Made by a program: the position numbers and the translations under genes. Source: Oscillospiraceae bacterium (GTDB lineage: Bacteria > Bacillota > Clostridia > Oscillospirales > Oscillospiraceae). Taken from it: a stretch of 64,000 nucleotides of DNA. Below the pieces are notes generated by a model, which saw nothing but the letters and a program-made list of their open reading frames with translations, did no database searches and was not told the DNA's origin. Of this stretch, positions 1 to 64,000 are shown one piece after another. Position 1 is the stretch's first letter. The number at the start of each line of letters is the position of its first letter. The stretch is from the NCBI GenBank assembly GCA_017619715.1, contig JAFZRS010000008.1, forward strand, positions 14,934 to 78,933. The letters are read 5' to 3'.

Positions 1-331
1 CATATCTTTTGTATGTGGCGGAAATCGCCGGCGCTGAAAAGAACAGCGCCGCATATACCAGCAGCGAGATCACCAATCCGGCGTAGAACATGGATGAAAA
101 ATCCAACTCATCCGAGTTCTTTTTCTGCACAAGTGATGCTCCCAGACCGTTCACAGCCAGCACATTGGCAATATTGATAAAAATAGTCACAAAAGCGATG
201 ATGCCGTATTCAGTTGGAGACAAGCGTCTCGCCAATACGATGGAGACGACCAGGCTGATCATCTGGGCAAGAAACCTCTCGGAAAAATGCCAGAAAAGCC
301 CCCCTATCGTCTTTTCCTTCATGTTATCCAT
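1..331 (-). CDS. wzx: Wzx-type polysaccharide flippase (5' part only; gene runs off the window edge)
   Basis: Manual translation from ATG at 331: MDNMKEKTIGGLFWHFSERFLAQMISLVVSIVLARRLSPTEYGIIAFVTIF...GLGASLVQKK, the typical N-terminus of MOP-superfamily flippases. It is absent from the ORF track because it is truncated. Confidence 0.8.
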   Translation of the reverse strand, partial: MDNMKEKTIGGLFWHFSERFLAQMISLVVSIVLARRLSPTEYGIIAFVTIFINIANVLAVNGLGASLVQKKNSDELDFSSMFYAGLVISLLVYAALFFSAPAISATYKRY

Positions 332-350
332 GTCGCTTAACTAATCCTCG

Positions 351-1490
351 TCAACGTACTCCGCCTTTACCGGTGAGCTCCTCAATGCGCTGTGCGATGA
401 TCTCGCCGGCATGCCCTTCATCAAAAGAGCCATAGGCGCCCATAAACTCTTCCACAGCCTCCTGCTTCCTCCCTATGCCTGAAAAAACCACCTCGTTCAG
501 TGTATCCTCTGTTTCCGCAAGAGGGAACGGCAAACGGTAGAAAATAGGCTTCAAACCACGCGCAGCATCATATTGCGCTATATCCGAAGCATACAGAATA
601 ACAGGCTTTCCCAAAATGGCAAAATCGAAGATCGATGTGGAATAATCCGTCACCAACAGATCTGCCGCCAACAAAAGCTCCTGCATATCGGGATAATGGG
701 AGGCATTGATGATCTGCGGTGAATACGTAATTTCCGCCGCCCACTTTTCAATGTTGGGATGCAGACGTATCAACAGCACCGCGTCACGGTTCACTGCGGC
801 AGCGCAACTTTTGCGAAATCGCTCAAAGTCAATCATAAAGGGACGAATGTCGTTGTTATCACGAAACGTGGGTGCGTACAGCACTAAGTATTTCTCCGAA
901 GCTACACCCAAAGTCTCTCGAATCTGCTGCCGGAAAGCGGCGTCGTCTTTGTGCCGGATCAGCACGTCGTTCCGGGGATAACCGCACTCCAGGATCTCAC
1001 CCCCGTACCAGAAGCAGCGGCGGAATTCTTCCGTCTGAAAGGCACTGTTGGAAATGAGGAGATCCGTTATGGCGCCATCGCGTTTGGCATCTGCCACGTA
1101 ATGCGCGGGCAGTTTATCCTGTGCATCCATCTCAATCTTTTTCAGTGAAAAGGATGCATGCCACGTCTGAATATAGAATTGTGACGGCTTTTTCCTGATC
1201 CCCTTGTCAATACGCGCGTTGTCCACCCACACGCGGGCAGTGGCAAGCTCCCAGTAGCTTCGCAGCGACCGATATTTGACCGGGGTAACACCTGGCGGAA
1301 ATGATCCTGCAGGGTCGTCCGTCAACCAGATCAGACGCAGACCGACACGGCGCTCCAACAAAGTCTGGCAGATATACTTGGGGTTATCTCCGTATCCCTT
1401 GCCGGCAAAGTTCAAAAACACCACTTTGTCCCGCCGCACGTGAAGAAACGACAGAGTATACCGCACGGCGGATTTTACATACTGCAGCAT
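351..1490 (-). CDS. CDP-glycerol/ribitol phosphotransferase, TagF/TagB family
   Basis: Motifs YGDNPK, QTWHA, YAPTFR, RLHP and TDYST; GAGGT RBS upstream. Confidence 0.85.
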   Translation of the reverse strand: MLQYVKSAVRYTLSFLHVRRDKVVFLNFAGKGYGDNPKYICQTLLERRVGLRLIWLTDDPAGSFPPGVTPVKYRSLRSYWELATARVWVDNARIDKGIRKKPSQFYIQTWHASFSLKKIEMDAQDKLPAHYVADAKRDGAITDLLISNSAFQTEEFRRCFWYGGEILECGYPRNDVLIRHKDDAAFRQQIRETLGVASEKYLVLYAPTFRDNNDIRPFMIDFERFRKSCAAAVNRDAVLLIRLHPNIEKWAAEITYSPQIINASHYPDMQELLLAADLLVTDYSTSIFDFAILGKPVILYASDIAQYDAARGLKPIFYRLPFPLAETEDTLNEVVFSGIGRKQEAVEEFMGAYGSFDEGHAGEIIAQRIEELTGKGGVR

Positions 1491-1527
1491 ACCTCATTCA
1501 CCCCGTCTTTCTCTTTCACTTCCACCC

Positions 1528-2532
1528 TCACCCTGCGCCAATGTGCTTGCGCAGCAATGTACAAAAAGACATGCAGCCGCGCCGCAGCAGTACATAATAA
1601 GCGCGGTGGGCGACGCCTCTGCGGCGCATATACGCACGTAGGCAGATCCGGCTCTCCTCTGTATGCAGCAGCTCGGCGCAAATCTGCCGTTTCTCACCGG
1701 CACCGAGCTGCAGCCGCAACAGCTTATTCGTCTCCTCAAAGATCATGTTCCCTATAAACACCCGGATATCCTCTCGGTCTACGCTCTTGACATCAGCAAT
1801 ATGCAGCAGCGTACGGTAGAGCTCCAGAATGTTTTGGATCTGGCCGCGTTTATACGTATTGACAATAGAGGTCTTGTTGTGCATGTAGTGGTAGAAGGGC
1901 GTCTCATGCAAAACCGCCACGCACCGACAATCCGGCAGAACCGCCACGTTGGTATTCACGTCTTCCCCCAGAGATATCTTTGTGTTCAAAAGAGGCAGTG
2001 CATTTATCAGCAGCTCCCGTCTGTACAGCTTATCCCACCGACAGTAGGAAATGGGGTTATCCTCCAAAAGAAAAGCATTGAGATACAGACCTGTCAGCTT
2101 TCTGATCTCCTCCTCGCCCGCATAGACCGTATCGTGAGAGCGAGGCAGGACTTGATCGCCTTCGTCGCTTTCATAGACATAACGACCCACCACCATGTCG
2201 GCCTGCCGGCGGCAGATGTTTTCATATAATACCTCAAAAAAATCCGGATCGACCCAGTCGTCACTGTCCACAAACCCGATATACGGCGCACTCGCCCGTT
2301 TCACGCCCTCGATCCACGCCGACATCAGCCCGCCGTTCTCCTTATGAACAACAACGATCCGCGGATCACTTTCCATAAACCGCCGGCACCGTTCCATGGA
2401 GCCGTCTTTCGTACCGTCGTTGACCAGAATGATCTCTATATCCCGCAGCGTCTGTCCTGTCACCGATGCCAGACACCGCTCCACATATTCTTCCACATTA
2501 TAAATGGGTATCACGACAGAAATTTTACTCAT
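1528..2532 (-). CDS. Family 2 glycosyltransferase
   Basis: MSKISVVIPIYNVE...NDGTKD...GFVDSDD; start moved to ATG 2532, which overlaps the upstream stop (ATGA). Confidence 0.85.
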   Translation of the reverse strand: MSKISVVIPIYNVEEYVERCLASVTGQTLRDIEIILVNDGTKDGSMERCRRFMESDPRIVVVHKENGGLMSAWIEGVKRASAPYIGFVDSDDWVDPDFFEVLYENICRRQADMVVGRYVYESDEGDQVLPRSHDTVYAGEEEIRKLTGLYLNAFLLEDNPISYCRWDKLYRRELLINALPLLNTKISLGEDVNTNVAVLPDCRCVAVLHETPFYHYMHNKTSIVNTYKRGQIQNILELYRTLLHIADVKSVDREDIRVFIGNMIFEETNKLLRLQLGAGEKRQICAELLHTEESRICLRAYMRRRGVAHRAYYVLLRRGCMSFCTLLRKHIGAG

Positions 2533-3470
2533 AAGCGCTCCTCCTGCCCACATCTGCGCCCGGTCCGGCACAACAGCAGCATGCGCTTGATCCGGGCGCG
2601 CAGCGTCAGATACCGCAAATCGTCGATCAGTGCGCACACCGCCTTGCCGTCTATATCCACTTCGTCGGTTTTCATAGCTTCATAGGCAAGCTCCACAATC
2701 GTAGATTCCACCGGGCGAAGTCCTGACGGAGCTTCTTCCTTCAATCGGCATGCGATGGTCCATACGCTTTGATAATGCCGTTTGTCCAGAGAGTGCATAA
2801 TGGAATTGCGGCGCATACGGTAACGGTAGAACACAGAGGGATAGACCCGTACCGTCTCCGCCGCCAGATACACCTGAAAAGAAAAAAGCGTGTCCTCATG
2901 CAGCAGTCCCGGGCAAAACCGAACGCTGTACTCTTGGAGAAATGCTCTGCGGTAAAGCTGTGTACAAACCTCCACATCTATTTCATCTGTAAAGGGGTCA
3001 AACGCGCGGCACATATATTCTGTCCCGCTGACGGCATCTCTCCCCGCCAGGCGGCGCTTGCCCCGGCTGACGGCGTGCGCTTGGATCTCACCCTCCACGT
3101 CTTTGGCATACTGGGCAACCGCCACGTCCGCACCGTCTGCCCACGCGCTGCGCCAGAAGGCGTCAAGCTCTTCGGCGATCACATAGTCATCACTGTCCAG
3201 AAACAGGACGTATTCCCCTTGTGCCAGATCCAGCCCTGTATTGCGGGCGGCAGACAGTCCCTGATTCGGCTGCTCTGTGGCAACGATCAAGTCGGGATAC
3301 CGGTGCGCATATTCACGGACGATCTCTCCGCTGCGGTCGGTAGAACCGTCGTTGACCAACACCACCTCATAGCTGTCAATCGGTAGCTCGACCACCGAAT
3401 GCAGGCACTGGGGCAGATATTTTTCCACGTTATACACCGGAATGATGATGCTGAGCTTTTTGCCGTTCAC
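2529..3470 (-). CDS. Family 2 glycosyltransferase
   Basis: KKLSIIIPVYNVE...NDGSTD...ARNTGL...FLDSDD; GTG start at 3470 overlaps the upstream stop (GTGA). Confidence 0.85.
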   Translation of the reverse strand: MNGKKLSIIIPVYNVEKYLPQCLHSVVELPIDSYEVVLVNDGSTDRSGEIVREYAHRYPDLIVATEQPNQGLSAARNTGLDLAQGEYVLFLDSDDYVIAEELDAFWRSAWADGADVAVAQYAKDVEGEIQAHAVSRGKRRLAGRDAVSGTEYMCRAFDPFTDEIDVEVCTQLYRRAFLQEYSVRFCPGLLHEDTLFSFQVYLAAETVRVYPSVFYRYRMRRNSIMHSLDKRHYQSVWTIACRLKEEAPSGLRPVESTIVELAYEAMKTDEVDIDGKAVCALIDDLRYLTLRARIKRMLLLCRTGRRCGQEERL

Positions 3471-4435
3471 GCCTTGCTCCTTCTCATATACCACTCGTGC
3501 AGCCTTGCATACGCCCGGTTCAATCCCCACAGGCGATGTGCCGCCAAAAAATAGTAGATCCTTTTTTTCAGGTCTGCGTCCTGCAAATAACGGTTGCACC
3601 GCCACCGGGGATACGCTTTTTCAAAGGCGTCAATCTGTTCCCTCACCTCATACTGCGGCATCCCTGCCTTAAAGGCGTTGAGCGTAAAGCCGTAAATCAC
3701 GTTTTTGATCCCGTTATACTCAAGCTCCGCCTGCATGGATGAATCTACTTCCTTTTCCTGAAAACGGAATGCGTCAATAAAGCTGAAACACTCTTCCCGG
3801 GAAACTCCCTGGGACAGTGAATCACCGTGCACCAAATAATAGTAAAGGGCCTCGTCCACATAGGAAAAGGTCTTGGCGCGGGAGATCACCACCGGCACGA
3901 TTGCCAAATCCTCTCCGTGGTAAATATCAGGTATTTGCAGTCCGTGGAACAACTGGCGGTGAACCGCCAGATTGCACAATGAACCGTCGTTCACTGCTGC
4001 GAGATACGACACGGAGTTTACTTTATCCCGGTCTATTCTGGTATAAGGCGCGGTATGTCCGTCCGGCGTGGTGAGGGCAATGCGACATATCGCCAAATCC
4101 TTCCCGCCCGATAATGCGTTTGCCATTTTTTCCAGAAAAGTATCGGCATACCAGTCGTCGCAATCGCAAAAGCAGAGGTACTCCCCCTTCGCCGCAGCGA
4201 TCCCGCGGTTGCGGGCAGCACCCGGTCCCGCATTCTCTTCCTGCGCGATAATCTGTACGGAGAAAGGCGCCTGCTCCCGAAAGGTCTCCAGTTTTTTCAA
4301 GGTGCCGTCAATCGAGCAGTCGTCCACGAAGACAGCCTCCAGATCCCGGCAGGTCTGCCCTACAAGGGCACTCAGACAGTGATTCAGCTTATGCTCAGCA
4401 TTATAACACGGTACGATCACACTGAATTTCGGCAT
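3467..4435 (-). CDS. Family 2 glycosyltransferase
   Basis: MPKFSVIVPCYNAE...DDCSID...ARNRGI...FCDCDD. Confidence 0.85.
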   Translation of the reverse strand: MPKFSVIVPCYNAEHKLNHCLSALVGQTCRDLEAVFVDDCSIDGTLKKLETFREQAPFSVQIIAQEENAGPGAARNRGIAAAKGEYLCFCDCDDWYADTFLEKMANALSGGKDLAICRIALTTPDGHTAPYTRIDRDKVNSVSYLAAVNDGSLCNLAVHRQLFHGLQIPDIYHGEDLAIVPVVISRAKTFSYVDEALYYYLVHGDSLSQGVSREECFSFIDAFRFQEKEVDSSMQAELEYNGIKNVIYGFTLNAFKAGMPQYEVREQIDAFEKAYPRWRCNRYLQDADLKKRIYYFLAAHRLWGLNRAYARLHEWYMRRSKA

Positions 4436-4445
4436 TCCCTATCCC

Positions 4446-5435
4446 TCATTTTTTTAATTGGAACAGCCCTACCAGCGTCCCCGCGCCATAGCTGAGGTGT
4501 ATCAGCAAGAAAAGAACCGGCAGCAACAGATACAGGATATTCCGACCGGGATCGGCTGTCAGTGCGATTCCCGCGGTAACCGCGGCAAAGAGCGCATAGA
4601 GACCCCACAGCAATGCTCCAAGCTGCCAGATACCCAAACCTGCCAGAACGCCAGTAAACAAAATGCCCAGAACAAACAGCGCCGGCACCAGATAGAACCA
4701 CGATACGGATCCCGGTGTGACGAACAATGTTCTGGCAATCCAGTAGCCATTTTGATATTTCTGACGCAGCATACTCCTGAGTGTGTTGCGGGTGTGCTGA
4801 TAGGAGATAATATCCGGGTGAAACCAGATGACAAAACCAGCCCGGCGGATCCGGTAGTGCATATCGTTGTCCTCCGTACGGCGGAGGGACTCGTTATACC
4901 GCCCCACCCGGTCAAAAACCTCCCGGCGATATGCGCCGTGGAAAACGGAATCCACTTGCCGGTCCGTGCCGTTTCTGCGGAAATCGGCTATGCTGCTGCC
5001 GAAAACGGAGCTTTCCGCTGCCAAAAGGGTACTCTTCCACGGTGTGTCCTCATCTATGATATTGGGACGGTAACCGCCGCAGACGTCCTCGCCTGCCTCC
5101 AGATGCGCCACATTTCTTTCCAGAAAATCCGGCGGCATCTCAGCGTGCGCGTCCACACGCACCACAGCATCGCCGGAGTAATGCTCCAATACCACGTTCC
5201 AGCCGCACGGAAGCGTCCGTCCCGGGTTGTCCAACACCAGAATCTTCTCAAATTCGGCGCCGCAGCGCCTTTGGAAATCAAAAAAAAGATCTTTGGTTCC
5301 GTCTGTAGACAGCCCGTCCACCAGAATAACCTCTATATCCCGATGGGGATACGTCTGCTCACGCAAATTCTCCAGCAGACGCCCAATCGTTTTTTCCTCA
5401 TTGAATGCTACGACGCAAAATGTGATCCGCATCAT
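4446..5435 (-). CDS. Family 2 glycosyltransferase with C-terminal membrane helices (ExoA-like)
   Basis: VVAFNEE, DGLSTDGT, RVDAH and RTEDND motifs with a hydrophobic C-terminus; ATGA overlap with the upstream gene. Confidence 0.85.
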   Translation of the reverse strand: MMRITFCVVAFNEEKTIGRLLENLREQTYPHRDIEVILVDGLSTDGTKDLFFDFQRRCGAEFEKILVLDNPGRTLPCGWNVVLEHYSGDAVVRVDAHAEMPPDFLERNVAHLEAGEDVCGGYRPNIIDEDTPWKSTLLAAESSVFGSSIADFRRNGTDRQVDSVFHGAYRREVFDRVGRYNESLRRTEDNDMHYRIRRAGFVIWFHPDIISYQHTRNTLRSMLRQKYQNGYWIARTLFVTPGSVSWFYLVPALFVLGILFTGVLAGLGIWQLGALLWGLYALFAAVTAGIALTADPGRNILYLLLPVLFLLIHLSYGAGTLVGLFQLKK

Positions 5436-6139
5436 CGCTCCTCCGCACGATCCGTCCTCTCCAGTATGGCGCACACCGTTTTCCACATAACGCGCAAGTC
5501 TGCCCCGCAGGAAAAATCCCGCAGCGCTGCAAGGTTATATTGCATCTTCTGCGGCAGGACTTCCTCTATATACACCCGATCCGCGTCCTGGGCACCGTGC
5601 AGCAACTCCGCCTCATCTTTATAGAGGATGGACGCCTGTGACGTAATACCCGCCGGGAGAAGCAGTGTCGCGTACATCTCCGGGGTGTAATGCTCAACGT
5701 ATTTCGGCACTTCAGGACGCGTTCCCACCAGTGTCATACTGCCTGCCAGCACGTCGAGCAGTTGTCCCAGCTCGTCCAGACGGCACGCACGGATCAAACG
5801 CCCCACCCGGGTCACACGGGAGTCGTGATCTACCGTCACCTGCGTACCCAAACGGTCCGCCCCGTCTATCATGGAGCGAAACTTATGAATGCGGAACAGC
5901 CGCCCGTACTGCGTTACCCGCGTCTGGCGGTAGAAAACAGGTCCTTTGGAATCCAGCCGGATCGCCAGCGCCAAAAGGAGAAACAACGGCGAGAACAAAA
6001 GCAGCAGGAACAGCGACATAACCACATCAAATATTCGCTTGATCAGCAGCATGCGACGCCTGCTCCACAGCACGTCGTAATACTCTCTGCACGCCGCCGT
6101 CCGCATCAGGTCGGGCAGCTCCTCCCAACGCTTCAGCAT
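5432..6139 (-). CDS. Initiating undecaprenyl-phosphate sugar-1-phosphate transferase (small Bac_transf type)
   Basis: KRIFD, KFRSM, RLDELGQL and VGTRPE motifs; one N-terminal TM helix. Confidence 0.9.
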   Translation of the reverse strand: MLKRWEELPDLMRTAACREYYDVLWSRRRMLLIKRIFDVVMSLFLLLLFSPLFLLLALAIRLDSKGPVFYRQTRVTQYGRLFRIHKFRSMIDGADRLGTQVTVDHDSRVTRVGRLIRACRLDELGQLLDVLAGSMTLVGTRPEVPKYVEHYTPEMYATLLLPAGITSQASILYKDEAELLHGAQDADRVYIEEVLPQKMQYNLAALRDFSCGADLRVMWKTVCAILERTDRAEER

Positions 6140-7362
6140 TCAATCACCTGCGCCAGTACAGCGCGATAGGACTCAATCACATAGTCCACCTGCTCATCTG
6201 TCAGGCAGGTGTGAATGGGGAGCGTAATCTCGTTGGCAAAAAAGGCATACGCATGGGGATAATCGGCTATGTCAAAGCCCAGGTTCTTATAGGCGGTGTG
6301 CATGGGCAGCGGCTTATAATGCACATTGCAGATAACGCCGCGTTCCGCCATTTTTATGATGATATCGTTGCGCTGCTCCGGTGTGATACCCGGTACCCGC
6401 GTGATATAGAGATGACCGGAGGAGGCATAGTCGTCCGTATAGTGGGGCATGACCTCCACGCCAAGAGCCCGGAAGGCATCATCATACCGGCCGATAATCT
6501 CCCGGCGCCGCTCCAACAAGGCGGGATACCGCTCCAGTTGGGCAAGACCGATGGCGGCGGCAATATCAGTCATGTTGCACTTGTACCAAGTGCCCATAAT
6601 ATCATATTCCCACGCACCCAGCTTCGTTTTTGCCAGCGCATCTTTATTTTGTCCATGCAGACTGAAAAGCTGCAGCTTCCGGTAGATCTCCTCATCATCC
6701 ACACCGGCGATGGGACGCCAAGTAACGGCACCGCCTTCAGCCGTGGTAAAATTCTTCACGGCGTGAAAGCTGAAATTGGTGAAATCCGCCTTTGCGCCGA
6801 TCCTTTTCCCATGCCACACGGTTCCAAACGCGTGCGCCGCGTCCTCTACGATCGCCACACGACCGATGGCGCGCTGCAGTGCGCCGTTGGGAGAAAACAG
6901 CGCCTTCTTACGCTCTAAAATGGCCAGAAGCCTGTCATAATCGCACGGCAAGCCACCCAAATCCACCGGAATGATCGCCTTCGTGCGCTCTGTAATGGCA
7001 CGCTCCAACGCATCATAATCCATCAGGGGGCTGTCCTTCTGGCAGTCCACCAGCACAATCTCGGCACCTACATGTCGAATGACCGACGCACTGGCAGTGT
7101 ATGTATACGCACAGGTAATTACCTCATCGCCCGGTCCGATCTCCAAAAGGCGTAATACCATCTCGGCGCAGGCCGTCTGGGAATTGAGGCAGACGCACCC
7201 GGGAACGTCCAGCCAGTCGGCTATCTTCTGCTCCAGCTCCTTGGTGCGCGGCCCCGTGGTGATCCAACCGGAGCGCAGTGCCTCCGTTACATATGCAATC
7301 TCCTTTTCAGAAATATCAGGCGGTGAAAAGGGAATATTCATTTTGGCCGGTTGTTCGCTCAT
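6133..7362 (-). CDS. DegT/DnrJ/EryC1/StrS PLP-dependent nucleotide-sugar aminotransferase
   Basis: NIPFSPPDI, GWITTGP, EDAAHA and SFHAVKNFTTAEGG (PLP lysine); GGAGG RBS before ATG 7362. Confidence 0.92.
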   Translation of the reverse strand: MSEQPAKMNIPFSPPDISEKEIAYVTEALRSGWITTGPRTKELEQKIADWLDVPGCVCLNSQTACAEMVLRLLEIGPGDEVITCAYTYTASASVIRHVGAEIVLVDCQKDSPLMDYDALERAITERTKAIIPVDLGGLPCDYDRLLAILERKKALFSPNGALQRAIGRVAIVEDAAHAFGTVWHGKRIGAKADFTNFSFHAVKNFTTAEGGAVTWRPIAGVDDEEIYRKLQLFSLHGQNKDALAKTKLGAWEYDIMGTWYKCNMTDIAAAIGLAQLERYPALLERRREIIGRYDDAFRALGVEVMPHYTDDYASSGHLYITRVPGITPEQRNDIIIKMAERGVICNVHYKPLPMHTAYKNLGFDIADYPHAYAFFANEITLPIHTCLTDEQVDYVIESYRAVLAQVIEC

Positions 7363-7501
7363 CAAAAAAGTCCCTCCAGATATCCACATTGTGCCCATCA
7401 AATAAACGCTTTTGTCCTCTTTACCTGCGGAAGCTGTGCGGCATTCGGCAATGCACGGCTGCTATTTTGCAAAAGGCATAACACCTCAAATAATCACGGA
7501 A

Positions 7502-7530
7502 ATTATACCACAAACCCCAATATATAGCAA
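7502..7530 (-). promoter_or_regulatory. SigA-type promoter of the polysaccharide operon
   Basis: TTGCTA-17 nt-TATAAT with extended -10 TG on the minus strand. Confidence 0.65.
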
Positions 7531-7613
7531 GCCTTTTTTTGCCGCAGGTTGCGCCGTGCATCCTTGCATATCTGCGTTTTGTCCGACGGATCTTTTGCCG
7601 CGTTTTTCTTGTG

Positions 7614-7642
7614 TTGTCAAGCCGATGGTCTTGGTGTATAAT
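7614..7642 (+). promoter_or_regulatory. SigA-type promoter of galE-hom
   Basis: TTGTCA-17 nt-TATAAT. Confidence 0.7.
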
Positions 7643-7708
7643 AAATTGAGTATTTTTGGGGTGAGGTTTTCCGTTTCCTGCCCCTTTTACAAAGGAGTTT
7701 GTGCTTTT

Positions 7709-8722
7709 ATGAAAAAAAACATTCTGTTACCCGGCGGCGCCGGCTTTATCGGTTCCCACGTGGCGGCGGAGCTTTTGACGCGCGGTTACGACGTGGTCAT
7801 CGTAGATGACCTGTCCAATGCCCGGGCGGACGTGATCGACCGGCTGGAACGTATTACCGGCGTACGTCCCGCGTTCTACCGGATCGATGCGGCGGACAAA
7901 CCTGCGCTGGAGCAGGTGTTTGCCGAGAACGCCATCGACGCGGTGATCCATTTTGCCGGATACAAGGCGGTGGGTGAGTCGGTGGCGAAACCGGTATCCT
8001 ACTACCGCAACAACCTGGATACCACACTTACGCTGTTGGAAACCATGTCCGACCACGGCGTCAAGGAACTGATTTTCAGTTCCTCCGCCACGGTATACGG
8101 TGTGGACAACCCCGCCCCCTACACCGAGGATATGCCCCGGGGCGGCTGCACCAACCCCTACGGCTGGACAAAGGCGATGATCGAGCAGATCCTGCAGGAT
8201 GCCTGCGTGGCTGATCCTGCGCTGCGGGTGGTGTGTCTTCGCTACTTCAATCCCGTGGGCGCCCATGAGAGCGGTCTGATCGGGGAGATGCCCAACGGCA
8301 TTCCCAATAACCTCATGCCCTATATCACCCAGACCGCCGCCGGGATCCGCAAGGAGCTGTCGGTATTCGGCAACGACTATCCTACGCCGGACGGCACCGG
8401 TGTGCGGGATTTTATCCACGTGGTGGATCTGGCGAAGGGGCACGTGGCGGCGCTCTCCTACGCGGACGCTCACCCGGGCTGGGAAGCCATTAACCTTGGC
8501 ACCGGCTGCGGCACCAGCGTTTTGGAGCTGGTGGGGACGTTCGCCTCTGTCAATGACATCTCCGTTCCCTATCGCATTGCACCGCGGCGCAGCGGCGATC
8601 TGGCGGTGTGTTACGCCGCCACGGACAAGGCGCGCCGCCTTCTGGGCTGGCAGGCGGAAAAGACCGTTGCCGATATGTGCCGCGACTCCTGGCGCTGGCA
8701 GCAAAGCAGCGCCAAACTGTGA
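7709..8722 (+). CDS. galE: UDP-glucose 4-epimerase
   Basis: GGAGFIG, HFAGYKAVGES, SSSATVYG, YGWTK and LRYFNPVGAH; start set at MKKNILL (7709). Confidence 0.95.
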   Translation: MKKNILLPGGAGFIGSHVAAELLTRGYDVVIVDDLSNARADVIDRLERITGVRPAFYRIDAADKPALEQVFAENAIDAVIHFAGYKAVGESVAKPVSYYRNNLDTTLTLLETMSDHGVKELIFSSSATVYGVDNPAPYTEDMPRGGCTNPYGWTKAMIEQILQDACVADPALRVVCLRYFNPVGAHESGLIGEMPNGIPNNLMPYITQTAAGIRKELSVFGNDYPTPDGTGVRDFIHVVDLAKGHVAALSYADAHPGWEAINLGTGCGTSVLELVGTFASVNDISVPYRIAPRRSGDLAVCYAATDKARRLLGWQAEKTVADMCRDSWRWQQSSAKL

Positions 8723-8747
8723 TAATATCTTTCAGGAGGTATATATA

Positions 8748-9887
8748 ATGAACATTGCCCTTCTCGGTTTCGGTGTGGTGGGCGGCGGCGTGTATGAGCT
8801 GTGCCGTAAGCGCACCGACCTGTCCCTCAGGCGCGTATTGGTACGCAGTGATAAGCCGGAGATTGCGTCCATTGCCACACGCAGCTTTGACGATATTCTC
8901 TCCGACCCCTCCATCGACACGGTGGTGGAGGTCATGGGCGGTATTCACCCGGCAAAAGAATATGTCTGCGCGGCGCTCAACGCCGGCAAGCACGTGGTCA
9001 CTGCCAACAAAGCGCTGATCGCCGCCTGTTACGACGAGCTGATTGCGCTGGCGCGGAAAAACGGCGTGGCACTGCGCTGTACGGCGGCGGTGGGCGGCGG
9101 TATTCCGTGGCTTATCAATCTCGAACGCGTCAAGCGGCTGGACAGCCTCTCCCAGGTGGGCGGCATCATGAACGGCACCACCAACTTCATCATGGACGCC
9201 ATGCACGCCGCACCCGTTTCCTTTGCCGATATCCTCAAGAAGGCGCAGGAGTTGGGCTACGCCGAGGCGGATCCCAGCGCCGACATTGACGGCGACGATA
9301 TTCGCCGCAAGCTGGCAATCTCCGCCAATATTGCCTTTGACACGGCGCTCAGCGAAACGGAGATCCCCACCTTCGGTATCCGAACCGTTACCGACGGCGA
9401 TATTGCCTCCTTCCAACGCCGCGGCTTTGTCTGCAAGCTGATCGCCACCGCACTGCGCTGCGAAGACGGCGTATGCGCGTTCGTAGAGCCTACTTTGGTA
9501 TCGCGGCAGGAGCCGGAAGCCGCCGTACCCGCCAACTACAATCTCATCACCTATACCGCCGACGCCATCGGGCGTCAGAGCTTCTTCGGACAAGGCGCCG
9601 GACGTTTCCCCACCGCCGCAAACGTGGTGCAGGACTGTTTGGACGTTCTCGGCGGCAAAACCGCCTTCTATTCCGTGCCCTCTGCGGCGGCGAAGCTGTG
9701 CGCCGACGCGGTGGCGCATCCCTACTACGTCCGCACCGCAGTGATGGATCCGTGGCTCACCTCTATCACGGCGGATCACTGGGAAGGCGGTGTGATCACC
9801 TCTGCCGTGCCGGTGGGACAGATGCTGCGCTGGGCAAAGGAGCGTCTTGCCGCAGATCCCACCTGCTTCATTGCCGGTATCCGGTAA
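8748..9887 (+). CDS. hom: Homoserine dehydrogenase
   Basis: GFGVVGGG, VVTANKA, AVGGGIP, NGTTNFI and GYAEADPSADIDG; AGGAGG RBS. Confidence 0.93.
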   Translation: MNIALLGFGVVGGGVYELCRKRTDLSLRRVLVRSDKPEIASIATRSFDDILSDPSIDTVVEVMGGIHPAKEYVCAALNAGKHVVTANKALIAACYDELIALARKNGVALRCTAAVGGGIPWLINLERVKRLDSLSQVGGIMNGTTNFIMDAMHAAPVSFADILKKAQELGYAEADPSADIDGDDIRRKLAISANIAFDTALSETEIPTFGIRTVTDGDIASFQRRGFVCKLIATALRCEDGVCAFVEPTLVSRQEPEAAVPANYNLITYTADAIGRQSFFGQGAGRFPTAANVVQDCLDVLGGKTAFYSVPSAAAKLCADAVAHPYYVRTAVMDPWLTSITADHWEGGVITSAVPVGQMLRWAKERLAADPTCFIAGIR

Positions 9888-9900
9888 TCTCTCACACACG

Positions 9901-10605
9901 ATGGACAAGCCCTCTCTGACACAACAGCAAAAAAGGCGGATCGCCATCGGCGCTGTGATCTTTTTCGTACTGTTCAGCGCCGCGGTATTATGGTTTGTCG
10001 GACGCCCCATGATCCGCTTTGCCCAACAGCCGGAACTGTTCCGCGCCTGGGTGGACGAACGCGGCATATGGGGCAGGGTCGCCTATGTGGGCATGGTTTT
10101 CCTGCAGGTGCTGGTGGCGCTGATCCCCGGTGAGCCGCTGGAGATCTGCGGCGGCTACGCCTTCGGCGCCTTCTGTGGTACGGCGCTGTGCCTGCTGGGT
10201 GCGGCGCTGGGCAGCATTGCCGTCTTTGCCGCTGTGCGGCGGTTCGGTACGGCGCTGGTCGAGGCGTTTTTCTCCCGGGAAAAGCTGGATTCGCTCCGCT
10301 TTCTCCACAGTTCGCCCAAACGTGACGTCCTCTTCTGGCTGATTTTCACCGTGCCGGGTACGCCCAAGGATCTTTTATGCTATTTCGCCGGACTGACCGA
10401 TCTGAGCTGGGGAAAGTGGCTGCTGATCTGCACGGCGGGACGCCTCCCCTCCATCGTGACCTCCACAGTGGGCGGTGACGCGCTGGGCGTGCAGAACTAC
10501 ATATTCGCCATTGTCACCTTTGCCGTCACGCTGGCGGTCTCGGGTCTGGGACTGCTCATTTACCGTGCCGTCTGCCGAAAACACGGCAAGAACCAAAGAA
10601 CATAA
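9901..10605 (+). CDS. TVP38/TMEM64 (VTT, DedA-superfamily) membrane protein
   Basis: Hydrophobic; QVLVALIPGEP, GGYAFG and PGTPKDLLCYFAGLT...GRLPSI pattern. Confidence 0.8.
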   Translation: MDKPSLTQQQKRRIAIGAVIFFVLFSAAVLWFVGRPMIRFAQQPELFRAWVDERGIWGRVAYVGMVFLQVLVALIPGEPLEICGGYAFGAFCGTALCLLGAALGSIAVFAAVRRFGTALVEAFFSREKLDSLRFLHSSPKRDVLFWLIFTVPGTPKDLLCYFAGLTDLSWGKWLLICTAGRLPSIVTSTVGGDALGVQNYIFAIVTFAVTLAVSGLGLLIYRAVCRKHGKNQRT

Positions 10606-10620
10606 AAACGCAATATATGC

Positions 10621-10663
10621 AAAAGTTCCCGGTTCGACTTTCAGTCGAACCGGGAACTTTTTT
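10621..10663. terminator. Bidirectional intrinsic terminator
   Basis: AAAAGTTCCCGGTTCGAC-loop-GTCGAACCGGGAACTTTTTT between convergent genes. Confidence 0.9.
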
Positions 10664-10672
10664 GATACACGT

Positions 10673-11467
10673 TTACGCCAGCAACATCTTGTCGTTTGCC
10701 TCGTCACTGCCGCTGATCTTGTTGAACATCTCCAGGAGCTGAGACACTGTCAAGTGTTTTTTCTCCTCGCCGCTGATATCCAGCACCACGCGCCCGTTAC
10801 TCATCATAATGAGCCGGTTGCCGTGGGCAATGGCGTCTTTCATATTGTGGGTGACCATCATGGTGGTGAGCTTGTGTTCCGCCACGATCTTATCCGACAG
10901 CTCCAGCACCTTGGCCGCCGTGCGGGGATCCAGCGCCGCCGTATGTTCGTCCAGCAGCAACAGCTTGGGACGTCGCAGCGTCGCCATCAGCAACGTCAGC
11001 GCCTGACGCTGTCCGCCGGAAAGAAGCCCGGTGCGGGTGGTCATGCGATCTTCCAAACCCAGTTCAAGCTGGCGCAGCATCTCACGGTATTCGGCGCGCT
11101 CTTCCCTGGTAATACCCCATTTGAGACCGCGGTGTGTGCCGCGCCGCGCCGCCAACGCCAGATTCTCCTCGATCAGCATACCCGGCGCGGTACCCATCAT
11201 GGGATCCTGAAAAACGCGACCCAGATATTTGGCGCGCCGATGCTCCGGCAAGCGAGTGACGTCCTGTCCGTCCAGTACAATAGAGCCGCTGTCGGCGCTC
11301 ATGGTGCCGGACACCACGTTCAAAAGAGTGGATTTTCCCGCGCCGTTGCCGCCGATGACGGTAACGAAATCTCCGTCCTTCAACGTCAGATCCACGCCGG
11401 CAAGCGCCACCTTCTCATTGACCGTGCCGGGGAAGAAGGTCTTACGAACGCCTTTTACTTCAAGCAT
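10673..11467 (-). CDS. ABC transporter ATP-binding protein
   Basis: Walker A GGNGAGKST, LSGGQRQ signature, LLLDEHT. Confidence 0.93.
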   Translation of the reverse strand: MLEVKGVRKTFFPGTVNEKVALAGVDLTLKDGDFVTVIGGNGAGKSTLLNVVSGTMSADSGSIVLDGQDVTRLPEHRRAKYLGRVFQDPMMGTAPGMLIEENLALAARRGTHRGLKWGITREERAEYREMLRQLELGLEDRMTTRTGLLSGGQRQALTLLMATLRRPKLLLLDEHTAALDPRTAAKVLELSDKIVAEHKLTTMMVTHNMKDAIAHGNRLIMMSNGRVVLDISGEEKKHLTVSQLLEMFNKISGSDEANDKMLLA

Positions 11468-12386
11468 GTTTCGCGCCTCCTTTCCTCCTTGCACCGGATA
11501 CCTTGGACTGCCAGTAGGGGATCGCCAAAAACAGCGCCACGATGGCGGCAGAGAGCATTTTCAGATCATTGGTGTTCAGTCCCAACTGCAGCACGATCTG
11601 CAGCACGATATAGTAGATGATCGCACCGATGACCACCGCCAGCAGATGCAACGCAAAGTTATGGAAAACCTTGGCAAACAACACTTCACCGATGATGACC
11701 GCCGCCAGACCGATCACGATGGCGCCGCGTCCCATGCCCACGTCCGCTGAACCTTGGTACTGCGCCAGAAACGCACCGGCAAGCGCCACCAACCCGTTGG
11801 AGAGCATCAGTCCCAGGATCGTATAGCTGCGGGTGTTGATACCCTGCGCGCGCGCCATATGGACGTTGGCGCCTGTGGCGCGGATCGCACAGCCCTTCTC
11901 CGTTCCGAAGAACCAGTAGAGCGCCATGATGACGGCAATAATAAACACGATCAACAGCGGAATGGGGTTTTGCAGGTTCGTATCGCGCACGTAGCGCTGG
12001 GATACCACCAGCGGGTACTTATCCACGCTCAACGCCTGATTGGCTTTGCCGCCTAAAATCCGCAGATTGATGGAGTACAGCGCAAGCTGTGTCAGGATAC
12101 CTGCCAGGATCGCCGGAATGCCGCAGTGTCCGTGCAGTATACCCGTAACCAACCCCGCCACAAGTCCCGCGGCAAAGGCGCACAGCATGGCGGCCCAGGG
12201 ATTCCAGCCCATGCGGACCAGCATGACGCATACGGCGCCGCCGGTGGCAATGGAACCGTCCACCGTCAGATCCGCCACGTCCAGCACGCGGAACGTGATA
12301 TACACGCCGATCGCCATCAGTCCCCAGACCATACCCTGTGCCGCCGCGCCCGGCAGGGCATTGAGCAGCGATGTAAAGAAGTTCAT
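11460..12386 (-). CDS. ABC transporter permease
   Basis: DLTVDGS, AGILT...LYSINLRI and RATGAN motifs; many TM helices; start at MNFFTS. Confidence 0.9.
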   Translation of the reverse strand: MNFFTSLLNALPGAAAQGMVWGLMAIGVYITFRVLDVADLTVDGSIATGGAVCVMLVRMGWNPWAAMLCAFAAGLVAGLVTGILHGHCGIPAILAGILTQLALYSINLRILGGKANQALSVDKYPLVVSQRYVRDTNLQNPIPLLIVFIIAVIMALYWFFGTEKGCAIRATGANVHMARAQGINTRSYTILGLMLSNGLVALAGAFLAQYQGSADVGMGRGAIVIGLAAVIIGEVLFAKVFHNFALHLLAVVIGAIIYYIVLQIVLQLGLNTNDLKMLSAAIVALFLAIPYWQSKVSGARRKGGAKHA

Positions 12387-12490
12387 GGTATTCTCTCCCT
12401 TTGCCCGGTTACAACGTGCCCGGCAAACCGTTTTCATAACAGCAGGATATGGGGACACTTTCGTGTCCCCATATCCCCATGGTGTTTTCG

Positions 12491-13474
12491 TCAGCCTTTG
12501 ATGGCTTCATAACCCTCCACGGGGGTAATGCCCAGCTTCTCGCACAGCTCGGCGTTATACTTGGGCGTGCAGGGGGCATACTCCACAGGCATGGCGGATA
12601 CGTCCGCCTCGCCGGTCAGGATCTTGGCAGCCATCTGACCGGTGGTGTAGCCCAGATCGTAGTAACTGATGGACAGCGTGCACACGCCGCAGCCGGCGCA
12701 GATGCCTTCCTCGCCCACCGCCGCAGGTACGCCGGCGGGAACAAGCACGTTGGCAATCGCCTCGGTGTTGGCGGCGGCGACGTTATCGGTGGGGATATAG
12801 ATCACGTCGCAGGCATCACAAGCAGCCTGCGTCACGGATGTGACGTCGTTGGTGTCCGTGAAAGCAAAGTTCTGGCAGGTATAGCCCAGCTCGGTCAGAT
12901 ACTTGGTCATCTCCTCAATCTGATAGAGGCTGTTGGGTTCGGCGGAACAGTACAGCATACCCACTGTCTTGGCATCGGGGAACCATTCCTTCACCATCTG
13001 TGCCTGCTTCTCCAGATCCGCAAGATCGGAAGTGCCGGAAATGTTGCCGCCTACCGTGCCGTCAAAATCGTCCAGATCCAGCGCCAGACCGTACGCCGTG
13101 ACGGAAGTGCCCAGCACGGGAATGGTGGAGGTGGCGGAGGCGGCAGCGGTCAGCGCCGGTGTGGCGTTCGCCATAATCAGATCCACGCCGTCGGACACGA
13201 AACCGTTGACGATGGTGGCACAGTTGGTGCTCTCACCGCCGGCATTGCCCTCTTTGAAGGTGACCTTGCCGGGCAGCAGCTCGTTCAGTGCGTCCTTGAA
13301 GCCCTGGGTAGCGGCGTCCAGCGCCACGTGCTGCACCAGTTGGCAGATACCCACGGTGTATGTCTCTTCTCCGTCAGAGGTCTCATCACCCTGTGCGGGG
13401 GTGTTGTTTCCGCCGCAGGCAACCAGGCTCAAAACCATGCAGGCGGCCAGCAGCAATGCAAATAGCTTTTTCAT
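12491..13474 (-). CDS. ABC substrate-binding lipoprotein (TrpX-like, probably amino acid)
   Basis: Lipobox LVAC; ICQLVQHVALD, ANATPA, SGTSD and YIPTDN motifs; GAGGAGG RBS. Confidence 0.85.
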   Translation of the reverse strand: MKKLFALLLAACMVLSLVACGGNNTPAQGDETSDGEETYTVGICQLVQHVALDAATQGFKDALNELLPGKVTFKEGNAGGESTNCATIVNGFVSDGVDLIMANATPALTAAASATSTIPVLGTSVTAYGLALDLDDFDGTVGGNISGTSDLADLEKQAQMVKEWFPDAKTVGMLYCSAEPNSLYQIEEMTKYLTELGYTCQNFAFTDTNDVTSVTQAACDACDVIYIPTDNVAAANTEAIANVLVPAGVPAAVGEEGICAGCGVCTLSISYYDLGYTTGQMAAKILTGEADVSAMPVEYAPCTPKYNAELCEKLGITPVEGYEAIKG

Positions 13475-13610
13475 CAAATCGTTCCTCCTCTGTTTCGGCG
13501 GGCAAAAGAAAATGTCCACTCCATTGCCCTTACCATGCACCAGATACGCTTAAAAGTCAACTGTCAGATTGCACAAATTCCCATGCGGCACAAGCCTTTG
13601 GCGGCAGTTG

Positions 13611-13657
13611 ATTTAGCAGTTTAAAGGGCAAAACCTCTTTGCTTTAAAGGGATAAAG
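13611..13657. promoter_or_regulatory. Two palindromic operators, (C/A)TTTA-N6-TAAAG (HisR/YerC TrpR-family-like)
   Basis: ATTTA-GCAGTT-TAAAG at 13611-13626 and CTTTA-AAGGGA-TAAAG at 13642-13657; the second overlaps the candidate -10. Confidence 0.5.
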
Positions 13658-13677
13658 CCATTTGAGCAATCTGTCAA
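13649..13677 (-). promoter_or_regulatory. Candidate promoter of the ABC operon
   Basis: TTGACA-17 nt-TATCCC on the minus strand (weak -10). Confidence 0.45.
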
Positions 13678-13761
13678 ACCCGGCGGGAAAAATTTTTGAG
13701 AACACACCGCAAACGCGCAAAACCGGCGCGGCCGGCGTAAAAGAGAACCGGCGTGTTTCAC

Positions 13762-13790
13762 TTGACCCCTCGGGCGCGTTGGGATATAAT
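13762..13790 (+). promoter_or_regulatory. SigA-type promoter of xpaC-telA-TPM
   Basis: TTGACC-17 nt-TATAAT. Confidence 0.7.
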
Positions 13791-13822
13791 AGGCGTATAT
13801 GTCCGTGATCGGAGGCGACGAT

Positions 13823-14518
13823 ATGAAAAAGATCGTGCACAAATCGGCGATCCCCCTCTACGCCGCGGCGGTGGTATGGATTCTGTACGCGGTGTTGTTC
13901 CCATTGTATAAGCCGGGCCATTTCCTATTGGCGGCGATTGCGGCGGCAGTAGTGGGACTGATCGCCCGGGCGCTGTGCAAGGACGTGGTGGAGGAAGTCC
14001 CGGAGACCACCGGCAATGAGGAACTGGATCAAATGACGGCGGAGGGACGCCGTGCCATCGAGGAGATGAAGGCGCTGGACGAGCGCATTGCCGATGAGAA
14101 GATCAGCGCCGCTATCGTGCGTTTGCAGCAGGTGACAGAGCAGATCTTCCGGGAGGTGAAGTCGGAGCCGAAAAAGCTGCCCCAGATCCGCAAGTTTATG
14201 AGCTATTATCTGCCCACCACCCTCAAGCTGCTGCGCGCCTACGACAGCGCCTGCGCACAGGGTGTATCCGGTGAGAACATCGACGCCGCCAAAAAAGGCG
14301 TGGCGGGGATTATGGATCGGATTGTTGCCGCTTTTGAAAAGCAGTTGGACAGTCTCTTCGGCGATCAGGCGTTGGATATTTCCACCGATGTCACCGTACT
14401 GGAGAATATGATGGTACGGGAGGGCTTCAGTGCCGATTCCCTGCACCAAACGGTGCAGACGAACACCTCCTCTTCCGACACCGAAGAAGGCGAGGGCGGC
14501 ATTACGCTGGAATTGTAA
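13823..14518 (+). CDS. xpaC: XpaC-family (5-bromo-4-chloroindolyl phosphate hydrolysis) membrane protein
   Basis: Two N-terminal TM helices; RKFMSYYLPTTLKLL..Y and LDISTDVTVLE motifs; directly upstream of telA. Confidence 0.75.
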   Translation: MKKIVHKSAIPLYAAAVVWILYAVLFPLYKPGHFLLAAIAAAVVGLIARALCKDVVEEVPETTGNEELDQMTAEGRRAIEEMKALDERIADEKISAAIVRLQQVTEQIFREVKSEPKKLPQIRKFMSYYLPTTLKLLRAYDSACAQGVSGENIDAAKKGVAGIMDRIVAAFEKQLDSLFGDQALDISTDVTVLENMMVREGFSADSLHQTVQTNTSSSDTEEGEGGITLEL

Positions 14519-14577
14519 ATCGCTGACAAGCACAAATGCTTTACAGTATAACGCTATCAAAGAAAGGAACGATTGAC

Positions 14578-15738
14578 ATGAGTGAAAACATGACCCCTGA
14601 GCTGACACTGGAACCCTCCGCCACCGCCGTCCAACTCCCCGAGCTGACATTGGACGGCGCCGCGCCGGCAGCACCGCAGACGGAGACGAAGCCGGTGGAG
14701 CCGGTGCAGATGGACGAGAGCCTGCTCTCCGATGAAGAAAAGCGCGCGGTGGAGGAGTTCTCTCACAAGATTGACATCCGCGACACCAACCAGATTCTCC
14801 AGTACGGCGCCGCCGCGCAAAAGAGTGTTGCCAGCTTTTCCGAAAGTGCTCTGAGCAGCGTCCGCAACAAGGATTTGGGAGAGATCGGCGGAGATCTGAG
14901 CCGTCTGGTGGTGGAGCTGAAAGGCTTTGGCGAAACGGAAAAAAAGGGTCTGGCGGGTCTATTCAAAAAAGCGGGCAACAAGCTGGAAACCATGAAGGCA
15001 CAGTACAGCAAGGTCGAGGCAAATGTGGACAAGATCGCACAAAATCTGGAAAATCACCAGATTACGCTGCTCAAAGACGTCGCCATGTTCGACCAGATGT
15101 ATGAGCTGAACCTCAAATACTATAAGGAACTGACCATGTATATTCTCGCCGGCAAGAAGCGCTTGGAAGAAGTGCGCGCCGGTGAGCTGGAGGAGCTGCG
15201 CAAGAAGGCGGAGCAGACGGGGCTTGCCGAGGACGCCCAGGCGTACAATGACTATGTCAATCTCTGCAACCGTTTTGAAAAGAAACTTCACGACCTGGAG
15301 CTGACGCGGATCGTGTCCATTCAGATGGGACCCCAGACCCGTCTGCTGCAGAACAACGACACGCTGATGATCGAGAAGATCCAGTCCTCGCTGGTCAATA
15401 CCATTCCGCTGTGGAAGAGCCAGATGGTGCTGGCGCTGGGCATGGAACACGCCGCGCAGGCAACCGCCGCCCAAAACGCCGTGACGGAGATGACCAACGA
15501 ACTGCTTAAGAAGAACGCCGACAAGCTGAAAATGGGTACGATTGCCACCGCCAAGGAGGCGGAGCGCTCCATCGTGGATATTGAGACGCTGCAGCATACC
15601 AATCAGCAGTTGATCTCCACGCTGGACGAGGTACTGCAGATCCAGCGTCAAGGCGCCGAGAAGCGCAAGGCAGCCGAGGCGGAGCTGGGACGCATTGAGG
15701 GTGAGCTGAAGCAAAAGCTGATGGAGCTGCGTGGCTGA
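14578..15738 (+). CDS. telA: Toxic anion resistance protein, TelA/YaaN family
   Basis: QYGAAAQ, KKLHDLELTR..SIQMGPQTRL and IPLWKSQMVLAL; coiled-coil. Confidence 0.9.
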   Translation: MSENMTPELTLEPSATAVQLPELTLDGAAPAAPQTETKPVEPVQMDESLLSDEEKRAVEEFSHKIDIRDTNQILQYGAAAQKSVASFSESALSSVRNKDLGEIGGDLSRLVVELKGFGETEKKGLAGLFKKAGNKLETMKAQYSKVEANVDKIAQNLENHQITLLKDVAMFDQMYELNLKYYKELTMYILAGKKRLEEVRAGELEELRKKAEQTGLAEDAQAYNDYVNLCNRFEKKLHDLELTRIVSIQMGPQTRLLQNNDTLMIEKIQSSLVNTIPLWKSQMVLALGMEHAAQATAAQNAVTEMTNELLKKNADKLKMGTIATAKEAERSIVDIETLQHTNQQLISTLDEVLQIQRQGAEKRKAAEAELGRIEGELKQKLMELRG

Positions 15739-15774
15739 TTTCTCACAGCAGATACTCCTTGAAAGGAGCCGGAC

Positions 15775-16653
15775 ATGAACAAATTATCTTATAACCGCAC
15801 ACTGGCATGGATCTTGCTGGTGGCGGCGGTGGCTGGTGCGTGCCTGATCGGTCAGTTGCGCAAAGCCTCATTTGAGGCAAAAAAGCCCACCGAACTGTTG
15901 GACGTGCGCTATCATCAGTGGATCGAAGACAGCACGGGTATGCTTTCAGATGCCACCATTGAAACAGTATCTAAATATAATGCCGCGTGGGACAATAGCT
16001 ATCATGCCACCATTGCCATAGCAACAATTCCCACCCTGAACGGTTGGCAAGACGGCATGGATTACGGTAAGACATTGGGCGAAAAGTGGGGACTCAGTAG
16101 CCGTGATATGCTTTTGCTGCTGGTCAAAGATGGGTACTGGTACGCAATTCTGGGCAACGATGTACAAGATACCGTTCAGCAGAACAAGCAGGAAGAAAAG
16201 TTGGAATCGGCGATGAGCAACCCTTACTATAAGGGTAACTATGATGAAGCTGTGATCGCTTTTTTCCGACAGGCGGACATATACTACGCGCAGGCGTCGC
16301 AGTACTTTTACTCCTCAGTGTCCCCGGGATTAGGTGAATATCACTCGCCTAATGAATCCGGCATTTCTCTATTTGGTGTGCTGTTGCTGATCGTAGGCAT
16401 CTTTATCGTTTGGGCGCTGCTGGATCGCGTGCGCTACAACCGCTATCGCCGCCGCACGGTGGTGGTGGGTGCGCCCCGGGTGACGTATTATCCCATCTTC
16501 TGGGGACGTCACGCCGCGCCGCCGCGCCACGCACCGCCGCCTCCCGGCGGCTACCGTCCGCCTCACCCCACTCCTCCCGGACCGCCCCGCAGCAGCGGAT
16601 CGTACCGCGGCGGAAACACCGGCCGCGGAGGCTTCGGCGGAAAGAAAAGATAG
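15775..16653 (+). CDS. TPM-domain membrane protein with Pro/Gly/Arg-rich tail
   Basis: N-terminal anchor, IEDSTGMLS / IAIATI / KWGL..RDMLLLLV pattern, second TM helix, then PPPPGGYRPP...RGGFGG tail. Confidence 0.7.
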   Translation: MNKLSYNRTLAWILLVAAVAGACLIGQLRKASFEAKKPTELLDVRYHQWIEDSTGMLSDATIETVSKYNAAWDNSYHATIAIATIPTLNGWQDGMDYGKTLGEKWGLSSRDMLLLLVKDGYWYAILGNDVQDTVQQNKQEEKLESAMSNPYYKGNYDEAVIAFFRQADIYYAQASQYFYSSVSPGLGEYHSPNESGISLFGVLLLIVGIFIVWALLDRVRYNRYRRRTVVVGAPRVTYYPIFWGRHAAPPRHAPPPPGGYRPPHPTPPGPPRSSGSYRGGNTGRGGFGGKKR

Positions 16654-16672
16654 GGAATATGCCAGACACATG

Positions 16673-16713
16673 AAAAACCGCCGCAGAACAAAACTGTTCT
16701 GCGGCGGTTCTTT
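16673..16713. terminator. Bidirectional intrinsic terminator
   Basis: AACCGCCGCAGAACA-AAAC-TGTTCTGCGGCGGTT, a 15-bp perfect stem between convergent genes. Confidence 0.9.
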
Positions 16714-16741
16714 ATGTACTTGTACGGCGGCAGACTTTTTC

Positions 16742-18115
16742 TCAATCCTGCTGTGCCTTCTTTTTCCGCACCAATATGACCGTCACCGCGCCTGCCGCCA
16801 AAACTGCCGCCGCCACCGCGATCCACACGGCGGGAGAAATCCCGTCCTTTTGCACTTCGCCCACACCGGTGGTGAGTACCAAATCATCTTCTTCACCCTC
16901 AAGGGCAAGATCGAGCTCCGATGCGGCGGTGAAAAAGGAGGAAAAGCCGGTGGTATAGAAGGTGATTTGCCGGACACTGCCGTCTTCATAGGTGTTATAC
17001 TCCGCCTGTCCCAGCGGTTCGATCTCGCCGTCGGACATCTGATGGTAGACGTATATATCCCCTCCGCCAGCTAAAACGCCCTGATCCAGCGTGACGGTCA
17101 CGCGCACCGGGAAACCGATCCCCTGATGCCCTTCAAAGTAGATGGGGAGCAACCGCGCATCTTCCATCGACTCGTAGCCATTCCGCTTGGCAATGGTCTG
17201 CAGAAGATCCTCCATGCCCTCTTCACACCTGCCCGGCTGTACCGTGCTGACGATCTGCTGTACGTTGGTCAAAATCCCGGTAAGCTCCGCCTCGTCAAGC
17301 TCCGCGTAGTACCGCTGTTCCTCATCGGACATTCTGCGGATCTCCACCGCCGCGCCGGCGCGGGCGGCTGTAACGCCGGGCAGAGCCGGAATCTCAAAAT
17401 CGCTGTTGCGGTTTTCCGGGAGCGAAACGGTGCTCTCATTGGATATCGGATCGTCGGGCGGCGCGATCGGCTCACCACCGCCGCCGGACGGTGGTGTGGT
17501 CTGGGAATTGCCGCTGCTGCCGCCGCCATAGGTGGTGGATTTCCCGTTTACCCAAATCTTATCGCCGTTGACCGGCACATTCTGCACACCGTCATTTTCT
17601 CCCGGCCAAAAATTGGTCAGCAGATACCCCGCGCCCATGCAGTAGTGGCATTTCCAGTTTACCTTTCTCGATTCTTTGCAGTTGCCGTTCTGACAATCCG
17701 CTTTGCCCTGTCCGTTGCACCGGGTGCAGTTGTTCCAGCCGCTCCCGTGACAGGTCCAGCATACTTGTTTTCCTGTGCCGCCGCAGTTCTGATAGCCGCA
17801 GGGGGCTGTATCTGTGGGATTGCCATTTTCATCGTAGTTTTGCGTATAACCTTTTCCCATGCAATTTGGACAGGTGTAATAGCCGTGATCGCACGGTCCT
17901 TTGCCCGCCTCGCCCGTACACACAGACTTACCCTGACCGCCGCACCCGTCGCACGTTACAACGCCGGTATTGTTGCAGGACGGACAGTGAAACTGCCCGG
18001 TACTGCTGCAGTGATAGCACGGCTCCAGATCTTTTGCGTACGCCGTGACTGTCAGCGCGATGCAAACAATCACGAGGGTGAAAACCGCCGTCAAAATGCC
18101 TGTCCGCCTTTTCAT
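16742..18115 (-). CDS. Secreted, C-terminally membrane-anchored protein with DnaJ-type Cys-pair (CxxCxGxG-like) repeats; function unknown
   Basis: Signal peptide ending AYA, 20 Cys in ten pairs, Gly/Pro/Ser linker, C-terminal TM helix followed by RKKK; GGAGGAGG RBS. Confidence 0.8.
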   Translation of the reverse strand: MKRRTGILTAVFTLVIVCIALTVTAYAKDLEPCYHCSSTGQFHCPSCNNTGVVTCDGCGGQGKSVCTGEAGKGPCDHGYYTCPNCMGKGYTQNYDENGNPTDTAPCGYQNCGGTGKQVCWTCHGSGWNNCTRCNGQGKADCQNGNCKESRKVNWKCHYCMGAGYLLTNFWPGENDGVQNVPVNGDKIWVNGKSTTYGGGSSGNSQTTPPSGGGGEPIAPPDDPISNESTVSLPENRNSDFEIPALPGVTAARAGAAVEIRRMSDEEQRYYAELDEAELTGILTNVQQIVSTVQPGRCEEGMEDLLQTIAKRNGYESMEDARLLPIYFEGHQGIGFPVRVTVTLDQGVLAGGGDIYVYHQMSDGEIEPLGQAEYNTYEDGSVRQITFYTTGFSSFFTAASELDLALEGEEDDLVLTTGVGEVQKDGISPAVWIAVAAAVLAAGAVTVILVRKKKAQQD

Positions 18116-18154
18116 AATGAATACCTCCTCCGTGTCAACTGTAAGCCTCTATAA

Positions 18155-18775
18155 CTATATTGTAGCACAGTTTTTTCCGTTTGTCTTCCCATAATGGCCT
18201 GCCGCGTGATCCATCAGCCAAAGAAACACCGGCGCGGCGTCCACGGCGTCCGGGCGGCGCAGCTTTCCGCTTTGCCGCTCGGGATGCCACTGCACGCCTA
18301 AAACGGGCAGCGTACGGTGCGTGAAGCCCTCCACCGTGCCGTCCATCGCCTGTTGACAGATCACCAGACCTTGTCCCGGGCGGTCCACCGCCTGATGGTG
18401 ATTGCTGTTCACCACCGGTGATGCGCCCAACAGTGATGCCAGTATTCCTTCCGCCGCCGTGGGGTGAACCATATCGCCGCGGGCGATCCGGTGTCCGGCA
18501 ATATCGTCGTACAGCGTGCCGCCGAACCACACGTTCAGCGCCTGCATGCCGCGGCAGATACCGAGGATCGGTCGTCGGGTGTCAACAAACGCGCCGATGA
18601 CGCGGGATTCCTCCGTTCCCAACGCGCCGTGGATATCCCCGCCGCCGGGCAAAAGAAGACCGTCACAATCCTCCGGCACGGTCAAGCCCTCCGTCCACGA
18701 TGCGCCAAACGCCGACAGCGCGGCGCGATAATTTACATAGCTGCCGTCGCCATAAATATGAATCAACGGTTTCAA
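18155..18775 (-). CDS. Peptidase C26 / gamma-glutamyl-gamma-aminobutyrate hydrolase-like class I glutamine amidotransferase
   Basis: LLLPGGGD, LGICRGMQ (nucleophile Cys), VNSNHHQAV and GVQWHPE; TTG start with GGAAGGAG RBS. Confidence 0.85.
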   Translation of the reverse strand: MKPLIHIYGDGSYVNYRAALSAFGASWTEGLTVPEDCDGLLLPGGGDIHGALGTEESRVIGAFVDTRRPILGICRGMQALNVWFGGTLYDDIAGHRIARGDMVHPTAAEGILASLLGASPVVNSNHHQAVDRPGQGLVICQQAMDGTVEGFTHRTLPVLGVQWHPERQSGKLRRPDAVDAAPVFLWLMDHAAGHYGKTNGKNCATI

Positions 18776-18814
18776 AAGAACTCTCCTTCCGCCGATGTAC
18801 GCGGCGCAAATCAG

Positions 18815-20404
18815 TCAGTTCCCGCTGCGGCGCACCGTGTCGAAACGATAGACACCCATTCCGTCATAGGTCGGCGCGGTCCAGCCGCTCCGCAGCGCCA
18901 TGCCGCCACGGGTGAAATACAGTGGGATCGCGTTGCCCTGCTCCATGAGCAGTACCTCCGCGTCCGCCAGATACGCATCCCGCGCCACACTGCTCGATGA
19001 GGCAGCCGCCGCGCGCAACAGTATATCATACGCGCTCGAGTGGAACAGCGCCACATTGTCGATGCTGCCCGAGCGCCACATATCCAAAAACGCGGTGGGA
19101 TCATTGATCTCGCCCGTCCAACTGTAAAGCGCCACGCTAAACTCGCCTTGCGACAGCGCCGTCTCCATCTCCTGCGCGGATACGCCCCGCAGCTCCACCG
19201 TGATGCCTAACTGCTCTTTCCACATATCGCGGATACTCTCGGCAATATCGCTGTTGATCCCGGACACGGCATAGAGAATAGACAAGCCGCCGAAGGCGGA
19301 CGGATCCATCCCTATCTCTCCCAGCAACTCCCGCGCCGCAATGCAGGATGCCTCATAGTCGCTGTTGTCGATACACGCGCCCTCGATCAGGCGAAATGCG
19401 CTGCCGTCGGATACGGTAATGCCGTAGGGTATCAAGCCCTCCGCCGGGACGTGCAGTCCGCCGCCCGGTAACCCGGCAAGCGCCGTGCGGTCAATGGCAA
19501 GGGACAGCGCCTGACGAAGACTTCTGCTTTCAAGCTGCTGTGCCATCTGGTTCACCAACAGCAGCGTGGTCCGGGGATAGGGTTCGAAAGTCCAACTCTC
19601 CGAAAAGAACGCATCGTCCGTCATGCGGCAGGCAAAATCCGCCTCGCCGCTATCCCACAGCGCGGCTGCCTGCTCCGTGGTGTCGCACAGCAGCAATCGC
19701 AGCGTATCGACCTCCAGGCGACGCGCGTCGTAATAGCGGTCAGAGGCGGTCAGCGTCAGCTCGCCGCTCTCTCGCTCGCCCGGACGATAAGCGCCGTTGC
19801 CCACCGTGCCGTCTGCTACGCTGTTTTCCAGATCCGCCCGGCGGGGCACGGTGGCAGGCGAAGTGCACACGGTACGCAGAAAATAACTGCACCGGCAGGA
19901 TAACTCCACACGCAGTGTCGTACCGCCCTCCGCCGTTACACCCAACGCCGACAGATCACCCTGCCGCGCCTGCTCATAGCCGGACACCATGGATAACAGC
20001 TCTGCGTAAGGCGATGCGGTGGCGGGATCCACCAGATGCTGCCAGGCATATACAAAATCCGCCGCCCGGACACTCCGTCCGTCCGACCAGCGGGCATCGG
20101 AACGCAGGGTGAACACGTACGTCTGTGTGCCGTCCGGATGGTCCTCGATGCGGTAGCTGCGCGCAATCGCCGGAACTGTCTCCGTGCCATTGTCCGCGGT
20201 GCGGAGCTTCATCAGATTCTCATAGAGATTCACCACGGCGATCTGCTCCGCCGGATCAGTCGCCAGCGCCGGATCCAGCGTGGTGATTTGACCTACCACC
20301 GCCGCCGTAAAGGTCACGCCCGTTTTTTTGCCGCAGCCCGACACAAGCGCGGTCAGCATAACCAATGCCAGTGCCAGCGTCACGGCTCTTTTTACCGTTT
20401 TCAT
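18815..20404 (-). CDS. Peptide ABC substrate-binding lipoprotein (OppA family 5), with no adjacent permease
   Basis: Lipobox VSGC; TLDPA, LYENL, WSDGRSVRAADFVYAW and RQALSLAIDR. Confidence 0.88.
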   Translation of the reverse strand: MKTVKRAVTLALALVMLTALVSGCGKKTGVTFTAAVVGQITTLDPALATDPAEQIAVVNLYENLMKLRTADNGTETVPAIARSYRIEDHPDGTQTYVFTLRSDARWSDGRSVRAADFVYAWQHLVDPATASPYAELLSMVSGYEQARQGDLSALGVTAEGGTTLRVELSCRCSYFLRTVCTSPATVPRRADLENSVADGTVGNGAYRPGERESGELTLTASDRYYDARRLEVDTLRLLLCDTTEQAAALWDSGEADFACRMTDDAFFSESWTFEPYPRTTLLLVNQMAQQLESRSLRQALSLAIDRTALAGLPGGGLHVPAEGLIPYGITVSDGSAFRLIEGACIDNSDYEASCIAARELLGEIGMDPSAFGGLSILYAVSGINSDIAESIRDMWKEQLGITVELRGVSAQEMETALSQGEFSVALYSWTGEINDPTAFLDMWRSGSIDNVALFHSSAYDILLRAAAASSSSVARDAYLADAEVLLMEQGNAIPLYFTRGGMALRSGWTAPTYDGMGVYRFDTVRRSGN

Positions 20405-20445
20405 AGAGCGTTCCTCCCCCATCCTATTATGAATCCATATGGCTT

Positions 20446-20474
20446 ATTATACGGTGACACAGGCGGATTGTAAA
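20446..20474 (-). promoter_or_regulatory. SigA-type promoter of oppA-like gene
   Basis: TTTACA-17 nt-TATAAT on the minus strand. Confidence 0.6.
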
Positions 20475-20501
20475 GTCCCCGACATTTACTGTGCGGCGGA
20501 C

Positions 20502-20535
20502 AAAACCCCCCCGCCTGACGGAAGGCGAGGGGATT
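20502..20535 (-). terminator. Intrinsic terminator after asd
   Basis: GC-rich imperfect stem followed by TTTTG on the minus strand. Confidence 0.6.
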
Positions 20536-20554
20536 GTAGGGCTATACGAAATAA

Positions 20555-21559
20555 TCAGTTCCTGATGACCAGCTCGGCAATCTGCACGGCGTTGGTGGCG
20601 GCGCCCTTGCGTACCTGGTCGCCGCAGCACCAGATGTTCAGGCCGTTGTCGCTGGCGAGGTCGTCACGGATACGACCGACGAACACCAGATCCTGATCGC
20701 TGGTATCCAGCGGCATGGGGTACTTTTTATTCGCCAGGTCGTCTACCAGACGGCAGCCGGGGGCGGCGGCGATCAGCTCACGAGCGCGCTCTATGCTGAT
20801 CTTCTCCTTCGTGCGTACCACGAGGGACACGCTGTGACTGCGCACCACCGGCACGCGCACACAGGTACAGCTCACGCGAAGATCCGGCAGGTGCATGATC
20901 TTGCGACCCTCGTTCTGCATCTTCATCTCCTCACTGGTATAGCCTTCAAACGCCTCGCCGCCGATCTGGGGAATGACGTTATAGGCGATCTGATACTGAA
21001 ATACCTTCGGCTCCACGCTCTTGCCCTCGCGCAGCAGCTCCACTTCCTCCATCAGCTCCTTCGGACCGCCGGCGCCGGCGCCGGATGTTGCCTGATAGCT
21101 GGAAGCCACGATCGTTTCAATGGGACTGTCCTGATTGAGCGCGTTGATCGCCACCAGCGACACGATGGTGGTGCAGTTGGGGTTGGAGATGATACCCTTG
21201 TGCTTCTTCACGTCCTCCGGGTTGATTTCGGGGATTACCAGCGGCACGTCGGGATCCATGCGGAAGGCGCTGGAATTGTCCACAAACACCGCTCCGGCAT
21301 CTACGATCGCCGGGGCAAACCGCTTGGCAATGTTGTTCTCCGCCGCGCCCAGCACGATATCCATGCCGGCAAAGGCACTGTCGCACGCCAGCTCCACCGT
21401 CAGTGTCTGATCCTTCCAGGCAAGCTGCTGTCCCACCGAACGCTCCGAGGCAAGCAGATGCAGCTCCGAAATCGGAAAATCCCGCTCCGCCAAAATCTTC
21501 ATCATTTCGCGCCCCACCGCACCGGTGGCACCCAAAATCGCTACTTTATACCCTTTCAT
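20555..21559 (-). CDS. asd: Aspartate-semialdehyde dehydrogenase
   Basis: GATGAVG, DNSSAFRM, NPNCTT, CVRVPV and DQVRKGAATNAVQI. Confidence 0.97.
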   Translation of the reverse strand: MKGYKVAILGATGAVGREMMKILAERDFPISELHLLASERSVGQQLAWKDQTLTVELACDSAFAGMDIVLGAAENNIAKRFAPAIVDAGAVFVDNSSAFRMDPDVPLVIPEINPEDVKKHKGIISNPNCTTIVSLVAINALNQDSPIETIVASSYQATSGAGAGGPKELMEEVELLREGKSVEPKVFQYQIAYNVIPQIGGEAFEGYTSEEMKMQNEGRKIMHLPDLRVSCTCVRVPVVRSHSVSLVVRTKEKISIERARELIAAAPGCRLVDDLANKKYPMPLDTSDQDLVFVGRIRDDLASDNGLNIWCCGDQVRKGAATNAVQIAELVIRN

Positions 21560-22890
21560 ATTGTCTGCTCCTTTCCTTTGATAAAGCTGTTATACAGCAC
21601 ACGGATCGCGTTTTCAAAATCCTTGTTGTCCACGCCCACAATGATATTCAGCTCCTCCGGGCCTTGGGTGATCATGCGGATATTGATGTGGTTTTCGCCC
21701 AGTGTGGCAAAGATCTTGCCGGAGCTGCCGGGCTTATACGCCATCTTCCGACCTACCGCCGCCACGATCGCCATATCCTCGGTAACGTGTATGGCATCCG
21801 GGCAGATCGTCTTTTGCAACTCACCCAGCACCTGATAGAGGCACGGCGCCGCCTTTTCACTCGCCACCACCAGCGAAACCGAATCGATGCCGGAGGGGAT
21901 ATACTCTACATTGACGCCGTACTTCTCCAGAATCTCCAGAATCTGCCGGAGTGTGCCGCGCCGACCGGACATGCCCGTTTTCGTGATGGTGATGACGGAA
22001 AAATTCTTTTTGCCGGCGATGCCGGTAATAAACCGGTCGTCCGTCATCTCCGCCTCGTCAAAGCGCTCCCGGATCATGGTGCCGGGGTGATCGGGCTGAT
22101 TGGTATTGCGGATATTGAGCGGAATGTTCTTCTCCCGCACGGGGAAAATTGTCCCCTCATGGAGTACCTGCGCGCCGATATAGCTCAACTCCCGCAGCTC
22201 CGAATACGTGATGCGCTCGATGGGCTCGGGATCCTTCACAATCCGGGGATCCGCCATCAAAAAGCCCGATACGTCCGTCCAGTTTTCATATACGTCCGCG
22301 TCCAGCGCCGCCGCCGCCAACGCGCCGGTGATATCGCTGCCGCCGCGGCTGAACGTCTTGATGGAGCCGTCCGGCATGGTGCCGTAGAAGCCGGGGATCA
22401 CCACCTGCTGTCCCTCCGCCAGACGCCGCAGCTCCTCGTAGCTGCTCTCCTGATCCACCGTGCCGTCCAGTTTGAAGTGAAGCCAACGCGCGCTGTCTAC
22501 AAACGTGTAGCCCAGATAATCCGCCATCAGCCGGGCGGCAAAATACTCGCCCCGGGAGACCAGCTCGTCCTGGGAAATGCCTGCGTCCATCTTCTCGCGC
22601 AGCGCCGCAAACTCGCTCTCCAGGTCGGTTTTCAGACCCAACTCGTCCCGGATCGACGTGTACCGCTCCACAATCATCTGCCACACGCCGTCGCAACTGA
22701 CGCCGTAGCGCAGATGCGCGTGGCACAGGTACAGCAGATCTGTGATCTTGTGGTCGCCGCTGTACCGTTTGCCTGCCGCCGACACCACCACGACCCGGCG
22801 CGACTCCTCCGCCGTCACAATAGACTTCACCTTGGCAAGCTGCGAAGCGTCCGCCATGGAGGAACCGCCGAATTTCAATACCTTCAACAA
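21556..22890 (-). CDS. lysC: Aspartate kinase
   Basis: KFGGSS, VVVSAAGKR, SRGE, FSRGGSD and WTDVSG plus ACT domains; TTG start near 22890; stop overlaps the asd ATG. Confidence 0.93.
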   Translation of the reverse strand: MLKVLKFGGSSMADASQLAKVKSIVTAEESRRVVVVSAAGKRYSGDHKITDLLYLCHAHLRYGVSCDGVWQMIVERYTSIRDELGLKTDLESEFAALREKMDAGISQDELVSRGEYFAARLMADYLGYTFVDSARWLHFKLDGTVDQESSYEELRRLAEGQQVVIPGFYGTMPDGSIKTFSRGGSDITGALAAAALDADVYENWTDVSGFLMADPRIVKDPEPIERITYSELRELSYIGAQVLHEGTIFPVREKNIPLNIRNTNQPDHPGTMIRERFDEAEMTDDRFITGIAGKKNFSVITITKTGMSGRRGTLRQILEILEKYGVNVEYIPSGIDSVSLVVASEKAAPCLYQVLGELQKTICPDAIHVTEDMAIVAAVGRKMAYKPGSSGKIFATLGENHINIRMITQGPEELNIIVGVDNKDFENAIRVLYNSFIKGKEQTI

Positions 22891-22972
22891 GTCTTCTCGC
22901 CTCTCTCTGTGTGCTGTTACCCCTGCTTGCAAAAGACACTTTCCGGCTCTTTTGTGCGTGAGATAAAAACAC

Positions 22973-23020
22973 TTGCTTTTTTGTTGAGGACAGTATATCA
23001 TGTGACTATGCAAAATGCAA
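22973..23020. promoter_or_regulatory. Overlapping divergent SigA-type promoter motifs (lysC side and thrC side)
   Basis: Minus strand TTGCAT-17-TGa-TATACT (23020 to 22992); plus strand TTGCTT-17-TATCAT (22973-23001). Confidence 0.5.
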
Positions 23021-23087
23021 GAAAAAAGCAAATTTTTTTTAGAAGTTTTGCTAATTGTTTTTCTTTCGCTGTCATACGGAAATTTGC

Positions 23088-23116
23088 TTGCATTATGTCC
23101 GCAGGCGGCGTACAAT
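23088..23116 (+). promoter_or_regulatory. SigA-type promoter of thrC-thrH
   Basis: TTGCAT-17 nt-TACAAT, 30 nt before the ATG. Confidence 0.6.
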
Positions 23117-23145
23117 ATCGGTGATTATCCCACAGGAGGCATCTT

Positions 23146-24648
23146 ATGCGCGATGAAATGAAGAAGGAAATCTATCACAGCACCAGAAACCGTCAGCTCA
23201 CTGCCACGGCGAGCCGCGCCGTGCTGGAGGGACTGGCAGGCGACGGCGGGCTGTATATCTCCGACGCGCCTGCCGGCGCGGCGTTTGACTGGCGCGAGCT
23301 GCTCGGCCGCAATACGCTGGATATGGCGGAGGCGATCTTGTCGGCGCTGCTGCCGGATCTGCCGGACATGGGTACGCTGGTGCATCAGGGCTATGCCGGA
23401 AAGTTTGAGAACGATGAGCTGACGCCGCTGGTCGCCGTGGGAGACAGATACGTATTGGAGCTGTTTCGCGGACCTACCAGTGCCTTTAAGGACGTAGCGC
23501 TGAGTCTCCTGCCCCGGTTTATCACGGCGGCGCGGCAGGTGCAGGGCGTGGAGGACGAGATCGTGATCCTCACCGCCACCTCCGGCGATACCGGAAAGGC
23601 GGCGCTGGAGGGTTTCCGGGACGTGCCGGGTACGCGCATCATCGTCTTTTATCCCGAGGGCGGCGTATCGCCCGTGCAGCAGATGCAGATGACCACCCAG
23701 GAGGGCGGCAACGTGTGCGTATGCGCGGTGCGCGGCAACTTTGACGACGCGCAGACCGGCGTGAAGCAGGTGTTCTCCGCCTGCCGGGAGCGGACGCTGC
23801 CCGGTGTGCATCTCTCCTCCGCCAACTCCATCAACATCGGGCGTCTGGCACCGCAGGTGGTATACTATTTCAAAGCCTACGCCGAACTGGTAAAATCCGG
23901 GCGCATTGCCGTAGGCGAACCGGTGCATTTTGTGGTGCCTACGGGAAACTTCGGCGATATTCTCGCCGGGTACTACGCCAAGGCGCTGGGGTTGCCCGTG
24001 GGCAAGCTGGTGTGCGCCTCCAACCGCAACGACGTGCTGACGGAGTTTCTGACCACCGGCGTCTACGATCGCCGCAGACCTTTCTACAAGACCACCTCGC
24101 CCTCCATGGATATTCTGGTATCCAGCAATCTGGAGCGAATGCTGTACCTCGCCTCCGGCGGCGACGACGCATATGTAGCCGATCTCATGGGTCAGCTCAA
24201 GGAAGAGGGGCGCTATCAGGTGTCGGAGCCGGTACTGCAAAAACTGCAGGAGAGTTTTGATCGCGGCTGCTGTGACGACGCAACTGCCGCCGACGCCATC
24301 GGACGGGTATGGCGGCAACATCATTATGTGTGCGATCCACACACCGCTGTGGCGTGGCACGTGGCGGACGAGTTTATGGCGCGGCAACAGGATGGCGCGC
24401 CGGTGGTGGTACTCTCCACCGCCTCGCCCTACAAGTTCCCGGTCGCCGTACTGGAGGCGATGGGCGAGGCGACAGACGGCGACGGTTTCACTTTAATGGA
24501 GCGGCTTCATGCGCTCACGGGCGTGCCTGTGCCGAAAAATCTGGACAGTCTGCGAAATAAAAAGGTGCGTCACACCGACGTGATCGACAAAGACGATATG
24601 CTGCGCTACGTATTGGATAAAATTGCGCAGCCGTCTTGGAAAGAATGA
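23146..24648 (+). CDS. thrC: Threonine synthase
   Basis: LELFRGPTSAFKD (PLP lysine), ATSGDTGKAA, SANSINIGRL, VPTGNFGDILAG and SPSMDILVSSNLER. Confidence 0.96.
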   Translation: MRDEMKKEIYHSTRNRQLTATASRAVLEGLAGDGGLYISDAPAGAAFDWRELLGRNTLDMAEAILSALLPDLPDMGTLVHQGYAGKFENDELTPLVAVGDRYVLELFRGPTSAFKDVALSLLPRFITAARQVQGVEDEIVILTATSGDTGKAALEGFRDVPGTRIIVFYPEGGVSPVQQMQMTTQEGGNVCVCAVRGNFDDAQTGVKQVFSACRERTLPGVHLSSANSINIGRLAPQVVYYFKAYAELVKSGRIAVGEPVHFVVPTGNFGDILAGYYAKALGLPVGKLVCASNRNDVLTEFLTTGVYDRRRPFYKTTSPSMDILVSSNLERMLYLASGGDDAYVADLMGQLKEEGRYQVSEPVLQKLQESFDRGCCDDATAADAIGRVWRQHHYVCDPHTAVAWHVADEFMARQQDGAPVVVLSTASPYKFPVAVLEAMGEATDGDGFTLMERLHALTGVPVPKNLDSLRNKKVRHTDVIDKDDMLRYVLDKIAQPSWKE

Positions 24649-24659
24649 GGGAAAAGCGT

Positions 24660-25259
24660 ATGAATATCGTATGTTTGGATATGGAAGGCGTACTGGTGCC
24701 GGAGATCTGGATCGCCTTTGCCGATGAGAGCGGTATCCCCGAACTGCGCCGCACCACCCGGGATGAGCCGGATTACGACAAGCTGATGCGCTGGCGGATC
24801 GGCGTGCTGGCGGAACACGGACTGGGATTGCGGGAGATTCAGGAAACCATTGCCAAGATCGACCCCCTGCCCGGCGCGAAAGAGTTTCTCGACGCGCTGC
24901 GCCGTGAGACCCAGGTGGTGATCCTCAGCGATACCTTCGATCAGTTTGCCATGCCGCTGATGGCGAAGCTGAACTACCCCACGCTGCTGTGCAACACGCT
25001 GGAGGTGGGGGAAAACGGACAGATCACCGGCTTTAAGATGCGCTGTCAGCACTCCAAGCTCACCACCGTCCGGGCGCTGCAATCCATCGGTTACGAGACA
25101 ATCGCCAGCGGCGACAGCTACAACGATCTGGACATGATCCGTGCCGGCAAGGCGGGTTTCCTGTTCCGCACCACGGAGAAAATCAAGGCGGACTTTCCCC
25201 AGATCCCCGCCTATGAAACTTTTGACGAGCTGCTTGCCGCGATCCGCGCCGCTTTATAA
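24660..25259 (+). CDS. thrH: Phosphoserine phosphatase / homoserine phosphotransferase ThrH (HAD family)
   Basis: CLDMEGVLVPEIW, TTRDEPDYD.LM and GDSYND..M; start at MNIVCLD. Confidence 0.9.
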   Translation: MNIVCLDMEGVLVPEIWIAFADESGIPELRRTTRDEPDYDKLMRWRIGVLAEHGLGLREIQETIAKIDPLPGAKEFLDALRRETQVVILSDTFDQFAMPLMAKLNYPTLLCNTLEVGENGQITGFKMRCQHSKLTTVRALQSIGYETIASGDSYNDLDMIRAGKAGFLFRTTEKIKADFPQIPAYETFDELLAAIRAAL

Positions 25260-25274
25260 AACGATACACGCAAC

Positions 25275-25305
25275 AGCTCCACCCGGTGACGGGTGGAGCT
25301 TTTTT
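25275..25305. terminator. Intrinsic terminator
   Basis: AGCTCCACCCG-GTGA-CGGGTGGAGCT-TTTTT. Confidence 0.88.
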
Positions 25306-25317
25306 ATCATATATCTG

Positions 25318-26481
25318 CTATTTTATTTCCAGCGGCGTGACCGCGCCGTCCTCGTCCACCGCGGCGGGAATGATCTGGCTGCGGGTGTTGCGGGCGATGG
25401 TGTCCAGCTTCATGCGGCTGGGAAAATCGCTCAAAAGCGTGTACGCCACGCCGTGCTTTTTCGCCCGACCCGTGCGCCCGATGCGGTGAACGTAATACTC
25501 GTTCTCCTCCGGCACCTCGAAATTGAACACCGCGTCCACGTCGTCCACGTCGATGCCCCGCGCCGCCACGTCCGTGGCGACAAACACGTGGAGCTGACCG
25601 GCGCGAAAACGCTGCATGATTTCCTCCCGCTTGCGCTGGGGAATGTCGCCGTGAATACATTGGGCGTCCAGTCCACGGAGCTGAAGAAATTTGTTCAGCC
25701 GCTCGGTACTGCCCTTGGTGTTGCAAAAGCAGATGACCCGGTCGTACTGCTCGCGGGCAATAATATGTGCGATGGCATCCACCTTTTGCTCCGATGGCAG
25801 GTCGATACGGTACTGCAAAATGTCGGGCTTATTCTCCTTTGTCGCCTGTACGGTGATCTCCTCCGGGTCGCGCTGATAGATCCACGAGATATCCATGACC
25901 TCCCGGGAAATGGTGGCGGAGAACATACCCAGATTTTCCCGGGACGGGATCTTGTCGAGAATGCGGGTCACGTCGTCGATAAAGCCCATGTCCAGCATGC
26001 GATCCGCCTCGTCCAGCACCACCGTGCGCACACCGCGCAGATCCACGGTGCGGCGCTTCATGTGGTCGCTGAGCCGTCCCGGCGTCGCCACTACAATCTG
26101 CGGTCTACGCTTGAGGGCGTCGATCTGCCTGCCGATGGGCTGACCGCCGTAGAGACACACCAGACGCACTCCCTGATGGTATACGGCGATATCCCGCATC
26201 TCGTCAGTGATCTGGATCGCCAGTTCACGTGTAGGGGCTAAAATCACCGCCTGCACCGTCTCACTCCCGGCGTCGATCCGCTCGATGATGGGGATGCCAA
26301 ACGCCATGGTCTTGCCCGTCCCGGTGGGCGCCGTGGCGATCACATCCCGCCCCGCCAGCATGGGCGGTATACACCCCGCCTGCACGGGGGTGCTGATCTC
26401 GTAGTGCTTATTGGCAACGGCGCGCATGGTCGGCTCCGACAACCCGAAGCTCGCAAACGGCGCGCCCTGTGTGACTTCCAT
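25318..26481 (-). CDS. DEAD-box RNA helicase
   Basis: Q motif, APTGTGKT, PTRELA, TPGR, DEAD, SAT and HRIGRTGRA. Confidence 0.95.
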   Translation of the reverse strand: MEVTQGAPFASFGLSEPTMRAVANKHYEISTPVQAGCIPPMLAGRDVIATAPTGTGKTMAFGIPIIERIDAGSETVQAVILAPTRELAIQITDEMRDIAVYHQGVRLVCLYGGQPIGRQIDALKRRPQIVVATPGRLSDHMKRRTVDLRGVRTVVLDEADRMLDMGFIDDVTRILDKIPSRENLGMFSATISREVMDISWIYQRDPEEITVQATKENKPDILQYRIDLPSEQKVDAIAHIIAREQYDRVICFCNTKGSTERLNKFLQLRGLDAQCIHGDIPQRKREEIMQRFRAGQLHVFVATDVAARGIDVDDVDAVFNFEVPEENEYYVHRIGRTGRAKKHGVAYTLLSDFPSRMKLDTIARNTRSQIIPAAVDEDGAVTPLEIK

Positions 26482-26520
26482 AGTGTGTTTCCTCTTATTT
26501 CATCATGATAATACGGAGTA

Positions 26521-26549
26521 ATTATACCATATCTGTCAACTGACAGCAA
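26521..26549 (-). promoter_or_regulatory. SigA-type promoter of the helicase gene
   Basis: TTGCTG-17 nt-TATAAT with extended -10 TG; -35 lies inside the glgP terminator stem. Confidence 0.55.
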
Positions 26550-26581
26550 AAAAGCGAGGCGACTGCCCCGCTTTTTTGCTG
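26544..26581 (-). terminator. Intrinsic terminator after glgP
   Basis: CAGCAAAAAAGCG...CGCTTTTTTGCTG, 13-bp inverted repeat. Confidence 0.75.
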
Positions 26582-26596
26582 TAAGGGGAAACTACT

Positions 26597-29014
26597 TTAC
26601 TTCTTGTACGGCACGTGCCAAATGTTCTCCGCGTATTCCGCCACCGCCCGGTCGGCGGCGAAGATGCCGCTGCGGGCGATATTGCGGAGGCTGACGGTGT
26701 TCCAGCGCGTGCGGTCGTCGTAGGTCTGCATCATACGGCGCTCCGCCTCGCAGTAACCGGGAAAATCCGCCAGCAGCATATACTGATCCGCCGGGGAGTC
26801 GGTGACGGACAGCAGGCGATACCACAGATCCTCGTAGCTGTTGCCATCGGCGAAACCGCTTTTGAGCTGATCCACGGTACGGCGCAGCATGGGGTCGCGG
26901 TCATAGAGCAGACGCGGATCGTAACTGCCGCGCAAATGCGCCACCTCATCGGCTTTGAGACCGAACAGGAACATATTCTCGTCGCCCAGCACCTGGTGCA
27001 TCTCCACATTGGCGCCGTCCAGTGTGCCGACGGTCAACGCGCCGTTCATCATGAACTTCATGTTGCCCGTGCCGCTTGCCTCCTTGCCGGCGGTGGATAT
27101 CTGCTGGCTCACCTCGCTGGCGGGCATGAGCATCTCCGCCATGGACACGCAGTAGTTCTCCAGAAACACCACTTGCAGCTTGTCGCGGCAGATGGGATCG
27201 CTGTTGATCTGCGCCGCCAGAGAGTTGATGAGCTGAATGATCCGCTTCGCCACCGCGTAGCCAGGCGCCGCCTTGGCACCGAAGAGGAACGTATGGGGAC
27301 GCACCGCCGTGTTGGGATCGTCCTGCAGCTGATGATAGAGATAGATGATGTGCAGTACGTTGAGAAGCTGACGCTTATACTCGTGCAGGCGCTTGACCTG
27401 CACGTCGAACACCGCGTCGGTGTTGAGCACCACGCTCTGATGGCGCCGCGCCCAGCGGGCAAGACGCTCCTTGTTCTCCTCTTTCACTTGCTCTAACTGT
27501 TTCAGCACAGCGGCATCGGAGGCGAATGCGTCCAGTTTACTCAGTTCGCCCGGGCGCGTCAGCCAGCCTTCGCCGATGGTATCGCGCAGAAGTGCGTTCA
27601 AGCCGGGGTTGATCTGGGCGATCCAGCGGCGGTGATCCACGCCGTTGGTGACGTTTTTGAACTTGTCCGGCTCCATCTCCGCCGCCTCGCGAAATACGTC
27701 GCGGCGCAGGATATCGGAGTGCAGCGCGCTGACGCCGTTGACCGCCATGCCGCCGGCAATGCACAAATTCGCCATGCGGACGCTGCCGTCCCAGATGACC
27801 GCCATCTTGGCGGTTTTTGCGCCGTCGTGATAATATTCGTTCACCTTTTGCTCATAGCGGTGGGCAATCTCCTTGATGATCTGCCAGACGCGGGGCAGCA
27901 GCGACTCCATCAGAGACTGAGGCCACACCTCCAACGCCTCCGCCAGAACCGTATGGTTGGTGTAGGCTACGGAGTGACTGGTAATATCCCAGGCGGTATC
28001 CCAGTCCATACCGGCATCATCGATCAAAATCCGCATCAGCTCCGGGATCACCAGCGCCGGGTGGGTATCGTTGATCTGGATCACGTTCTTCTCATGGAAG
28101 TTTTTCAGCGTGCCGTAGACTTGAATATGCTTGCGGGTGATGGACTGCACCGTGGCGCTGACGAAGAAATACTGCTGTTTGAGCCGCAGGGATTTGCCCT
28201 CGTAGTGGTTGTCCTCGGGATAGAGCACCTTGGAAATCGCGTCCGCCATGGCGCGCTCCTCCTCGGCCTGCAGATACTGACCCTTGTTGAAAAGCGCCAT
28301 GTCCAGCGGACGGGGAGACTTCGCCTCCCATAGCCGCAACGTGTTTACGTGATCGGTGTTGTAGCCGGCAATCTCCATGTCGCAGGGCAACGCCAGCACA
28401 CGGGTATAGTCCTCATGCACTACCATCAAATGTCCGTTGTCCCAACGGCTGCGCACCTTGCCGCCGAAATGCACCTCCTCCGCCTCCTGGGGTTTGGGCA
28501 TGAGCCACGCATCGCCCAGTCCCTTCCATGCGTCCGGCAGCTCCACCTGCTGACCCTCTACGATCTTCTGGCGGAAAATGCCCAGTTCATAGCAGATGGA
28601 ATAGCCGGCGGCGGGGATCTCCAGCGTAGTCAGTCCGTCCAGATAACAGGCCGCCAGACGACCCAGACCGCCGTTACCCAGACCTGCGTCCGGCTCCATA
28701 TCGAAAATGTCCGCCGCGCGAAAGCCCAGCTCGCCGATGGCATCACTCAACTCGTCTCCCAGTCCCAGATTGAAGGCGTTTTTCATCAAACTGCGACCCA
28801 TCAGGAACTCCAGCGACATATAGTGTACCTTGCGCTCACCTTCCGTCGCCGTTTTCTGCCGTGTCTCTACTCCGCGCTCCGCCATGATATCGCGCAGCAC
28901 CATGGCGCAGGCTTTCATCATCTCGCCATCGCTTGCCTGCGCCTCGGTACAGCCGTAATTGAGCCGCAGTTTCTGCACAATCTGTTCTTTTAATTGATCC
29001 TTGGTATATTTCAT
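26597..29014 (-). CDS. glgP: Glycogen phosphorylase
   Basis: GLGNGGLGRLAAC, NDTHP, YTNHT, VKRLHEYKRQ and EASGTGNMK. Confidence 0.97.
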   Translation of the reverse strand: MKYTKDQLKEQIVQKLRLNYGCTEAQASDGEMMKACAMVLRDIMAERGVETRQKTATEGERKVHYMSLEFLMGRSLMKNAFNLGLGDELSDAIGELGFRAADIFDMEPDAGLGNGGLGRLAACYLDGLTTLEIPAAGYSICYELGIFRQKIVEGQQVELPDAWKGLGDAWLMPKPQEAEEVHFGGKVRSRWDNGHLMVVHEDYTRVLALPCDMEIAGYNTDHVNTLRLWEAKSPRPLDMALFNKGQYLQAEEERAMADAISKVLYPEDNHYEGKSLRLKQQYFFVSATVQSITRKHIQVYGTLKNFHEKNVIQINDTHPALVIPELMRILIDDAGMDWDTAWDITSHSVAYTNHTVLAEALEVWPQSLMESLLPRVWQIIKEIAHRYEQKVNEYYHDGAKTAKMAVIWDGSVRMANLCIAGGMAVNGVSALHSDILRRDVFREAAEMEPDKFKNVTNGVDHRRWIAQINPGLNALLRDTIGEGWLTRPGELSKLDAFASDAAVLKQLEQVKEENKERLARWARRHQSVVLNTDAVFDVQVKRLHEYKRQLLNVLHIIYLYHQLQDDPNTAVRPHTFLFGAKAAPGYAVAKRIIQLINSLAAQINSDPICRDKLQVVFLENYCVSMAEMLMPASEVSQQISTAGKEASGTGNMKFMMNGALTVGTLDGANVEMHQVLGDENMFLFGLKADEVAHLRGSYDPRLLYDRDPMLRRTVDQLKSGFADGNSYEDLWYRLLSVTDSPADQYMLLADFPGYCEAERRMMQTYDDRTRWNTVSLRNIARSGIFAADRAVAEYAENIWHVPYKK

Positions 29015-29035
29015 GGAATCCTCCTAAAACGGGCG

Positions 29036-30463
29036 TCAGCCCAACAGTTTCCCGTAGATATCACGATAGATCCGGGCGCTGTGTCCCCAACTCATATCCT
29101 CCTCCATACAGCGACGGCGCACCGTGCGGAAGCCTTCGCTGCCGTAGAGCGACACCGCCTCGCCGATCACGTGGAGCATATCCCACGCGTTATAATTGGC
29201 AAACACAAAGCCCGTGCCGTCCGACTGTCCCGTCTGGCAGGAGCGGACGGAGTCGTTCAAGCCGCCGGTCTGGCGGACGATGGGCACCGTGCCGTAGCGC
29301 ATGGCGATCATCTGGCTCAAGCCGCACGGCTCACTGCGCGAGGGCATCAGATAGAGATCCGCTCCGGCGTAGATCCGCCGCGCCAGCGCATCGGAATACG
29401 TGATACACGATGCCACGCGGCCGGGATAACGCTCCTGCGCGCGGCGGAAGAAATCCTCGTAACCCGGCGCGCCCATGCCCAGCACCACCAACTGCACGCC
29501 TTTTTCCATCATCTGATCGAACACCTGACAGATAAGATCCGTACCCTTGTGCCCTACCAGACGGCTGACGATCGCCAGAATCGGCGTTCCCTTCTCCGCC
29601 GACAATCCCAGTTCCCGGCGCAGCGCCGCTTTGCAGGTGGTCTTGCCCCGGAGGTTGGAGGCGGAATAGTTCGCCGGCAGCGCCGCATCGGCGGCGGGAT
29701 CAAAGCTCACCATGTCAATACCGTTGAGTACGCCTGTGAGCTTATGGCTCACCGCCGAGATCACGCTCTCTAAACCGTGGGCGAAGGCGGGATAGCGCAG
29801 CTCCCGGGCGTAGGTGGGGCTGACGGTTGTCACCGCGTCGGCGGTCATGAGCCCTGCTTTCATCAGGTTCACCGCGCCGTCCATTTGCAGCATACCCGTG
29901 TTCCACCAGCCGCGGTCCAGTCCCAGCAGGTCGGTCACCGTCTCCTCACCCAGCCAGCCTTGATATTCGATATTGTGGACGGTATAGACGGTGCGTACAC
30001 GCTTATATTCCTCCCGGCGGACCGCAAAATCCTTCAGATAGACCGGCACCAGCGCCGTCTGCCAGTCGTTGCAATGCACCACGTCCGGCATATGATCCAG
30101 ACGGGGCAGCAGCTCCGCCACAGCTCGGCTGAAAAAGGCAAACCGCTCACCGTCGTCAAACTCACCGTAGAGCTTGGCGCGGCGGAAATACCGCTCATTG
30201 TCTACAAAATACCACGTCACGCCGCGGTGCTCCAAAGAAAACACGCCGCAATATTCATGACGCCAAGCCAGATCCACGTAGGTATAAAACCGGTAGGTCA
30301 TCTTCTCGCGCCATGCGCCGTCCACCTGAGCGTACAGCGGCAAAATAACCGCGACGTTGTCGCCGCCCTCCGCCAGCGCCACCGGCAAGCTGCCGGCTAC
30401 GTCCGCCAGACCGCCTGTTTTACAAAAGGGCGCCGCCTCGCTGGCCGCAAACAGTATGTTCAT
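29036..30463 (-). CDS. glgA: Glycogen synthase
   Basis: KTGGLADV, HCNDWQT, NGID and PSRSEPCGL. Confidence 0.97.
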   Translation of the reverse strand: MNILFAASEAAPFCKTGGLADVAGSLPVALAEGGDNVAVILPLYAQVDGAWREKMTYRFYTYVDLAWRHEYCGVFSLEHRGVTWYFVDNERYFRRAKLYGEFDDGERFAFFSRAVAELLPRLDHMPDVVHCNDWQTALVPVYLKDFAVRREEYKRVRTVYTVHNIEYQGWLGEETVTDLLGLDRGWWNTGMLQMDGAVNLMKAGLMTADAVTTVSPTYARELRYPAFAHGLESVISAVSHKLTGVLNGIDMVSFDPAADAALPANYSASNLRGKTTCKAALRRELGLSAEKGTPILAIVSRLVGHKGTDLICQVFDQMMEKGVQLVVLGMGAPGYEDFFRRAQERYPGRVASCITYSDALARRIYAGADLYLMPSRSEPCGLSQMIAMRYGTVPIVRQTGGLNDSVRSCQTGQSDGTGFVFANYNAWDMLHVIGEAVSLYGSEGFRTVRRRCMEEDMSWGHSARIYRDIYGKLLG

Positions 30464-30466
30464 CTT

Positions 30467-31579
30467 TTACACCTCGCTGTCTCTGGCAATCACCAGAGGA
30501 TACGACGCATGTCCCATCAGTGTGCCGTTTTCACGGACGGTCACGTGCTTATCAGTGATAACATTACGCAAAATGGCGCCTTGCCGTACCACCGTACCCT
30601 TAAAGAGGATACAACCCTCTACGTCCGCGCCCTTTTCCACCTGCACGCCGCGGAACAAAATGCTGTTTTTCACCGTGCCCTGAATGTCGCACCCGTCGGA
30701 GATCAGGGAGTTGACACACTCGCCGGTGGGGTCCACATAGCTGGACGGTGCATCGTTCTCCTTGCCGAAAATGGGGCGATCCGGGCAGAACAGCTCCCGG
30801 CGCATGGAAGGCTGCAGCAGCTCCATGCTACGCTGATAATAGGACAAAATGGTGTTGATCCGCGCCGCGTAGCCGTCCCACACATAAGCCCGGATATGGA
30901 GCTCACCGCTGCGGCGCTGCAAGACGCTGCCGCGGAAGCTGTATTCATTGTGCGCCATGCAGTCCTCCACCAGACGCAGCAACAGCTCCTTGCTGATGAT
31001 ATAGATATTCAGACACCGATAGCCCTCCGGCGTATGGACATCTCGCACCGTGTCCGTGATACGGCCGGTATCGTCTAACTTGAAATACGTGTCGCTGCCG
31101 TCCCCTAATACAGACGTGCAAACCGCCGTCATATCCGCGCCGGTGCGCAGATGGCTTTCCAGCACGTCCTCCAGCGGCAGATTGATGACCATATCGCTGT
31201 CGCTGAGCACTACGTAATCCTGCCGGATATGCTCCAGATAATCCTGCACGCAGCCCAGCGCCTCCATCTTACCCCGGAACTGTCCGGCACCCTCCCGGCG
31301 CTCAGCATAGGCAAAGGCGGGAAGCAGTGTCAAGCCGCCGTTGCGCCGGCTCAGATCCCAGCTTTTGCCGCTGCCCAGGTGATCCAGCATGCTCTGGCAC
31401 TTGCCGTGCATAATCACACCCACGTCCGTAATGCCCGCGTTGACCATATTGGAAAGAATGAAGTCCACCACACGGTAGTCACCGGCAAAGGGAATCGACC
31501 CGTGGACGCGGTGCTCAATCAGCTCCCGCAGACCCGTCTTTTTTTCGTAGGAGAAGATGATTCCGTGCATACCGTTCAT
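30467..31579 (-). CDS. glgD: Glucose-1-phosphate adenylyltransferase regulatory subunit
   Basis: [17 protein letters not shown] and [12 protein letters not shown]; lacks the catalytic GGxG loop; follows glgC. Confidence 0.93.
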
Positions 31580-32790
31580 GCTTCCACCTCCTTGACGTGA
31601 TGCCGATCCAGCATGGTCTTCGCCGGTACAATCTCGCCGGGCGCTACCACCGTGTCCGGTCCCAGTACGGTGATACCCCACTGCTCCGGATCTGACGCGC
31701 TTTCCGGCGGCGCACCTACCGATGCGCCGGCACCGATGCGGCAGTTCTCGCCCACAATGGCATAAGACACCCGGGCGCCGGGTTCAATGGCCGCGCCGGG
31801 CATCACCACCGAATAGGACACGACCGCGCCCTCACCCACGGTGGTGCCGGTGCTCAACACGCTGTTTTTCACCTCACCGTCGATGAAGCAGCCCCTTGCC
31901 ACCACGCTGTTGCCCACATCGGACGCAGGTCCGATAAACGCCGGCGGGCAGACCGCCGTGCGCCCGTAGATGGGCCATTTCTTATCCAGCAGATTCAAGC
32001 CGGAACCGGGCAGCAGCATGTCCATATTGGCGTCCCACAGGGAGTCCAGCGTGCCCACGTCCTTCCAGTAGCCCTCGAAACGGTATGCCGCCATTACCTC
32101 GCCTCTGCCCAACATGGCCGGGATAATATTTTTCCCGAAATCATTTTCCGAGGAGCTGTCCTCCTCGTCCTCCATGAGATACCGGCGGAGTTTGGACCAG
32201 GTGAAAATATAGATGCCCATGGAGGCAAGATTGCTCTTGGGCTCTTTGGGCTTTTCGGCAAACTCCGTAATTCGATCCTCTCCGTCTACCGACATGATCC
32301 CGAAACGGCTGGCTTCCGACCAGGGTACCTCCATCACGGAGATGGTGCATGCCGCACCGGCTTCCTTGTGGCGGCGGAGCATATCCGAGTAGTCCATTTT
32401 ATAGATGTGATCGCCGGAGAGTACCGCCACGTACGTAGGATCGTACAGATCTACAAAGCCGATGTTCTGATAGATGGCGTTCGCCGTACCCTTGTACCAC
32501 GATGCGCCGTCGGCGCTCTGGTAGGGAGGCAGAATATGCACGCCGCCGCTGGCGCGGTCCAGCTCCCACGGCTGTCCGTTGCCGATGTAGCTGTTCAGTT
32601 CCAGCGGGCGGTACTGGGTCAGCACGCCCACGGTGTCGATGCCGGAATTGGTGCAGTTGGAGAGGGGAAAATCTATGATGCGGAATTTGCCGCCGAAGGG
32701 GACGGCAGGCTTTGCCATATCGCCGGTGAGGACGTACAGACGGCTTCCCTGTCCGCCTGCCAGCAGCATGGCCACGCACTCCTTCTTCAT
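31576..32790 (-). CDS. glgC: Glucose-1-phosphate adenylyltransferase
   Basis: [33 protein letters not shown] and YWKDVGT. Confidence 0.97.
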
Positions 32791-32807
32791 GTCTGATTCC
32801 TTCCTTT

Positions 32808-34646
32808 CTATCTTTTCCTGCCCTGTAGGATCACCGCCCCCAAAGGCGGAATACGCACGCAAACGGACTGCTCCTGCCCGTGAGACGGGATCGGCTCTAC
32901 GGCAATATCGCCTGCATTGACCACGCCGCTGCCGCCCCAAAGCGGATCATCGGTGTTGCATATCTCCTCGTATATTTCCGCCGCCGGTACGCCGAAACGG
33001 TAATTCTCCCACGCCTGCGGTGCGAAGTTCACCGCGCAGATCAGCTCCCGTCCCGCCCGGTCACGGCGCAAAAAGACAATCACGTTGTTCCGGTTGTCGT
33101 CCGCCACCAGCCACTGAAAACCGTCCCAGCTATCGTCATTATCCCACAGGGGAGTGTGTTCCTTATACAGCCGGTTCAATTCACGAATACACGCGTGGGT
33201 CTGTGCTGCGGGACGGTGATCGAGCAGATACCAGTCCAGCTGACCGCGGAAATCCCACTCATGCCACTGTCCTAACTCGGCACCCATGAAGGTGAGCTTT
33301 TTGCCGGGGTGGCAGAGCATAAACGCCATAAAACTCCGCACGCCTGCCAACTGCTGCCACTCGTCCCCCGGCATTTTGCCGCGGAGCGAGCCCTTCATAT
33401 GTACCACCTCATCATGACTGACCGGCAGTACAAAATGCTCGGAAAACGCATATACCATGGAAAACGTCACGTCGCGGTGATGGTACTGACGAAAAATGGG
33501 ATCCATCTTCAAATAATGGCAGATATCGTTCATCCAGCCCATGTTCCACTTCATGGAAAAGCCCAAGCCGCCGTCGCAGACCGGGTGGCTCACCTGCGGC
33601 CAGGCGGTGGATTCCTCCGCCACGGTCAGCACAGATGAATCGATCGACGCCACCTGCTCGTTGAGCTGGCGCAGAAAACCGATTGCCTCCAGATTCTCAT
33701 GCCCGCCGTAGACGTTGGGTCGCCACTCGCCGCGCCCGTAATCCAGATACAGCATGGACGCCACCGCGTCCACCCGCAGACCGTCCACGTGGTACTCCCG
33801 CAGCCAGAAGGCGGCGGAGGAGAGCAGAAAACTGCGCACCTCGTTTTTCCCATAGTCGAATACCCGCGTACCCCACCCGGCGTGCTCCCATTTGAGCGGA
33901 TCGCCGTACTCATAGAGGCACGTGCCGTCAAATTCAATAAGACCTTGTTCGTCCTTGCAAAAGTGTGCCGGCACCCAGTCCAGAATCACCGCCAGACCGG
34001 CGCAGTGAAGCTTGTCCACCAGATACATGAAATCGTGGGGCGTTCCGTAGCGGCTGGTGGGGGCAAAATACCCGGTGCACTGATAGCCCCAGCTGTCGTC
34101 CAGCGGATACTCTGTCACCGGCAGCAGCTCCACCGCCGTATAGCCCATATCAGCGGCATACTGCGCCAACTCATCGGCACACCGGCGATAGCCGAAGCTG
34201 TTGCCGTCTTCATAGCGGCGCCAGGAACCCAGATGCACCTCGTAAATGTTCATGGGACCGTCCCGCAAAGACTTTTCACGGCGGCGGCGCAACCATTCCC
34301 CGTCCTGCCATTCGTAGCCGCCCAAATCAAAGAGCTTGCTGGACGTCTCCGGACGGGTCTGGGTGTGGAAGCCGTAGGGGTCGGCTTTCCAGCGGATCCT
34401 TCCGTCCTGCCCGGTGACGATATACTTATAGGCGTCGTATACCTGCGCGTGGGGAACAGTCAGCTCCCATACACCGTCATGGCAGGTCATATCCCAACTC
34501 TGCCAACCGTTGAAATCGCCCGACAGCGCCACGCGCTGTGCGTGAGGTGCCCACACGCGGAATACCCAACCGTCTCCGGCGCGGTGCGCGCCGAAATACT
34601 CATAGGCGCGATCCTCCGTCCCCTGCCAGAATCCATGCAGAATCAT
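32808..34646 (-). CDS. glgB: 1,4-alpha-glucan branching enzyme
   Basis: [37 protein letters not shown] and SHDEVVH. Confidence 0.97.
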
Positions 34647-34766
34647 TCCGTCCCCCCTCGCTGCTATTGCAAAAGCATAATCTTTTTACGGCGCGGATCG
34701 TGCCGAATTCGCAAGCTCACTTCGCCGCGCTTTTTCCTACTGTTTTTTTGCACATTATTTACAATT

Positions 34767-34795
34767 ATTATACGCATTTTTTGCTCCACCGTCAA
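34767..34795 (-). promoter_or_regulatory. SigA-type promoter of the glg operon
   Basis: TTGACG-17 nt-TATAAT on the minus strand. Confidence 0.7.
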
Positions 34796-34801
34796 GAAAA
34801 G

Positions 34802-34845
34802 AAGCCCCCCGCTCCGATACACACGGTATCGGAACAGGGGACTTT
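34802..34845 (-). terminator. Probable terminator after the hydrogenase
   Basis: TCCGATAC/GTATCGGA stem extended by a C/G tract, then CTTCTTTT on the minus strand. Confidence 0.6.
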
Positions 34846-34853
34846 ACGCACGG

Positions 34854-36584
34854 TTATTCGCCAGGTATCTTCCAATCGTGATGATTGGTGTGCAGGAGAT
34901 GATGGCTCATATGACCGAGCGGCTTTTCAAAGTACTCGGCATAGACCTGCTGAACGGACGGATTCTCGTGGCTGAAGCGCAGCGCCATGTTCTGATCCTG
35001 CGTATAAAGCCAGTCCGCACGCTCCGGCGCACGCCACTCCTTATCGTGGATCGGCTGTCCGCCGCCGCCCACGCAGCCGCCGGGACACGCCATGATCTCC
35101 ACAAAATCGTAATTTGCTTTGCCTTCCTTAATGGCGGTGAGCAGCTTGTCGGCGTTGCCCAGACCGTTCGCTACGGCGACACGCAGCGGTGTACCGTTCA
35201 GGTCAAAGGTCTTTTCCTTCCAGCCGTCCATGCCGCGCACATCACGGAATGCGTCGGGATCGGGATTCTTACCCGCCACAATGGCGTAGGCGGTACGCAG
35301 CGCCGCCTCCATCACGCCGCCGGTGGCGCCGAAGATGTTGCCCGCGCCGCTTCCGATACCGAAGGGGCTATCCAGCTCCTTTTCGGGTATATCGGCGGGG
35401 ACAATATGATGGCACGCGATCAGCCGGTCCACCTCCCGGGTGGTCAGCACCACGTCCACGTCCTGCTCGCCGCAGGCATCGCTCATGGCGGGAATGGCGC
35501 ACTCATGCTTCTTGGCAAGGCACGGCATGATGGAGATGGAGTAGATCTTCTTCGCCTCCACGCCCAGCTTCTCGGCGAAATAACTCTTGGCAACCGCGCC
35601 GAACATCTGCTGAGGACTCTTGGCGGTGGACAGATTATCCACAAACTCCGGATAGTGGCTCTTGACAAAGCGCACCCAGCCGGGGCAGCAGGAGGTGAAC
35701 ATGGGGAACTTCGCCTCATCCTTGTGGGCAAGACGATCCAAAAATTCGCTCCCTTCCTCCATGATGGTGAGGTCGGCGGTGAAGTTGGTATCAAACACGT
35801 AGTCCACGCCCATCATCTTGAGCGCCTGGCAAAGCCGCTCCACGGTGGCGTCCTGCGGCTTCAAGCCGAACGGCTCACCCCACGCCGTGCGAATGGACGG
35901 CGCGATCTGCACGACCGTGATCTTATCTTGGTCGCTGATGGCATCGAGCACCTTGTCCACGTCGTCCCGCTCATGCAGCGCGCCCACCGGGCAGTGGGTA
36001 ATGCACTGGCCGCACAGAGCACACTGACTGTCCTCCAGACGGTACACCTCGCGCACGTCCACCGTGGTCTTGGCGCCCACATTGATTACGTCCCAGACGT
36101 TGGAAGCTTGAATCTTGTCGCACACCTGCACGCAGCGCATGCACTTGATGCACTTGGAATAGTCGCGTACCAGCGGGAAGTTCCCCTCCTGCTTCTTCTC
36201 GGGGACTTTCTTTTCAAAGGGCAGATCGTGGATATTGAGGTCGCGGGCAATGTCCTGCAAGGTGCAGTTGCCGCTGCGGATACAGGTGGCGCAGTTGCTG
36301 TTATGCTCGGACAGTATCAGCTCCACATTGTTGCGCCGCGTCTGACGCGCCTTCTTGGAATTGGTATGGATCACCATACCGTCCGCCACGGTGTTGTTGC
36401 AGGCGGTAAAGAGCTTTTGATATCCCTCCACCTCTACCACGCACACGCGGCAGGCACCGATCTCATTGAGTCCTTCCCAGTAGCACAATGTGGGAATGTT
36501 GACGCCGGCGATCCGCGCCGCGTCCAGAATCCGGGTATTCTCTTCTACCTGAATCGTTCTGCCGTCTATCGTCACACTTACCAT
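34854..36584 (-). CDS. hydA: Group A [FeFe]-hydrogenase catalytic subunit
   Basis: H-cluster motifs TSCCPGW, MPCLAKKHE and EIMACPGGCVGGGGQP; N-terminal 2Fe-2S, His-ligated 4Fe-4S (EHNSNCATC) and two 4Fe-4S motifs. Confidence 0.95.
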   Translation of the reverse strand: MVSVTIDGRTIQVEENTRILDAARIAGVNIPTLCYWEGLNEIGACRVCVVEVEGYQKLFTACNNTVADGMVIHTNSKKARQTRRNNVELILSEHNSNCATCIRSGNCTLQDIARDLNIHDLPFEKKVPEKKQEGNFPLVRDYSKCIKCMRCVQVCDKIQASNVWDVINVGAKTTVDVREVYRLEDSQCALCGQCITHCPVGALHERDDVDKVLDAISDQDKITVVQIAPSIRTAWGEPFGLKPQDATVERLCQALKMMGVDYVFDTNFTADLTIMEEGSEFLDRLAHKDEAKFPMFTSCCPGWVRFVKSHYPEFVDNLSTAKSPQQMFGAVAKSYFAEKLGVEAKKIYSISIMPCLAKKHECAIPAMSDACGEQDVDVVLTTREVDRLIACHHIVPADIPEKELDSPFGIGSGAGNIFGATGGVMEAALRTAYAIVAGKNPDPDAFRDVRGMDGWKEKTFDLNGTPLRVAVANGLGNADKLLTAIKEGKANYDFVEIMACPGGCVGGGGQPIHDKEWRAPERADWLYTQDQNMALRFSHENPSVQQVYAEYFEKPLGHMSHHLLHTNHHDWKIPGE

Positions 36585-38410
36585 TTTGCTTCCCTGCCTC
36601 CTTTGAAGATACCGTATCCGAAGTGGTCGCAGTGCAGACAGCGGGACGCCTCCTGATGCGCCTCCTCCTCTGTCATGCAGTACTCCATCAAGCCGAAGTC
36701 GTGGCAGCGCTCCGACGCGGGACGCTCCGTCATATTCACACGACCCAGAGGCTCGTGGTCGTCAAAACGGACGCGGGGCAATTTTATATCGGACTTGATC
36801 TCATGGTGGAAGCCCAGATACTCGTCAATATTCGCCGCCGCCACCTTGCCGCCGGCTATGGCACGGATCACCGTGGCAGGACCGGTCACGCAGTCGCCGC
36901 CGGAGAAAACACCCTCCATATCGGCAATGGCGCCGGACTCCAATGCGGTGATGCTGCCGCGCTTGACAGGGATACCGTAGTCGCCGAACTCCCGACTGTC
37001 GATCCCCTGTCCCACAGCCACCAGCACCAGATCGCAGGCGATGCGCTTTTCCTCCGCCGCGCTGTCCACGGGCGCGGGTCTGCCGCCCTTGATGGGTCCG
37101 ACAATCTGCGGTTTAACCCAGATTGCTGCCACTTTACCCTCACCGTCTTTTTCAATGTGGGTGGGCGCGTGCAGCTCCAAAATCTCGCAGCCGTCGGCAA
37201 TGGCGCCTTCTACCTCCTCCGGCAGAGCGGTCATATCGATCTTACGGCGGCGGTACGCCACGGTCACGCTCTTCGCGCCGCAGCGGACGGCGCTGCGCGC
37301 CACGTCCATGGCGACGTTGCCGCCGCCCACCACCACAACGGTCTTGCCGGTGTAGTCGGGATAGTCGTTATCGCCAATGGCGCGGAGCATCTCCACCGCG
37401 GAGATCACGCCTTGGGTGTCCTCACCCTCGATGCCGATCTTCCGGTCGGTATGGGCGCCGATGGCGATGTAAACGGCGTCGTTGTCACGGCGCAGATCCT
37501 CGAACCGGATATCCTTGCCCACAGACACGTTGCAGACGGTCTTGAAGCCCGCCTTCTTCATGCCCTCAATCTCACGATCCAGCGCCTCGCGGGGCAGACG
37601 ATAGCTGGGGATACCGTAACGGAGCATACCGCCCAGCTGCTTGCGCTGTTCGTAGACGGTCACATCATGTCCCATCACCGAGAGATAATAGGCGGCTGAC
37701 AGACCGGACGGACCTCCGCCGATCACGGCAACCTTCTTGCCGGTAGACTCGGCTCTCTTGGGCGCGGGGATCTCCCCCTCATGCTCCACGGCAAACCGCT
37801 TCAGACCCCGGATATTCAGAGGATCGTCCACCATGGTGCGGCGGCAGCGCACCTCGCAGGGGTGCTCGCAGATCAAGCCGCAGGTGGCGGGCAGGGGATT
37901 GTCCTTGCGGATCAGATTCACCGCGTCGGCGTAGCGCCCCTCAAAAATCAAGGAGATGTAGCCGGGGATATCCACGTGGGCGGGACAAAGCGCCACGCAG
38001 GGCACCGGCTGATTCTGCATACCCAGGCAACGGCCGTGCCGGATATGCTCTTCATAGTCGTCCCGGAAGCCCTTGATGCCCTTCATGACCATTCTGGCAG
38101 CCTCCTGGCCGATGGCGCAGTCGGCGGAGACAAAGATGCTCTCCGCCGTCCGGTCAATCGTGTCCAGATCCTCCAGCACGGCAGTCCCGTCGAGGACCTT
38201 TTCCATCAAATCCTCCAACTGTCCCAGACCGACCCGGCAGGGTGTGCATTTCCCGCAGGACTGGCTGTGACAGATGTGGAGAAAGCTCTTGGCAAGATCC
38301 ACGGGACAAAGACCCGGCTGACTTGCCTGAATCCGCCGCTCCACGTCCTTGTAAAGCTCCTCCACCGTCTCCTGTGAGCGGCTTTTGGTCACTATACTGA
38401 GTCTCGACAT
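36578..38410 (-). CDS. NuoF-type 4Fe-4S domain fused to a GltD/NfnB-like FAD/NAD(P)H oxidoreductase (hydrogenase partner)
   Basis: SCGKCTPCRVG, CVALCPAH...CGLICEHPCE..C, GGGPSG, GGMLRYGIP, GGGNVAMD...YRR and GGDCVTGP; stop overlaps the hydA start by 7 nt. Confidence 0.9.
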   Translation of the reverse strand: MSRLSIVTKSRSQETVEELYKDVERRIQASQPGLCPVDLAKSFLHICHSQSCGKCTPCRVGLGQLEDLMEKVLDGTAVLEDLDTIDRTAESIFVSADCAIGQEAARMVMKGIKGFRDDYEEHIRHGRCLGMQNQPVPCVALCPAHVDIPGYISLIFEGRYADAVNLIRKDNPLPATCGLICEHPCEVRCRRTMVDDPLNIRGLKRFAVEHEGEIPAPKRAESTGKKVAVIGGGPSGLSAAYYLSVMGHDVTVYEQRKQLGGMLRYGIPSYRLPREALDREIEGMKKAGFKTVCNVSVGKDIRFEDLRRDNDAVYIAIGAHTDRKIGIEGEDTQGVISAVEMLRAIGDNDYPDYTGKTVVVVGGGNVAMDVARSAVRCGAKSVTVAYRRRKIDMTALPEEVEGAIADGCEILELHAPTHIEKDGEGKVAAIWVKPQIVGPIKGGRPAPVDSAAEEKRIACDLVLVAVGQGIDSREFGDYGIPVKRGSITALESGAIADMEGVFSGGDCVTGPATVIRAIAGGKVAAANIDEYLGFHHEIKSDIKLPRVRFDDHEPLGRVNMTERPASERCHDFGLMEYCMTEEEAHQEASRCLHCDHFGYGIFKGGREAKW

Positions 38411-38634
38411 TTTCTCTACCTCACAATACTTTTTTTGCTGATGCCTTCTATATTACAAAAACACGACGCACCGTATGTCTCCGCCATGCCTCTGTCCACC
38501 GAATGCAGACGGCAGAACGCCAATCCCGCCTCTTCCGACAAAATTCGCGCCTGCGCGACAGTTATCCCCTTTGCCGTTTCTAAAAAATAATGTCACCAGC
38601 CGGTTAGCTAATGACATTTTCGAAAAGGGATATT

Positions 38635-38710
38635 TGGAGCTGGATGCGGGATTCGAACCCGCGACCTCATGATTACGAATCAGGCGCTCTACCGGCTGAG
38701 CTAATCCAGC
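38635..38710 (-). tRNA. tRNA-Thr(CGT)
   Basis: GCTGGATTAGCTCAGCCGGTAGAGCGCCTGATTCGTAATCATGAGGTCGCGGGTTCGAATCCCGCATCCAGCTCCA; 76 nt, encoded CCA, TTCGAAT T-loop, anticodon CGT. Confidence 0.95.
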
Positions 38711-38746
38711 ATCTCCATTTTTTGATCCATCAAAATCACGAGCCCT

Positions 38747-38775
38747 ATTCTACCATTCTTTTTTCTGTTCGTCAA
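38747..38775 (-). promoter_or_regulatory. SigA-type promoter of the tRNA
   Basis: TTGACG-17 nt-TAGAAT with extended -10 TG and A-rich upstream sequence. Confidence 0.75.
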
Positions 38776-39011
38776 CTTTTATTTTTCTCTTTCTGCAACA
38801 ATATACAAAACGTAATCATTAAAACCTATTTCTTTCGAAAACTGCATAAACGCAGTTTTTTGCCTTTTTATACGCAAAAAACAGAGTGGGAAAAAGTGCG
38901 TTCTTTTCCGCCGAAATCCAATTCTTTTTAACCTTTTTCCCCTTGTTGCTTTCATGTGCGACAGTGAAGATCTTTTACATAACTATCTATCGAATAACCT
39001 TTTACAAAAAG

Positions 39012-39041
39012 TTATCCACATTTTCCACCGGTTTTTCCACA
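39012..39041 (+). promoter_or_regulatory. Tandem DnaA-box cluster
   Basis: TTATCCACA (39012-39020), TTTTCCACC (39021-39029) and TTTTCCACA (39033-39041), head-to-tail in an AT-rich intergenic region. Confidence 0.65.
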
Positions 39042-39254
39042 GCGCTCTATCGCCTTTTACAAAAGGCTTTTCGTTGAGTTTGCCAAAAAACGTCAATCGC
39101 GCAATCGCGGTTTTTTCCCCTGCTCTCCGTGTCGTTTCGCTTTACATAACGCAGAAATATCTCGTTTTCTGCAGGAACGCTTCGATCTATGAAGCAGGCA
39201 AAGGAGAAGCCCGCGCCCTTTTTAGGGCGCAGGCTCTTCCTTCCTCGTTCTTTT

Positions 39255-40268
39255 TTATTTGCTCTTTCCCGGATCCATGGTGGCGTAGGCGTTCAGATCC
39301 AGGGTTGCGGTATGTCCCGCCAGATACTCGTAATAGCCCTGGGCGCCGATCATGGCGCCGTTATCGCCGCACAGCCGGAGGGGCGGCAGGTAAAGCGACG
39401 CACCCGCGGCGGCGCAGGCGGATTCCAGATCGGAGCGAATCACGGAGTTGGCCGCCACGCCGCCTGCCGCCACCAATTTCCTGCAGCCGGTTATTTCCAG
39501 CGCGCGCATGGCGCGGGGCACCAGCTCCGCACTGACGGCGCAGGCAAAATCCCGCGCCAGCGCCGCCTCGTCCAGCTCCTCACCCTTCTGCCGCGCGGTA
39601 TGCACCAGATTTACCACCGCCGTTTTCAGTCCCGAAAAGCTCATGTCCAGCTCCGCGCCCTCCACATAGGCGCGGGGCAGTGTATACTTTCCTCCCGCCG
39701 ACTTTTGCGCCAGCTCGTCCATGGGGCGTCCGCCGGGATAGGGCAAGCCCAGCACCCGGGCGGCTTTATCAAAACACTCCCCGGCAGCATCGTCCCGGGT
39801 AGAGCCGAGAATCTCCATATCGGTATAGTCCCGCACATGGACGATGAGCGTATTGCCGCCGGAGATCGCCAGCGCCACGAAAGGCGGCGCTAAGTCCGGG
39901 AACGCCAGATACGACGCGGCGATGTGACCGCGGATATGATGTACCGGAATCAGCGGCACGCCCAGCGCGTACGCTACGGACTTGGCAAAGCTCACGCCCA
40001 CCAGCACCGCGCCGATGAGACCCGGCGCGTAGGTGACCGCCACCGCGTCCACGTCCTGCCGGGTCAGTTTTGCCTCTGTAAGCGCCTGATCCGTCAAGCC
40101 CGCGATCGCCTCCACGTGCTTGCGCGAGGCAATCTCCGGCACCACGCCGCCGTAGAGCGCGTGCTCCTTTGCCTGAGAGAGCACCGCGTCCGACAGTACC
40201 GTTCTGCCGTCGCGCACTATCGCCACGGCGGTCTCGTCGCAGGAGGATTCAAATGCCAGTATGTTCAT
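39255..40268 (-). CDS. tsaD: tRNA t6A threonylcarbamoyltransferase
   Basis: ESSCDET, GGVVPEIASRKH, HHIRGH, SGGNT, GECFDK and DNGAMI. Confidence 0.96.
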   Translation of the reverse strand: MNILAFESSCDETAVAIVRDGRTVLSDAVLSQAKEHALYGGVVPEIASRKHVEAIAGLTDQALTEAKLTRQDVDAVAVTYAPGLIGAVLVGVSFAKSVAYALGVPLIPVHHIRGHIAASYLAFPDLAPPFVALAISGGNTLIVHVRDYTDMEILGSTRDDAAGECFDKAARVLGLPYPGGRPMDELAQKSAGGKYTLPRAYVEGAELDMSFSGLKTAVVNLVHTARQKGEELDEAALARDFACAVSAELVPRAMRALEITGCRKLVAAGGVAANSVIRSDLESACAAAGASLYLPPLRLCGDNGAMIGAQGYYEYLAGHTATLDLNAYATMDPGKSK

Positions 40269-40738
40269 TTTTCCGCCTCCCCGTAATCGTACTCCTTGGT
40301 GAGAATCAGCGCGTCCTCCTTGGGTAGATCATAGTAGTTTCTCCGCCGTCCGACCTCCCGGAATCCCGCGCTTTGATAGAGAGCGATGGCGGCAGTATTG
40401 GACGGGCGCACCTCCAGCGTCAAAAACGCCAGACGGTTACCGCGGGCAAACCGATCAAACACGGCAATGAGCTGCTGCGCTACACCCCGGCGGCGATATG
40501 CCGGGAACACCGCCACATTGGTGATATACCCCTCGTCCGCCACCACCAGCAATCCGGCGTAGCCCACCACCTGTGTGCCGCTCACGGCAACCAGAAACGC
40601 CGCGCACTGATTCTCCAGCTCCTCCGCCAGCATTTTTTTCGACCACGGGCGGGAAAAGCAAATTTTTTCCAGCTTCTCCAGCTCGTCCAGATTATCGTCG
40701 CACATCGGTACGATGCGCACCGGCAAGTTCTCACTCAT
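40265..40738 (-). CDS. rimI: Ribosomal protein S18 alanine N-acetyltransferase
   Basis: CFSRPWS, ITNVAVFPAYRRRGVA, LEVRPSN..AI.LY and RRNYY. Confidence 0.9.
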   Translation of the reverse strand: MSENLPVRIVPMCDDNLDELEKLEKICFSRPWSKKMLAEELENQCAAFLVAVSGTQVVGYAGLLVVADEGYITNVAVFPAYRRRGVAQQLIAVFDRFARGNRLAFLTLEVRPSNTAAIALYQSAGFREVGRRRNYYDLPKEDALILTKEYDYGEAEK

Positions 40739-43383
40739 TCCTTCGCCTCCAACCAGTTTTCGCCCGCGTGCGCCACAGCGCACAGCGGCACCGCCAGCGT
40801 GACCGCCTGCTCCATTTCCTCGGTGAGGAGCTTCTTTACCGTTTCCTGCTCCGACGCGGGACACTCCACGATCAGCTCGTCGTGTACCTGCATGATGAGC
40901 TTCGCGCGCAGCTTTTCACGCCGGAGACGCTCATATACCCGCACCATGGCGAGCTTGATGATATCCGCCGCCGTTCCCTGCACGGGCATATTCAGCGCCA
41001 CCCGTTCACCGAAGGCGCGGAGATTGAAATTGGTCGAGCGCAGTTCCGGCAGTGCGCGGCGGCGATGCCACAGCGTCTCCACCCAACCATTCTCCGACGC
41101 CTTTTGCACCACGTCGGTCATATACCGTTTCACGCCCTGATACGTTTCAAAATACCGATCCATATACTCTTGCGCCTCCGCCACCGTGACGCCGATATCC
41201 CGGCTCAGGGAAAAGGCGGAGATGCCGTACACAATGCCGAAGTTCACCGCCTTGGCGCGGCGGCGCATCTCGCCTGTTACCTCTTCCGGCGATACGTGAA
41301 ATACCTTCGATGCCGTGACAGTGTGGAAATCCGCGCCGGCGGAAAATGATTCCTGCATGGTACGGTCGTCCGCCATGTGCGCCAGCAGCCTCAGCTCGAT
41401 CTGGGAGTAGTCGGCGTCCACCAGTACACAGCCCGGCTCCGCTGCAAACAATCGCCTTATCTCGCTGCCCAACTCCGTACGGGCGGGGATATTCTGCAAG
41501 TTCGGCTCCGTGGAGCTCAACCGGCCCGTGGCGGTGACAGTCATCTGGAAGCTGGTGTGGACGCGCCCGTCCTCCCCGATGGCTTTGAGCAGTCCGTCGG
41601 CATAGGTGGATTTGAGCTTGCTGTACTGCCGGTAGGTCAGGATCTTGTCCACCACAGGTGCGCCGCCGCGCAGTTTTTCCAATATCTCCGCGCCGGTGGA
41701 CCAGCCGGTTTTCGTCTTCTTCCCGTGGGGCAGATGCAGATCCTCAAAGAGCACCTTGCCCAACTGCTTGGGGGAGTTGATGTTGAACTCACTGCCTGCC
41801 TCATCGTATATCTCGCGCTCCAGCGCGGCGATCTGCTCCTCCAGCCACACGCCGAAGGTGTAAAGCTGTTTGCCGTTACAGCGCATGCCGGCAATCTCCA
41901 TCTCCGCCAGCACACGGCACAAGGGCAGCTCCACCTCCTCGTAGAGCCGCCACATCTCCTGCTCGCGCAATCGCGACTCCTGGTACTCCCGCAACGCGGT
42001 GACGGCGCTGCACCAGCTGTCCAGTGCCGCTTCCGCCCCACGGGTGTCGCCCAGCGGAGAAAAAGCGTCCTGCTCCAGATGCGCCGGCTTCATGACCTCC
42101 GCGTTATAGTACGCCATGAACAGCCGGTCAATCCCATACTGCCCGGCGGTGGCGTCCAGCAGATACCCCGCCAGCGCCGTATCATACACGAAGCCCTCCG
42201 GCTCGATCCCCCGCCGAAGCAGCGCGTGCATGAGGTCCTTGTTGTCGTGGGAGACCTTGCGGATATCACCGGCAAAGAGCGCCGTGAGCAGCGCGTCCCA
42301 GTCACCCTCGTAGCGGTGCATCAGGAGATTTGCCGTAAGACCGTTTTGCTCCGCCCCGTCGCACTCCACCGCCACGGCGGTGAGATCCGTTAGGGCATAC
42401 ACCGTCACGCAATCCGCCCCACGCCACATTGCCAGCAGCTCCACCGCCCGATCCGGCTTCGTCACGTTCTCAACAGTAAAAGTGCCCTCTCGGTCCCACT
42501 CCTCCGTATCCCGGGCGGGGGCAAGACCGTATTTGTCAATGAGCTTCTTAAACTCCAGACGGAGAAAGATATCGTACAGCTCCGGTTTGAAGGGGCGGCG
42601 CAAATTCTCCTCCGGCTCAAACGCCAGCGGCGCGTCGGTGACGATGGTCGCCAGCCAATAGGAGTGACGGGCGCTTTCTTCCCCCTCCGCCAGTTTTTGC
42701 CTCACGGCGGGCTTGACGTCCACCGCCGGCATGGCATCGTAGAGCGCGTTCACGGATTGATATCGCTGTACCAGCGCCAGGGCGGTCTTCTCCCCCACGC
42801 CGGGTACGCCGGGGATATTGTCGGAGCTGTCGCCCATCAGCGCTTTCAGGTCGATCATGTGGATCGCCTCAAAGCCGTATTCCTCCCGGAACGTCTCCGC
42901 CGTCATATCCCGGGTGGTGGTCTGCCCCATACGGGTGGACACCAGCTTCACACGTGTTTTATCGGTGATGAGCTGCAAACTGTCCTTATCCCCGGTGACC
43001 ACCACGCACTCCCACCCGGCGCGCTCACACTTGCGGGAGATGGTGCCGATCAGATCGTCCGCCTCATAGCCCGCCAGCTCATAGCGGGGAATGGACATGG
43101 CGTCCAAAACCTGCTTCAAAACCGGCATCTGCATGGCAAGTTCTTCCGGCATACCGTGGCGAGTCGCCTTATAGCTCGCGTCCGCCTGATGGCGAAACGT
43201 CGGCTCACGCCGGTCAAAGGCGACGCACAGCGCCTCCGGCTGTTCCTCGTCCAGGAGCCGCTGCAGTGTGGTGATAAAGCCGTATACGGCGTTGGTATAG
43301 AGTCCCTCACGGGTGGTGAGAGGACGAATGCCGTAAAAAGAGCGGTTGATGAGACTGTTGCCGTCCAAAACCATGAGTTTCAA
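40735..43383 (-). CDS. polA: DNA polymerase I
   Basis: DGNSLINRSFY and GDSSDNIPGVPGVGEKTA (5'-3' exonuclease); DYSQIELR, RRRAKAVNFGIVYG and QVHDEL. Confidence 0.98.
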   Translation of the reverse strand: MKLMVLDGNSLINRSFYGIRPLTTREGLYTNAVYGFITTLQRLLDEEQPEALCVAFDRREPTFRHQADASYKATRHGMPEELAMQMPVLKQVLDAMSIPRYELAGYEADDLIGTISRKCERAGWECVVVTGDKDSLQLITDKTRVKLVSTRMGQTTTRDMTAETFREEYGFEAIHMIDLKALMGDSSDNIPGVPGVGEKTALALVQRYQSVNALYDAMPAVDVKPAVRQKLAEGEESARHSYWLATIVTDAPLAFEPEENLRRPFKPELYDIFLRLEFKKLIDKYGLAPARDTEEWDREGTFTVENVTKPDRAVELLAMWRGADCVTVYALTDLTAVAVECDGAEQNGLTANLLMHRYEGDWDALLTALFAGDIRKVSHDNKDLMHALLRRGIEPEGFVYDTALAGYLLDATAGQYGIDRLFMAYYNAEVMKPAHLEQDAFSPLGDTRGAEAALDSWCSAVTALREYQESRLREQEMWRLYEEVELPLCRVLAEMEIAGMRCNGKQLYTFGVWLEEQIAALEREIYDEAGSEFNINSPKQLGKVLFEDLHLPHGKKTKTGWSTGAEILEKLRGGAPVVDKILTYRQYSKLKSTYADGLLKAIGEDGRVHTSFQMTVTATGRLSSTEPNLQNIPARTELGSEIRRLFAAEPGCVLVDADYSQIELRLLAHMADDRTMQESFSAGADFHTVTASKVFHVSPEEVTGEMRRRAKAVNFGIVYGISAFSLSRDIGVTVAEAQEYMDRYFETYQGVKRYMTDVVQKASENGWVETLWHRRRALPELRSTNFNLRAFGERVALNMPVQGTAADIIKLAMVRVYERLRREKLRAKLIMQVHDELIVECPASEQETVKKLLTEEMEQAVTLAVPLCAVAHAGENWLEAKE

Positions 43384-43427
43384 AAAACGTTCCTCCTCGA
43401 TTCCCGTACTGATTCCCTGTCAGAAAT

Positions 43428-43535
43428 TTACTGACACGTACCGCCACGGCGCACCGCCGTATCGTGCACCAGAATGCGGTTCATGCCGCTCTCCCGCAAA
43501 CGGCGGATAGGGACGTCCACCACTAATATTCGCAT
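43428..43535 (-). CDS. Putative 35-aa small protein with an internal tandem repeat
   Basis: GGGAGG RBS 10 nt before the ATG; MRILVVDVPIRRLRESGMNRILVHDTAVRRGGTCQ; fills the comEA-polA gap. Confidence 0.45.
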   Translation of the reverse strand: MRILVVDVPIRRLRESGMNRILVHDTAVRRGGTCQ

Positions 43536-43557
43536 ATGCAGCACGCCTCCCTTCGCC

Positions 43558-43923
43558 TTACGGCTCGCTTTCCACGGTAATATAGGGTCGGATCCCTTCC
43601 AGCGTCCGCGCCCCGATCCCATCGACCTGCAGCAGTTCCTCCACGCTCCGGAAAGGACCGTGTTCCGCCCGGTACGTCATGATCCGCGACGCCATCGCCA
43701 CACCTATCCCCGGGATCTGCCGCAGCGTTTCCCGATCCGCCGTGTTGATGTTAATCTTGTCCGGTTGCTCCTGCGCATCATTCTCGCGGGAGGCGGTAAC
43801 GGTAAAGCCTTCATATTCCCGCCCGGCAAATGTGATATAACGCACCGCCGTCAACAGCAAAAACAGTACCGTTGCCGACAGCAGGACGATCTCGGTTTTT
43901 GTAATCTTTCCCGTTTTCTTCAC
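43558..43923 (-). CDS. comEA: ComEA-family helix-hairpin-helix DNA-binding protein
   Basis: N-terminal TM helix; KININTAD...LRQIPGIG...RI..YR..HGPF..VEELLQVDGIG. Confidence 0.88.
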   Translation of the reverse strand: MKKTGKITKTEIVLLSATVLFLLLTAVRYITFAGREYEGFTVTASRENDAQEQPDKININTADRETLRQIPGIGVAMASRIMTYRAEHGPFRSVEELLQVDGIGARTLEGIRPYITVESEP

Positions 43924-43925
43924 AG

Positions 43926-43954
43926 TTGACTACCCCGCCGATTTTGCTTATAAT
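43926..43954 (+). promoter_or_regulatory. SigA-type promoter of dac-rluA
   Basis: TTGACT-17 nt-TATAAT. Confidence 0.7.
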
Positions 43955-44010
43955 AAGCTCATCATAAAATATATAGATGTATTATACCATAGGCTGGGAG
44001 AAATGAACAT

Positions 44011-45363
44011 ATGAAAATCCGCCGTATTCTATCTGTTTTTTTGCTCTGCGTGCTTCTCTGGGGACTTTTTGGCATACCCCGGGCATACGCGCTGGACGAT
44101 CCCGATATACAGGCAAAAGCCGCTTTGTTGGTAGACGCCGACAGCGGTCTTCTTCTCTACGGGAAGGACGAGCGCTCCGTCCAGTATCCCGCCAGCATTA
44201 CCAAGGTAATGGTGGCGCTGCTGGTATTGGAAGCCGTCGACCGGGGTGAGCTGCGAATGGATCAGCCTATCACCGCCACGGCTACCGCTCTTGCCGACCT
44301 GACTGCCGACAGCAGTACCGCCGATATCAAGGTCGGAGAAGTGCTGACGGTGGAACAGCTCCTGTACTGCATGCTGGTGGTCTCCGCCAATGAGACCGGC
44401 AATATTCTCGCCGAGGCAGTGGACGGCAGCAAGGAAGCGTTCGTGGAGCACATGAACAGGCGGGCGGCGGAATTGGGCTGTGAGAACACGCACTTTGTCA
44501 ATACCTCCGGTCTGCATAATCCTTCCCACTATACCAGCGCCCGGGATATCTACCTCTTTACACGAGAGGCTATGAAGCACGAAGCGTTTTTGACCATTTG
44601 CGGCAGTAAATCCTACACGGTGCCCGCCACGAATATTTCCCCCGAGCGGGAGCTGCACAGCACCAACGGGCTCATCTCCAACTGGCGGTATCTGGGTTAT
44701 CTCTATGACGGCGCCTTCGGCATCAAAACCGGCACCACCGAGGAGGCAGGTAAATGCCTGGTCGCCGGCGCCAGGCGGGGCGACCGAACGCTTATCAGCG
44801 TGATACTCGGCGCAGGTTCCTCAGAGGACGGCAAGAATATGAGCTTTACCGAAACGAGCCGCCTTTTCGACTGGGGCTTTGACAGTTTCGCACCGCTGAC
44901 TGTCCTGCGCGCCGAGCAGCTTTACGGCGTGTCCGTTACGCTGTCTAAAGAAACGGATACCGTCATGGCGCACCCGGAAAAAGACACGCAGGCGATTTTG
45001 CCCAAGGATCTCGATCCGGAGACGGATCTCATCTACACGCTGGATCTGCCCGAATCCGTGGAAGCGCCTATCTCTGCCGGTGACGTACTCGGTCATATTA
45101 CCGTCAGCTATAACGGACACGATTACGCCACCGTACCGTTGTTGGCTATCAGTGACGTGTCGGCGTCCGGTTTTCTGGTGGGCAAAAACGCCGTGCTGTC
45201 ATTTTTCAGCCTCACCTACGTGAAGGTCGGTCTTATTCTGCTGGTCATCGCCGTGGCGCTGTTTTTGTTCTGGTGGCACACCGTACGTCCGCGCCGTCGG
45301 TACGGACGCAACCGGCGCAGAAGCGGCGGCGGTTCCTATCGCGGCCGCGGCAGACGCAGATGA
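44011..45363 (+). CDS. D-alanyl-D-alanine carboxypeptidase (peptidase S11, Dac family)
   Basis: Signal peptide, PASITK (SxxK), SAN, NTSGLH and KTG motifs; C-terminal TM helix with Arg-rich tail. Confidence 0.93.
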   Translation: MKIRRILSVFLLCVLLWGLFGIPRAYALDDPDIQAKAALLVDADSGLLLYGKDERSVQYPASITKVMVALLVLEAVDRGELRMDQPITATATALADLTADSSTADIKVGEVLTVEQLLYCMLVVSANETGNILAEAVDGSKEAFVEHMNRRAAELGCENTHFVNTSGLHNPSHYTSARDIYLFTREAMKHEAFLTICGSKSYTVPATNISPERELHSTNGLISNWRYLGYLYDGAFGIKTGTTEEAGKCLVAGARRGDRTLISVILGAGSSEDGKNMSFTETSRLFDWGFDSFAPLTVLRAEQLYGVSVTLSKETDTVMAHPEKDTQAILPKDLDPETDLIYTLDLPESVEAPISAGDVLGHITVSYNGHDYATVPLLAISDVSASGFLVGKNAVLSFFSLTYVKVGLILLVIAVALFLFWWHTVRPRRRYGRNRRRSGGGSYRGRGRRR

Positions 45364-46028
45364 GCGAAATACGGATCCTCTATGAGGACGCGTGGCTGAC
45401 GGTGGCAGTGAAACCGGTGGGTGTTTTGTCCGAGGACGATCCCAAAAGCGCCTGCATGCCGGAACTGCTGCGCCGTCACTACCGCACCGCCGGGCAGAAC
45501 GACTACATCGCCACCGTACACCGCCTGGATAAAATCGTGGGCGGCGTCATGCTCTTTTCCCGGCGGCGCGATTTTACCGGGAAACTAACGGCAACGATAC
45601 AGAATCGGGAGATCATGAAGGAGTATCTTGCCGTGCTGCGCGGTCACCCGGCGGAGACGAGCGGCACGCTGGTCGATCTGCTGTTTCGGGACGCCGCCCA
45701 CAATAAGAGCTACGTGGTCAGCCGCATGCGTAAGGGCGTGCGGGAGGCAAGCCTCGACTACCGGGAGCTGGCGCGAACAGACGCACTCTCGCTGGTGCGT
45801 GTTCTGCTGCACACCGGACGCACCCATCAGATCCGGGTACAGTTTGCCTCCCGGGGACTTCCCCTGCTGGGCGATATCCGCTACGGAAGTAAGGATCCCG
45901 GCTGCAGCGCCGCGCTGTGGTCGTATCATCTGGCGTTTCGCCACCCTGTCACGGGAAAAACGGTGGACGTTACCTGTCCTCCTCTGGCGGTCTATCCATG
46001 GAATCTCTTCAAAGGGATTCCGTTATGA
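45360..46028 (+). CDS. RluA-family pseudouridine synthase
   Basis: VAVKPVG, VHRLD (catalytic Asp), K.YLAV and TGRTHQIRVQ; ATGA overlap with dac. Confidence 0.92.
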   Translation: MSEIRILYEDAWLTVAVKPVGVLSEDDPKSACMPELLRRHYRTAGQNDYIATVHRLDKIVGGVMLFSRRRDFTGKLTATIQNREIMKEYLAVLRGHPAETSGTLVDLLFRDAAHNKSYVVSRMRKGVREASLDYRELARTDALSLVRVLLHTGRTHQIRVQFASRGLPLLGDIRYGSKDPGCSAALWSYHLAFRHPVTGKTVDVTCPPLAVYPWNLFKGIPL

Positions 46029-46048
46029 CGAGTATTTCAGCGGCAGAT

Positions 46049-46088
46049 AAAAATAGACCCTGTCCCACAAGGGACAGGGTCTATTTTT
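46049..46088. terminator. Bidirectional intrinsic terminator
   Basis: AAAAATAGACCCTGTCCC-ACAA-GGGACAGGGTCTATTTTT, a perfect 18-bp stem. Confidence 0.92.
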
Positions 46089-46120
46089 ATCTGTTAAGCA
46101 ATTTTACTTTACAGAGGATT

Positions 46121-46861
46121 TTATGCCGCACCGTACCGCGTTCCTCGCGTGAGCTGTTCCGCCACGGCAGCAAGAAACGCCCGGTTGCTCGGGCGGTCGC
46201 CTTCCACAGACAGCGTGCTGCCAAAGAAACGGCGCTGTACCTCCATATCGCCGTGTGCCCACGCCTGTTCCAGTGCGCTGCGGATATTGCGCTCCACGCA
46301 GGTGGCTGTGGTTCCGAACTCCCGCGCCAGCGCCGGGTAAAGCTCTTTTGTTACAGCATGTACCCGCTCCGGATTTTCCATCACCATTGCAATGGCACGG
46401 CATGTATAGTGATATCCCTTTACACACATTGGTATACCCAACGTGCGCAGTGCCTCCCGGATCATGGCGTCCCGACAGGGCGAAGAGGCGGACACCATGC
46501 CCATGGCTTTATACAGAAGACGCGGCAATTCCTCCTCGGCAAAAGGCTTGACCAGCAGATGCCGGACACCTTCTTCAATGGCACGAAGCAAAACCTGCTG
46601 TGTGGCGTGGGCTGTGACCACCACCGATACACGCACCAGACCGTCTGCCTGACGCATCAGGGAAAAGCCGTCCAGACCGTTCAGCACCACGTCCGTCACC
46701 AGTATATCCGGACGCAGCGTACGCGCCAGCTCCAGCGCTTCATCGCCGTTTCCCGTGTCCGCCACCACCTCAAAGACGCCGCCGCGCTCGATCACCGGGC
46801 GCATCAGCAGACGGTATTCCTCGTTGCTGTCCGCAATCAGTACACGGATCCGGCACCCCAT
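46121..46861 (-). CDS. Spo0A paralog (receiver domain plus Spo0A C-terminal DNA-binding domain)
   Basis: Receiver IADSNEE...VTDVVLNGLDG...VKPF; effector LGIPMCVKGYHY, VTKELYP..A and TATCVERNIRSALEQAW; AGGAGG RBS. Confidence 0.88.
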   Translation of the reverse strand: MGCRIRVLIADSNEEYRLLMRPVIERGGVFEVVADTGNGDEALELARTLRPDILVTDVVLNGLDGFSLMRQADGLVRVSVVVTAHATQQVLLRAIEEGVRHLLVKPFAEEELPRLLYKAMGMVSASSPCRDAMIREALRTLGIPMCVKGYHYTCRAIAMVMENPERVHAVTKELYPALAREFGTTATCVERNIRSALEQAWAHGDMEVQRRFFGSTLSVEGDRPSNRAFLAAVAEQLTRGTRYGAA

Positions 46862-46929
46862 GGCGTTCGTCCTCCTATCTGCTTCGTCTCCCGCCGCAAA
46901 CAACTGCCTGCGCAACGGGCGCAGAAAAT

Positions 46930-46958
46930 AAGCTACCACAATTCTTTCGGCAATGCAA
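46930..46958 (-). promoter_or_regulatory. Candidate SigA-type promoter of the Spo0A paralog
   Basis: TTGCAT-17 nt-TAGCTT with extended -10 TG. Confidence 0.5.
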
Positions 46959-46975
46959 GCAAAATTTTCACTTTT

Positions 46976-47004
46976 ATCGACAATTTATTCGACAAATATC
47001 GACA
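46976..47004 (-). promoter_or_regulatory. Three tandem 0A-box-like repeats
   Basis: TGTCGAT (46998-47004), TGTCGAA (46988-46994) and TGTCGAT (46976-46982) on the minus strand; consensus 0A box is TGNCGAA. Confidence 0.65.
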
Positions 47005-47029
47005 ATCAACCAAAAAATGACACATGTTT

Positions 47030-47058
47030 GTCTATTATCATAGACTAAAATACGTCTA
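47030..47058. promoter_or_regulatory. Candidate XRE operator half-sites
   Basis: GTCTA-N6-TAGAC-N8-GTCTA immediately upstream of the XRE gene. Confidence 0.4.
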
Positions 47059-47094
47059 CTTTTGCATACAATTTCTCTATAAGGAGTGATCTGT

Positions 47095-47337
47095 ATGCAA
47101 TTTGACAATCGTGCTGTAGGAGATACCGTTAAATCCTTGCGGAAAAAACGCGGGCTGTCGCAGGAGGTTTTAAGCGGGCTGGCAGGTATTGCCCGCACAC
47201 ATCTGACGATGATAGAACGCGGCACAAAACAGCCCAACTTTGAAACGCTGTGGCGCATTGCGCTGGCGCTGGATATGCGACCGAGCGAACTGGTAACTGC
47301 CATTGAGAAAAATACGACAGGAGAGAAACCGCTATAA
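47095..47337 (+). CDS. XRE/Cro-CI family HTH transcriptional regulator (80 aa)
   Basis: KSLRKKRGLSQEVLSGLAGIARTHLTMIERGTKQPNFETLWRIALAL; AAGGAG RBS before ATG 47095. Confidence 0.9.
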   Translation: MQFDNRAVGDTVKSLRKKRGLSQEVLSGLAGIARTHLTMIERGTKQPNFETLWRIALALDMRPSELVTAIEKNTTGEKPL

Positions 47338-47351
47338 TGGCTTCTCTCCTG
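47318..47351. terminator. Stem-loop between convergent spo0A and XRE genes
   Basis: CAGGAGAGAA...TTCTCTCCTG, 10-bp inverted repeat. Confidence 0.45.
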
Positions 47352-47374
47352 CTGTGTTATTGGTATAACTTTCC

Positions 47375-48133
47375 TTATGCCCTTCTTTGCTTCCTCTGCA
47401 AGCTCAAGCGATCGGCGATCATGGCGATGAACTCCGAATTGGTGGGCTTGCCCTTGGCGGAGTTGACCGTATAGCCGAAGTACTTTTGCAGCGTATCCAA
47501 ATCGCCCCGGTCCCATGCCACCTCGATGGCGTGGCGAATGGCGCGCTCCACCCGGGAGGCGGTGGTATCGAAGCGGTGCGCTACCTCGGGATAAAGCACC
47601 TTGGTAACGGCGTTGATGACGTCCATGTCCGCCACGGCGATCAGAATTGCCTCGCGCAGATACTGGTACCCCTTGATATGGGCAGGGACGCCAATCTCGT
47701 GGATAATGGCGGTCACCTGACGCTCCAGCGCAGGGGCGGCTTCCTCCACAGACGGTTCCTCCTGCCGCAACGCCCGGCGCATATGCTCCAGCAGCGACGT
47801 TTCGCTGACCGGCTTGGCGAGAAACGCGCACACGTCCAGCTCCGCCGCCTCCGATGCTGCACGCTCCGTGCAAAAAGCGGACACGATCAGAACCTTGGGT
47901 TCCTTTTCCAGTTCCGCACACCGGCGGATCAGTCCGAATCCGTCCAGTCCCGGCAGCACCAGATCGGTGATGAGCAACGCCGGATTCACCTGACGCACCA
48001 GTTCCCATGCCTCCATCCCGTCTCCGGCAGCGCCTGCCACCTCAAACTCCCCACTCTCTTCAATACTCTTTGTCAATAATGCCCGGAACTCCTCGCTGCC
48101 GTCGGCGAGGATCACTTTGCCCCTGTTTTCCAT
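47375..48133 (-). CDS. spo0A: Stage 0 sporulation master regulator
   Basis: Canonical effector [20 protein letters not shown]...VTKVLYP...[18 protein letters not shown]...[13 protein letters not shown]; lies downstream of spoIVB as in other spore formers. Confidence 0.96.
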
Positions 48134-48253
48134 GGATATACGTCCTCTTTCCACTTTAATATTACAGCGCACTGCATTTTCACGACAATACAACATCTGT
48201 CGCTTGGCCTGCCTATAATGTAGCAGGATCGGACAGTTTTTTCCCGCGAGTTT

Positions 48254-48260
48254 TGTCGAA
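48254..48260 (+). promoter_or_regulatory. 0A box upstream of spo0A (autoregulation)
   Basis: Exact TGTCGAA about 120 nt upstream of the spo0A start. Confidence 0.55.
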
Positions 48261-48351
48261 ACTGTCCCGGAATCGTTCGACTTTTTCTGACGTGGTACAG
48301 CATGTAAAGAACCGGCACGGCGGGAAAGATCTCCCGCCGCGCCGGTTTCGA

Positions 48352-49380
48352 TCAGCCGGTCATTTTCAACATATTTTCTATGAAAATGCCGTAGCCTTGC
48401 GTGGGGTCGTTCACCAGAACGTGCGTCACCGCGCCCACAAATTTGCCGTTTTGGATAATGGGGCTGCCGCTCATGCCCTGCACAATGCCGCCCGTGGTAT
48501 CCAACAGACGCTCATCGGTGACACGCAACAACAGATCACGCATATCCTGCTTATGAGGATACAATCGAACGATCTCCACCTCATAGCTCTCCGTCTCGTC
48601 GCCGGAAACCGTGCAAAGGATTGTGGCCGGACCCAGACGCACCTCCGAAGGCGATGCCACCGGCAGCGCCTGGCCGGCGTCGGCAAAGCTGCCGTCCGCC
48701 ACGATACCGAAGATGCCGGCGCTGGTATTCGCCGACACCGTGCCTACATCGCGCTGCACGGAAAAGTCGCCTTTCAATTCACCGGGATCGCCGCGCTGAC
48801 CTTTTTTCACCGCCTTGACACTGGTTTCCATAATGGAACCGGAGCTCAAGGGCATCAGCACGTGGGTATCCACGTCTGTGATGCCGTGACCCAGCGCACC
48901 GTAATTTCCGGTGGTTGGGTCATAATAGGTCAGTGTGCCGATCCCCGCCATGCTGTCCCGGATCCACACGCCCAGACGGTATACGCCGTCGTCACACAGC
49001 AGCGGACAGGTCTCCATCACCGCCGTTTTATCGCCCCGCCGAACAGTCAGCGTAACGGGCGTATCCGCGTTCTCCTGCAAAACAGACTGCAAATGCTCCG
49101 TCGATTGGATCTCCTCACCGTTGATCCGGAGAATCAGGTCTCCTTCCTGCAAGCCGCAGTCTTCCGCGGGAGATCGCTCTCCCTCTTGCAATTCCGAGGT
49201 GGATACCACCAGCACGCCGTCGGCAAACAGCTTGATGCCGACGGCTCGTCCCATGGGGATCAACTGCCGAGGACCGCCTTCCGCCCAAGCCGGCTGCCAT
49301 TGGAGGGATAGCGCCAGCAAAATCGATAGAAGCAGTCCCGCACTCCGCCGCAAAATGGATGGTCGCCGCGTTTCATGCAT
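48352..49380 (-). CDS. spoIVB: SpoIVB serine peptidase
   Basis: [11 protein letters not shown] domain, [22 protein letters not shown] and [12 protein letters not shown]. Confidence 0.95.
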
Positions 49381-49421
49381 TGGATCACCCCTTGTTTGAT
49401 TTTCGTCGCCGGCGACAGACT

Positions 49422-49451
49422 TACTTTGCGCCAAAATGCGGCTGTTTATGA
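49422..49451 (-). promoter_or_regulatory. Possible forespore sigma (SigG/SigF-type) promoter of spoIVB
   Basis: TCATA-18 nt-CAAAGTA; spoIVB is forespore-expressed in Bacillus; weak match. Confidence 0.3.
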
Positions 49452-49571
49452 CGATCAAAATAAGGAAACAGCGGCACATTTTCATAAAAGCAAAACGCCG
49501 CGGCAAATTACGATCTCTACTCTTCGCGCCGTGCGCGGCGCAAACTCTGCGAGGCTTTTTTTGACAAGTTG

Positions 49572-49606
49572 AGCAAAACGCCGCGACGGTGTCGCGGCGT
49601 TTTGCT
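49572..49606 (-). terminator. Probable terminator after ftsZ
   Basis: AGCAAAACGCCGCGAC-GGT-GTCGCGGCGTTTTGCT, a perfect 16-bp stem. Confidence 0.75.
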
Positions 49607-49630
49607 GTATTGGTACTTTTTTAATGATTC

Positions 49631-50728
49631 TCAAAAATCCTTATTTTGGAAAATCCGGAGAATGTCCTCAAACTCGCCCTTGTCATCGGCAGTCTGCGCA
49701 TCGGGCGCACCCTCTTCGCTGAGCGGATTGAGCGGCTGTACGCCGGCTGCCGGGGATTGCTGGGCGGCGCTGCTGTCGGAAAAGCCGGTGGCGATAATGG
49801 TCACGCGCATCTCGTCGTCCAGCGACTCGTCGAAGGTGGCGCCGAAAATCGTAAGCGCATCGGGATGTACCGCTTGCTGTACCAGCGTCGCCGCCTGCTC
49901 CACCTCCTCCAGACCGATGTCTGCCGAGCCGGTGATGTTGATGAGCAGTCCGCCTGCACCGTTGATAGAGGTCTCCAGCAGCGGGCTGGAAATCGCCATA
50001 CGGGCGGCCTCTTCCGCCTTGTTCTTGCCGGCGGCGCGACCCACGCCCATGTGGGCAAATCCCGCATCTTTCATCACTGCGGTCACGTCCGCAAAGTCCA
50101 GATTAATAAAGCCCACGCCGCTGATGAGATCGGAAATGGACTGCACCGCCTGATACAGCACGTCGTCTGCAATGGCAAAGGCATTGGCAAACGTGATCTT
50201 TTCATCGGTGGCAAATTTCAGCCGCTCATTGGGAATGATGACAAGAGAATCCACCTTGCCGCGCAGCTCCTCGATCCCAGCCTCCGCCTGCGCCATGCGG
50301 CGGCGACCTTCAAAACCGAAGGGCTTGGTGACCACGCCCACCGTCAAAACGCCCTGCTCACGGGCGATCTCCGCCACCACGGGAGCGGCGCCTGTACCGG
50401 TTCCGCCGCCCATGCCGGCGGTGATAAACACCATATCGGTATTCTCCAGCGCCTTGGTGATCTGATTGCGGCTCTCCTCGGCGGCTTTGCGTCCCACCTC
50501 GGGATTGGAGCCGGCGCCCTTGCCGCCCGTCAGTTTCTCACCGATCTGTATTTTATAGGTGGCGCTGGACGCGTTCAACGCCTGCTTATCCGTATTGACG
50601 GCGATGAAATCCACGCCCTTTGTCCCGGAGCGTACCATGCGGTTGACCACATTGTTGCCGCCGCCGCCAACGCCTACCACCTTGATGCTGACTACGTTCT
50701 CTACGCCTGTTTCCAATCCAAAAGCCAT
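49631..50728 (-). CDS. ftsZ: Cell division GTPase
   Basis: [23 protein letters not shown] and NLDFADV; AGGAGG RBS before MAFGLE. Confidence 0.98.
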
Positions 50729-50888
50729 GACGGTTCCTCCTGCCATCTCTTGTATTTCAAAGACGGATTATCTGCTGTTTACCCCAAGATAGCGTATTTT
50801 ATTTTATTGTATTACGGATTGTGCCGCAGGTCAAGTACTCTGTCCCCTTTTTGCTAAAAAAACTTCGATAAAAAAGGGACGCGGCCAT

Positions 50889-51641
50889 TCAACGGGGAAT
50901 GAAGTTTACCTTCTGATCCTGCATCATATTGATGATGCCTCGCTCGTTGTCCTCCAAACGCTCCACCACTGCCATAAGATAGTTCATTTTATACTCCATA
51001 TCCGCACCCCATGGCAGCGTGACGGTAAAGCGGTCCAGATATCCCATGGTCACGGCGGAGGGATCCTCCAAATGGATTTCCTGTACGTCGGCGAGCATTT
51101 CCCTGTCACGAAGCGCCTTGAGCAGTTCCAAAAGCTGATCGCGGGCGGGACGGTTCTCTTCCGGCGCGTCGATTACCGCCCCCACCTGCGGCTGGAAAAT
51201 CGTCACGCCGGTTACGATGCCGCAGCCGCTTGCCTCGGACGCGGTATCTACAATTTTTCCGCTGCCGGAGATTAGAAAGAATGTGCCGTCGTGCTCAATT
51301 GCCACAGTGGCTTTGCACTCCGTGACGTGAATACAAAGCGTGCTGGGAAGACGCCGGGTGATCTGCACCTGCTCGACATAATTGAGCCGTGAGGTGATGC
51401 GTCCCGCCGCGTCATATTTATCCATTAAAAAGAGATTGCTGCCTGTCTGTATGCCGCAGGCGTCCACGATCTCCTGCTGTGAATAACGCTCCGCGCCGGT
51501 CACTTCAATCGTCTCCACCTTGAAAAACAGCGCCAGCGCCGCCACAATGGCGCCGCAGATGACCAAAAAGGTCAGCAAGCGGTAGAGGAAGGCAAACCTT
51601 CCTCTCCTGCTCCTGCGATTGCGTCTTCTGCGTCTTGCCAT
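50889..51641 (-). CDS. ftsQ: Cell division protein FtsQ/DivIB
   Basis: Basic N-terminus, single TM helix, POTRA-like FFKVETIEVTG...YVEQVQITRRLPSTL; located before ftsZ. Confidence 0.85.
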   Translation of the reverse strand: MARRRRRNRRSRRGRFAFLYRLLTFLVICGAIVAALALFFKVETIEVTGAERYSQQEIVDACGIQTGSNLFLMDKYDAAGRITSRLNYVEQVQITRRLPSTLCIHVTECKATVAIEHDGTFFLISGSGKIVDTASEASGCGIVTGVTIFQPQVGAVIDAPEENRPARDQLLELLKALRDREMLADVQEIHLEDPSAVTMGYLDRFTVTLPWGADMEYKMNYLMAVVERLEDNERGIINMMQDQKVNFIPR

Positions 51642-51650
51642 ATGCTGCTC

Positions 51651-52907
51651 CTATTTTTTGATCTCTCTGACCGCGGCGCCCAGTCGGCGCAAATCGCCGG
51701 GCAGGTCGCCGTATCCTCTTTTGATATGGTGGATTTCCCCCACCTCAGTGACGCCGTCTGCCTGCAAGCCTGCCAGCACCAGTGCCGCACCGCCCCGCAG
51801 ATCGGTACAGCGTACCGGCGCGCCGCGCAGACGCTTCACGCCGTATAGCACCGCCACAGGGCCTTCCAAACGGATATCCGCGCCCAACCGCGCCAGCTCC
51901 GCCACGTGACGGTAGCGATTTTGAAACATATTCTCCACAAACACCGTCGTACCGCTCGAGCGCAGCAGTGCCGCCATGAGCACCGCCTGGGCATCGGTGG
52001 GAAAGCCGGGATAGGGCGATGTTCGAACCGGACAGATGCCACGCAACGCGCCGCCGCTGGTGAGATGAATCCACTGCTCACCGCTGCTGACACGGCAGCC
52101 TGCCTGACACAGCGCCGTGGTGACGGTGGACAAGTGCCGGTAATCCACGCCGCGCAGGCATATATCGCCGCCTGTAGCGGCTGCAGCGCAGAGATATGTA
52201 GCGGCGGCAATGCGATCTCCGATACATCGGTGGCGGCAGCCGTGGAGCGGTCTGCCGCCCTCTACGGTTACTGTGGACGTGCCCGCGCCGCGCACCTCCG
52301 CACCCATTTTACACAAAAAATTCTGCAGGTCTACGATCTCCGGCTCTCGGGCGGCGTTGGTGATGACCGTGGTGCCGCCCACGCCGCAGGCTGCTAAAAT
52401 GGCGTTTTCCGTAGCGCCCACACTGGGAAGTCCCAATACAATCTCCGCGCCGCGCAGTTTTCCGCCGCTGCAGCAAAGCCTGCCGCCCGATTCCTCCACC
52501 TGTGCGCCCAGCATCCGCAGTGCGCTCAAATGCAGGTCGATGGGACGCGGTCCCAACTCGCAGCCGCCCGGATAACTCAACTCCGCACGGCCGCAGCGTG
52601 CCAGAATCGCACCCAGAAAAATCACCGATGAGCGCATTCGGCGCATCATCTCGTCAGGAATCTCGCCGCGGCACAGCGGCGCGCTGTCCACGATCAGATC
52701 CTCGCCCTGCCACTGCACCCGGCAACCCAGGTGACGCAGGATCGCCCCGCTGGCATCTACGTCCTCCAGCCGGGGGCAGTTCTCTATCACGCAGGTATCC
52801 CCGCATAAAATGGTCGCCGCCAAAATGGGCAGCACGCTGTTCTTTGCGCTCTGTACCGTCAGCTCGCCTTGCAGCGTTCTGCCGCCCTCTACCGCGATCA
52901 CGTTCAT
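51651..52907 (-). CDS. murA: UDP-N-acetylglucosamine 1-carboxyvinyltransferase
   Basis: AKNSVLP, PGGCELGPRPIDLH (active Cys), SVGATEN, AAREPE and PYPGFPTD. Confidence 0.95.
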   Translation of the reverse strand: MNVIAVEGGRTLQGELTVQSAKNSVLPILAATILCGDTCVIENCPRLEDVDASGAILRHLGCRVQWQGEDLIVDSAPLCRGEIPDEMMRRMRSSVIFLGAILARCGRAELSYPGGCELGPRPIDLHLSALRMLGAQVEESGGRLCCSGGKLRGAEIVLGLPSVGATENAILAACGVGGTTVITNAAREPEIVDLQNFLCKMGAEVRGAGTSTVTVEGGRPLHGCRHRCIGDRIAAATYLCAAAATGGDICLRGVDYRHLSTVTTALCQAGCRVSSGEQWIHLTSGGALRGICPVRTSPYPGFPTDAQAVLMAALLRSSGTTVFVENMFQNRYRHVAELARLGADIRLEGPVAVLYGVKRLRGAPVRCTDLRGGAALVLAGLQADGVTEVGEIHHIKRGYGDLPGDLRRLGAAVREIKK

Positions 52908-52967
52908 CCTCCGCCCCGCCTTTCATCGCTTTTTCAAGCCATTCTATGCGGGGCAAGCGCGGCAGGG

Positions 52968-54086
52968 TTACCGCGTCAGCGCCATCACAGTGTCGTAGAT
53001 CCGCTCGGTTGCGTTCAAAATACCCATGGACGCCATACCGCGCCGCATCGCCGCGCGGCGTTCCTCATTGCCCAGGATCTCCGCCGCGGCGCGATAGAGC
53101 ATATCGCCGGTGCAATCCGCCTCCAATATGACCTGCGCGCCGCCGCGCTGTTCCAGAATTCGGGCGTTCTTCTCCTGATGATTGTTGGGTACATACGGCG
53201 AGGGTACCACAATTGCCGGTACCGCCAGCGCGGTAATTTCGCTGACGGTGGAGGCGCCTGCCCGACAGATCACCAGATCCGCCGCGCGCATGACCACCGC
53301 CATATCATAAATATACTCCCGCACGTCAAGCGACGCACACTTGTCCAATCCCCGGGCGGCCAGTTCACGGCGCATGACTTCCCAGCGGCGGCGTCCCACC
53401 GCGTGGATATGGTGGAACGGCTCGCCGTTTTCCTTCTCACAGCGAAAAAAGTCCAACATATGCTCGTTCATATAGTCTGCGCCTAAACTGCCCCAGAAGG
53501 ATACCACCAACGCTCGCCCGTCAGTCAGTCCCAGCTTTTGACGTGCCTGGGAATGGGACAGGTCAAAGAAATCGCCCCGTACCGGCGTGCCGGTAACCAC
53601 TACTTTATCCGGCCGGCGGTAGTGCTGCCGACATTCCTCAAAGCCCACCATGATGCGTCCGGCATACCGCTCCAGCATCTTTGTGGTCAGCCCCGGCACC
53701 ATGTTGGATTCATGCACCGCCGTGGGAATGCCCGCCTTTGCCGCGCACCGGATGATGGGATAGCTTGCGTAGCCGCCCGTACCCACCACCAGATCCGGCT
53801 GAAACTCCCGCAGGATCGTCTGTGCCTCACGGGGCGCGGTGACGAGATGGCGCAGCGTCCGGCCGTTCTCTCGCAGACCGTTCCATGAAATATTCCGGGA
53901 AAAACCGGATATTTTGACCGCGCGAAACGCATAGCCGTTCTGCTCCACCAGACGCCGCTCCATTCCGTCGGGTGTGCCGACAAACAGCACCTCCACGCCG
54001 GGAAGCCTCTGCTCCATATATCCTGCCAGCGCCAATGCCGGATTCACGTGCCCGGCACTGCCGCCGCAGGTGAAAATCACCTTCAT
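52968..54086 (-). CDS. murG: Lipid II GlcNAc transferase
   Basis: GGSAGHVNPA, GGYAS, HESN, GTPVR, GSLG and RAGAST. Confidence 0.96.
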   Translation of the reverse strand: MKVIFTCGGSAGHVNPALALAGYMEQRLPGVEVLFVGTPDGMERRLVEQNGYAFRAVKISGFSRNISWNGLRENGRTLRHLVTAPREAQTILREFQPDLVVGTGGYASYPIIRCAAKAGIPTAVHESNMVPGLTTKMLERYAGRIMVGFEECRQHYRRPDKVVVTGTPVRGDFFDLSHSQARQKLGLTDGRALVVSFWGSLGADYMNEHMLDFFRCEKENGEPFHHIHAVGRRRWEVMRRELAARGLDKCASLDVREYIYDMAVVMRAADLVICRAGASTVSEITALAVPAIVVPSPYVPNNHQEKNARILEQRGGAQVILEADCTGDMLYRAAAEILGNEERRAAMRRGMASMGILNATERIYDTVMALTR

Positions 54087-54096
54087 ACGCCGCCCC

Positions 54097-55296
54097 CTAT
54101 CCGTTTCTGGGCGCGGGGATCTGGCGTGATACGCTTAACACAATCCCCATTTCCACCAACTGCAGCGCCAGCGCCGTGCCGCCATAGCTGAAAAACGGGA
54201 GAGAGATGCCGGTAGCAGGCACCAGTCCGCTGACCACGGCGATATTCAGAAACGTCTGCAACGCGATATGGGTCATGATCCCCACCACCAGCAGTGTGCC
54301 AAAACGGTCGCGGGCATGGAGAGCGATCCAGAACCCCCGGAGGATCAACAGCGCGAAGATCAACATAATGACGCACGCGCCAATGAGTCCCAGCTCCTCG
54401 CAGACAATAGCGAAAATACAGTCGTTATGCTCCTCCGGCAGATACAAAAACTTCTGACGGCTTTTGCCCAGTCCCACGCCTAAAAGTCCGCCGGAACCGA
54501 TGGCAATCAAGCTCTGCACCATCTGGTAGCCGTCCGCGCTGGCGTCCAGCCACGGGTTATGCCACATCTCAATTCGGCTGCGCCCGTAGGAGATGACGCC
54601 TGCCTCTACCAGCTTCACATAGAGAAATGCTGCAACGCTTACGCCGCCTACGCTCACACCGATCAGCCATCTTTGAATCCCGCCCACAATCATCATCACC
54701 ACACCGGTGCCTACGATCAGAATCGTGCCTGACAGGTGCGGTTCGAGCATCATGAGTATGGCGATAAGACCCAGAATGAAAAGATACGGCCAGATGCCTT
54801 CACGCCAGGTGAGCATTTTTGCCTTCTTTTTGGAGATGCTGTCTGCAAAAAAGAGGATGACGCCCAGCTTGGCAATCTCCGAAGGCTGGAAGGTAAACTT
54901 CCCGGGAATGCCCAGCCAGCGGGTGGCGTTGTTCACCGTGACGCCTACATGAGGTATGATAACCAAAAACAGTAAAAATATTGAAAAGCCCAACAGTACC
55001 AATGACGCGCCGCGCCAGCGCTGGTAGTTGATTTTTCCCACAACGAACATCGCCGCAATGCCCAATACCGCCCAGATCGCCTGACGTTTGAAATAGAACG
55101 CTCCGTCGCCGGATTCATAGTAGGCAGAGGGAAAGCTTGCCGAAAACAGCATTACAAGTCCGATCGCCGTTAAGAGCAGCGTCAGCAGTAAAAAAGGCAG
55201 ATCCATCTTGCCCTTCGCCGCCTCGTAGCTTTTGCGTTCCGTCTCCCTGGCGTGCCGGATACGTTCTTTTCTCTCATGGTACTCCTGTTTTGTCAT
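54097..55296 (-). CDS. ftsW: SEDS peptidoglycan glycosyltransferase FtsW/SpoVE
   Basis: NNATRW, FQPSEIAK, GYQMVQSLIAIGSGG, LPEEHND and LPFFSYGG. Confidence 0.93.
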   Translation of the reverse strand: MTKQEYHERKERIRHARETERKSYEAAKGKMDLPFLLLTLLLTAIGLVMLFSASFPSAYYESGDGAFYFKRQAIWAVLGIAAMFVVGKINYQRWRGASLVLLGFSIFLLFLVIIPHVGVTVNNATRWLGIPGKFTFQPSEIAKLGVILFFADSISKKKAKMLTWREGIWPYLFILGLIAILMMLEPHLSGTILIVGTGVVMMIVGGIQRWLIGVSVGGVSVAAFLYVKLVEAGVISYGRSRIEMWHNPWLDASADGYQMVQSLIAIGSGGLLGVGLGKSRQKFLYLPEEHNDCIFAIVCEELGLIGACVIMLIFALLILRGFWIALHARDRFGTLLVVGIMTHIALQTFLNIAVVSGLVPATGISLPFFSYGGTALALQLVEMGIVLSVSRQIPAPRNG

Positions 55297-55331
55297 GCTC
55301 TCCCTCCTTTCACCTTTCTATATCGCAACCC

Positions 55332-56321
55332 TCAAACACCGAAGCGATCCGCTACGCCAAAATATGCCAACACGCAAAACAGCACGCTGACCGCGGTAAA
55401 GACCGCCGCCACCTTCGTCTCTTTCCAGCCGCACATCTCAAAGTGATGGTGCAGCGGCGCCATTTTGAACACGCGCTTGCCGTGGGTAAGCTTAAAATAG
55501 ATGACTTGAATGATATCGCTCATGGTTTCGCACAAATAGACGATTCCCACCAATAGCAGAATCAGCGGCATATCGCAGGCAAAAGCCATGGCAGCCACCG
55601 CTCCGCCTAAAAAGAGCGAACCCGTATCGCCCATAAACACCTTGGCGGGATAGTGATTATAGAGCAGGAAGCCCAACAGTCCACCTGCCAGCGCGCCGGC
55701 AAAAATGCCCACCTGTGCATAGCCGGCCCAGACGCCGCCGATCACGGCAAAAAAGGCGGCGACCGGCACCGTTACGGAGCTGCACAGTCCGTCCACGCCG
55801 TCGGTGATATTGACCGCGTTAACCGTACCTACGATCACAAACGCCGCAAAAATCAGATATACCACCCAGTTGCAGGTGATCTTTGTCTGTAAAAACGGCA
55901 CATAGATATCCGGGCTCAACGCGCCTTCATAGCGCATCAAACTCAAAAACGCCACGGCGGCCGCCAGCTGCAACACAAACTTTTGCAGACTCGTCAAGCC
56001 GGTATTGCGGTGGTGCTTGACCTTCTGATAGTCGTCTACATACCCGATCATGCCGAATACCAGAGCGAACAGGTACACGTAGATATGGGTAAAGCTGCCC
56101 TCCAGCATGCCTTTCCAGCCGAGAATCAATATGGCAACGCCAATGCCGATGATGAACATCAGTCCGCCCATGGTGGGTGTGCCCTGCTTGCTCTTGTGCC
56201 AGGTGGGTCCGATCTCCTTGATGCTCTGTCCCGCTTTGAGCTGGATCAGCAGAGGGATCAACAATTTCCCCGCCACGGTTGTCACCGCAAAGCTCACCAG
56301 CAGTGCCAGTAAAATCCTCAT
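55332..56321 (-). CDS. mraY: Phospho-MurNAc-pentapeptide transferase
   Basis: KQGTPTMGG, GYVDD, NAVNITDGVDGL, VFMGDTGS and MAPLHHHFE. Confidence 0.96.
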   Translation of the reverse strand: MRILLALLVSFAVTTVAGKLLIPLLIQLKAGQSIKEIGPTWHKSKQGTPTMGGLMFIIGIGVAILILGWKGMLEGSFTHIYVYLFALVFGMIGYVDDYQKVKHHRNTGLTSLQKFVLQLAAAVAFLSLMRYEGALSPDIYVPFLQTKITCNWVVYLIFAAFVIVGTVNAVNITDGVDGLCSSVTVPVAAFFAVIGGVWAGYAQVGIFAGALAGGLLGFLLYNHYPAKVFMGDTGSLFLGGAVAAMAFACDMPLILLLVGIVYLCETMSDIIQVIYFKLTHGKRVFKMAPLHHHFEMCGWKETKVAAVFTAVSVLFCVLAYFGVADRFGV

Positions 56322-56364
56322 GCTATCTCTCCTTTCGCTCCGCTCGGGAGCGCTGTTTCTGTTG

Positions 56365-57804
56365 TTACTTCTCCCGGAAATACGCCGCCACGATCTCCCG
56401 CTCATCTAAGTGGCGCTTCTCGTGCCCGACCTCCTGATACGTCTCATGTCCCTTGCCGCACAGCACGATCACGTCGCCCGAACGCGCCGTGTCCAGCGCC
56501 CAATAAATCGCCTCCGTCCGGTCGGGTATAACCGCATAGGCACCGCTGTCCATGCCGGCGAGAATATCGTCAATGATTTTCTCCGGCTCCTCCGTACGGG
56601 GATTATCCGTGGTGACAACGGAAAAATCCGCCAGGCGCGCCGCAATGGCGCCCATCTGCGGCCGCTTGGCACGATCCCGGTCGCCGCCGCAGCCAAACAG
56701 CGCCACCGTACGTCCGGCGGCAAAGCCTTTCGCCGCTGTCAGCACATTTTCAAGCGCGTCGGGCGTGTGTGCATAATCAATGAGGACCGTATAGTCCCGA
56801 CCGGGTGTGGGCACTACCTCCATGCGGCCCTTGACGCCGCCGCAGCGCCGCAGCGCCGCAGCACAGTCCGCCGCCGAAATACCCAAACGCATACAGCTCG
56901 CCATGGCGCCCAGCGTATTATATACCGTAAACGCGCCGGGAATGCCTGTTTCCACCGAAACACTGCCGCCTATCGTCTGCGCCCGATAGGATACGCCGTC
57001 CGAATGCAGGCAGATTTCCCGCGCACGCAGATCCGCCGGAGCGTTCACCCCATAGGAAAAACGGCGGCAAATACTGCGGCGTAAAAGCCGTTCGTGCCAG
57101 GGATCGTCTGCATTATACACGGCTTCGCCACAGTTTTCAAACAGTACAGCCTTGGCATCGCAATAACGCTCCATGGTCTGATGGAAATCCAGATGATCCT
57201 GCGTAAGATTGGTAAACAGCGCCACGGCAAACCGAAGCCCCCACACCCGTTCCAGCGCCAGCGCGTGGCTGGATACCTCCATCACCGCGTGGGTACAGCC
57301 CGCGTCCGCCATGGAACGCAGCAATCTGTGCAGTTCCAGCGCGTCCGGCGTGGTGCGCTGTGCCGGCAGCGTCCGATCGCCGATCATGTTCCGGATCGTC
57401 CCTACCAGCCCCACCTTGGCGCCGATTGTCTGCTCGAGGATCTGCTTAATGAGGTAAGTAGAGGTGGTTTTCCCGTTGGTACCCGTGACGCCGATAAGCG
57501 TCATGCCGCGATCCGGATGATCAAACCGGTTGGCGCTGATTGCCGCCAGCGCACGCCGGGCAGACGGTACAATCACGCAGGGTATATGGCTCTCGCTCTC
57601 CTGCTCGCACACGGCGCATACGGCGCCGTGCCGGGCAGCGTCAGCAATAAAACGTCCGCCGTCCTCCTCCTCGCCGGGAATGGCAACGAACAGCTCACCC
57701 GGCTGTACCGTGCGGGAATCGCAGGACACGCCTGTGATCTCTGTCTCACCATCCGCCCGAAGTCCGGACACTTCCACGTCCCGGAGCAGCTTATGCAGTT
57801 TCAT
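56365..57804 (-). CDS. murE: UDP-MurNAc-tripeptide synthetase (meso-DAP type)
   Basis: GVTGTNGKTT, TTPD, MEVSSH, NLTQDHLD, DYAHTPD and DNPR (DAP-specific). Confidence 0.96.
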   Translation of the reverse strand: MKLHKLLRDVEVSGLRADGETEITGVSCDSRTVQPGELFVAIPGEEEDGGRFIADAARHGAVCAVCEQESESHIPCVIVPSARRALAAISANRFDHPDRGMTLIGVTGTNGKTTSTYLIKQILEQTIGAKVGLVGTIRNMIGDRTLPAQRTTPDALELHRLLRSMADAGCTHAVMEVSSHALALERVWGLRFAVALFTNLTQDHLDFHQTMERYCDAKAVLFENCGEAVYNADDPWHERLLRRSICRRFSYGVNAPADLRAREICLHSDGVSYRAQTIGGSVSVETGIPGAFTVYNTLGAMASCMRLGISAADCAAALRRCGGVKGRMEVVPTPGRDYTVLIDYAHTPDALENVLTAAKGFAAGRTVALFGCGGDRDRAKRPQMGAIAARLADFSVVTTDNPRTEEPEKIIDDILAGMDSGAYAVIPDRTEAIYWALDTARSGDVIVLCGKGHETYQEVGHEKRHLDEREIVAAYFREK

Positions 57805-57871
57805 ACACTTCTCTCCCCACAGATCAAATCGCCTGACGCGGCAAATAATCCTATGTAGAGAGACGGTTTTT

Positions 57872-60118
57872 TTAGTCTTGTACGGTGTTGTCGCCCAACT
57901 GTACCGTGATAACCGTACCTGCCGGCACCTGATTGCCGGGGCTCTCCGACTGGTTCATGACCCGTATGGCGTCTCCGCTGCTGCTCGTTGCGCCGGCAAA
58001 ACGGATCAGCAAGCCCGCATTGGTCGCCACCGTATTTGCCTCGGCAGGCGTACAGCCCACCAACTGCGGTACGGTGCAAAGGGTATCCGGCTTCTGGGCG
58101 TCGGCGTACAGCACCACAATAGATTTACCGGGAATAATCGCGCCGCCCACGGGCGTCTGGTCGGTAACGGTATCGCCCTCGCCCACCACGCGGGTGCTCA
58201 AGCCGCGCTCACCGAGCCGTTGCTTGCCCTCTGTGACGCTCATGCCCACCACATTGGGAACGGTGGTATCCGCGCCCAGCAGTTCCTCGGCGGAATAGGA
58301 CGGCTCTATGCCCAGATACGGCAGCACCTCCGACATGATCTGACTGCTGATGGGTGCTACCATGTTGCCGCCGGAGGGATACGTTCCGCAGGTACGGCTG
58401 GGGGTATCCAGCGTGATAAGCATGACGATCTCCGGATCGTCCGCCGGTGCAAAGGACAGGAAGGATACGATCAGATCGCCTGTCTGCCCTTTATCCGCCG
58501 TACCGGTCTTGCCGCCGATACGGTAGCCTGCCACTTGACCGTTGCGTCCCGTGCCTTCCGCCACCACGTATTCCAGACACTCACGCACCTTGGCGCTGGT
58601 CGCCTCGCTGACCACTTGACGCACCGGCGTGCTGTCGTGCTGCCAGACCACGTTGCCGTCCCCGTCCAGCATCTGTTCTACCAGATAGGGGCTGTACAGA
58701 TACCCGCCGTTGACGCATGCCGCCTGTGCCGCCACCAGAGACAAAGGCGTTACGTTGAAGTTCTGACCGAAGGCGTAACACGCCAGATCCAGTTGGGTAA
58801 AGTTCTCCTCAGGCTTGAAAATGCTGGACGCTTCGCCGCCCAGATCCACACCGGTGGAGGACATCAGCCCGAAGGAACGCATATACTGATAGAACTTTTC
58901 CGTACCAAGACGCAGTCCGTAGGTGATAAAAGCCGGGTTGCAGGAGTGCGCCGCCGTCTCCTTCAGCGTCTGCAGTCCGTGATGACCCGTGCAGTGAATG
59001 GTGGCGCCGGAGAGAGATATAGAACCGGTGCAGGTGTAGGTGGTGTTCATGTCGATAACACCCTCCTCCAGCGCCGCCGCCATGGTCAGCGGCTTGAACG
59101 TGGAGCCTGGCTCATACGTCTCGTTGAGGGATTTGTTCCACCACTGGCGCATCTGCATCTCCCCCAGCGTGGCAGTGCCGGCGTCAATCGCCGACTGCAT
59201 ATCGGGATCCTGTATGGCGGCAAAGTGGTTCAGATCGTAATTGGGATAGGACGCCATGCCCAATATGGCGCCTGTTTTGGCGTTGAGAATAATGCCTTGT
59301 CCGCCCAGGGGCGAATCGTATTTGTTGACAATTTCCTCAATGCCTTTTTCCAGATAGTACTGGATCTTGCTGTCGATGGTGAGCACCAGATCATAGCCGT
59401 CCCGAGCGTCAAAATACTGCTCATATTCATAGAGCAAATCGTTGCCTTTATTGTCCTTGGCGGTGATGACCAGTCCGGTCTGACCCTCCAGCTCCTCCTC
59501 GTAGCGTGCTTCCAGACCGTACAGACCCGTATTATCATCTCCCACAAAACCGATGATGTGAGATGCCAGAGTGCTGTACGGATAGTAGCGCTTGGCGTCT
59601 GTCACCAGATAGACGCCGCGGATCTTATTATCATTGATATACCGGCGAACCTCGTTTGCCACGTCCTCGTCCGCCCGGAGTTTGATGACCTCATACTGAG
59701 AATAGGTGCGTTCCATACGCTGGCGGATATTTTCCTCGTTCGCATCGAGAATCCGCGCCAGATCCGCCGCCACGGAATCCTTTGTCCAACTGACCGGGTT
59801 TTGGGCATCGTTCACGGCATCGTTGATCTCCTTGGGAGACAAAAACACCGTCTCTGCCGTGGCGGAGATGGCGAGAACATTGCCGCTGCGGTCATAAATT
59901 GTGCCGCGGGAGGCGGATACCACCGTACTGCGGGTCTGCTGATTCACCGCCAGACGCTGCAGCTCTTCGTGGCGGTTGATCTGCAGCTGATAGAGCTTCA
60001 TAAACAGCAAAAGAAAGATGCCAATGCCCAAAATAAGCATCAAAACAAACGTCCGACTCTGGATCACCCGGTTGGCACGGCGCACTTCTTCACTTTTCCG
60101 ATTGACGCTATGATCCAC
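57872..60118 (-). CDS. Class B penicillin-binding protein with two PASTA domains (FtsI/SpoVD-like)
   Basis: N-terminal TM helix, RGTIYDR, EPGSTFK (SxxK), SCN and KTGT; two C-terminal VP.vVG PASTA repeats. Confidence 0.93.
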   Translation of the reverse strand: MDHSVNRKSEEVRRANRVIQSRTFVLMLILGIGIFLLLFMKLYQLQINRHEELQRLAVNQQTRSTVVSASRGTIYDRSGNVLAISATAETVFLSPKEINDAVNDAQNPVSWTKDSVAADLARILDANEENIRQRMERTYSQYEVIKLRADEDVANEVRRYINDNKIRGVYLVTDAKRYYPYSTLASHIIGFVGDDNTGLYGLEARYEEELEGQTGLVITAKDNKGNDLLYEYEQYFDARDGYDLVLTIDSKIQYYLEKGIEEIVNKYDSPLGGQGIILNAKTGAILGMASYPNYDLNHFAAIQDPDMQSAIDAGTATLGEMQMRQWWNKSLNETYEPGSTFKPLTMAAALEEGVIDMNTTYTCTGSISLSGATIHCTGHHGLQTLKETAAHSCNPAFITYGLRLGTEKFYQYMRSFGLMSSTGVDLGGEASSIFKPEENFTQLDLACYAFGQNFNVTPLSLVAAQAACVNGGYLYSPYLVEQMLDGDGNVVWQHDSTPVRQVVSEATSAKVRECLEYVVAEGTGRNGQVAGYRIGGKTGTADKGQTGDLIVSFLSFAPADDPEIVMLITLDTPSRTCGTYPSGGNMVAPISSQIMSEVLPYLGIEPSYSAEELLGADTTVPNVVGMSVTEGKQRLGERGLSTRVVGEGDTVTDQTPVGGAIIPGKSIVVLYADAQKPDTLCTVPQLVGCTPAEANTVATNAGLLIRFAGATSSSGDAIRVMNQSESPGNQVPAGTVITVQLGDNTVQD

Positions 60119-60249
60119 CTTTCGCTCCTTTCAGCGGCTTTTCGCCGCTCCGCGCGTGCTCTCTGTATACCAACGAAGGAGCAAGAAGTCCCCTTCTTAC
60201 TCCCCTCGTTATGCCGCGCCAAACACTTGCTTACACTATATGGCGAGCC

Positions 60250-60792
60250 TTACCGGAAATATTCCACCAGTGCCGAAAAGCCGCGCACTACGCTGTCCGC
60301 TAAGTCGCCCAACAAACCTCCGGCGCCGGCTTGATAGACCACCGCCGTATCCATGCCGCCCAGGTCGATATACTCAATCTGTGCACTGGTGGGTTTGCTC
60401 ATACCAGCCGCCTCCGCCGCCGCTTTGACGGTCTCCAGATCGAAGGTCTGCTCGTATTTCGTCAAAAGGGAAACATGCTCATCGTCCAGCGCCGCCAGAT
60501 CCTTTTTCAACTGCGATACGTTGGCGGAGATGGCCGTCATCTGCACGTAGTTTCCCAGCAACAATATCACCATCGCCGCCAATACCGCCGCGGCCAACAC
60601 CAACACGGGCGAGAATGCCGTACGCGGCCGGGGCGCCGCAACCGCGCGGCGCTGGGGCTGCGGCTGTACCCGCCGTTCCCGCTCCGCCATTTTGCCGGCT
60701 TCGTCCAGATTCCGCTCCCGAACCAGTGCGTCCAGATCATACGCAAGGTTACCATATACGGTTGTGCCGGGACGCCTGCGCTGATCCGCCAT
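60250..60792 (-). CDS. FtsL-like cell division protein
   Basis: YGNLAYD N-terminus, single TM helix, coiled coil, AGMSKP; sits between rsmH and the PBP. Confidence 0.7.
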   Translation of the reverse strand: MADQRRRPGTTVYGNLAYDLDALVRERNLDEAGKMAERERRVQPQPQRRAVAAPRPRTAFSPVLVLAAAVLAAMVILLLGNYVQMTAISANVSQLKKDLAALDDEHVSLLTKYEQTFDLETVKAAAEAAGMSKPTSAQIEYIDLGGMDTAVVYQAGAGGLLGDLADSVVRGFSALVEYFR

Positions 60793-60807
60793 GGTGATTT
60801 CCTCCCT

Positions 60808-61779
60808 TTACAGCTTCTCCGCCACACGCAGCTTCGCGCTGCGACTGCGGGGATTATACGCCAGTTCCGCCTCGCCGGCTGTGACCGGCTTGCGGGTGAT
60901 CATCTTCATAATCGGCTTTCTGCCGCACACGCAGACCGGAAACTCCGGCGGGCAGATACAGCCTGTTGCCCATTCCTGCATGGTCCTTTTCACGATCCGG
61001 TCTTCCAACGAGTGGAAGGAGATCACAGCCAAACGCCCGCCCGCTTTCAAGCGATCCGCCGCCGCGCCCAGCACACTCTCCAATGCCTCCAGCTCACCGT
61101 TGACCGCAATGCGGATCGCCTGGAAACTGCGCTTCGCCGGGTGCTGTTTTTCCCGCAGCGCCTTGGCGGGCATGGCGTCTCGAATGAGCTCCGCCAGCTC
61201 CTGCGTGGTTTCCACAGGCCGCTTTTCCCGAGCGCGGCAGATCGCCGCGGCGATGGCAGGCGCGTAGCGCTCTTCGCCATAGACAAATAAAATCCTGCGC
61301 AGTTCCTCATACGGCCAGGTGTTGACCACCTCCCGGGCGGTCAGCGGCGCCGCGCGATCCATTCGCATATCCAGCGGCGCGTCGTTTTTATAGGAAAAAC
61401 CTCTTTGAGCATCATCGAGCTGTGGGGAGGAGACGCCCAAATCAAAGAGCATTCCGTCCACCGCGCTGATTCGCAGCTCGTCCAATATCTCGCCGATCCG
61501 GTCAAAATTGCTATGCACCAGCGTGACACGGTCGGCGTAGTCCGCCAGACGCACCCGGGCGGCGCAAATCGCGCTCTCGTCCCGGTCGATACCGATCAGC
61601 CGTCCGCCGTCCAGACGCCGGACGATTTCCAACGAGTGACCGGCTCTGCCCATCGTGGCGTCCACGTAGACGCCGTTGGGACGAATCGCCAGTGCATCCA
61701 GACAAGCCTCCAGCAGCACCGGCTTGTGTCCATACGCCACGTCCTCCGCCGCGTTGGAGCAAAACGCCTGTTCCTCCAC
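60808..61779 (-). CDS. rsmH: 16S rRNA m4C1402 methyltransferase
   Basis: HKPVLL, DATMGRAGHS, DLGVSSPQLD, LDMRM, FQAIRIAVN, SFHSLEDR and NPRSRSAKLR; exact start uncertain. Confidence 0.96.
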   Translation of the reverse strand: MEEQAFCSNAAEDVAYGHKPVLLEACLDALAIRPNGVYVDATMGRAGHSLEIVRRLDGGRLIGIDRDESAICAARVRLADYADRVTLVHSNFDRIGEILDELRISAVDGMLFDLGVSSPQLDDAQRGFSYKNDAPLDMRMDRAAPLTAREVVNTWPYEELRRILFVYGEERYAPAIAAAICRAREKRPVETTQELAELIRDAMPAKALREKQHPAKRSFQAIRIAVNGELEALESVLGAAADRLKAGGRLAVISFHSLEDRIVKRTMQEWATGCICPPEFPVCVCGRKPIMKMITRKPVTAGEAELAYNPRSRSAKLRVAEKL

Positions 61780-61782
61780 GGC

Positions 61783-62199
61783 TTATAGACCCATCTCTTC
61801 CATGGCGGACGCCAACTCTCCGCTGGAGAATGCCCGGTCCTCCATCGCCGCCCAACGCTGCGCGTTCCATATCTCTACACGGCCGAAACTGCCGTTGACG
61901 ATGACTTCTTTCTCCAACTGTGCATATTGCCGCAGCTTGGCGGGGATCAAAATGCGCCCCTGCGCGTCCGGCTCGCAGTCCGCCGCGTTGGCAAAGGCGG
62001 CGCGCAACGCCTTGACCTCGCTGTACGACTTTTCCTTCAGCTTCTCCATGATGGCATTCCAATCATCATCTGAATAGACGGACAGGCACTGATCCTGCCC
62101 CACCATCACGTGGAACGTCTTACCCAGTTCCTCCCGGAGCTTCGCCGGAATAAACAGGCGTCCCTTGGCGTCGATATTGTGTGCGTATTGACCGGTCAC
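61783..62199 (-). CDS. mraZ: Division/cell-wall cluster repressor MraZ
   Basis: IDAKGRLFIPAKLR and DAQGRILIP duplicated motifs, VEIW; GTG start 5 nt after GGAGGTGA. Confidence 0.93.
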   Translation of the reverse strand: MTGQYAHNIDAKGRLFIPAKLREELGKTFHVMVGQDQCLSVYSDDDWNAIMEKLKEKSYSEVKALRAAFANAADCEPDAQGRILIPAKLRQYAQLEKEVIVNGSFGRVEIWNAQRWAAMEDRAFSSGELASAMEEMGL

Positions 62200-62267
62200 G
62201 CCTGTCACCTCCCTTGCGACCGCTTCGCAAAACCGTGGGCTGACGCCCCATAATTACGGTAGAAAAT

Positions 62268-62283
62268 CACCACTTTGCTCCAC
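62268..62283 (-). promoter_or_regulatory. MraZ-binding direct repeats
   Basis: GTGGAG-N4-GTGGTG (10-nt period) just downstream of the mraZ -10. Confidence 0.7.
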
Positions 62284-62294
62284 CGGGTGTTTTG

Positions 62295-62323
62295 AGTATA
62301 CATAATATTTGCGGCAAATGCAA
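62295..62323 (-). promoter_or_regulatory. SigA-type promoter of the dcw cluster
   Basis: TTGCAT-17 nt-TATACT on the minus strand. Confidence 0.75.
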
Positions 62324-62425
62324 GAAGTTTTTTTCAGATATCGGCGACTTTTTTGTTGTTTTTTTCCCATATTCCGACCTCTTTTTTTGCTTTTTTTGAA
62401 ACACATGTTTCATAGTACGACAAAA

Positions 62426-62463
62426 AAGGACAGCAAACACTATATATAGTGTTTGCTGTCCTT
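62426..62463 (-). terminator. Intrinsic terminator after the rsmD-coaD operon
   Basis: AAGGACAGCAAACACTA-TATA-TAGTGTTTGCTGTCCTT, perfect 17-bp stem with T run on the minus strand; a second GC hairpin lies at 62486-62515. Confidence 0.8.
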
Positions 62464-62559
62464 CAACGACCACAATATATGACAACGCAGGCGCGTCCTG
62501 CGGGGCGCGCCTGCGGCACTGTCATTTTATACAAAAATTACAGTGAAATTTCGGCAATT

Positions 62560-63072
62560 TTATTCCTCGCCGGTGTCCTCCTCCAGCTGCTCACGCTGCT
62601 GCTGCATTTTCTCGGCGGAGGCGGTGCGGAAACGGGCGCGGGACTCCTTTACCTCGTCCAGCGCCATCTGGATTGCCTCCTCGGTGCGGCGCAGCGCGTC
62701 CTCGGTATAGGCGTTGGCGGCGTGATACAGCTCACGGCTGCGCTCCTCGGCGCGGTGGATAACTTCACTGCTCTTTTGGCGTGCCTGCTGCAAAATCTCG
62801 CTTTCGGAGACAATATTCTTGGCGTCCAGTTCCGCCTGACGGAGCATCTTCTCCGCCTCCTTCTTGGCGGCGGCAACGTATTCCTCTCTGGCACGGATCA
62901 GTTCCTGCGCCTTCTTTACCTCCAGAGGCAGCTTGCCGCGGATCTCGTCCAACAGATCCAGCGCCTCCTCGCGATTGATCACGCATTTATCGGAGCTGAA
63001 CGCGGCGCTCTTCGCCTCGTCCACCATTCCGTATAGCATATCCAGCAAGCGCTGTACATCTTTCTCCGCCAT
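62560..63072 (-). CDS. Conserved coiled-coil protein downstream of coaD (DivIVA / ATPase-stalk-like; function uncertain)
   Basis: LLD.L..MVDEAK...LP.EVKKAQ heptad-rich sequence; start at MAEKDV just after the coaD stop. Confidence 0.7.
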   Translation of the reverse strand: MAEKDVQRLLDMLYGMVDEAKSAAFSSDKCVINREEALDLLDEIRGKLPLEVKKAQELIRAREEYVAAAKKEAEKMLRQAELDAKNIVSESEILQQARQKSSEVIHRAEERSRELYHAANAYTEDALRRTEEAIQMALDEVKESRARFRTASAEKMQQQREQLEEDTGEE

Positions 63073-63074
63073 TG

Positions 63075-63554
63075 TTAAGACCATCCCTTTCTCTTCATTT
63101 CTGCCGCCACCGGCAATGGAACGTACCGTTCCATCGGCTGAGCGTAGCGGATCATTTCCCGTACCATGGTACTGCTGAAATGGCGATATGAGGCGCCGGC
63201 AGGCAGCAGCAGCGTCTCTAATTCCGGCCACAATCCGCGATTGATCGCCGCCATCTGGGATTCCGAATCGAAATCCGTGGCGTTGCGCACGCCCTTGATA
63301 AGCACGCGCACGCCTTTGTCTCTGGCATAGTCCGCCAACAGACCGGAGCAGGATTCCACCTGCACATTGTCCAGTTCCGCCACGGACGCACGGATCAGCG
63401 CCACGCGCTCTTCCATGGTGAACAGAGGACTTTTCTCACAGTTGACCATCACGCACACGTATACCGTGTCGAAAAGCGCCGCGGCGCGCCGGATAATATC
63501 CAGATGTCCCAGCGTGATGGGGTCAAAACTGCCGGGATAGATGGCACTGCTCAT
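63075..63554 (-). CDS. coaD: Phosphopantetheine adenylyltransferase
   Basis: YPGSFDPITLGHLDII, KGVRNATDF and FSSTMVRE. Confidence 0.96.
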   Translation of the reverse strand: MSSAIYPGSFDPITLGHLDIIRRAAALFDTVYVCVMVNCEKSPLFTMEERVALIRASVAELDNVQVESCSGLLADYARDKGVRVLIKGVRNATDFDSESQMAAINRGLWPELETLLLPAGASYRHFSSTMVREMIRYAQPMERYVPLPVAAEMKRKGWS

Positions 63555-64000
63555 GCGTCCGCCTCATTTCCGCCGCGATGATACACCGTCAGCTTGATCT
63601 TACCGTAGCGATACTCCCGGTACAGCCGGTACGGCGCGGAAACAAGGGGCAGTACGCAATCGACCGGACTCTCCGCTACGATTATACCATGCTGTCGGCA
63701 AATGTCAAACCCTGTGATGGTTTCCAGAGCCTGCGTCAACAAATCGGTGGCATAGGGCGGATCGAGAAATACGAGATCGAACTTCTCTCCGCTGTGCAGA
63801 TACGCCAGCGCGTCACCCCGTTTGATATGTGCCCTCTCGCCAAAGCCGCACAGCTCCACGTTTTCCCGAATCAGCGCCGCCGCGTCCGACCGGTGATCCA
63901 CAAACACGCACGATGCTGCGCCGCGGCTGAGCGCTTCAATCCCCAGTTGACCGGTACCGGCAAACAGGTCCAGTACCCGCCGCCCTTCGATATCGAACTG
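63551..64000 (-). CDS. rsmD: 16S rRNA m2G966 methyltransferase (3' part only; start is outside the window)
   Basis: Frame is open to the window edge: RVLDLFAGTGQLGIEALSRGAA, FLDPPY and YGKIKLTVY. Confidence 0.92.
   Translation of the reverse strand, partial: QFDIEGRRVLDLFAGTGQLGIEALSRGAASCVFVDHRSDAAALIRENVELCGFGERAHIKRGDALAYLHSGEKFDLVFLDPPYATDLLTQALETITGFDICRQHGIIVAESPVDCVLPLVSAPYRLYREYRYGKIKLTVYHRGGNEADA

Follow-up and report, generated by a model that had tools for sequence, protein, structure and literature searches.

The left end of the window (the whole 64,000-nucleotide stretch of DNA analysed) covers the first half of an operon of 12 genes and about 14.3 kb (G000:C14:7993-22295, minus strand). 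From its sequence the locus is predicted to direct synthesis of an AATGal-type surface polysaccharide, pairing a pneumococcus-like amino-sugar starter with a phosphonate decoration pathway. The source is an uncultured member of the Clostridia from gut or rumen, the assembly of which is 1.32 Mb in size and 98% complete. The best overall explanation, which we hold to be moderately probable, is a Wzx/Wzy repeat-unit glycan with an AATGal start and a CMP-2-hydroxyethylphosphonate (CMP-HEP) cassette, resembling pneumococcal (type IV) teichoic acid and the AATGal zwitterionic capsules. The operon enlarges known kinds of system and is not a new kind.

Operon structure and the amino-sugar starter

All eight proteins that the initial annotation assigned to a minus-strand operon (DegT aminotransferase, small phosphoglycosyl transferase (PGT), four GT2 glycosyltransferases, a TagF-family protein and the start of Wzx) were found in their places between positions 2 and 7362 (Table 1). 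The translational coupling described for these genes was also evident, as the DegT and PGT genes overlap by 7 nt, PGT and GT2a as well as GT2c and GT2d share ATGA, and GT2b and GT2c share GTGA; the other intergenic gaps are 10–37 nt. The peptide starts quoted for the aminotransferase (MNIPFSPPDI) and the transferase (MLKRWEELPDLM) were likewise present. E-values for PF00535 ranged from 5e-24 to 4e-36 across the four GT2 genes, and GT2a, a homologue of which (47% identity) follows PGT in another genome (G012), is likely the enzyme that adds the second sugar. No Rfam family matched the operon leader.

The operon extends about 7 kb beyond base 1 of the window, through the remainder of Wzx and genes for a fusion of LicC-like and Fom1-like cytidylyltransferase domains with PEP mutase, an iron alcohol dehydrogenase (Fe-ADH), phosphonopyruvate decarboxylase (Ppd) and Wzy. 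Beyond Wzy comes LicD in convergent orientation, split by one frameshift; its two halves match residues 2-131 and 158-280 of a LicD of 280 aa. These genes occupy a 16.6-kb island of lower G+C, bounded by a fatty-acid-CoA ligase gene and by galE, which shares 80% identity with its counterpart beside capD-degT-PGT in a genome of the same genus (G020). No chain-length regulator was found in the island; fragments of Wzz occur at two contig ends (C31 and C32).

Table 1. Features of the operon and its borders. Positions are those of the window unless a contig (C14) is named.
Feature	Position	Strand	Evidence or remark
DegT sugar 4-aminotransferase, Spr1654-like, presumed UDP-AATGal synthase, first operon gene	6133..7362	-	PF01041, E 2e-92
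Small monotopic polyprenyl-phosphate PGT, initiating	5432..6139	-	PF02397 (Bac_transf), E 6e-52
GT2 glycosyltransferase a	4446..5435	-	PF00535, PF13632; ATGA overlap with PGT stop; GGAGG ribosome-binding site
GT2 glycosyltransferase b	3467..4435	-	PF00535, E 6.5e-33
GT2 glycosyltransferase c, start revised to GTG 3470	2529..3470	-	PF00535, E 1.3e-35; GTGA overlap with GT2b stop
GT2 glycosyltransferase d, start revised to ATG 2532	1528..2532	-	PF00535, E 4.3e-36; ATGA overlap with GT2c stop
Short TagF/TarF-family phospho-alcohol transferase, catalytic domain only	351..1490	-	PF04464 (Glyphos_transf), E 7e-76
Wzx flippase, N-terminal 110 aa	2..331	-	PF13440, E 1.8e-21
Full Wzx, 485 aa	G000:C14:13807-15264	-	PF13440, E 8.9e-86
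Promoter-like site TTGCTA-17-TGnTATAAT upstream of DegT, leader ~140 nt	7502..7530	-	sequence
Divergent galE (UDP-glucose 4-epimerase), right island border, not a dehydratase	7709..8722	+	TIGR01179, 417 bits vs cut-off 262
galE promoter-like site	7614-7642		
Bidirectional terminator, 20-bp stem	C14:7941-7988		
LicD, split by one frameshift	C14:7096-7948	+	

An initiating PGT, glycosyltransferases, Wzx and Wzy (Wzy_C, E 3.5e-18) were all present within this one locus, which holds the only such set of PGT, Wzx and Wzy in the genome; two LCP genes are encoded elsewhere. As to the initial assignment to a teichoic-acid/capsule locus, the pathway is of the Wzx/Wzy repeat-unit kind and not a classical wall teichoic acid of the TagF type. 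A classical TagF/TarL wall teichoic acid was rejected on the lack of tagD, the single short Glyphos_transf protein, export by Wzx and the presence of Wzy. TagGH ABC-transporter genes were not found in the island.

The AATGal-type aminotransferase was identified as an orthologue-level relative of pneumococcal Spr1654, in line with the likeness noted initially. DegT aligned with Spr1654 (PDB 6EWJ; PMC5936713) over 401 aa without gaps (547 bits, E 1.9e-163, approximately 63% identity) and kept the PLP-lysine motif HAVKNF and both Spr1654-specific insertions, the next-best PDB matches being ArnB (at most 227 bits), perosamine synthases (approximately 150) and PseC (136). A grouping of DegT with PglE or perosamine enzymes was discarded on these scores, and the AATGal reading of the gene is well supported by sequence comparison. 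Homologues with 53–69% identity occurred in seven relatives, where the small PGT gene adjoins that of DegT in six and lies 2.4 kb away in the seventh. By comparison with PDB structures, the PGT was equally far from PglC and from the WbaP catalytic domain, and its sugar specificity is not readable from sequence. In a genome-wide search with the NeuD and PglD families, no PglD/NeuD-type N-acetyltransferase reached the cut-off (best score 54 bits versus 161, on another contig).

Phosphonate cassette and proposed pathway

The view that the anionic partner of the amine is a phosphodiester made by the TagF-family protein stood only in part: a phosphonate is likely to be included too, from the cassette past base 1, and phosphodiester alone was not upheld. 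PEP mutase scored 405 bits against TIGR02320 (cut-off 320) and carries the EDK-x5-NS motif as EDKTGLKKNS, while Ppd scored 459 bits against TIGR03297 (cut-off 313). The middle domain of the fusion, which carries HSGH, matched the Fom1 cytidylyltransferase domain (5X3D) with 141 bits versus 34 bits for TagD; the N-terminal domain is LicC/PntC-like, with the GxGxR motif as GLGRR and a weak likeness to PntC (27 bits to 6PD1). The fusion is thus predicted to supply a phosphonate cytidylyltransferase. The Fe-ADH that adjoins the cassette fell below every curated NCBIfam cut-off (e.g., 141 bits versus 424 for TIGR03405), and the assignment of HEP therefore rests on analogy with Fom1/Fom2/FomC. The branch-point enzyme would be an Fe-ADH of the PhpC/FomC type for HEP and a PhnW-type transaminase for AEP; HEP is favoured over AEP because no PhnW transaminase was found in the genome. 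A phosphonoglycan locus is predicted, with HEP as the most likely phosphonate.

The cassette of fusion, decarboxylase and Fe-ADH is common in rumen and gut metagenomes. Among 80 metagenome loci in which the fusion was 73–80% identical, Ppd was present in 73 and Fe-ADH in 70, the remainder being mostly cut contigs. The usual neighbour of the cassette is LicD (LicD only in 33 of the 80 loci) and only sometimes a TagF-like gene (TagF-like only in 7, both in 1). No separate tagD- or LicC-like nucleotidyltransferase gene was found in TagF-bearing cassette loci by the query used; two of these TagF-bearing loci (L164 and L194) carry an IspD/TarI-type gene. LicD was near 12, and a TagF-like gene near 2, of 26 PEP-mutase loci at class level. 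The activation of phosphonates by nucleotidyl transfer on the way to surface glycans has been described, fused Ppm enzymes included, both domains occurring in 2.9% of Ppm enzymes (PMC6697681), and the HEP branch accounts for 8.5% of ppm neighbourhoods (PMC8942020).

The identities of the genes, the layout of the operon, the conservation of the cassette, the partner counts and the absences from this assembly were observed, whereas each substrate and the final structure are inferred. In the proposed pathway, DegT would aminate UDP-4-keto-6-deoxy-GlcNAc to UDP-AATGal and the PGT would load AATGal-1-P onto undecaprenyl phosphate, after which the four GT2 enzymes would extend the repeat unit, with UDP-Gal from galE. 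PEP mutase would convert PEP to phosphonopyruvate, Ppd would form phosphonoacetaldehyde and Fe-ADH would form HEP, which the Fom1-like and/or LicC-like domains fused to the mutase would convert to CMP-HEP. The phosphonyl group would then be moved to a sugar hydroxyl, a step that published proposals give to LicD-like enzymes and for which LicD, frameshifted here, is the usual partner elsewhere and the TagF-like enzyme the only intact candidate. Wzx would flip the unit, Wzy would polymerise it and one of the two LCP proteins would attach the polymer to the wall. A zwitterionic product, with the free AATGal amine and a phosphonate or phosphodiester, is plausible.

Missing genes and alternative readings

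Of the genes that the pathway needs, three are absent from the assembly or present there in broken form. The lack of a 4,6-dehydratase gene from the window, noted initially, was correct and extends to the whole 1.32 Mb. Models for UDP-GlcNAc 4,6-dehydratase of the CapD/PglF/UngD2 kind (PF02719 and PF16363) matched galE only in this 98%-complete, visibly cut assembly, a tblastn search of the assembly with the CapD of a relative gave no match, no other NDP-sugar dehydratase was found, and no capD lies between galE and degT, the site where G020 of the same genus has it. In contrast, capD was present in all seven relatives that carry a DegT homologue, on a different contig from degT in three; its counterpart in B. 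fragilis is not part of the PSA operon (PMC13063421). True absence of capD is unproven because the assembly is incomplete: contigs C31 and C32 both terminate in the same Wzz gene, a cut within another cps-type locus. At 1.32 Mb, the assembly is below all other sampled genomes of the genus (1.4–2.6 Mb).

The TagF-like gene is the sole Glyphos_transf gene in the genome. Its product scored 179 bits against TagF (3L7I), the catalytic histidines of which (H444 and H584) align to H111 and H243, and is short like TarF and TagB, with 174 bits to the TarF model, far under the equivalog cut-off of 550. Candidate donors on sequence grounds are CDP-glycerol and CMP-HEP, no source of CDP-glycerol being visible in the assembly. 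To our knowledge, the TagF family is known only for CDP-polyol phosphotransfer. We give not quite an even chance to the reading, a refined form of the initial model, that the enzyme acts as a conventional phosphotransferase for CDP-glycerol (or another CDP-polyol) and adds a glycerol-phosphate side group, that phosphonate, if attached, is transferred by LicD, and that tagD and capD lie in DNA missing from the assembly. This reading is favoured by the conserved histidines, by a tree that placed the enzyme among tagD-linked glycerophosphotransferases and far from cassette-linked TagF clades, and by its 80 nearest homologues (34–43% identity), 29 of which lie no more than 10 kb from a tagD-like gene, in many cases right beside it, whereas 1 is near a PEP mutase; the cut in the other cps-type locus and the small assembly also agree with it. 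However, no tagD was found in the assembly, where PF01467 of the teichoic type occurs solely as the Fom1-like domain of the PEP mutase fusion, and the one IspD-family gene sits on a different contig. Moreover, a broken LicD would leave a conserved cassette without a transferase, and five of the 80 metagenome loci have a TagF-family gene directly abutting the cassette, without LicD, exactly at the usual place of LicD. These five loci speak instead for a tentative and rather unlikely reading, namely that phosphonyl transfer at this locus is the work of the TagF-like enzyme, which would use CMP-HEP as an isostere of a CDP-alcohol, release CMP as TagF does and replace the broken LicD. Also consistent with this role, the enzyme is the only intact candidate for a CMP-releasing transferase in the island, one gene from the cassette, and no other donor pathway was seen in the assembly; the literature searched held no paper linking TagF enzymes to phosphonates, and the phosphonyl transferase step has been termed enigmatic (PMC6697681). 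Phylogeny and neighbourhoods of the closest relatives nonetheless indicate CDP-glycerol, PEP mutase genes overall seldom have a TagF-like neighbour, and the frameshift in LicD could stem from faulty assembly, in which case no substitute is needed. More doubtful still is the fuller claim that a TagF-family enzyme so transferring a C-P group yields a zwitterionic wall glycan with AATGal amine and HEP phosphonate. If it were true, units might be linked by the TagF-like enzyme via phosphonate esters, because transferred HEP keeps a free hydroxyl, and the polymer would then be the phosphonate counterpart of a teichoic acid. The distinct TagF clades that abut the cassette in metagenome loci L166, L193, L201 and L208 would make stronger test cases for such phosphonyl transfer.

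Decay or incompleteness of the locus, such that no UDP-AATGal and hence no PGT donor is made without capD, no phosphonate is attached with LicD frameshifted, and no full glycan results, appears improbable. The lack of capD, also at the syntenic galE site, in the face of its presence in all seven relatives with DegT, the frameshift in LicD and the smallest genome of those sampled in the genus would fit such decay, but twelve genes running in one direction are intact, translationally coupled and served by a good promoter and terminator, and both the placement of capD away from degT elsewhere and the visible cut in the assembly argue against it. Least credible, and very improbable, is that DegT makes another amino sugar, or stands in for the absent PhnW by aminating phosphonoacetaldehyde to AEP. 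No keto-sugar source was found in the assembly and Spr1654 activity on UDP-4-keto-6-deoxy-GlcNAc is without in vitro demonstration (PMC5936713); against this, DegT aligned with Spr1654 without gaps at approximately 63% identity, its 53–69% identical homologues sit with capD and PGT, the regions retrieved containing no phosphonate genes, and the cassette has its own branch enzyme, Fe-ADH, in 70 of 80 loci. Points noted against the favoured explanation, the repeat-unit glycan with an AATGal start and a CMP-HEP cassette, were the absent capD, the frameshifted LicD, the sub-cut-off Fe-ADH, the position of the TagF-like enzyme outside cassette-linked clades and the occurrence of its homologues near PEP mutase in 1 of 80 cases versus 29 near tagD-like genes, with TagF-like genes at 2 and LicD at 12 of the 26 PEP-mutase loci.

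Comparison with known systems

The teichoic acid pathway of S. pneumoniae comprises Spr1654, an adjacent PGT, the CapD-like Spr0092, the TacF flippase, a Wzy-type polymerase and LicC/LicD phosphocholine decoration. The present locus resembles it in the Spr1654-like aminotransferase followed by a small PGT, in the repeat-unit logic of Wzx and a Wzy-type polymerase, in a LicC-like nucleotidyltransferase and a LicD gene for a small phospho-substituent, and in LCP ligases in the genome. It differs in having a phosphonate cassette (PEP mutase, Ppd and Fe-ADH) and no choline genes, no CDP-ribitol genes in the locus, no CapD homologue in the assembly and a frameshifted LicD.

As in AATGal zwitterionic capsules (B. 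fragilis PSA with WcfR/WcfS; S. pneumoniae Sp1), an aminotransferase and PGT pair heads a Wzx/Wzy operon, and as in PSA (PMC13063421) the 4,6-dehydratase is not in the operon; no amine-capping acetyltransferase of the PglD/NeuD type was found here. In contrast with these capsules, the negative charge would be that of a phosphonate or phosphodiester rather than of pyruvate or uronic acid. The TagF-like enzyme shares the Glyphos_transf fold, both catalytic histidines and the short form with TagF/TarF/TagB CDP-glycerol glycerophosphotransferases, whereas it lies in a Wzx/Wzy operon with no TagGH in the island and no tagD in the assembly and scores 174 bits versus 550.

The fusion of a motif-bearing PEP mutase to a Fom1-like cytidylyltransferase and a LicC/PntC-like domain is comparable to Fom1/Fom2/FomC of fosfomycin biosynthesis and to PntC-Ppm fusions (PMC6697681), where the three-domain form present here was counted (the 2.9% given above) and is uncharacterised. 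Unlike fosfomycin biosynthesis, the setting is one of glycan assembly, with no downstream fosfomycin enzymes. The adjacent Ppd and Fe-ADH, and LicD as the commonest neighbour of the cassette, are in keeping with phosphonyl tailoring (Pnt) and HEP pathways, for which an HEP exopolysaccharide of Stackebrandtia is cited in PMC8942020.

Gene content of the glycan island and its predicted AATGal module

All of the genes named in the initial annotation were found on the minus strand by ORF listing and by Pfam and NCBIfam scans, and the translational coupling described there was borne out by inspection of start codons, which indicated that stop and start codons share ATGA or GTGA at three junctions, with an overlap of 7 nt between the genes for the aminotransferase and the small phosphoglycosyl transferase (PGT) and gaps of 10-37 nt elsewhere. 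In the source assembly (G000; 1.32 Mb, 34 contigs, 98% complete), contig C14 extends 14.9 kb to the left of the window, and the operon runs on there. The window itself spans C14 14934-78933, and subtracting 14933 from a C14 position gives its place in the window. Beyond licD, the left border is marked by a fatty-acid-CoA ligase gene followed by asnS, while galE, divergent from the operon, forms the right end of the island, which has a G+C content of 50-55% compared with 57-62% in the flanks. The 140-nt operon leader matched no Rfam family, and a regulatory RNA reading was therefore dropped. Elsewhere in the window, a homoserine dehydrogenase gene (8400-9887, plus strand) lies opposite a 505-aa ATG ORF (8550-10067, minus strand), probably a shadow ORF, for which no family match was obtained. 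Three consecutive genes at 13799-16653 (plus strand), namely an XpaC-like gene (PF10112), the toxic-anion-resistance gene telA and one encoding a TPM domain, bear no relation to the glycan operon.

Features of the glycan island, located in the window or on contig C14 of the source assembly (G000)
Feature	Position	Strand	Remark
DegT aminotransferase	window 6133-7362	-	ORF + Pfam/NCBIfam
Small Bac_transf PGT	window 5432-6139	-	ORF + Pfam/NCBIfam
GT2 glycosyltransferases (n=4)	window	-	ORF + Pfam/NCBIfam
Glyphos_transf (TagF-like)	window 351-1490	-	ORF + Pfam/NCBIfam
Wzx flippase, first 110 residues	window 2-331	-	ORF + Pfam/NCBIfam
Operon promoter-like site	window 7530-7502		good extended -10
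galE promoter-like site	window 7614-7642		divergent from the operon's
Wzx, full length	G000:C14:13807-15264		operon
669-aa fusion	G000:C14:11759-13768		operon; LicC/MobA-like nucleotidyltransferase, cytidylyltransferase-like and PEP mutase domains
Iron-containing alcohol dehydrogenase (Fe-ADH)	G000:C14:10641-11756		operon
Phosphonopyruvate decarboxylase (Ppd)	G000:C14:9533-10651		operon
Wzy_C protein	G000:C14:7993-9507		operon
Bidirectional terminator	G000:C14:7941-7988		20-bp stem, after Wzy_C gene
LicD	G000:C14:7096-7948	+	convergent on operon terminator; own promoter-like site

The proposal of an AATGal-type aminotransferase was upheld by alignment of the DegT protein with pneumococcal Spr1654 (PDB 6EWJ) over 401 residues with zero gaps at 547 bits, as opposed to 136-227 bits for ArnB, perosamine synthases and PseC; identity with Spr1654, counted over one alignment block, was about 63%. 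Spr1654 has two insertions that its authors called unique to it (PMC5936713), and since the alignment is gapless, both are shared by the DegT protein. Homologues with 53-69% identity were noted in seven relatives, each with a PGT gene adjacent or close by, and orthology and gene context in these relatives led us to reject the idea that this DegT protein is the absent 2-aminoethylphosphonate transaminase. A second DegT gene (G000:C10:5657-6868, minus strand), the product of which is 30% identical to the first, adjoins a gene for a BshB1-like PIG-L deacetylase and belongs to a separate amino-sugar pathway rather than to the glycan locus. Capping of the free amine by an N-acetyltransferase had been raised as a possibility; in a search of the genome, no PglD/NeuD-type match reached the cut-off.

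The phosphonate cassette and its neighbors

In the cassette (fusion, Ppd and Fe-ADH), two members passed their equivalog models, with scores of 405 bits for PEP mutase (cut-off 320), which contains the diagnostic motif EDKTGLKKNS, and 459 bits for Ppd (cut-off 313). The middle domain of the fusion scored 141 bits against the cytidylyltransferase domain of Fom1 (PDB 5X3D) versus 34 bits against TagD, and the N-terminal domain scored 40 bits against LicC and 27 bits against a PntC fusion. No PhnW transaminase was detected in the genome. The best inference from these comparisons is that the cassette makes CMP-2-hydroxyethylphosphonate (CMP-HEP) by Fom1/Fom2/FomC logic, in which PEP would be converted successively to phosphonopyruvate, phosphonoacetaldehyde, HEP and CMP-HEP. 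This assignment agrees with published work, in which most of the capacity to make phosphonates is assigned to surface glycans, via cytidylyl activation (PMC6697681), and about 8.5% of ppm neighborhoods encode the HEP branch (PMC8942020).

The three-gene cassette occurs very frequently in metagenomes of the rumen and gut. Searching metagenome contigs with the fusion gave at least 587 relatives, and among the best 80 of these (full-length, 73-80% identical), Ppd was present in 73 loci and Fe-ADH in 70, in each case immediately adjacent to the fusion; loci without one or the other were mostly on cut contigs. Clustering of neighboring ORFs, with clusters named by Pfam, identified LicD as the commonest neighbor (34/80 loci, often in two to five copies), while a TagF-family gene occurred in eight loci (LicD only in 33, TagF only in seven, both in one). 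In five loci (L166, L173, L193, L201 and L208), which contained no LicD, tagD or tarI gene, the TagF gene abuts the cassette at the usual place of LicD. The TagF genes of these loci come from two deep clades, to which the window's enzyme does not belong, and are candidate phosphonyl transferases. Among TagF-bearing metagenome loci, the queries used detected no separate tagD- or LicC-like gene, and an IspD/TarI-type gene was noted in two (L164 and L194).

An even, class-level sample of 399 genomes included 27 with a true PEP mutase, which provided 26 loci besides the source locus; LicD was nearby in 12 of these and a TagF-like gene in two. The LicC-like N-terminal domain goes with Fe-ADH in this sample, the latter being present in 14 of 16 loci with the domain and in none of 10 without it, where only the cytidylyltransferase and PEP mutase domains occur; one of the two domain-bearing loci in which Fe-ADH was not detected is on an 8.3-kb contig. 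Absence of the fusion and cassette from all 24 same-genus genomes sampled, together with the lower G+C content of the island, suggests that the cassette was acquired horizontally. In a genome from another family of the same order (G039:C4:66800-74200; loci L122/L123), capD, Ppd, a 71%-identical triple fusion, a UDP-GlcNAc 2-epimerase gene and an APH/choline-kinase-like gene occur in a row, with no Fe-ADH detected in this stretch.

The TagF-like enzyme, LicD and the missing dehydratase

The TagF-like enzyme is short, consisting of the catalytic domain alone (179 bits to TagF 3L7I), keeps both catalytic histidines (H111 and H243) and is the sole member of its family in the genome. Among species-representative genomes, the 80 homologues nearest to it were just 34-43% identical and came from many phyla; a tagD-like gene was found within 10 kb of 29 of these and a PEP mutase gene near one, from a spirochaete. 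In the tree, the enzyme is placed among these homologues and well away from the TagF clades found directly beside phosphonate cassettes, and the idea of a phosphonate-specialized clade was thus unsupported. From homologue neighborhoods and tree placement, it is most likely a CDP-glycerol-type phosphotransferase. The assembly nevertheless lacks tagD, and the LicD gene is broken. Matches to PF01467 were limited to the fusion and three other genes, which we took for CoaD, NadD and RibF types from frame lengths alone, and LicD is split by a single frameshift near C14 7495-7515, just after the FPLD motif, into reading frames that align with residues 2-131 and 158-280 in a LicD of 280 aa. The best full-length LicD relatives were only 52-57% identical, with none above 57% in a set of 5.8 billion proteins; no intact, near-identical LicD was therefore found, and the frameshift may be real or an assembly error. 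For the donor, CDP-glycerol or a similar compound, supplied through a gene that the assembly lacks, seems to us to have somewhat less than an even chance; CMP-HEP is rather unlikely, and some other donor takes the remainder. How phosphonates are placed on glycans has been termed enigmatic (PMC6697681), and the pairing of the cassette with LicD or, in a minority of loci, with TagF provides concrete candidates for this step.

The 4,6-dehydratase, noted initially as missing from the window, was not found in the assembly either: PF02719 and PF16363 matched only galE, and tblastn with the CapD of a relative gave nothing. A hidden dehydratase function of galE was rejected, its product scoring 417 bits against the GalE equivalog (cut-off 262) and just 87 bits against RmlB, as was a capD remnant upstream of degT, where the gap to galE is merely 346 bp and tblastn was again negative. 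CapD (about 630 aa) is present in 7/7 relatives carrying the aminotransferase. The gene order in a same-genus genome (G020) is galE (divergent), capD, degT and PGT; in the source genome, degT directly follows galE. Absence of capD is nonetheless unproven because capD and degT are on different contigs in 3/7 relatives and the equivalent gene in B. fragilis is not part of the PSA operon (PMC13063421). Two further reasons are that no other genome sampled in the genus is as small as this assembly and that a cps-type locus is interrupted at the ends of contigs C31 and C32. The ends of these contigs (C31, 38751-38942; C32, 4311-4502) are both inside the same Wzz/CpsC N-terminus and share 141 identical nt, or about 200 nt with one difference, and an LCP gene is just upstream of the Wzz end on C32. 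This break weakens every claim that a glycan gene is absent from the genome.

Charge pattern and comparison with known systems

The suggestion of a zwitterionic glycan is plausible but remains conditional, since the assembly has neither capD nor tagD and its licD carries a frameshift. The product, if made, would be a glycan of a Gram-positive gut or rumen commensal with both a free AATGal amine and a phosphonate. B. fragilis PSA and pneumococcal Sp1 owe their immunomodulatory activity to a pattern of free amines and negative charges, and the predicted glycan would have this pattern, built with a degradation-resistant C-P group. Screens for zwitterionic polysaccharides by wcfR-like genes alone call for caution, since the marker pair occurs here in an assembly without the needed dehydratase.

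The claim of a teichoic-acid or capsule locus was partly sustained. Unlike the classical TagF system for wall teichoic acid, the source locus is without tagD, has Wzx and Wzy and, within the island, contains no TagGH-type transporter genes. HEP glycans have been predicted before and isolated once. The triple fusion has also been counted already, at 2.9% of Ppm enzymes (PMC6697681), and each module of the locus is already known; the locus therefore adds to known kinds of system. It resembles those for AATGal-type zwitterionic capsules and would work like that for pneumococcal teichoic acid, with AATGal initiation, Wzx/Wzy assembly and LicC/LicD-type decoration, but with a phosphonate cassette in place of choline genes.

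What the first reader, a model, noticed from the sequence alone, without database searches (positions are those of the whole stretch)
46121..48133. Candidate sporulation switch: spo0A followed by an XRE regulator and a second full-length Spo0A
Seen: directly after canonical spoIVB-spo0A come a convergent 80-aa XRE gene and, divergent from it, a 246-aa Spo0A paralog bounded by a strong terminator. The paralog keeps the phosphoacceptor Asp, switch Thr and Lys. Its recognition helix is changed from [12 protein letters not shown] to TCVERNIRSALE, keeping the ER..R DNA contacts, and it has several extra Cys. Established: spo0A is normally single-copy, and XRE proteins such as SinR modulate the Spo0A network. 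Inference: a three-gene circuit in which Spo0A and the XRE protein control a second Spo0A that competes for 0A boxes, forms heterodimers, or reads a variant box, gating sporulation versus another fate. I do not know of a description of this arrangement, but a literature and database check is needed.
Basis: partly seen in the sequence, partly recalled or inferred. Interest (0 to 1): 0.7.

Follow-up and report, generated by a model that had tools for sequence, protein, structure and literature searches.

The report
Second Spo0A regulator beside spo0A
An uncultured rumen Oscillospiraceae bacterium carries, just downstream of its sporulation master gene spo0A, a diverged but intact second Spo0A whose promoter holds conserved Spo0A-binding boxes; extra Spo0A copies turn out to be common in this family, and the neighbouring XRE gene is only a recent, dispensable neighbour.

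Summary
Reading along the minus strand, the window has spoIVB, then canonical spo0A (252 aa), then a convergent 80-aa XRE gene on the plus strand, then a 246-aa Spo0A paralog (37% identical) that ends at a strong terminator.

The paralog is not strain-specific. It sits at the same position (spo0A ... paralog >< rluA-dacB) in about 11 related rumen Oscillospiraceae populations. Its tree mirrors that of their canonical Spo0A, and dN/dS is 0.16-0.30.

Every ortholog has an invariant TTGTCGA 0A box 29 nt upstream of a sigma-A-type -35 and extended -10. The window has three such boxes spaced 12 and 10 nt apart. This is the only such cluster in the 1.32-Mb genome. Spo0A's own promoter carries the same GTCGAACGA-type box. 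The most likely reading is a second-tier Spo0A driven by Spo0A~P and/or by itself.

The XRE part of the proposed three-gene circuit is not supported as a conserved unit. The XRE gene occurs only in the closest relatives, has low GC, and carries its own operator. In one relative it faces a different operon.

"Spo0A is single-copy" is wrong for this family: 58 of the first 98 sampled genomes have two or more Spo0A_C genes. Interest is modest.

The parts
48352..49506 (-). spoIVB (ORF limits; signal-transduction protease SpoIVB)
   Evidence: TIGR02860 373.8 bits (cut-off 305), Peptidase_S55 + PDZ. Lies upstream of spo0A in all related loci.
48254..48282 (-). Inverted pair of 0A boxes in the canonical spo0A promoter. 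In gene orientation these read aGTCGAAcgatt at about -150 and TTCGACAaaa at -127.
   Evidence: The block is conserved in 8 related loci. Coordinates were checked.
47375..48133 (-). Canonical spo0A, 252 aa
   Evidence: TIGR02875 263 bits, above the cut-off of 200. 75-90% identical in relatives. dN/dS 0.11.
47317..47352 (.). Bidirectional stem-loop terminator between the convergent spo0A and XRE genes
   Evidence: 14-pair stem followed by a T run.
47095..47337 (+). XRE-family (HTH_3) regulator, 80 aa. An accessory neighbour found only in the closest relatives.
   Evidence: Pfam HTH_3 54 bits, with no second domain. SlrR model 23 bits against a cut-off of 250. Present only in the window, L035, L036 and L037. 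GC 0.51, GC3 0.52. dN/dS 0.04-0.18.
47030..47045 (.). Palindrome GTCTATTATCATAGAC over the predicted XRE promoter (ATGACA, 18 nt, TAGACT). Likely the XRE auto-operator.
   Evidence: The palindrome travels with the XRE gene in L035, where the downstream neighbour is a different operon.
47062..47100 (.). Perfect 9-nt inverted repeat, TTGCATACA ... TGTATGCAA, bracketing the XRE RBS and start codon
   Evidence: I4. Function not tested.
46976..47004 (-). Three same-strand 0A boxes: TGTCGAT at 46976-46982, TGTCGAA at 46988-46994 and TGTCGAT at 46998-47004. Spacing 12 and 10 nt. The nearest box ends 17 nt and the middle, invariant box 29 nt upstream of the paralog's -35.
   Evidence: Sequence. This is the only same-strand TGTCGA pair or triple within 25-40 nt in the whole 1.32-Mb genome. 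TTGTCGA is invariant in 11 orthologous promoters.
46930..46958 (-). Paralog promoter: -35 TTGCAT (46953-46958), 17-nt spacer, extended -10 TG-n-TAGCTT (46930-46938)
   Evidence: The invariant columns TTG and TGTGnTA are in alignment A3 of 11 loci.
46907..46925 (-). Stem-loop in the paralog's 5' leader (terminator-like). Not well conserved.
   Evidence: It varies in L036 and L038.
46121..46861 (-). Spo0A paralog ('Spo0A2'), 246 aa: a receiver domain plus a Spo0A_C DNA-binding domain with a CVERNIRSA recognition helix
   Evidence: AF2 mean pLDDT 86.4. The C-domain superposes on 1LQ1 at TM 0.88-0.92, rmsd 1.4-1.8 A, and the receiver on 1QMP at TM 0.87. dN/dS 0.16-0.30.
46055..46086 (.). Bidirectional terminator (12-bp stem, T runs on both sides) shared by the paralog and the convergent rluA-like gene

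Best explanation
The 246-aa gene is a vertically inherited, diverged member of the Spo0A family, called Spo0A2 here.

Shown:
- It is an intact receiver-plus-Spo0A_C protein under purifying selection.
- It is kept at one chromosomal position, downstream of spo0A, in a small clade of uncultured rumen Oscillospiraceae.
- It has its own sigma-A-type promoter, and 0A boxes sit immediately upstream of that promoter's -35.

Inferred:
- Spo0A~P, and probably Spo0A2~P itself, binds these boxes as head-to-tail oligomers and activates transcription from a class-I-like position. Spo0A2 would then accumulate only after Spo0A is switched on.
- Spo0A2 is phosphorylated at its conserved Asp, most simply by the genome's single orphan, sensor-less histidine kinase, which would also serve Spo0A.
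- It binds 0A-like boxes through the retained Glu-Arg..Arg contacts.
- It differs in output because two helix residues are fixed differently (Arg to Cys, His to Ser) and the sigma-A-contact region is remodelled.
- It therefore acts as a second tier of the sporulation-initiation switch, either a feed-forward co-regulator or a brake.

The XRE gene is a recently acquired, self-regulated neighbour. It is not a conserved part of the circuit.
For: Architecture and fold:
- Domain calls are; the model and its superpositions are.
- D57, T83, K105 and the VER..IR motif are conserved across 20 clade members.

Conservation and inheritance:
- Orthologs at 78-87% (L035-L038) and 48-55% (L039-L044) identity all lie between spo0A and rluA-dacB.
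- The paralog clade has 100/97 support. Its internal topology mirrors the canonical Spo0A clade of the same genomes, with roughly threefold longer branches.
- dN/dS is 0.16-0.30.

Promoter:
- TTGTCGA, the -35 TTG and the extended -10 TGTGnTA are the invariant blocks in 11 orthologous promoters.
- The three-box cluster is unique in the genome. About 0.01 are expected by chance; this is my arithmetic from 402 sites.
- The same GTCGAACGA-type box is conserved in the spo0A promoter.

Genome context:
- The genome encodes SpoIVA, SpoIIGA and SpoVAC/EB.
- It has only 5 response regulators. Three are paired with kinases. Spo0A and Spo0A2 are unpaired.
- It has one orphan 272-aa soluble kinase, which is single-copy across the genus.
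- Helix alpha-1 reads EE[FY]R.LL in both Spo0A proteins.
Against:
- Perfect TGTCGAA is not enriched in the window overall: 5 found against 7.3 expected. The case therefore rests on the clustering and on conservation.
- Which protein binds the boxes is unknown.
- The sign of regulation is inferred from box position alone.
- The paralog scores below the Spo0A equivalog cut-off.
- Most 50%-identity orthologs lack six residues of the sigma-A-activating region, so it may not activate at all.
- The second Asp of the acidic pocket is missing, though it is also missing in the canonical Spo0A of this genus.
- The kinase assignment is by elimination only.
Confidence: 0.6

Rival explanations
1. One reading: spo0A, the XRE gene and the paralog form one three-gene switch. 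Spo0A and the XRE protein jointly control the second Spo0A to gate sporulation against another fate.
For: - In the window, L036 and L037 the XRE gene is divergent from the paralog. Its operator-like palindrome lies about 25 nt from the distal 0A box.
- The XRE gene is under purifying selection.
- A TTGCATACA-like repeat resembles the paralog's -35 region (I3/I4).
Against: - The XRE gene is absent from L038 and from all six more distant orthologous loci, yet the 0A boxes and promoter are kept there.
- In L035 the XRE gene and its palindrome face a membrane-protein plus sortase-anchored-protein operon instead.
- Its GC and GC3 are atypical.
- Its nearest homologs in relatives lie at other loci.
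- It has no SinR-type oligomerisation domain.
Confidence: 0.12
2. The paralog is an antagonist of Spo0A. It occupies 0A boxes or forms mixed oligomers but cannot contact sigma-A productively. It would act as a Spo0A-induced negative-feedback brake or commitment threshold, not as a co-activator.
For: - The base-contact residues are retained, while the sigma-A-activating region is altered. In B. subtilis numbering, which I derived from memory, these are S231V and V240L.
- A six-residue deletion covers positions 237-242 in most 50%-identity orthologs.
- The paralog evolves about three times faster than the canonical protein.
Against: - G227 and F236 are kept.
- The receiver domain and phospho-acceptor are conserved, which a simple competitor would not need.
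- Nothing tested here distinguishes activation from repression.
Confidence: 0.2
3. The paralog controls a regulon unrelated to sporulation, such as a stress or metabolic response. This has been suggested for the second Spo0A of C. thermocellum. On this view its position next to spo0A is only a relic of tandem duplication.
For: - Extra Spo0A_C genes are common in this family, including in lineages regarded as non-sporulating (PMC13020158).
- C. thermocellum Cthe_3087/Clo1313_0637 is repeatedly mutated in stress-adapted strains (PMC3804516, PMC4890492).
- The Arg-to-Cys and His-to-Ser changes in the helix might shift specificity.
Against: - The conserved 0A box matches the one in the spo0A promoter, which ties the paralog's expression to the Spo0A system.
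- The genome keeps core sporulation genes.
- No dedicated kinase accompanies the paralog.
Confidence: 0.15
4. The paralog is a decaying duplicate with no function.
For: - Its branches are longer than those of the canonical protein.
- It scores below the equivalog cut-off.
- One contig appeared to split the gene.
Against: - The apparent split in L037 is a run of N in a scaffold gap, not a frameshift.
- The frame is intact in all 11 loci.
- dN/dS is 0.16-0.30.
- 53 columns are invariant across the clade.
- The promoter is conserved.
Confidence: 0.03

Closest known systems
Canonical Spo0A (B. subtilis and G. stearothermophilus; TIGR02875; PDB 1LQ1, 1FC3, 1QMP/1DZ3)
   Same: - It has the same two-domain architecture and fold.
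- The phospho-acceptor Asp, the Thr and the Lys are present.
- The VER..R recognition-helix contacts are present.
- 0A boxes lie in its own promoter, as in spo0A autoregulation.
   Different: - It is only 37% identical to the genome's own Spo0A.
- It scores 156 bits against the 200-bit equivalog cut-off.
- Arg211-to-Cys and His218-to-Ser are fixed in the recognition helix. The numbering is from memory.
- The sigma-A-activating region is remodelled or partly deleted.
- It is a second copy, not the gene next to spoIVB.
Second Spo0A homolog of Clostridium (Acetivibrio) thermocellum, Cthe_3087 / Clo1313_0637
   Same: - It is a full-length, distantly related second Spo0A alongside the primary sporulation Spo0A.
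- Its function is uncharacterised (PMC3804516, PMC4890492).
   Different: - The C. thermocellum copy is not reported as adjacent to spo0A.
- Its link to 0A boxes is unknown.
Multiple Spo0A homologs of Faecalibacterium duncaniae, and the Spo0A_C expansions across Oscillospiraceae
   Same: - They belong to the same bacterial family in the broad sense.
- Three Spo0A homologs were detected in the F. duncaniae proteome (PMC13020158).
- 58 of the first 98 sampled family genomes carry two or more Spo0A_C genes.
   Different: - Those copies are scattered, and some are receiver-less.
- This clade is a specific full-length lineage, syntenic with spo0A, seen in about 8 species.
Phage-encoded truncated spo0A homologs (PMC10294663)
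   Same: They are extra Spo0A_C DNA-binding modules that could act on 0A boxes.
   Different: - The phage copies lack the receiver domain.
- This gene is chromosomal, full-length and vertically inherited.
SinR/SlrR-type XRE regulators of the Spo0A network
   Same: The window's XRE protein has the HTH_3 DNA-binding fold.
   Different: - It is 80 aa with no SinR/SinI-type oligomerisation domain.
- It scores 23 bits on the SlrR model against a cut-off of 250.
- It is not conserved with the paralog.

Membership tests
Spo0A (TIGR02875 equivalog) | N-terminal receiver plus C-terminal Spo0A_C (PF08769) architecture | tested here: met
   Response_reg 60 bits. Spo0A_C 114 bits over 104/104 positions.
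Spo0A (TIGR02875 equivalog) | Whole-protein score above NCBIfam's trusted cut-off (200 bits) | tested here: not met
   The paralog scores 155.9 bits. The neighbouring canonical gene scores 263.2 bits.
Spo0A (TIGR02875 equivalog) | Phospho-acceptor Asp, switch Thr and Lys | tested here: met
   D57 is nearly invariant. T83 and K105 are invariant in 20 clade members. The second acidic-pocket Asp is replaced by Ser/Ala, but it is also replaced (by Gly) in the genus's canonical Spo0A.
Spo0A (TIGR02875 equivalog) | Recognition-helix residues that contact the 0A box (Glu213, Arg214, Arg217; B. subtilis numbering from memory of the 1LQ1 work) | tested here: met
   V189, E190, R191, I193 and R194 are invariant. 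The flanking Arg-to-Cys and His-to-Ser changes are fixed.
Spo0A (TIGR02875 equivalog) | Fold of both domains | tested here: met
   AF2 pLDDT 86.4. TM 0.88-0.92 to 1LQ1 chains and 0.87 to 1QMP.
Spo0A (TIGR02875 equivalog) | Intact sigma-A-activating region (about residues 227-240) | tested here: inconclusive
   The G227 and F236 equivalents are kept. The S231 and V240 equivalents are changed. Six residues are deleted in most 50%-identity orthologs. The functional meaning is not testable here.
Spo0A (TIGR02875 equivalog) | Required for initiation of sporulation | not testable with these tools
0A-box (Spo0A-controlled) promoters | TGTCGAA-type heptamers near the promoter, conserved in orthologous promoters, in tandem at about one helical turn | tested here: met
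   Binding itself was not tested.
SinR/SlrR-type XRE regulators (for the 80-aa gene) | HTH_3 domain plus a C-terminal SinR/SinI oligomerisation domain | tested here: not met
   Only HTH_3 (residues 15-69) is found in 80 aa. SlrR model 23.3 bits against a cut-off of 250.
Conserved spo0A-XRE-paralog three-gene unit | XRE gene linked to the paralog across genomes | tested here: not met
   The XRE gene is present in 4 of 11 loci and directly adjacent to the paralog in 3.

The most novel reading that the evidence does not exclude
In a clade of small-genome rumen sporeformers, sporulation entry is run by a two-tier Spo0A cascade. One sensor-less orphan kinase feeds both proteins. Spo0A~P switches on Spo0A2 through a tandem 0A-box operator. 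Spo0A2 reads the same boxes but has a Cys-bearing recognition helix and an altered sigma-contact surface. It then acts as a timer or commitment device, possibly redox-sensitive, that reshapes the Spo0A regulon. This would be a natural, minimal example of a master regulator duplicated into sequential 'low-threshold' and 'high-threshold' proteins.
Probability: 0.2. Interest if true: 0.55.

Novelty: new variant of a known kind. Interest (0 to 1): 0.36.

Why it matters
Spo0A is the universal entry switch to endospore formation, and sporulation drives the transmission of gut and rumen Clostridia. In B. subtilis, graded Spo0A~P levels separate early from late targets.

A lineage that has split the job between two Spo0A proteins wired in series would show a different route to the same logic. 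Its genome has only five response regulators and one orphan kinase, so the circuit would be unusually tractable.

More practically, the work shows that extra Spo0A_C genes are the rule, not the exception, in Oscillospiraceae. Genome-based calls of 'the' spo0A, and sporulation predictions built on them, should therefore check which copy they are scoring.

Tried and rejected
2. Apparent pseudogene in L037 (a 43-aa plus a 192-aa call): rejected. The break is a 10-N scaffold gap.
3. Origin of the paralog: the free tree places it outside the genus's canonical clade. An AU test does not reject a duplication within the genus (p = 0.41). Tandem duplication versus an older paralog or transfer stays open.
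4. Window-wide enrichment of TGTCGAA: none, 5 found against 7.3 expected. Only the clustering and the conservation are informative.
5. A dedicated kinase for the paralog: none is adjacent, and the genome has no spare kinase beyond one orphan.
6. XRE as a SinR-like or toxin-antitoxin component: there is no oligomerisation domain, no adjacent toxin, and only sub-threshold NCBIfam hits.
7. Literature search for a described Spo0A-XRE-Spo0A arrangement or a 'Spo0A2': none was found. Only the C. thermocellum, Faecalibacterium and phage cases turned up.
8. 'Extra cysteines' as a conserved feature: rejected, except for the single Cys at the start of the recognition helix.
Full report
**Observation.**
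- Six-frame ORFs and profile searches confirm the layout on the minus strand.
- spoIVB lies at 48352-49506 (TIGR02860, 374 bits).
- Canonical spo0A lies at 47375-48133: 252 aa, TIGR02875 263 bits against a cut-off of 200.
- On the plus strand, a convergent 80-aa HTH_3/XRE gene lies at 47095-47337.
- Divergent from it, on the minus strand, is a 246-aa receiver-plus-Spo0A_C protein at 46121-46861, behind an AGGAGG ribosome-binding site.
- The paralog scores 114 bits on Spo0A_C over the full model but only 156 bits on the Spo0A equivalog model.
- It is 37% identical to its neighbour.
- Stem-loop terminators separate spo0A from the XRE gene (47317-47352) and close the paralog (46055-46086).
- The own genome holds exactly two Spo0A_C genes.

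**What organism.**
- Related loci come from uncultured rumen and gut Oscillospiraceae genome bins (RUG, RGIG and SIG isolates).
- The window's assembly is 1.32 Mb in 34 contigs, rated 98% complete.
- It still encodes SpoIVA, SpoIIGA and SpoVAC/SpoVAEB, so it looks like a genuine, very small sporeformer.

**Is the paralog strain-specific?** No.
- A search of 5.8 billion proteins finds a discrete clade of about 21 clusters at 46-86% identity. Identity then jumps down to 37% or less for ordinary Spo0A proteins.
- Four metagenome contigs carry 78-87% orthologs (L035-L038).
- Six species-representative genomes carry 48-55% orthologs (L039-L044), and one more has a partial copy (L051).
- In every locus the order is ftsZ-spoIVB-spo0A, then a variable 0.4-4 kb, then the paralog, then a convergent rluA-like gene and a D-Ala-D-Ala carboxypeptidase gene.
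- In a maximum-likelihood tree the paralogs form one clade (100/97). Its internal branching mirrors the canonical Spo0A clade of the same genomes (99/97), with about threefold longer paths (1.15 against 0.36 from the window to L041). That pattern is vertical co-inheritance with faster evolution.
- Pairwise Nei-Gojobori dN/dS is 0.16-0.30 for the paralog, 0.11 for the canonical protein and 0.04-0.18 for the XRE gene.
- An apparent split of the gene in L037 is a run of N in a scaffold gap.
- The free tree puts the paralog clade outside the genus's canonical clade. It sits next to another divergent Spo0A-like group that shares the CVER[AS]IRSA motif (94/89).
- An AU test does not reject an origin by duplication within the genus (p = 0.41). 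The same-strand position directly downstream of spo0A fits a tandem duplication.

**The protein.**
- Across 20 clade members the phospho-acceptor Asp is nearly invariant (one member has Glu), and the Thr and Lys are invariant.
- The recognition helix reads C-V-E-R-x-I-R-S-A with C, V, E, R, I, R, S and A invariant.
- Alignment to the solved Spo0A C-domains (1FC3, 1LQ1) is gap-free.
- The AlphaFold model has mean pLDDT 86.4. It superposes on the DNA-bound 1LQ1 chains at TM 0.88-0.92 and rmsd 1.4-1.8 A, and on the phosphorylated receiver 1QMP at TM 0.87.
- By B. subtilis numbering, which I derived from memory, the Glu213/Arg214/Arg217 base contacts are kept. Arg211 is fixed as Cys and His218 as Ser.
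- In the sigma-A-activating stretch the G227 and F236 equivalents remain. The S231 and V240 equivalents change, and most 50%-identity orthologs have lost six residues there.
- Of the 'extra cysteines', only the helix Cys is clade-wide.

**The promoter.** This is the most informative result.
- An alignment of 150 nt upstream of all 11 orthologs has only three invariant blocks. These are TTGTCGA (a 0A box), a TTG (-35) that starts 37 nt downstream of the start of the box, and TGTGnTA (extended -10).
- In the window the elements are as follows:
  - boxes TGTCGAT, TGTCGAA and TGTCGAT at 46976-46982, 46988-46994 and 46998-47004, spaced 12 and 10 nt;
  - -35 TTGCAT at 46953-46958;
  - -10 TG-n-TAGCTT at 46930-46938.
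- Genome-wide there are 402 TGTCGA sites. This is the only place in 1.32 Mb where two, let alone three, lie on one strand within 25-40 nt. My arithmetic gives about 0.01 such triples by chance.
- Perfect TGTCGAA is not enriched in the window as a whole, so the weight rests on clustering and conservation.
- The canonical spo0A promoter in the same genomes carries a conserved inverted pair, (a/t)GTCGAACGATT ... TTCGACAAAA. The first element has the same extended sequence as the box before the 50%-identity paralogs (TTTTGTCGAACGAAA).
- Boxes placed from about -54 to -82 suit activation more than repression. That inference comes from known Spo0A promoters such as spoIIG, against abrB where the boxes lie downstream of the start.
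- Other Spo0A-like genes in the family also carry 0A boxes upstream. So this is a variant of Spo0A autoregulation, not a new principle.

**Signalling context.**
- The genome has only five receiver-domain proteins. Three sit beside histidine kinases. Spo0A and the paralog are unpaired.
- Among the eight HATPase_c hits, I count three kinases paired with regulators. I also count one orphan, which is a 272-aa soluble protein with no sensor domain and no Pfam HisKA hit. I take the other four for non-kinase GHKL proteins (SpoIIAB-, GyrB- or MutL-like) from their ORF lengths; I did not check them.
- The orphan is single-copy in 22 of 24 other genomes of the genus, whether or not they have the paralog.
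- By elimination it is the best candidate phosphodonor for Spo0A, and possibly for both proteins. Their alpha-1 helices share EE[FY]R.LL. This step is inference only.

**The XRE gene.**
- It is present in the window, L035, L036 and L037. It is absent from L038 and from all six more distant orthologous loci.
- In L035 the XRE gene and its palindrome (GTCTA[T/C]GATA.T.GAC) face a different divergent operon. That operon encodes a 132-aa membrane protein and a 668-aa sortase-anchored protein, and the paralog lies 2.8 kb further on.
- XRE-less loci have a different sequence upstream of the boxes, including a CCACATATGTGG-like palindrome.
- In most of the 50%-identity group, a metallophosphoesterase gene is the divergent neighbour.
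- The XRE gene has GC 0.51 and GC3 0.52, against 0.60 and 0.67-0.75 for the two spo0A genes.
- Its nearest homologs in relatives (46-62% identity) lie at other loci.
- It has only an HTH_3 domain and is not SinR/SlrR-like.
- It is best read as a self-regulated accessory gene that happens to abut the paralog promoter in a few populations. In those populations an effect on the paralog cannot be excluded, because its palindrome at 47030-47045 is about 25 nt from the distal box.

**How unusual is a second Spo0A?**
- In 301 genomes of the same family (at least 90% complete), 278 have Spo0A_C. In my hand count of the first 98 listed, 58 have two or more copies, with up to 11 in one genome.
- Within the genus, other independent duplicates exist (G003, G012, G016, G021, G023).
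- The literature already notes a distant second Spo0A in C. thermocellum that is repeatedly hit in adaptive evolution (PMC3804516, PMC4890492). It also notes three Spo0A homologs in the Faecalibacterium duncaniae proteome (PMC13020158) and receiver-less phage copies (PMC10294663).
- I found no paper describing this clade, its CVERxIRSA signature or its wiring.
- Earlier notes of this scan describe similar 0A-box operators before other Spo0A_C paralogs. They are leads only, not evidence.

**Verdict.**
The three-gene circuit is not conserved, and the single-copy premise does not hold here.
- Most likely mechanism (confidence about 0.6): Spo0A~P and/or Spo0A2~P activates Spo0A2 through tandem 0A boxes. 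Spo0A2 then acts on 0A-like sites with a modified output.
- Whether it helps or brakes sporulation is open.
- It is a new variant of a known kind, of moderate interest.

Noticed in passing
window 48095-48125 and 46820-46850; loci L018-L044: Both Spo0A copies, and all canonical Spo0A proteins of this genus, read AD[G/S/A]xEE where other Clostridia have ADDN(R/K)E. The second Asp of the receiver's acidic pocket is therefore missing genus-wide.
   Followed up: partly
G000 contig C31:21631-22446 (outside the window): The genome's only orphan histidine kinase is a 272-aa soluble, sensor-less HATPase_c protein with no Pfam HisKA hit. It is single-copy in 22 of 24 congeners. It is a candidate Spo0A kinase in a genome with just five response regulators.
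   Followed up: partly
whole assembly G000: The assembly is 1.32 Mb at a stated 98% completeness, yet it encodes SpoIVA, SpoIIGA, SpoVAC/EB, SpoIVB and Spo0A. If the size is real, this is among the smallest putative endospore-former genomes.
   Followed up: no
L021-L032 (G003, G012, G016, G021, G023): Other species of the genus carry different extra full-length Spo0A copies (47-62% identical to the window's canonical protein). Some are near-identical duplicates on separate contigs. Spo0A duplication has therefore happened repeatedly.
   Followed up: partly
L035:715-3163: In one close relative the XRE gene faces an operon of a 132-aa membrane protein and a 668-aa Tyr/Gly-rich surface protein. 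The surface protein ends in an SPKTG sortase signal. The operon is inserted between the XRE gene and the paralog.
   Followed up: partly
L035:3195-3215, L038:~620-640, L039-L044 about 60-70 nt upstream of the 0A box: A semi-conserved palindrome of the type CCACATATGTGG / ACCATATATGGT lies upstream of the 0A boxes in loci without an adjacent XRE gene. It may be the site of another regulator.
   Followed up: no
L045-L053: Several other divergent Spo0A-like proteins of Oscillospiraceae share the CVER[AS]IRSA recognition helix. One of them, from a Faecousia bin (L053), has tandem TGTCGAA/TGTCGAT boxes before an extended -10 promoter, much like this paralog.
   Followed up: partly
window 46907-46925: A terminator-like hairpin lies in the paralog's 5' leader and is followed by TTGTTTG. 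It is poorly conserved in relatives.
   Followed up: no
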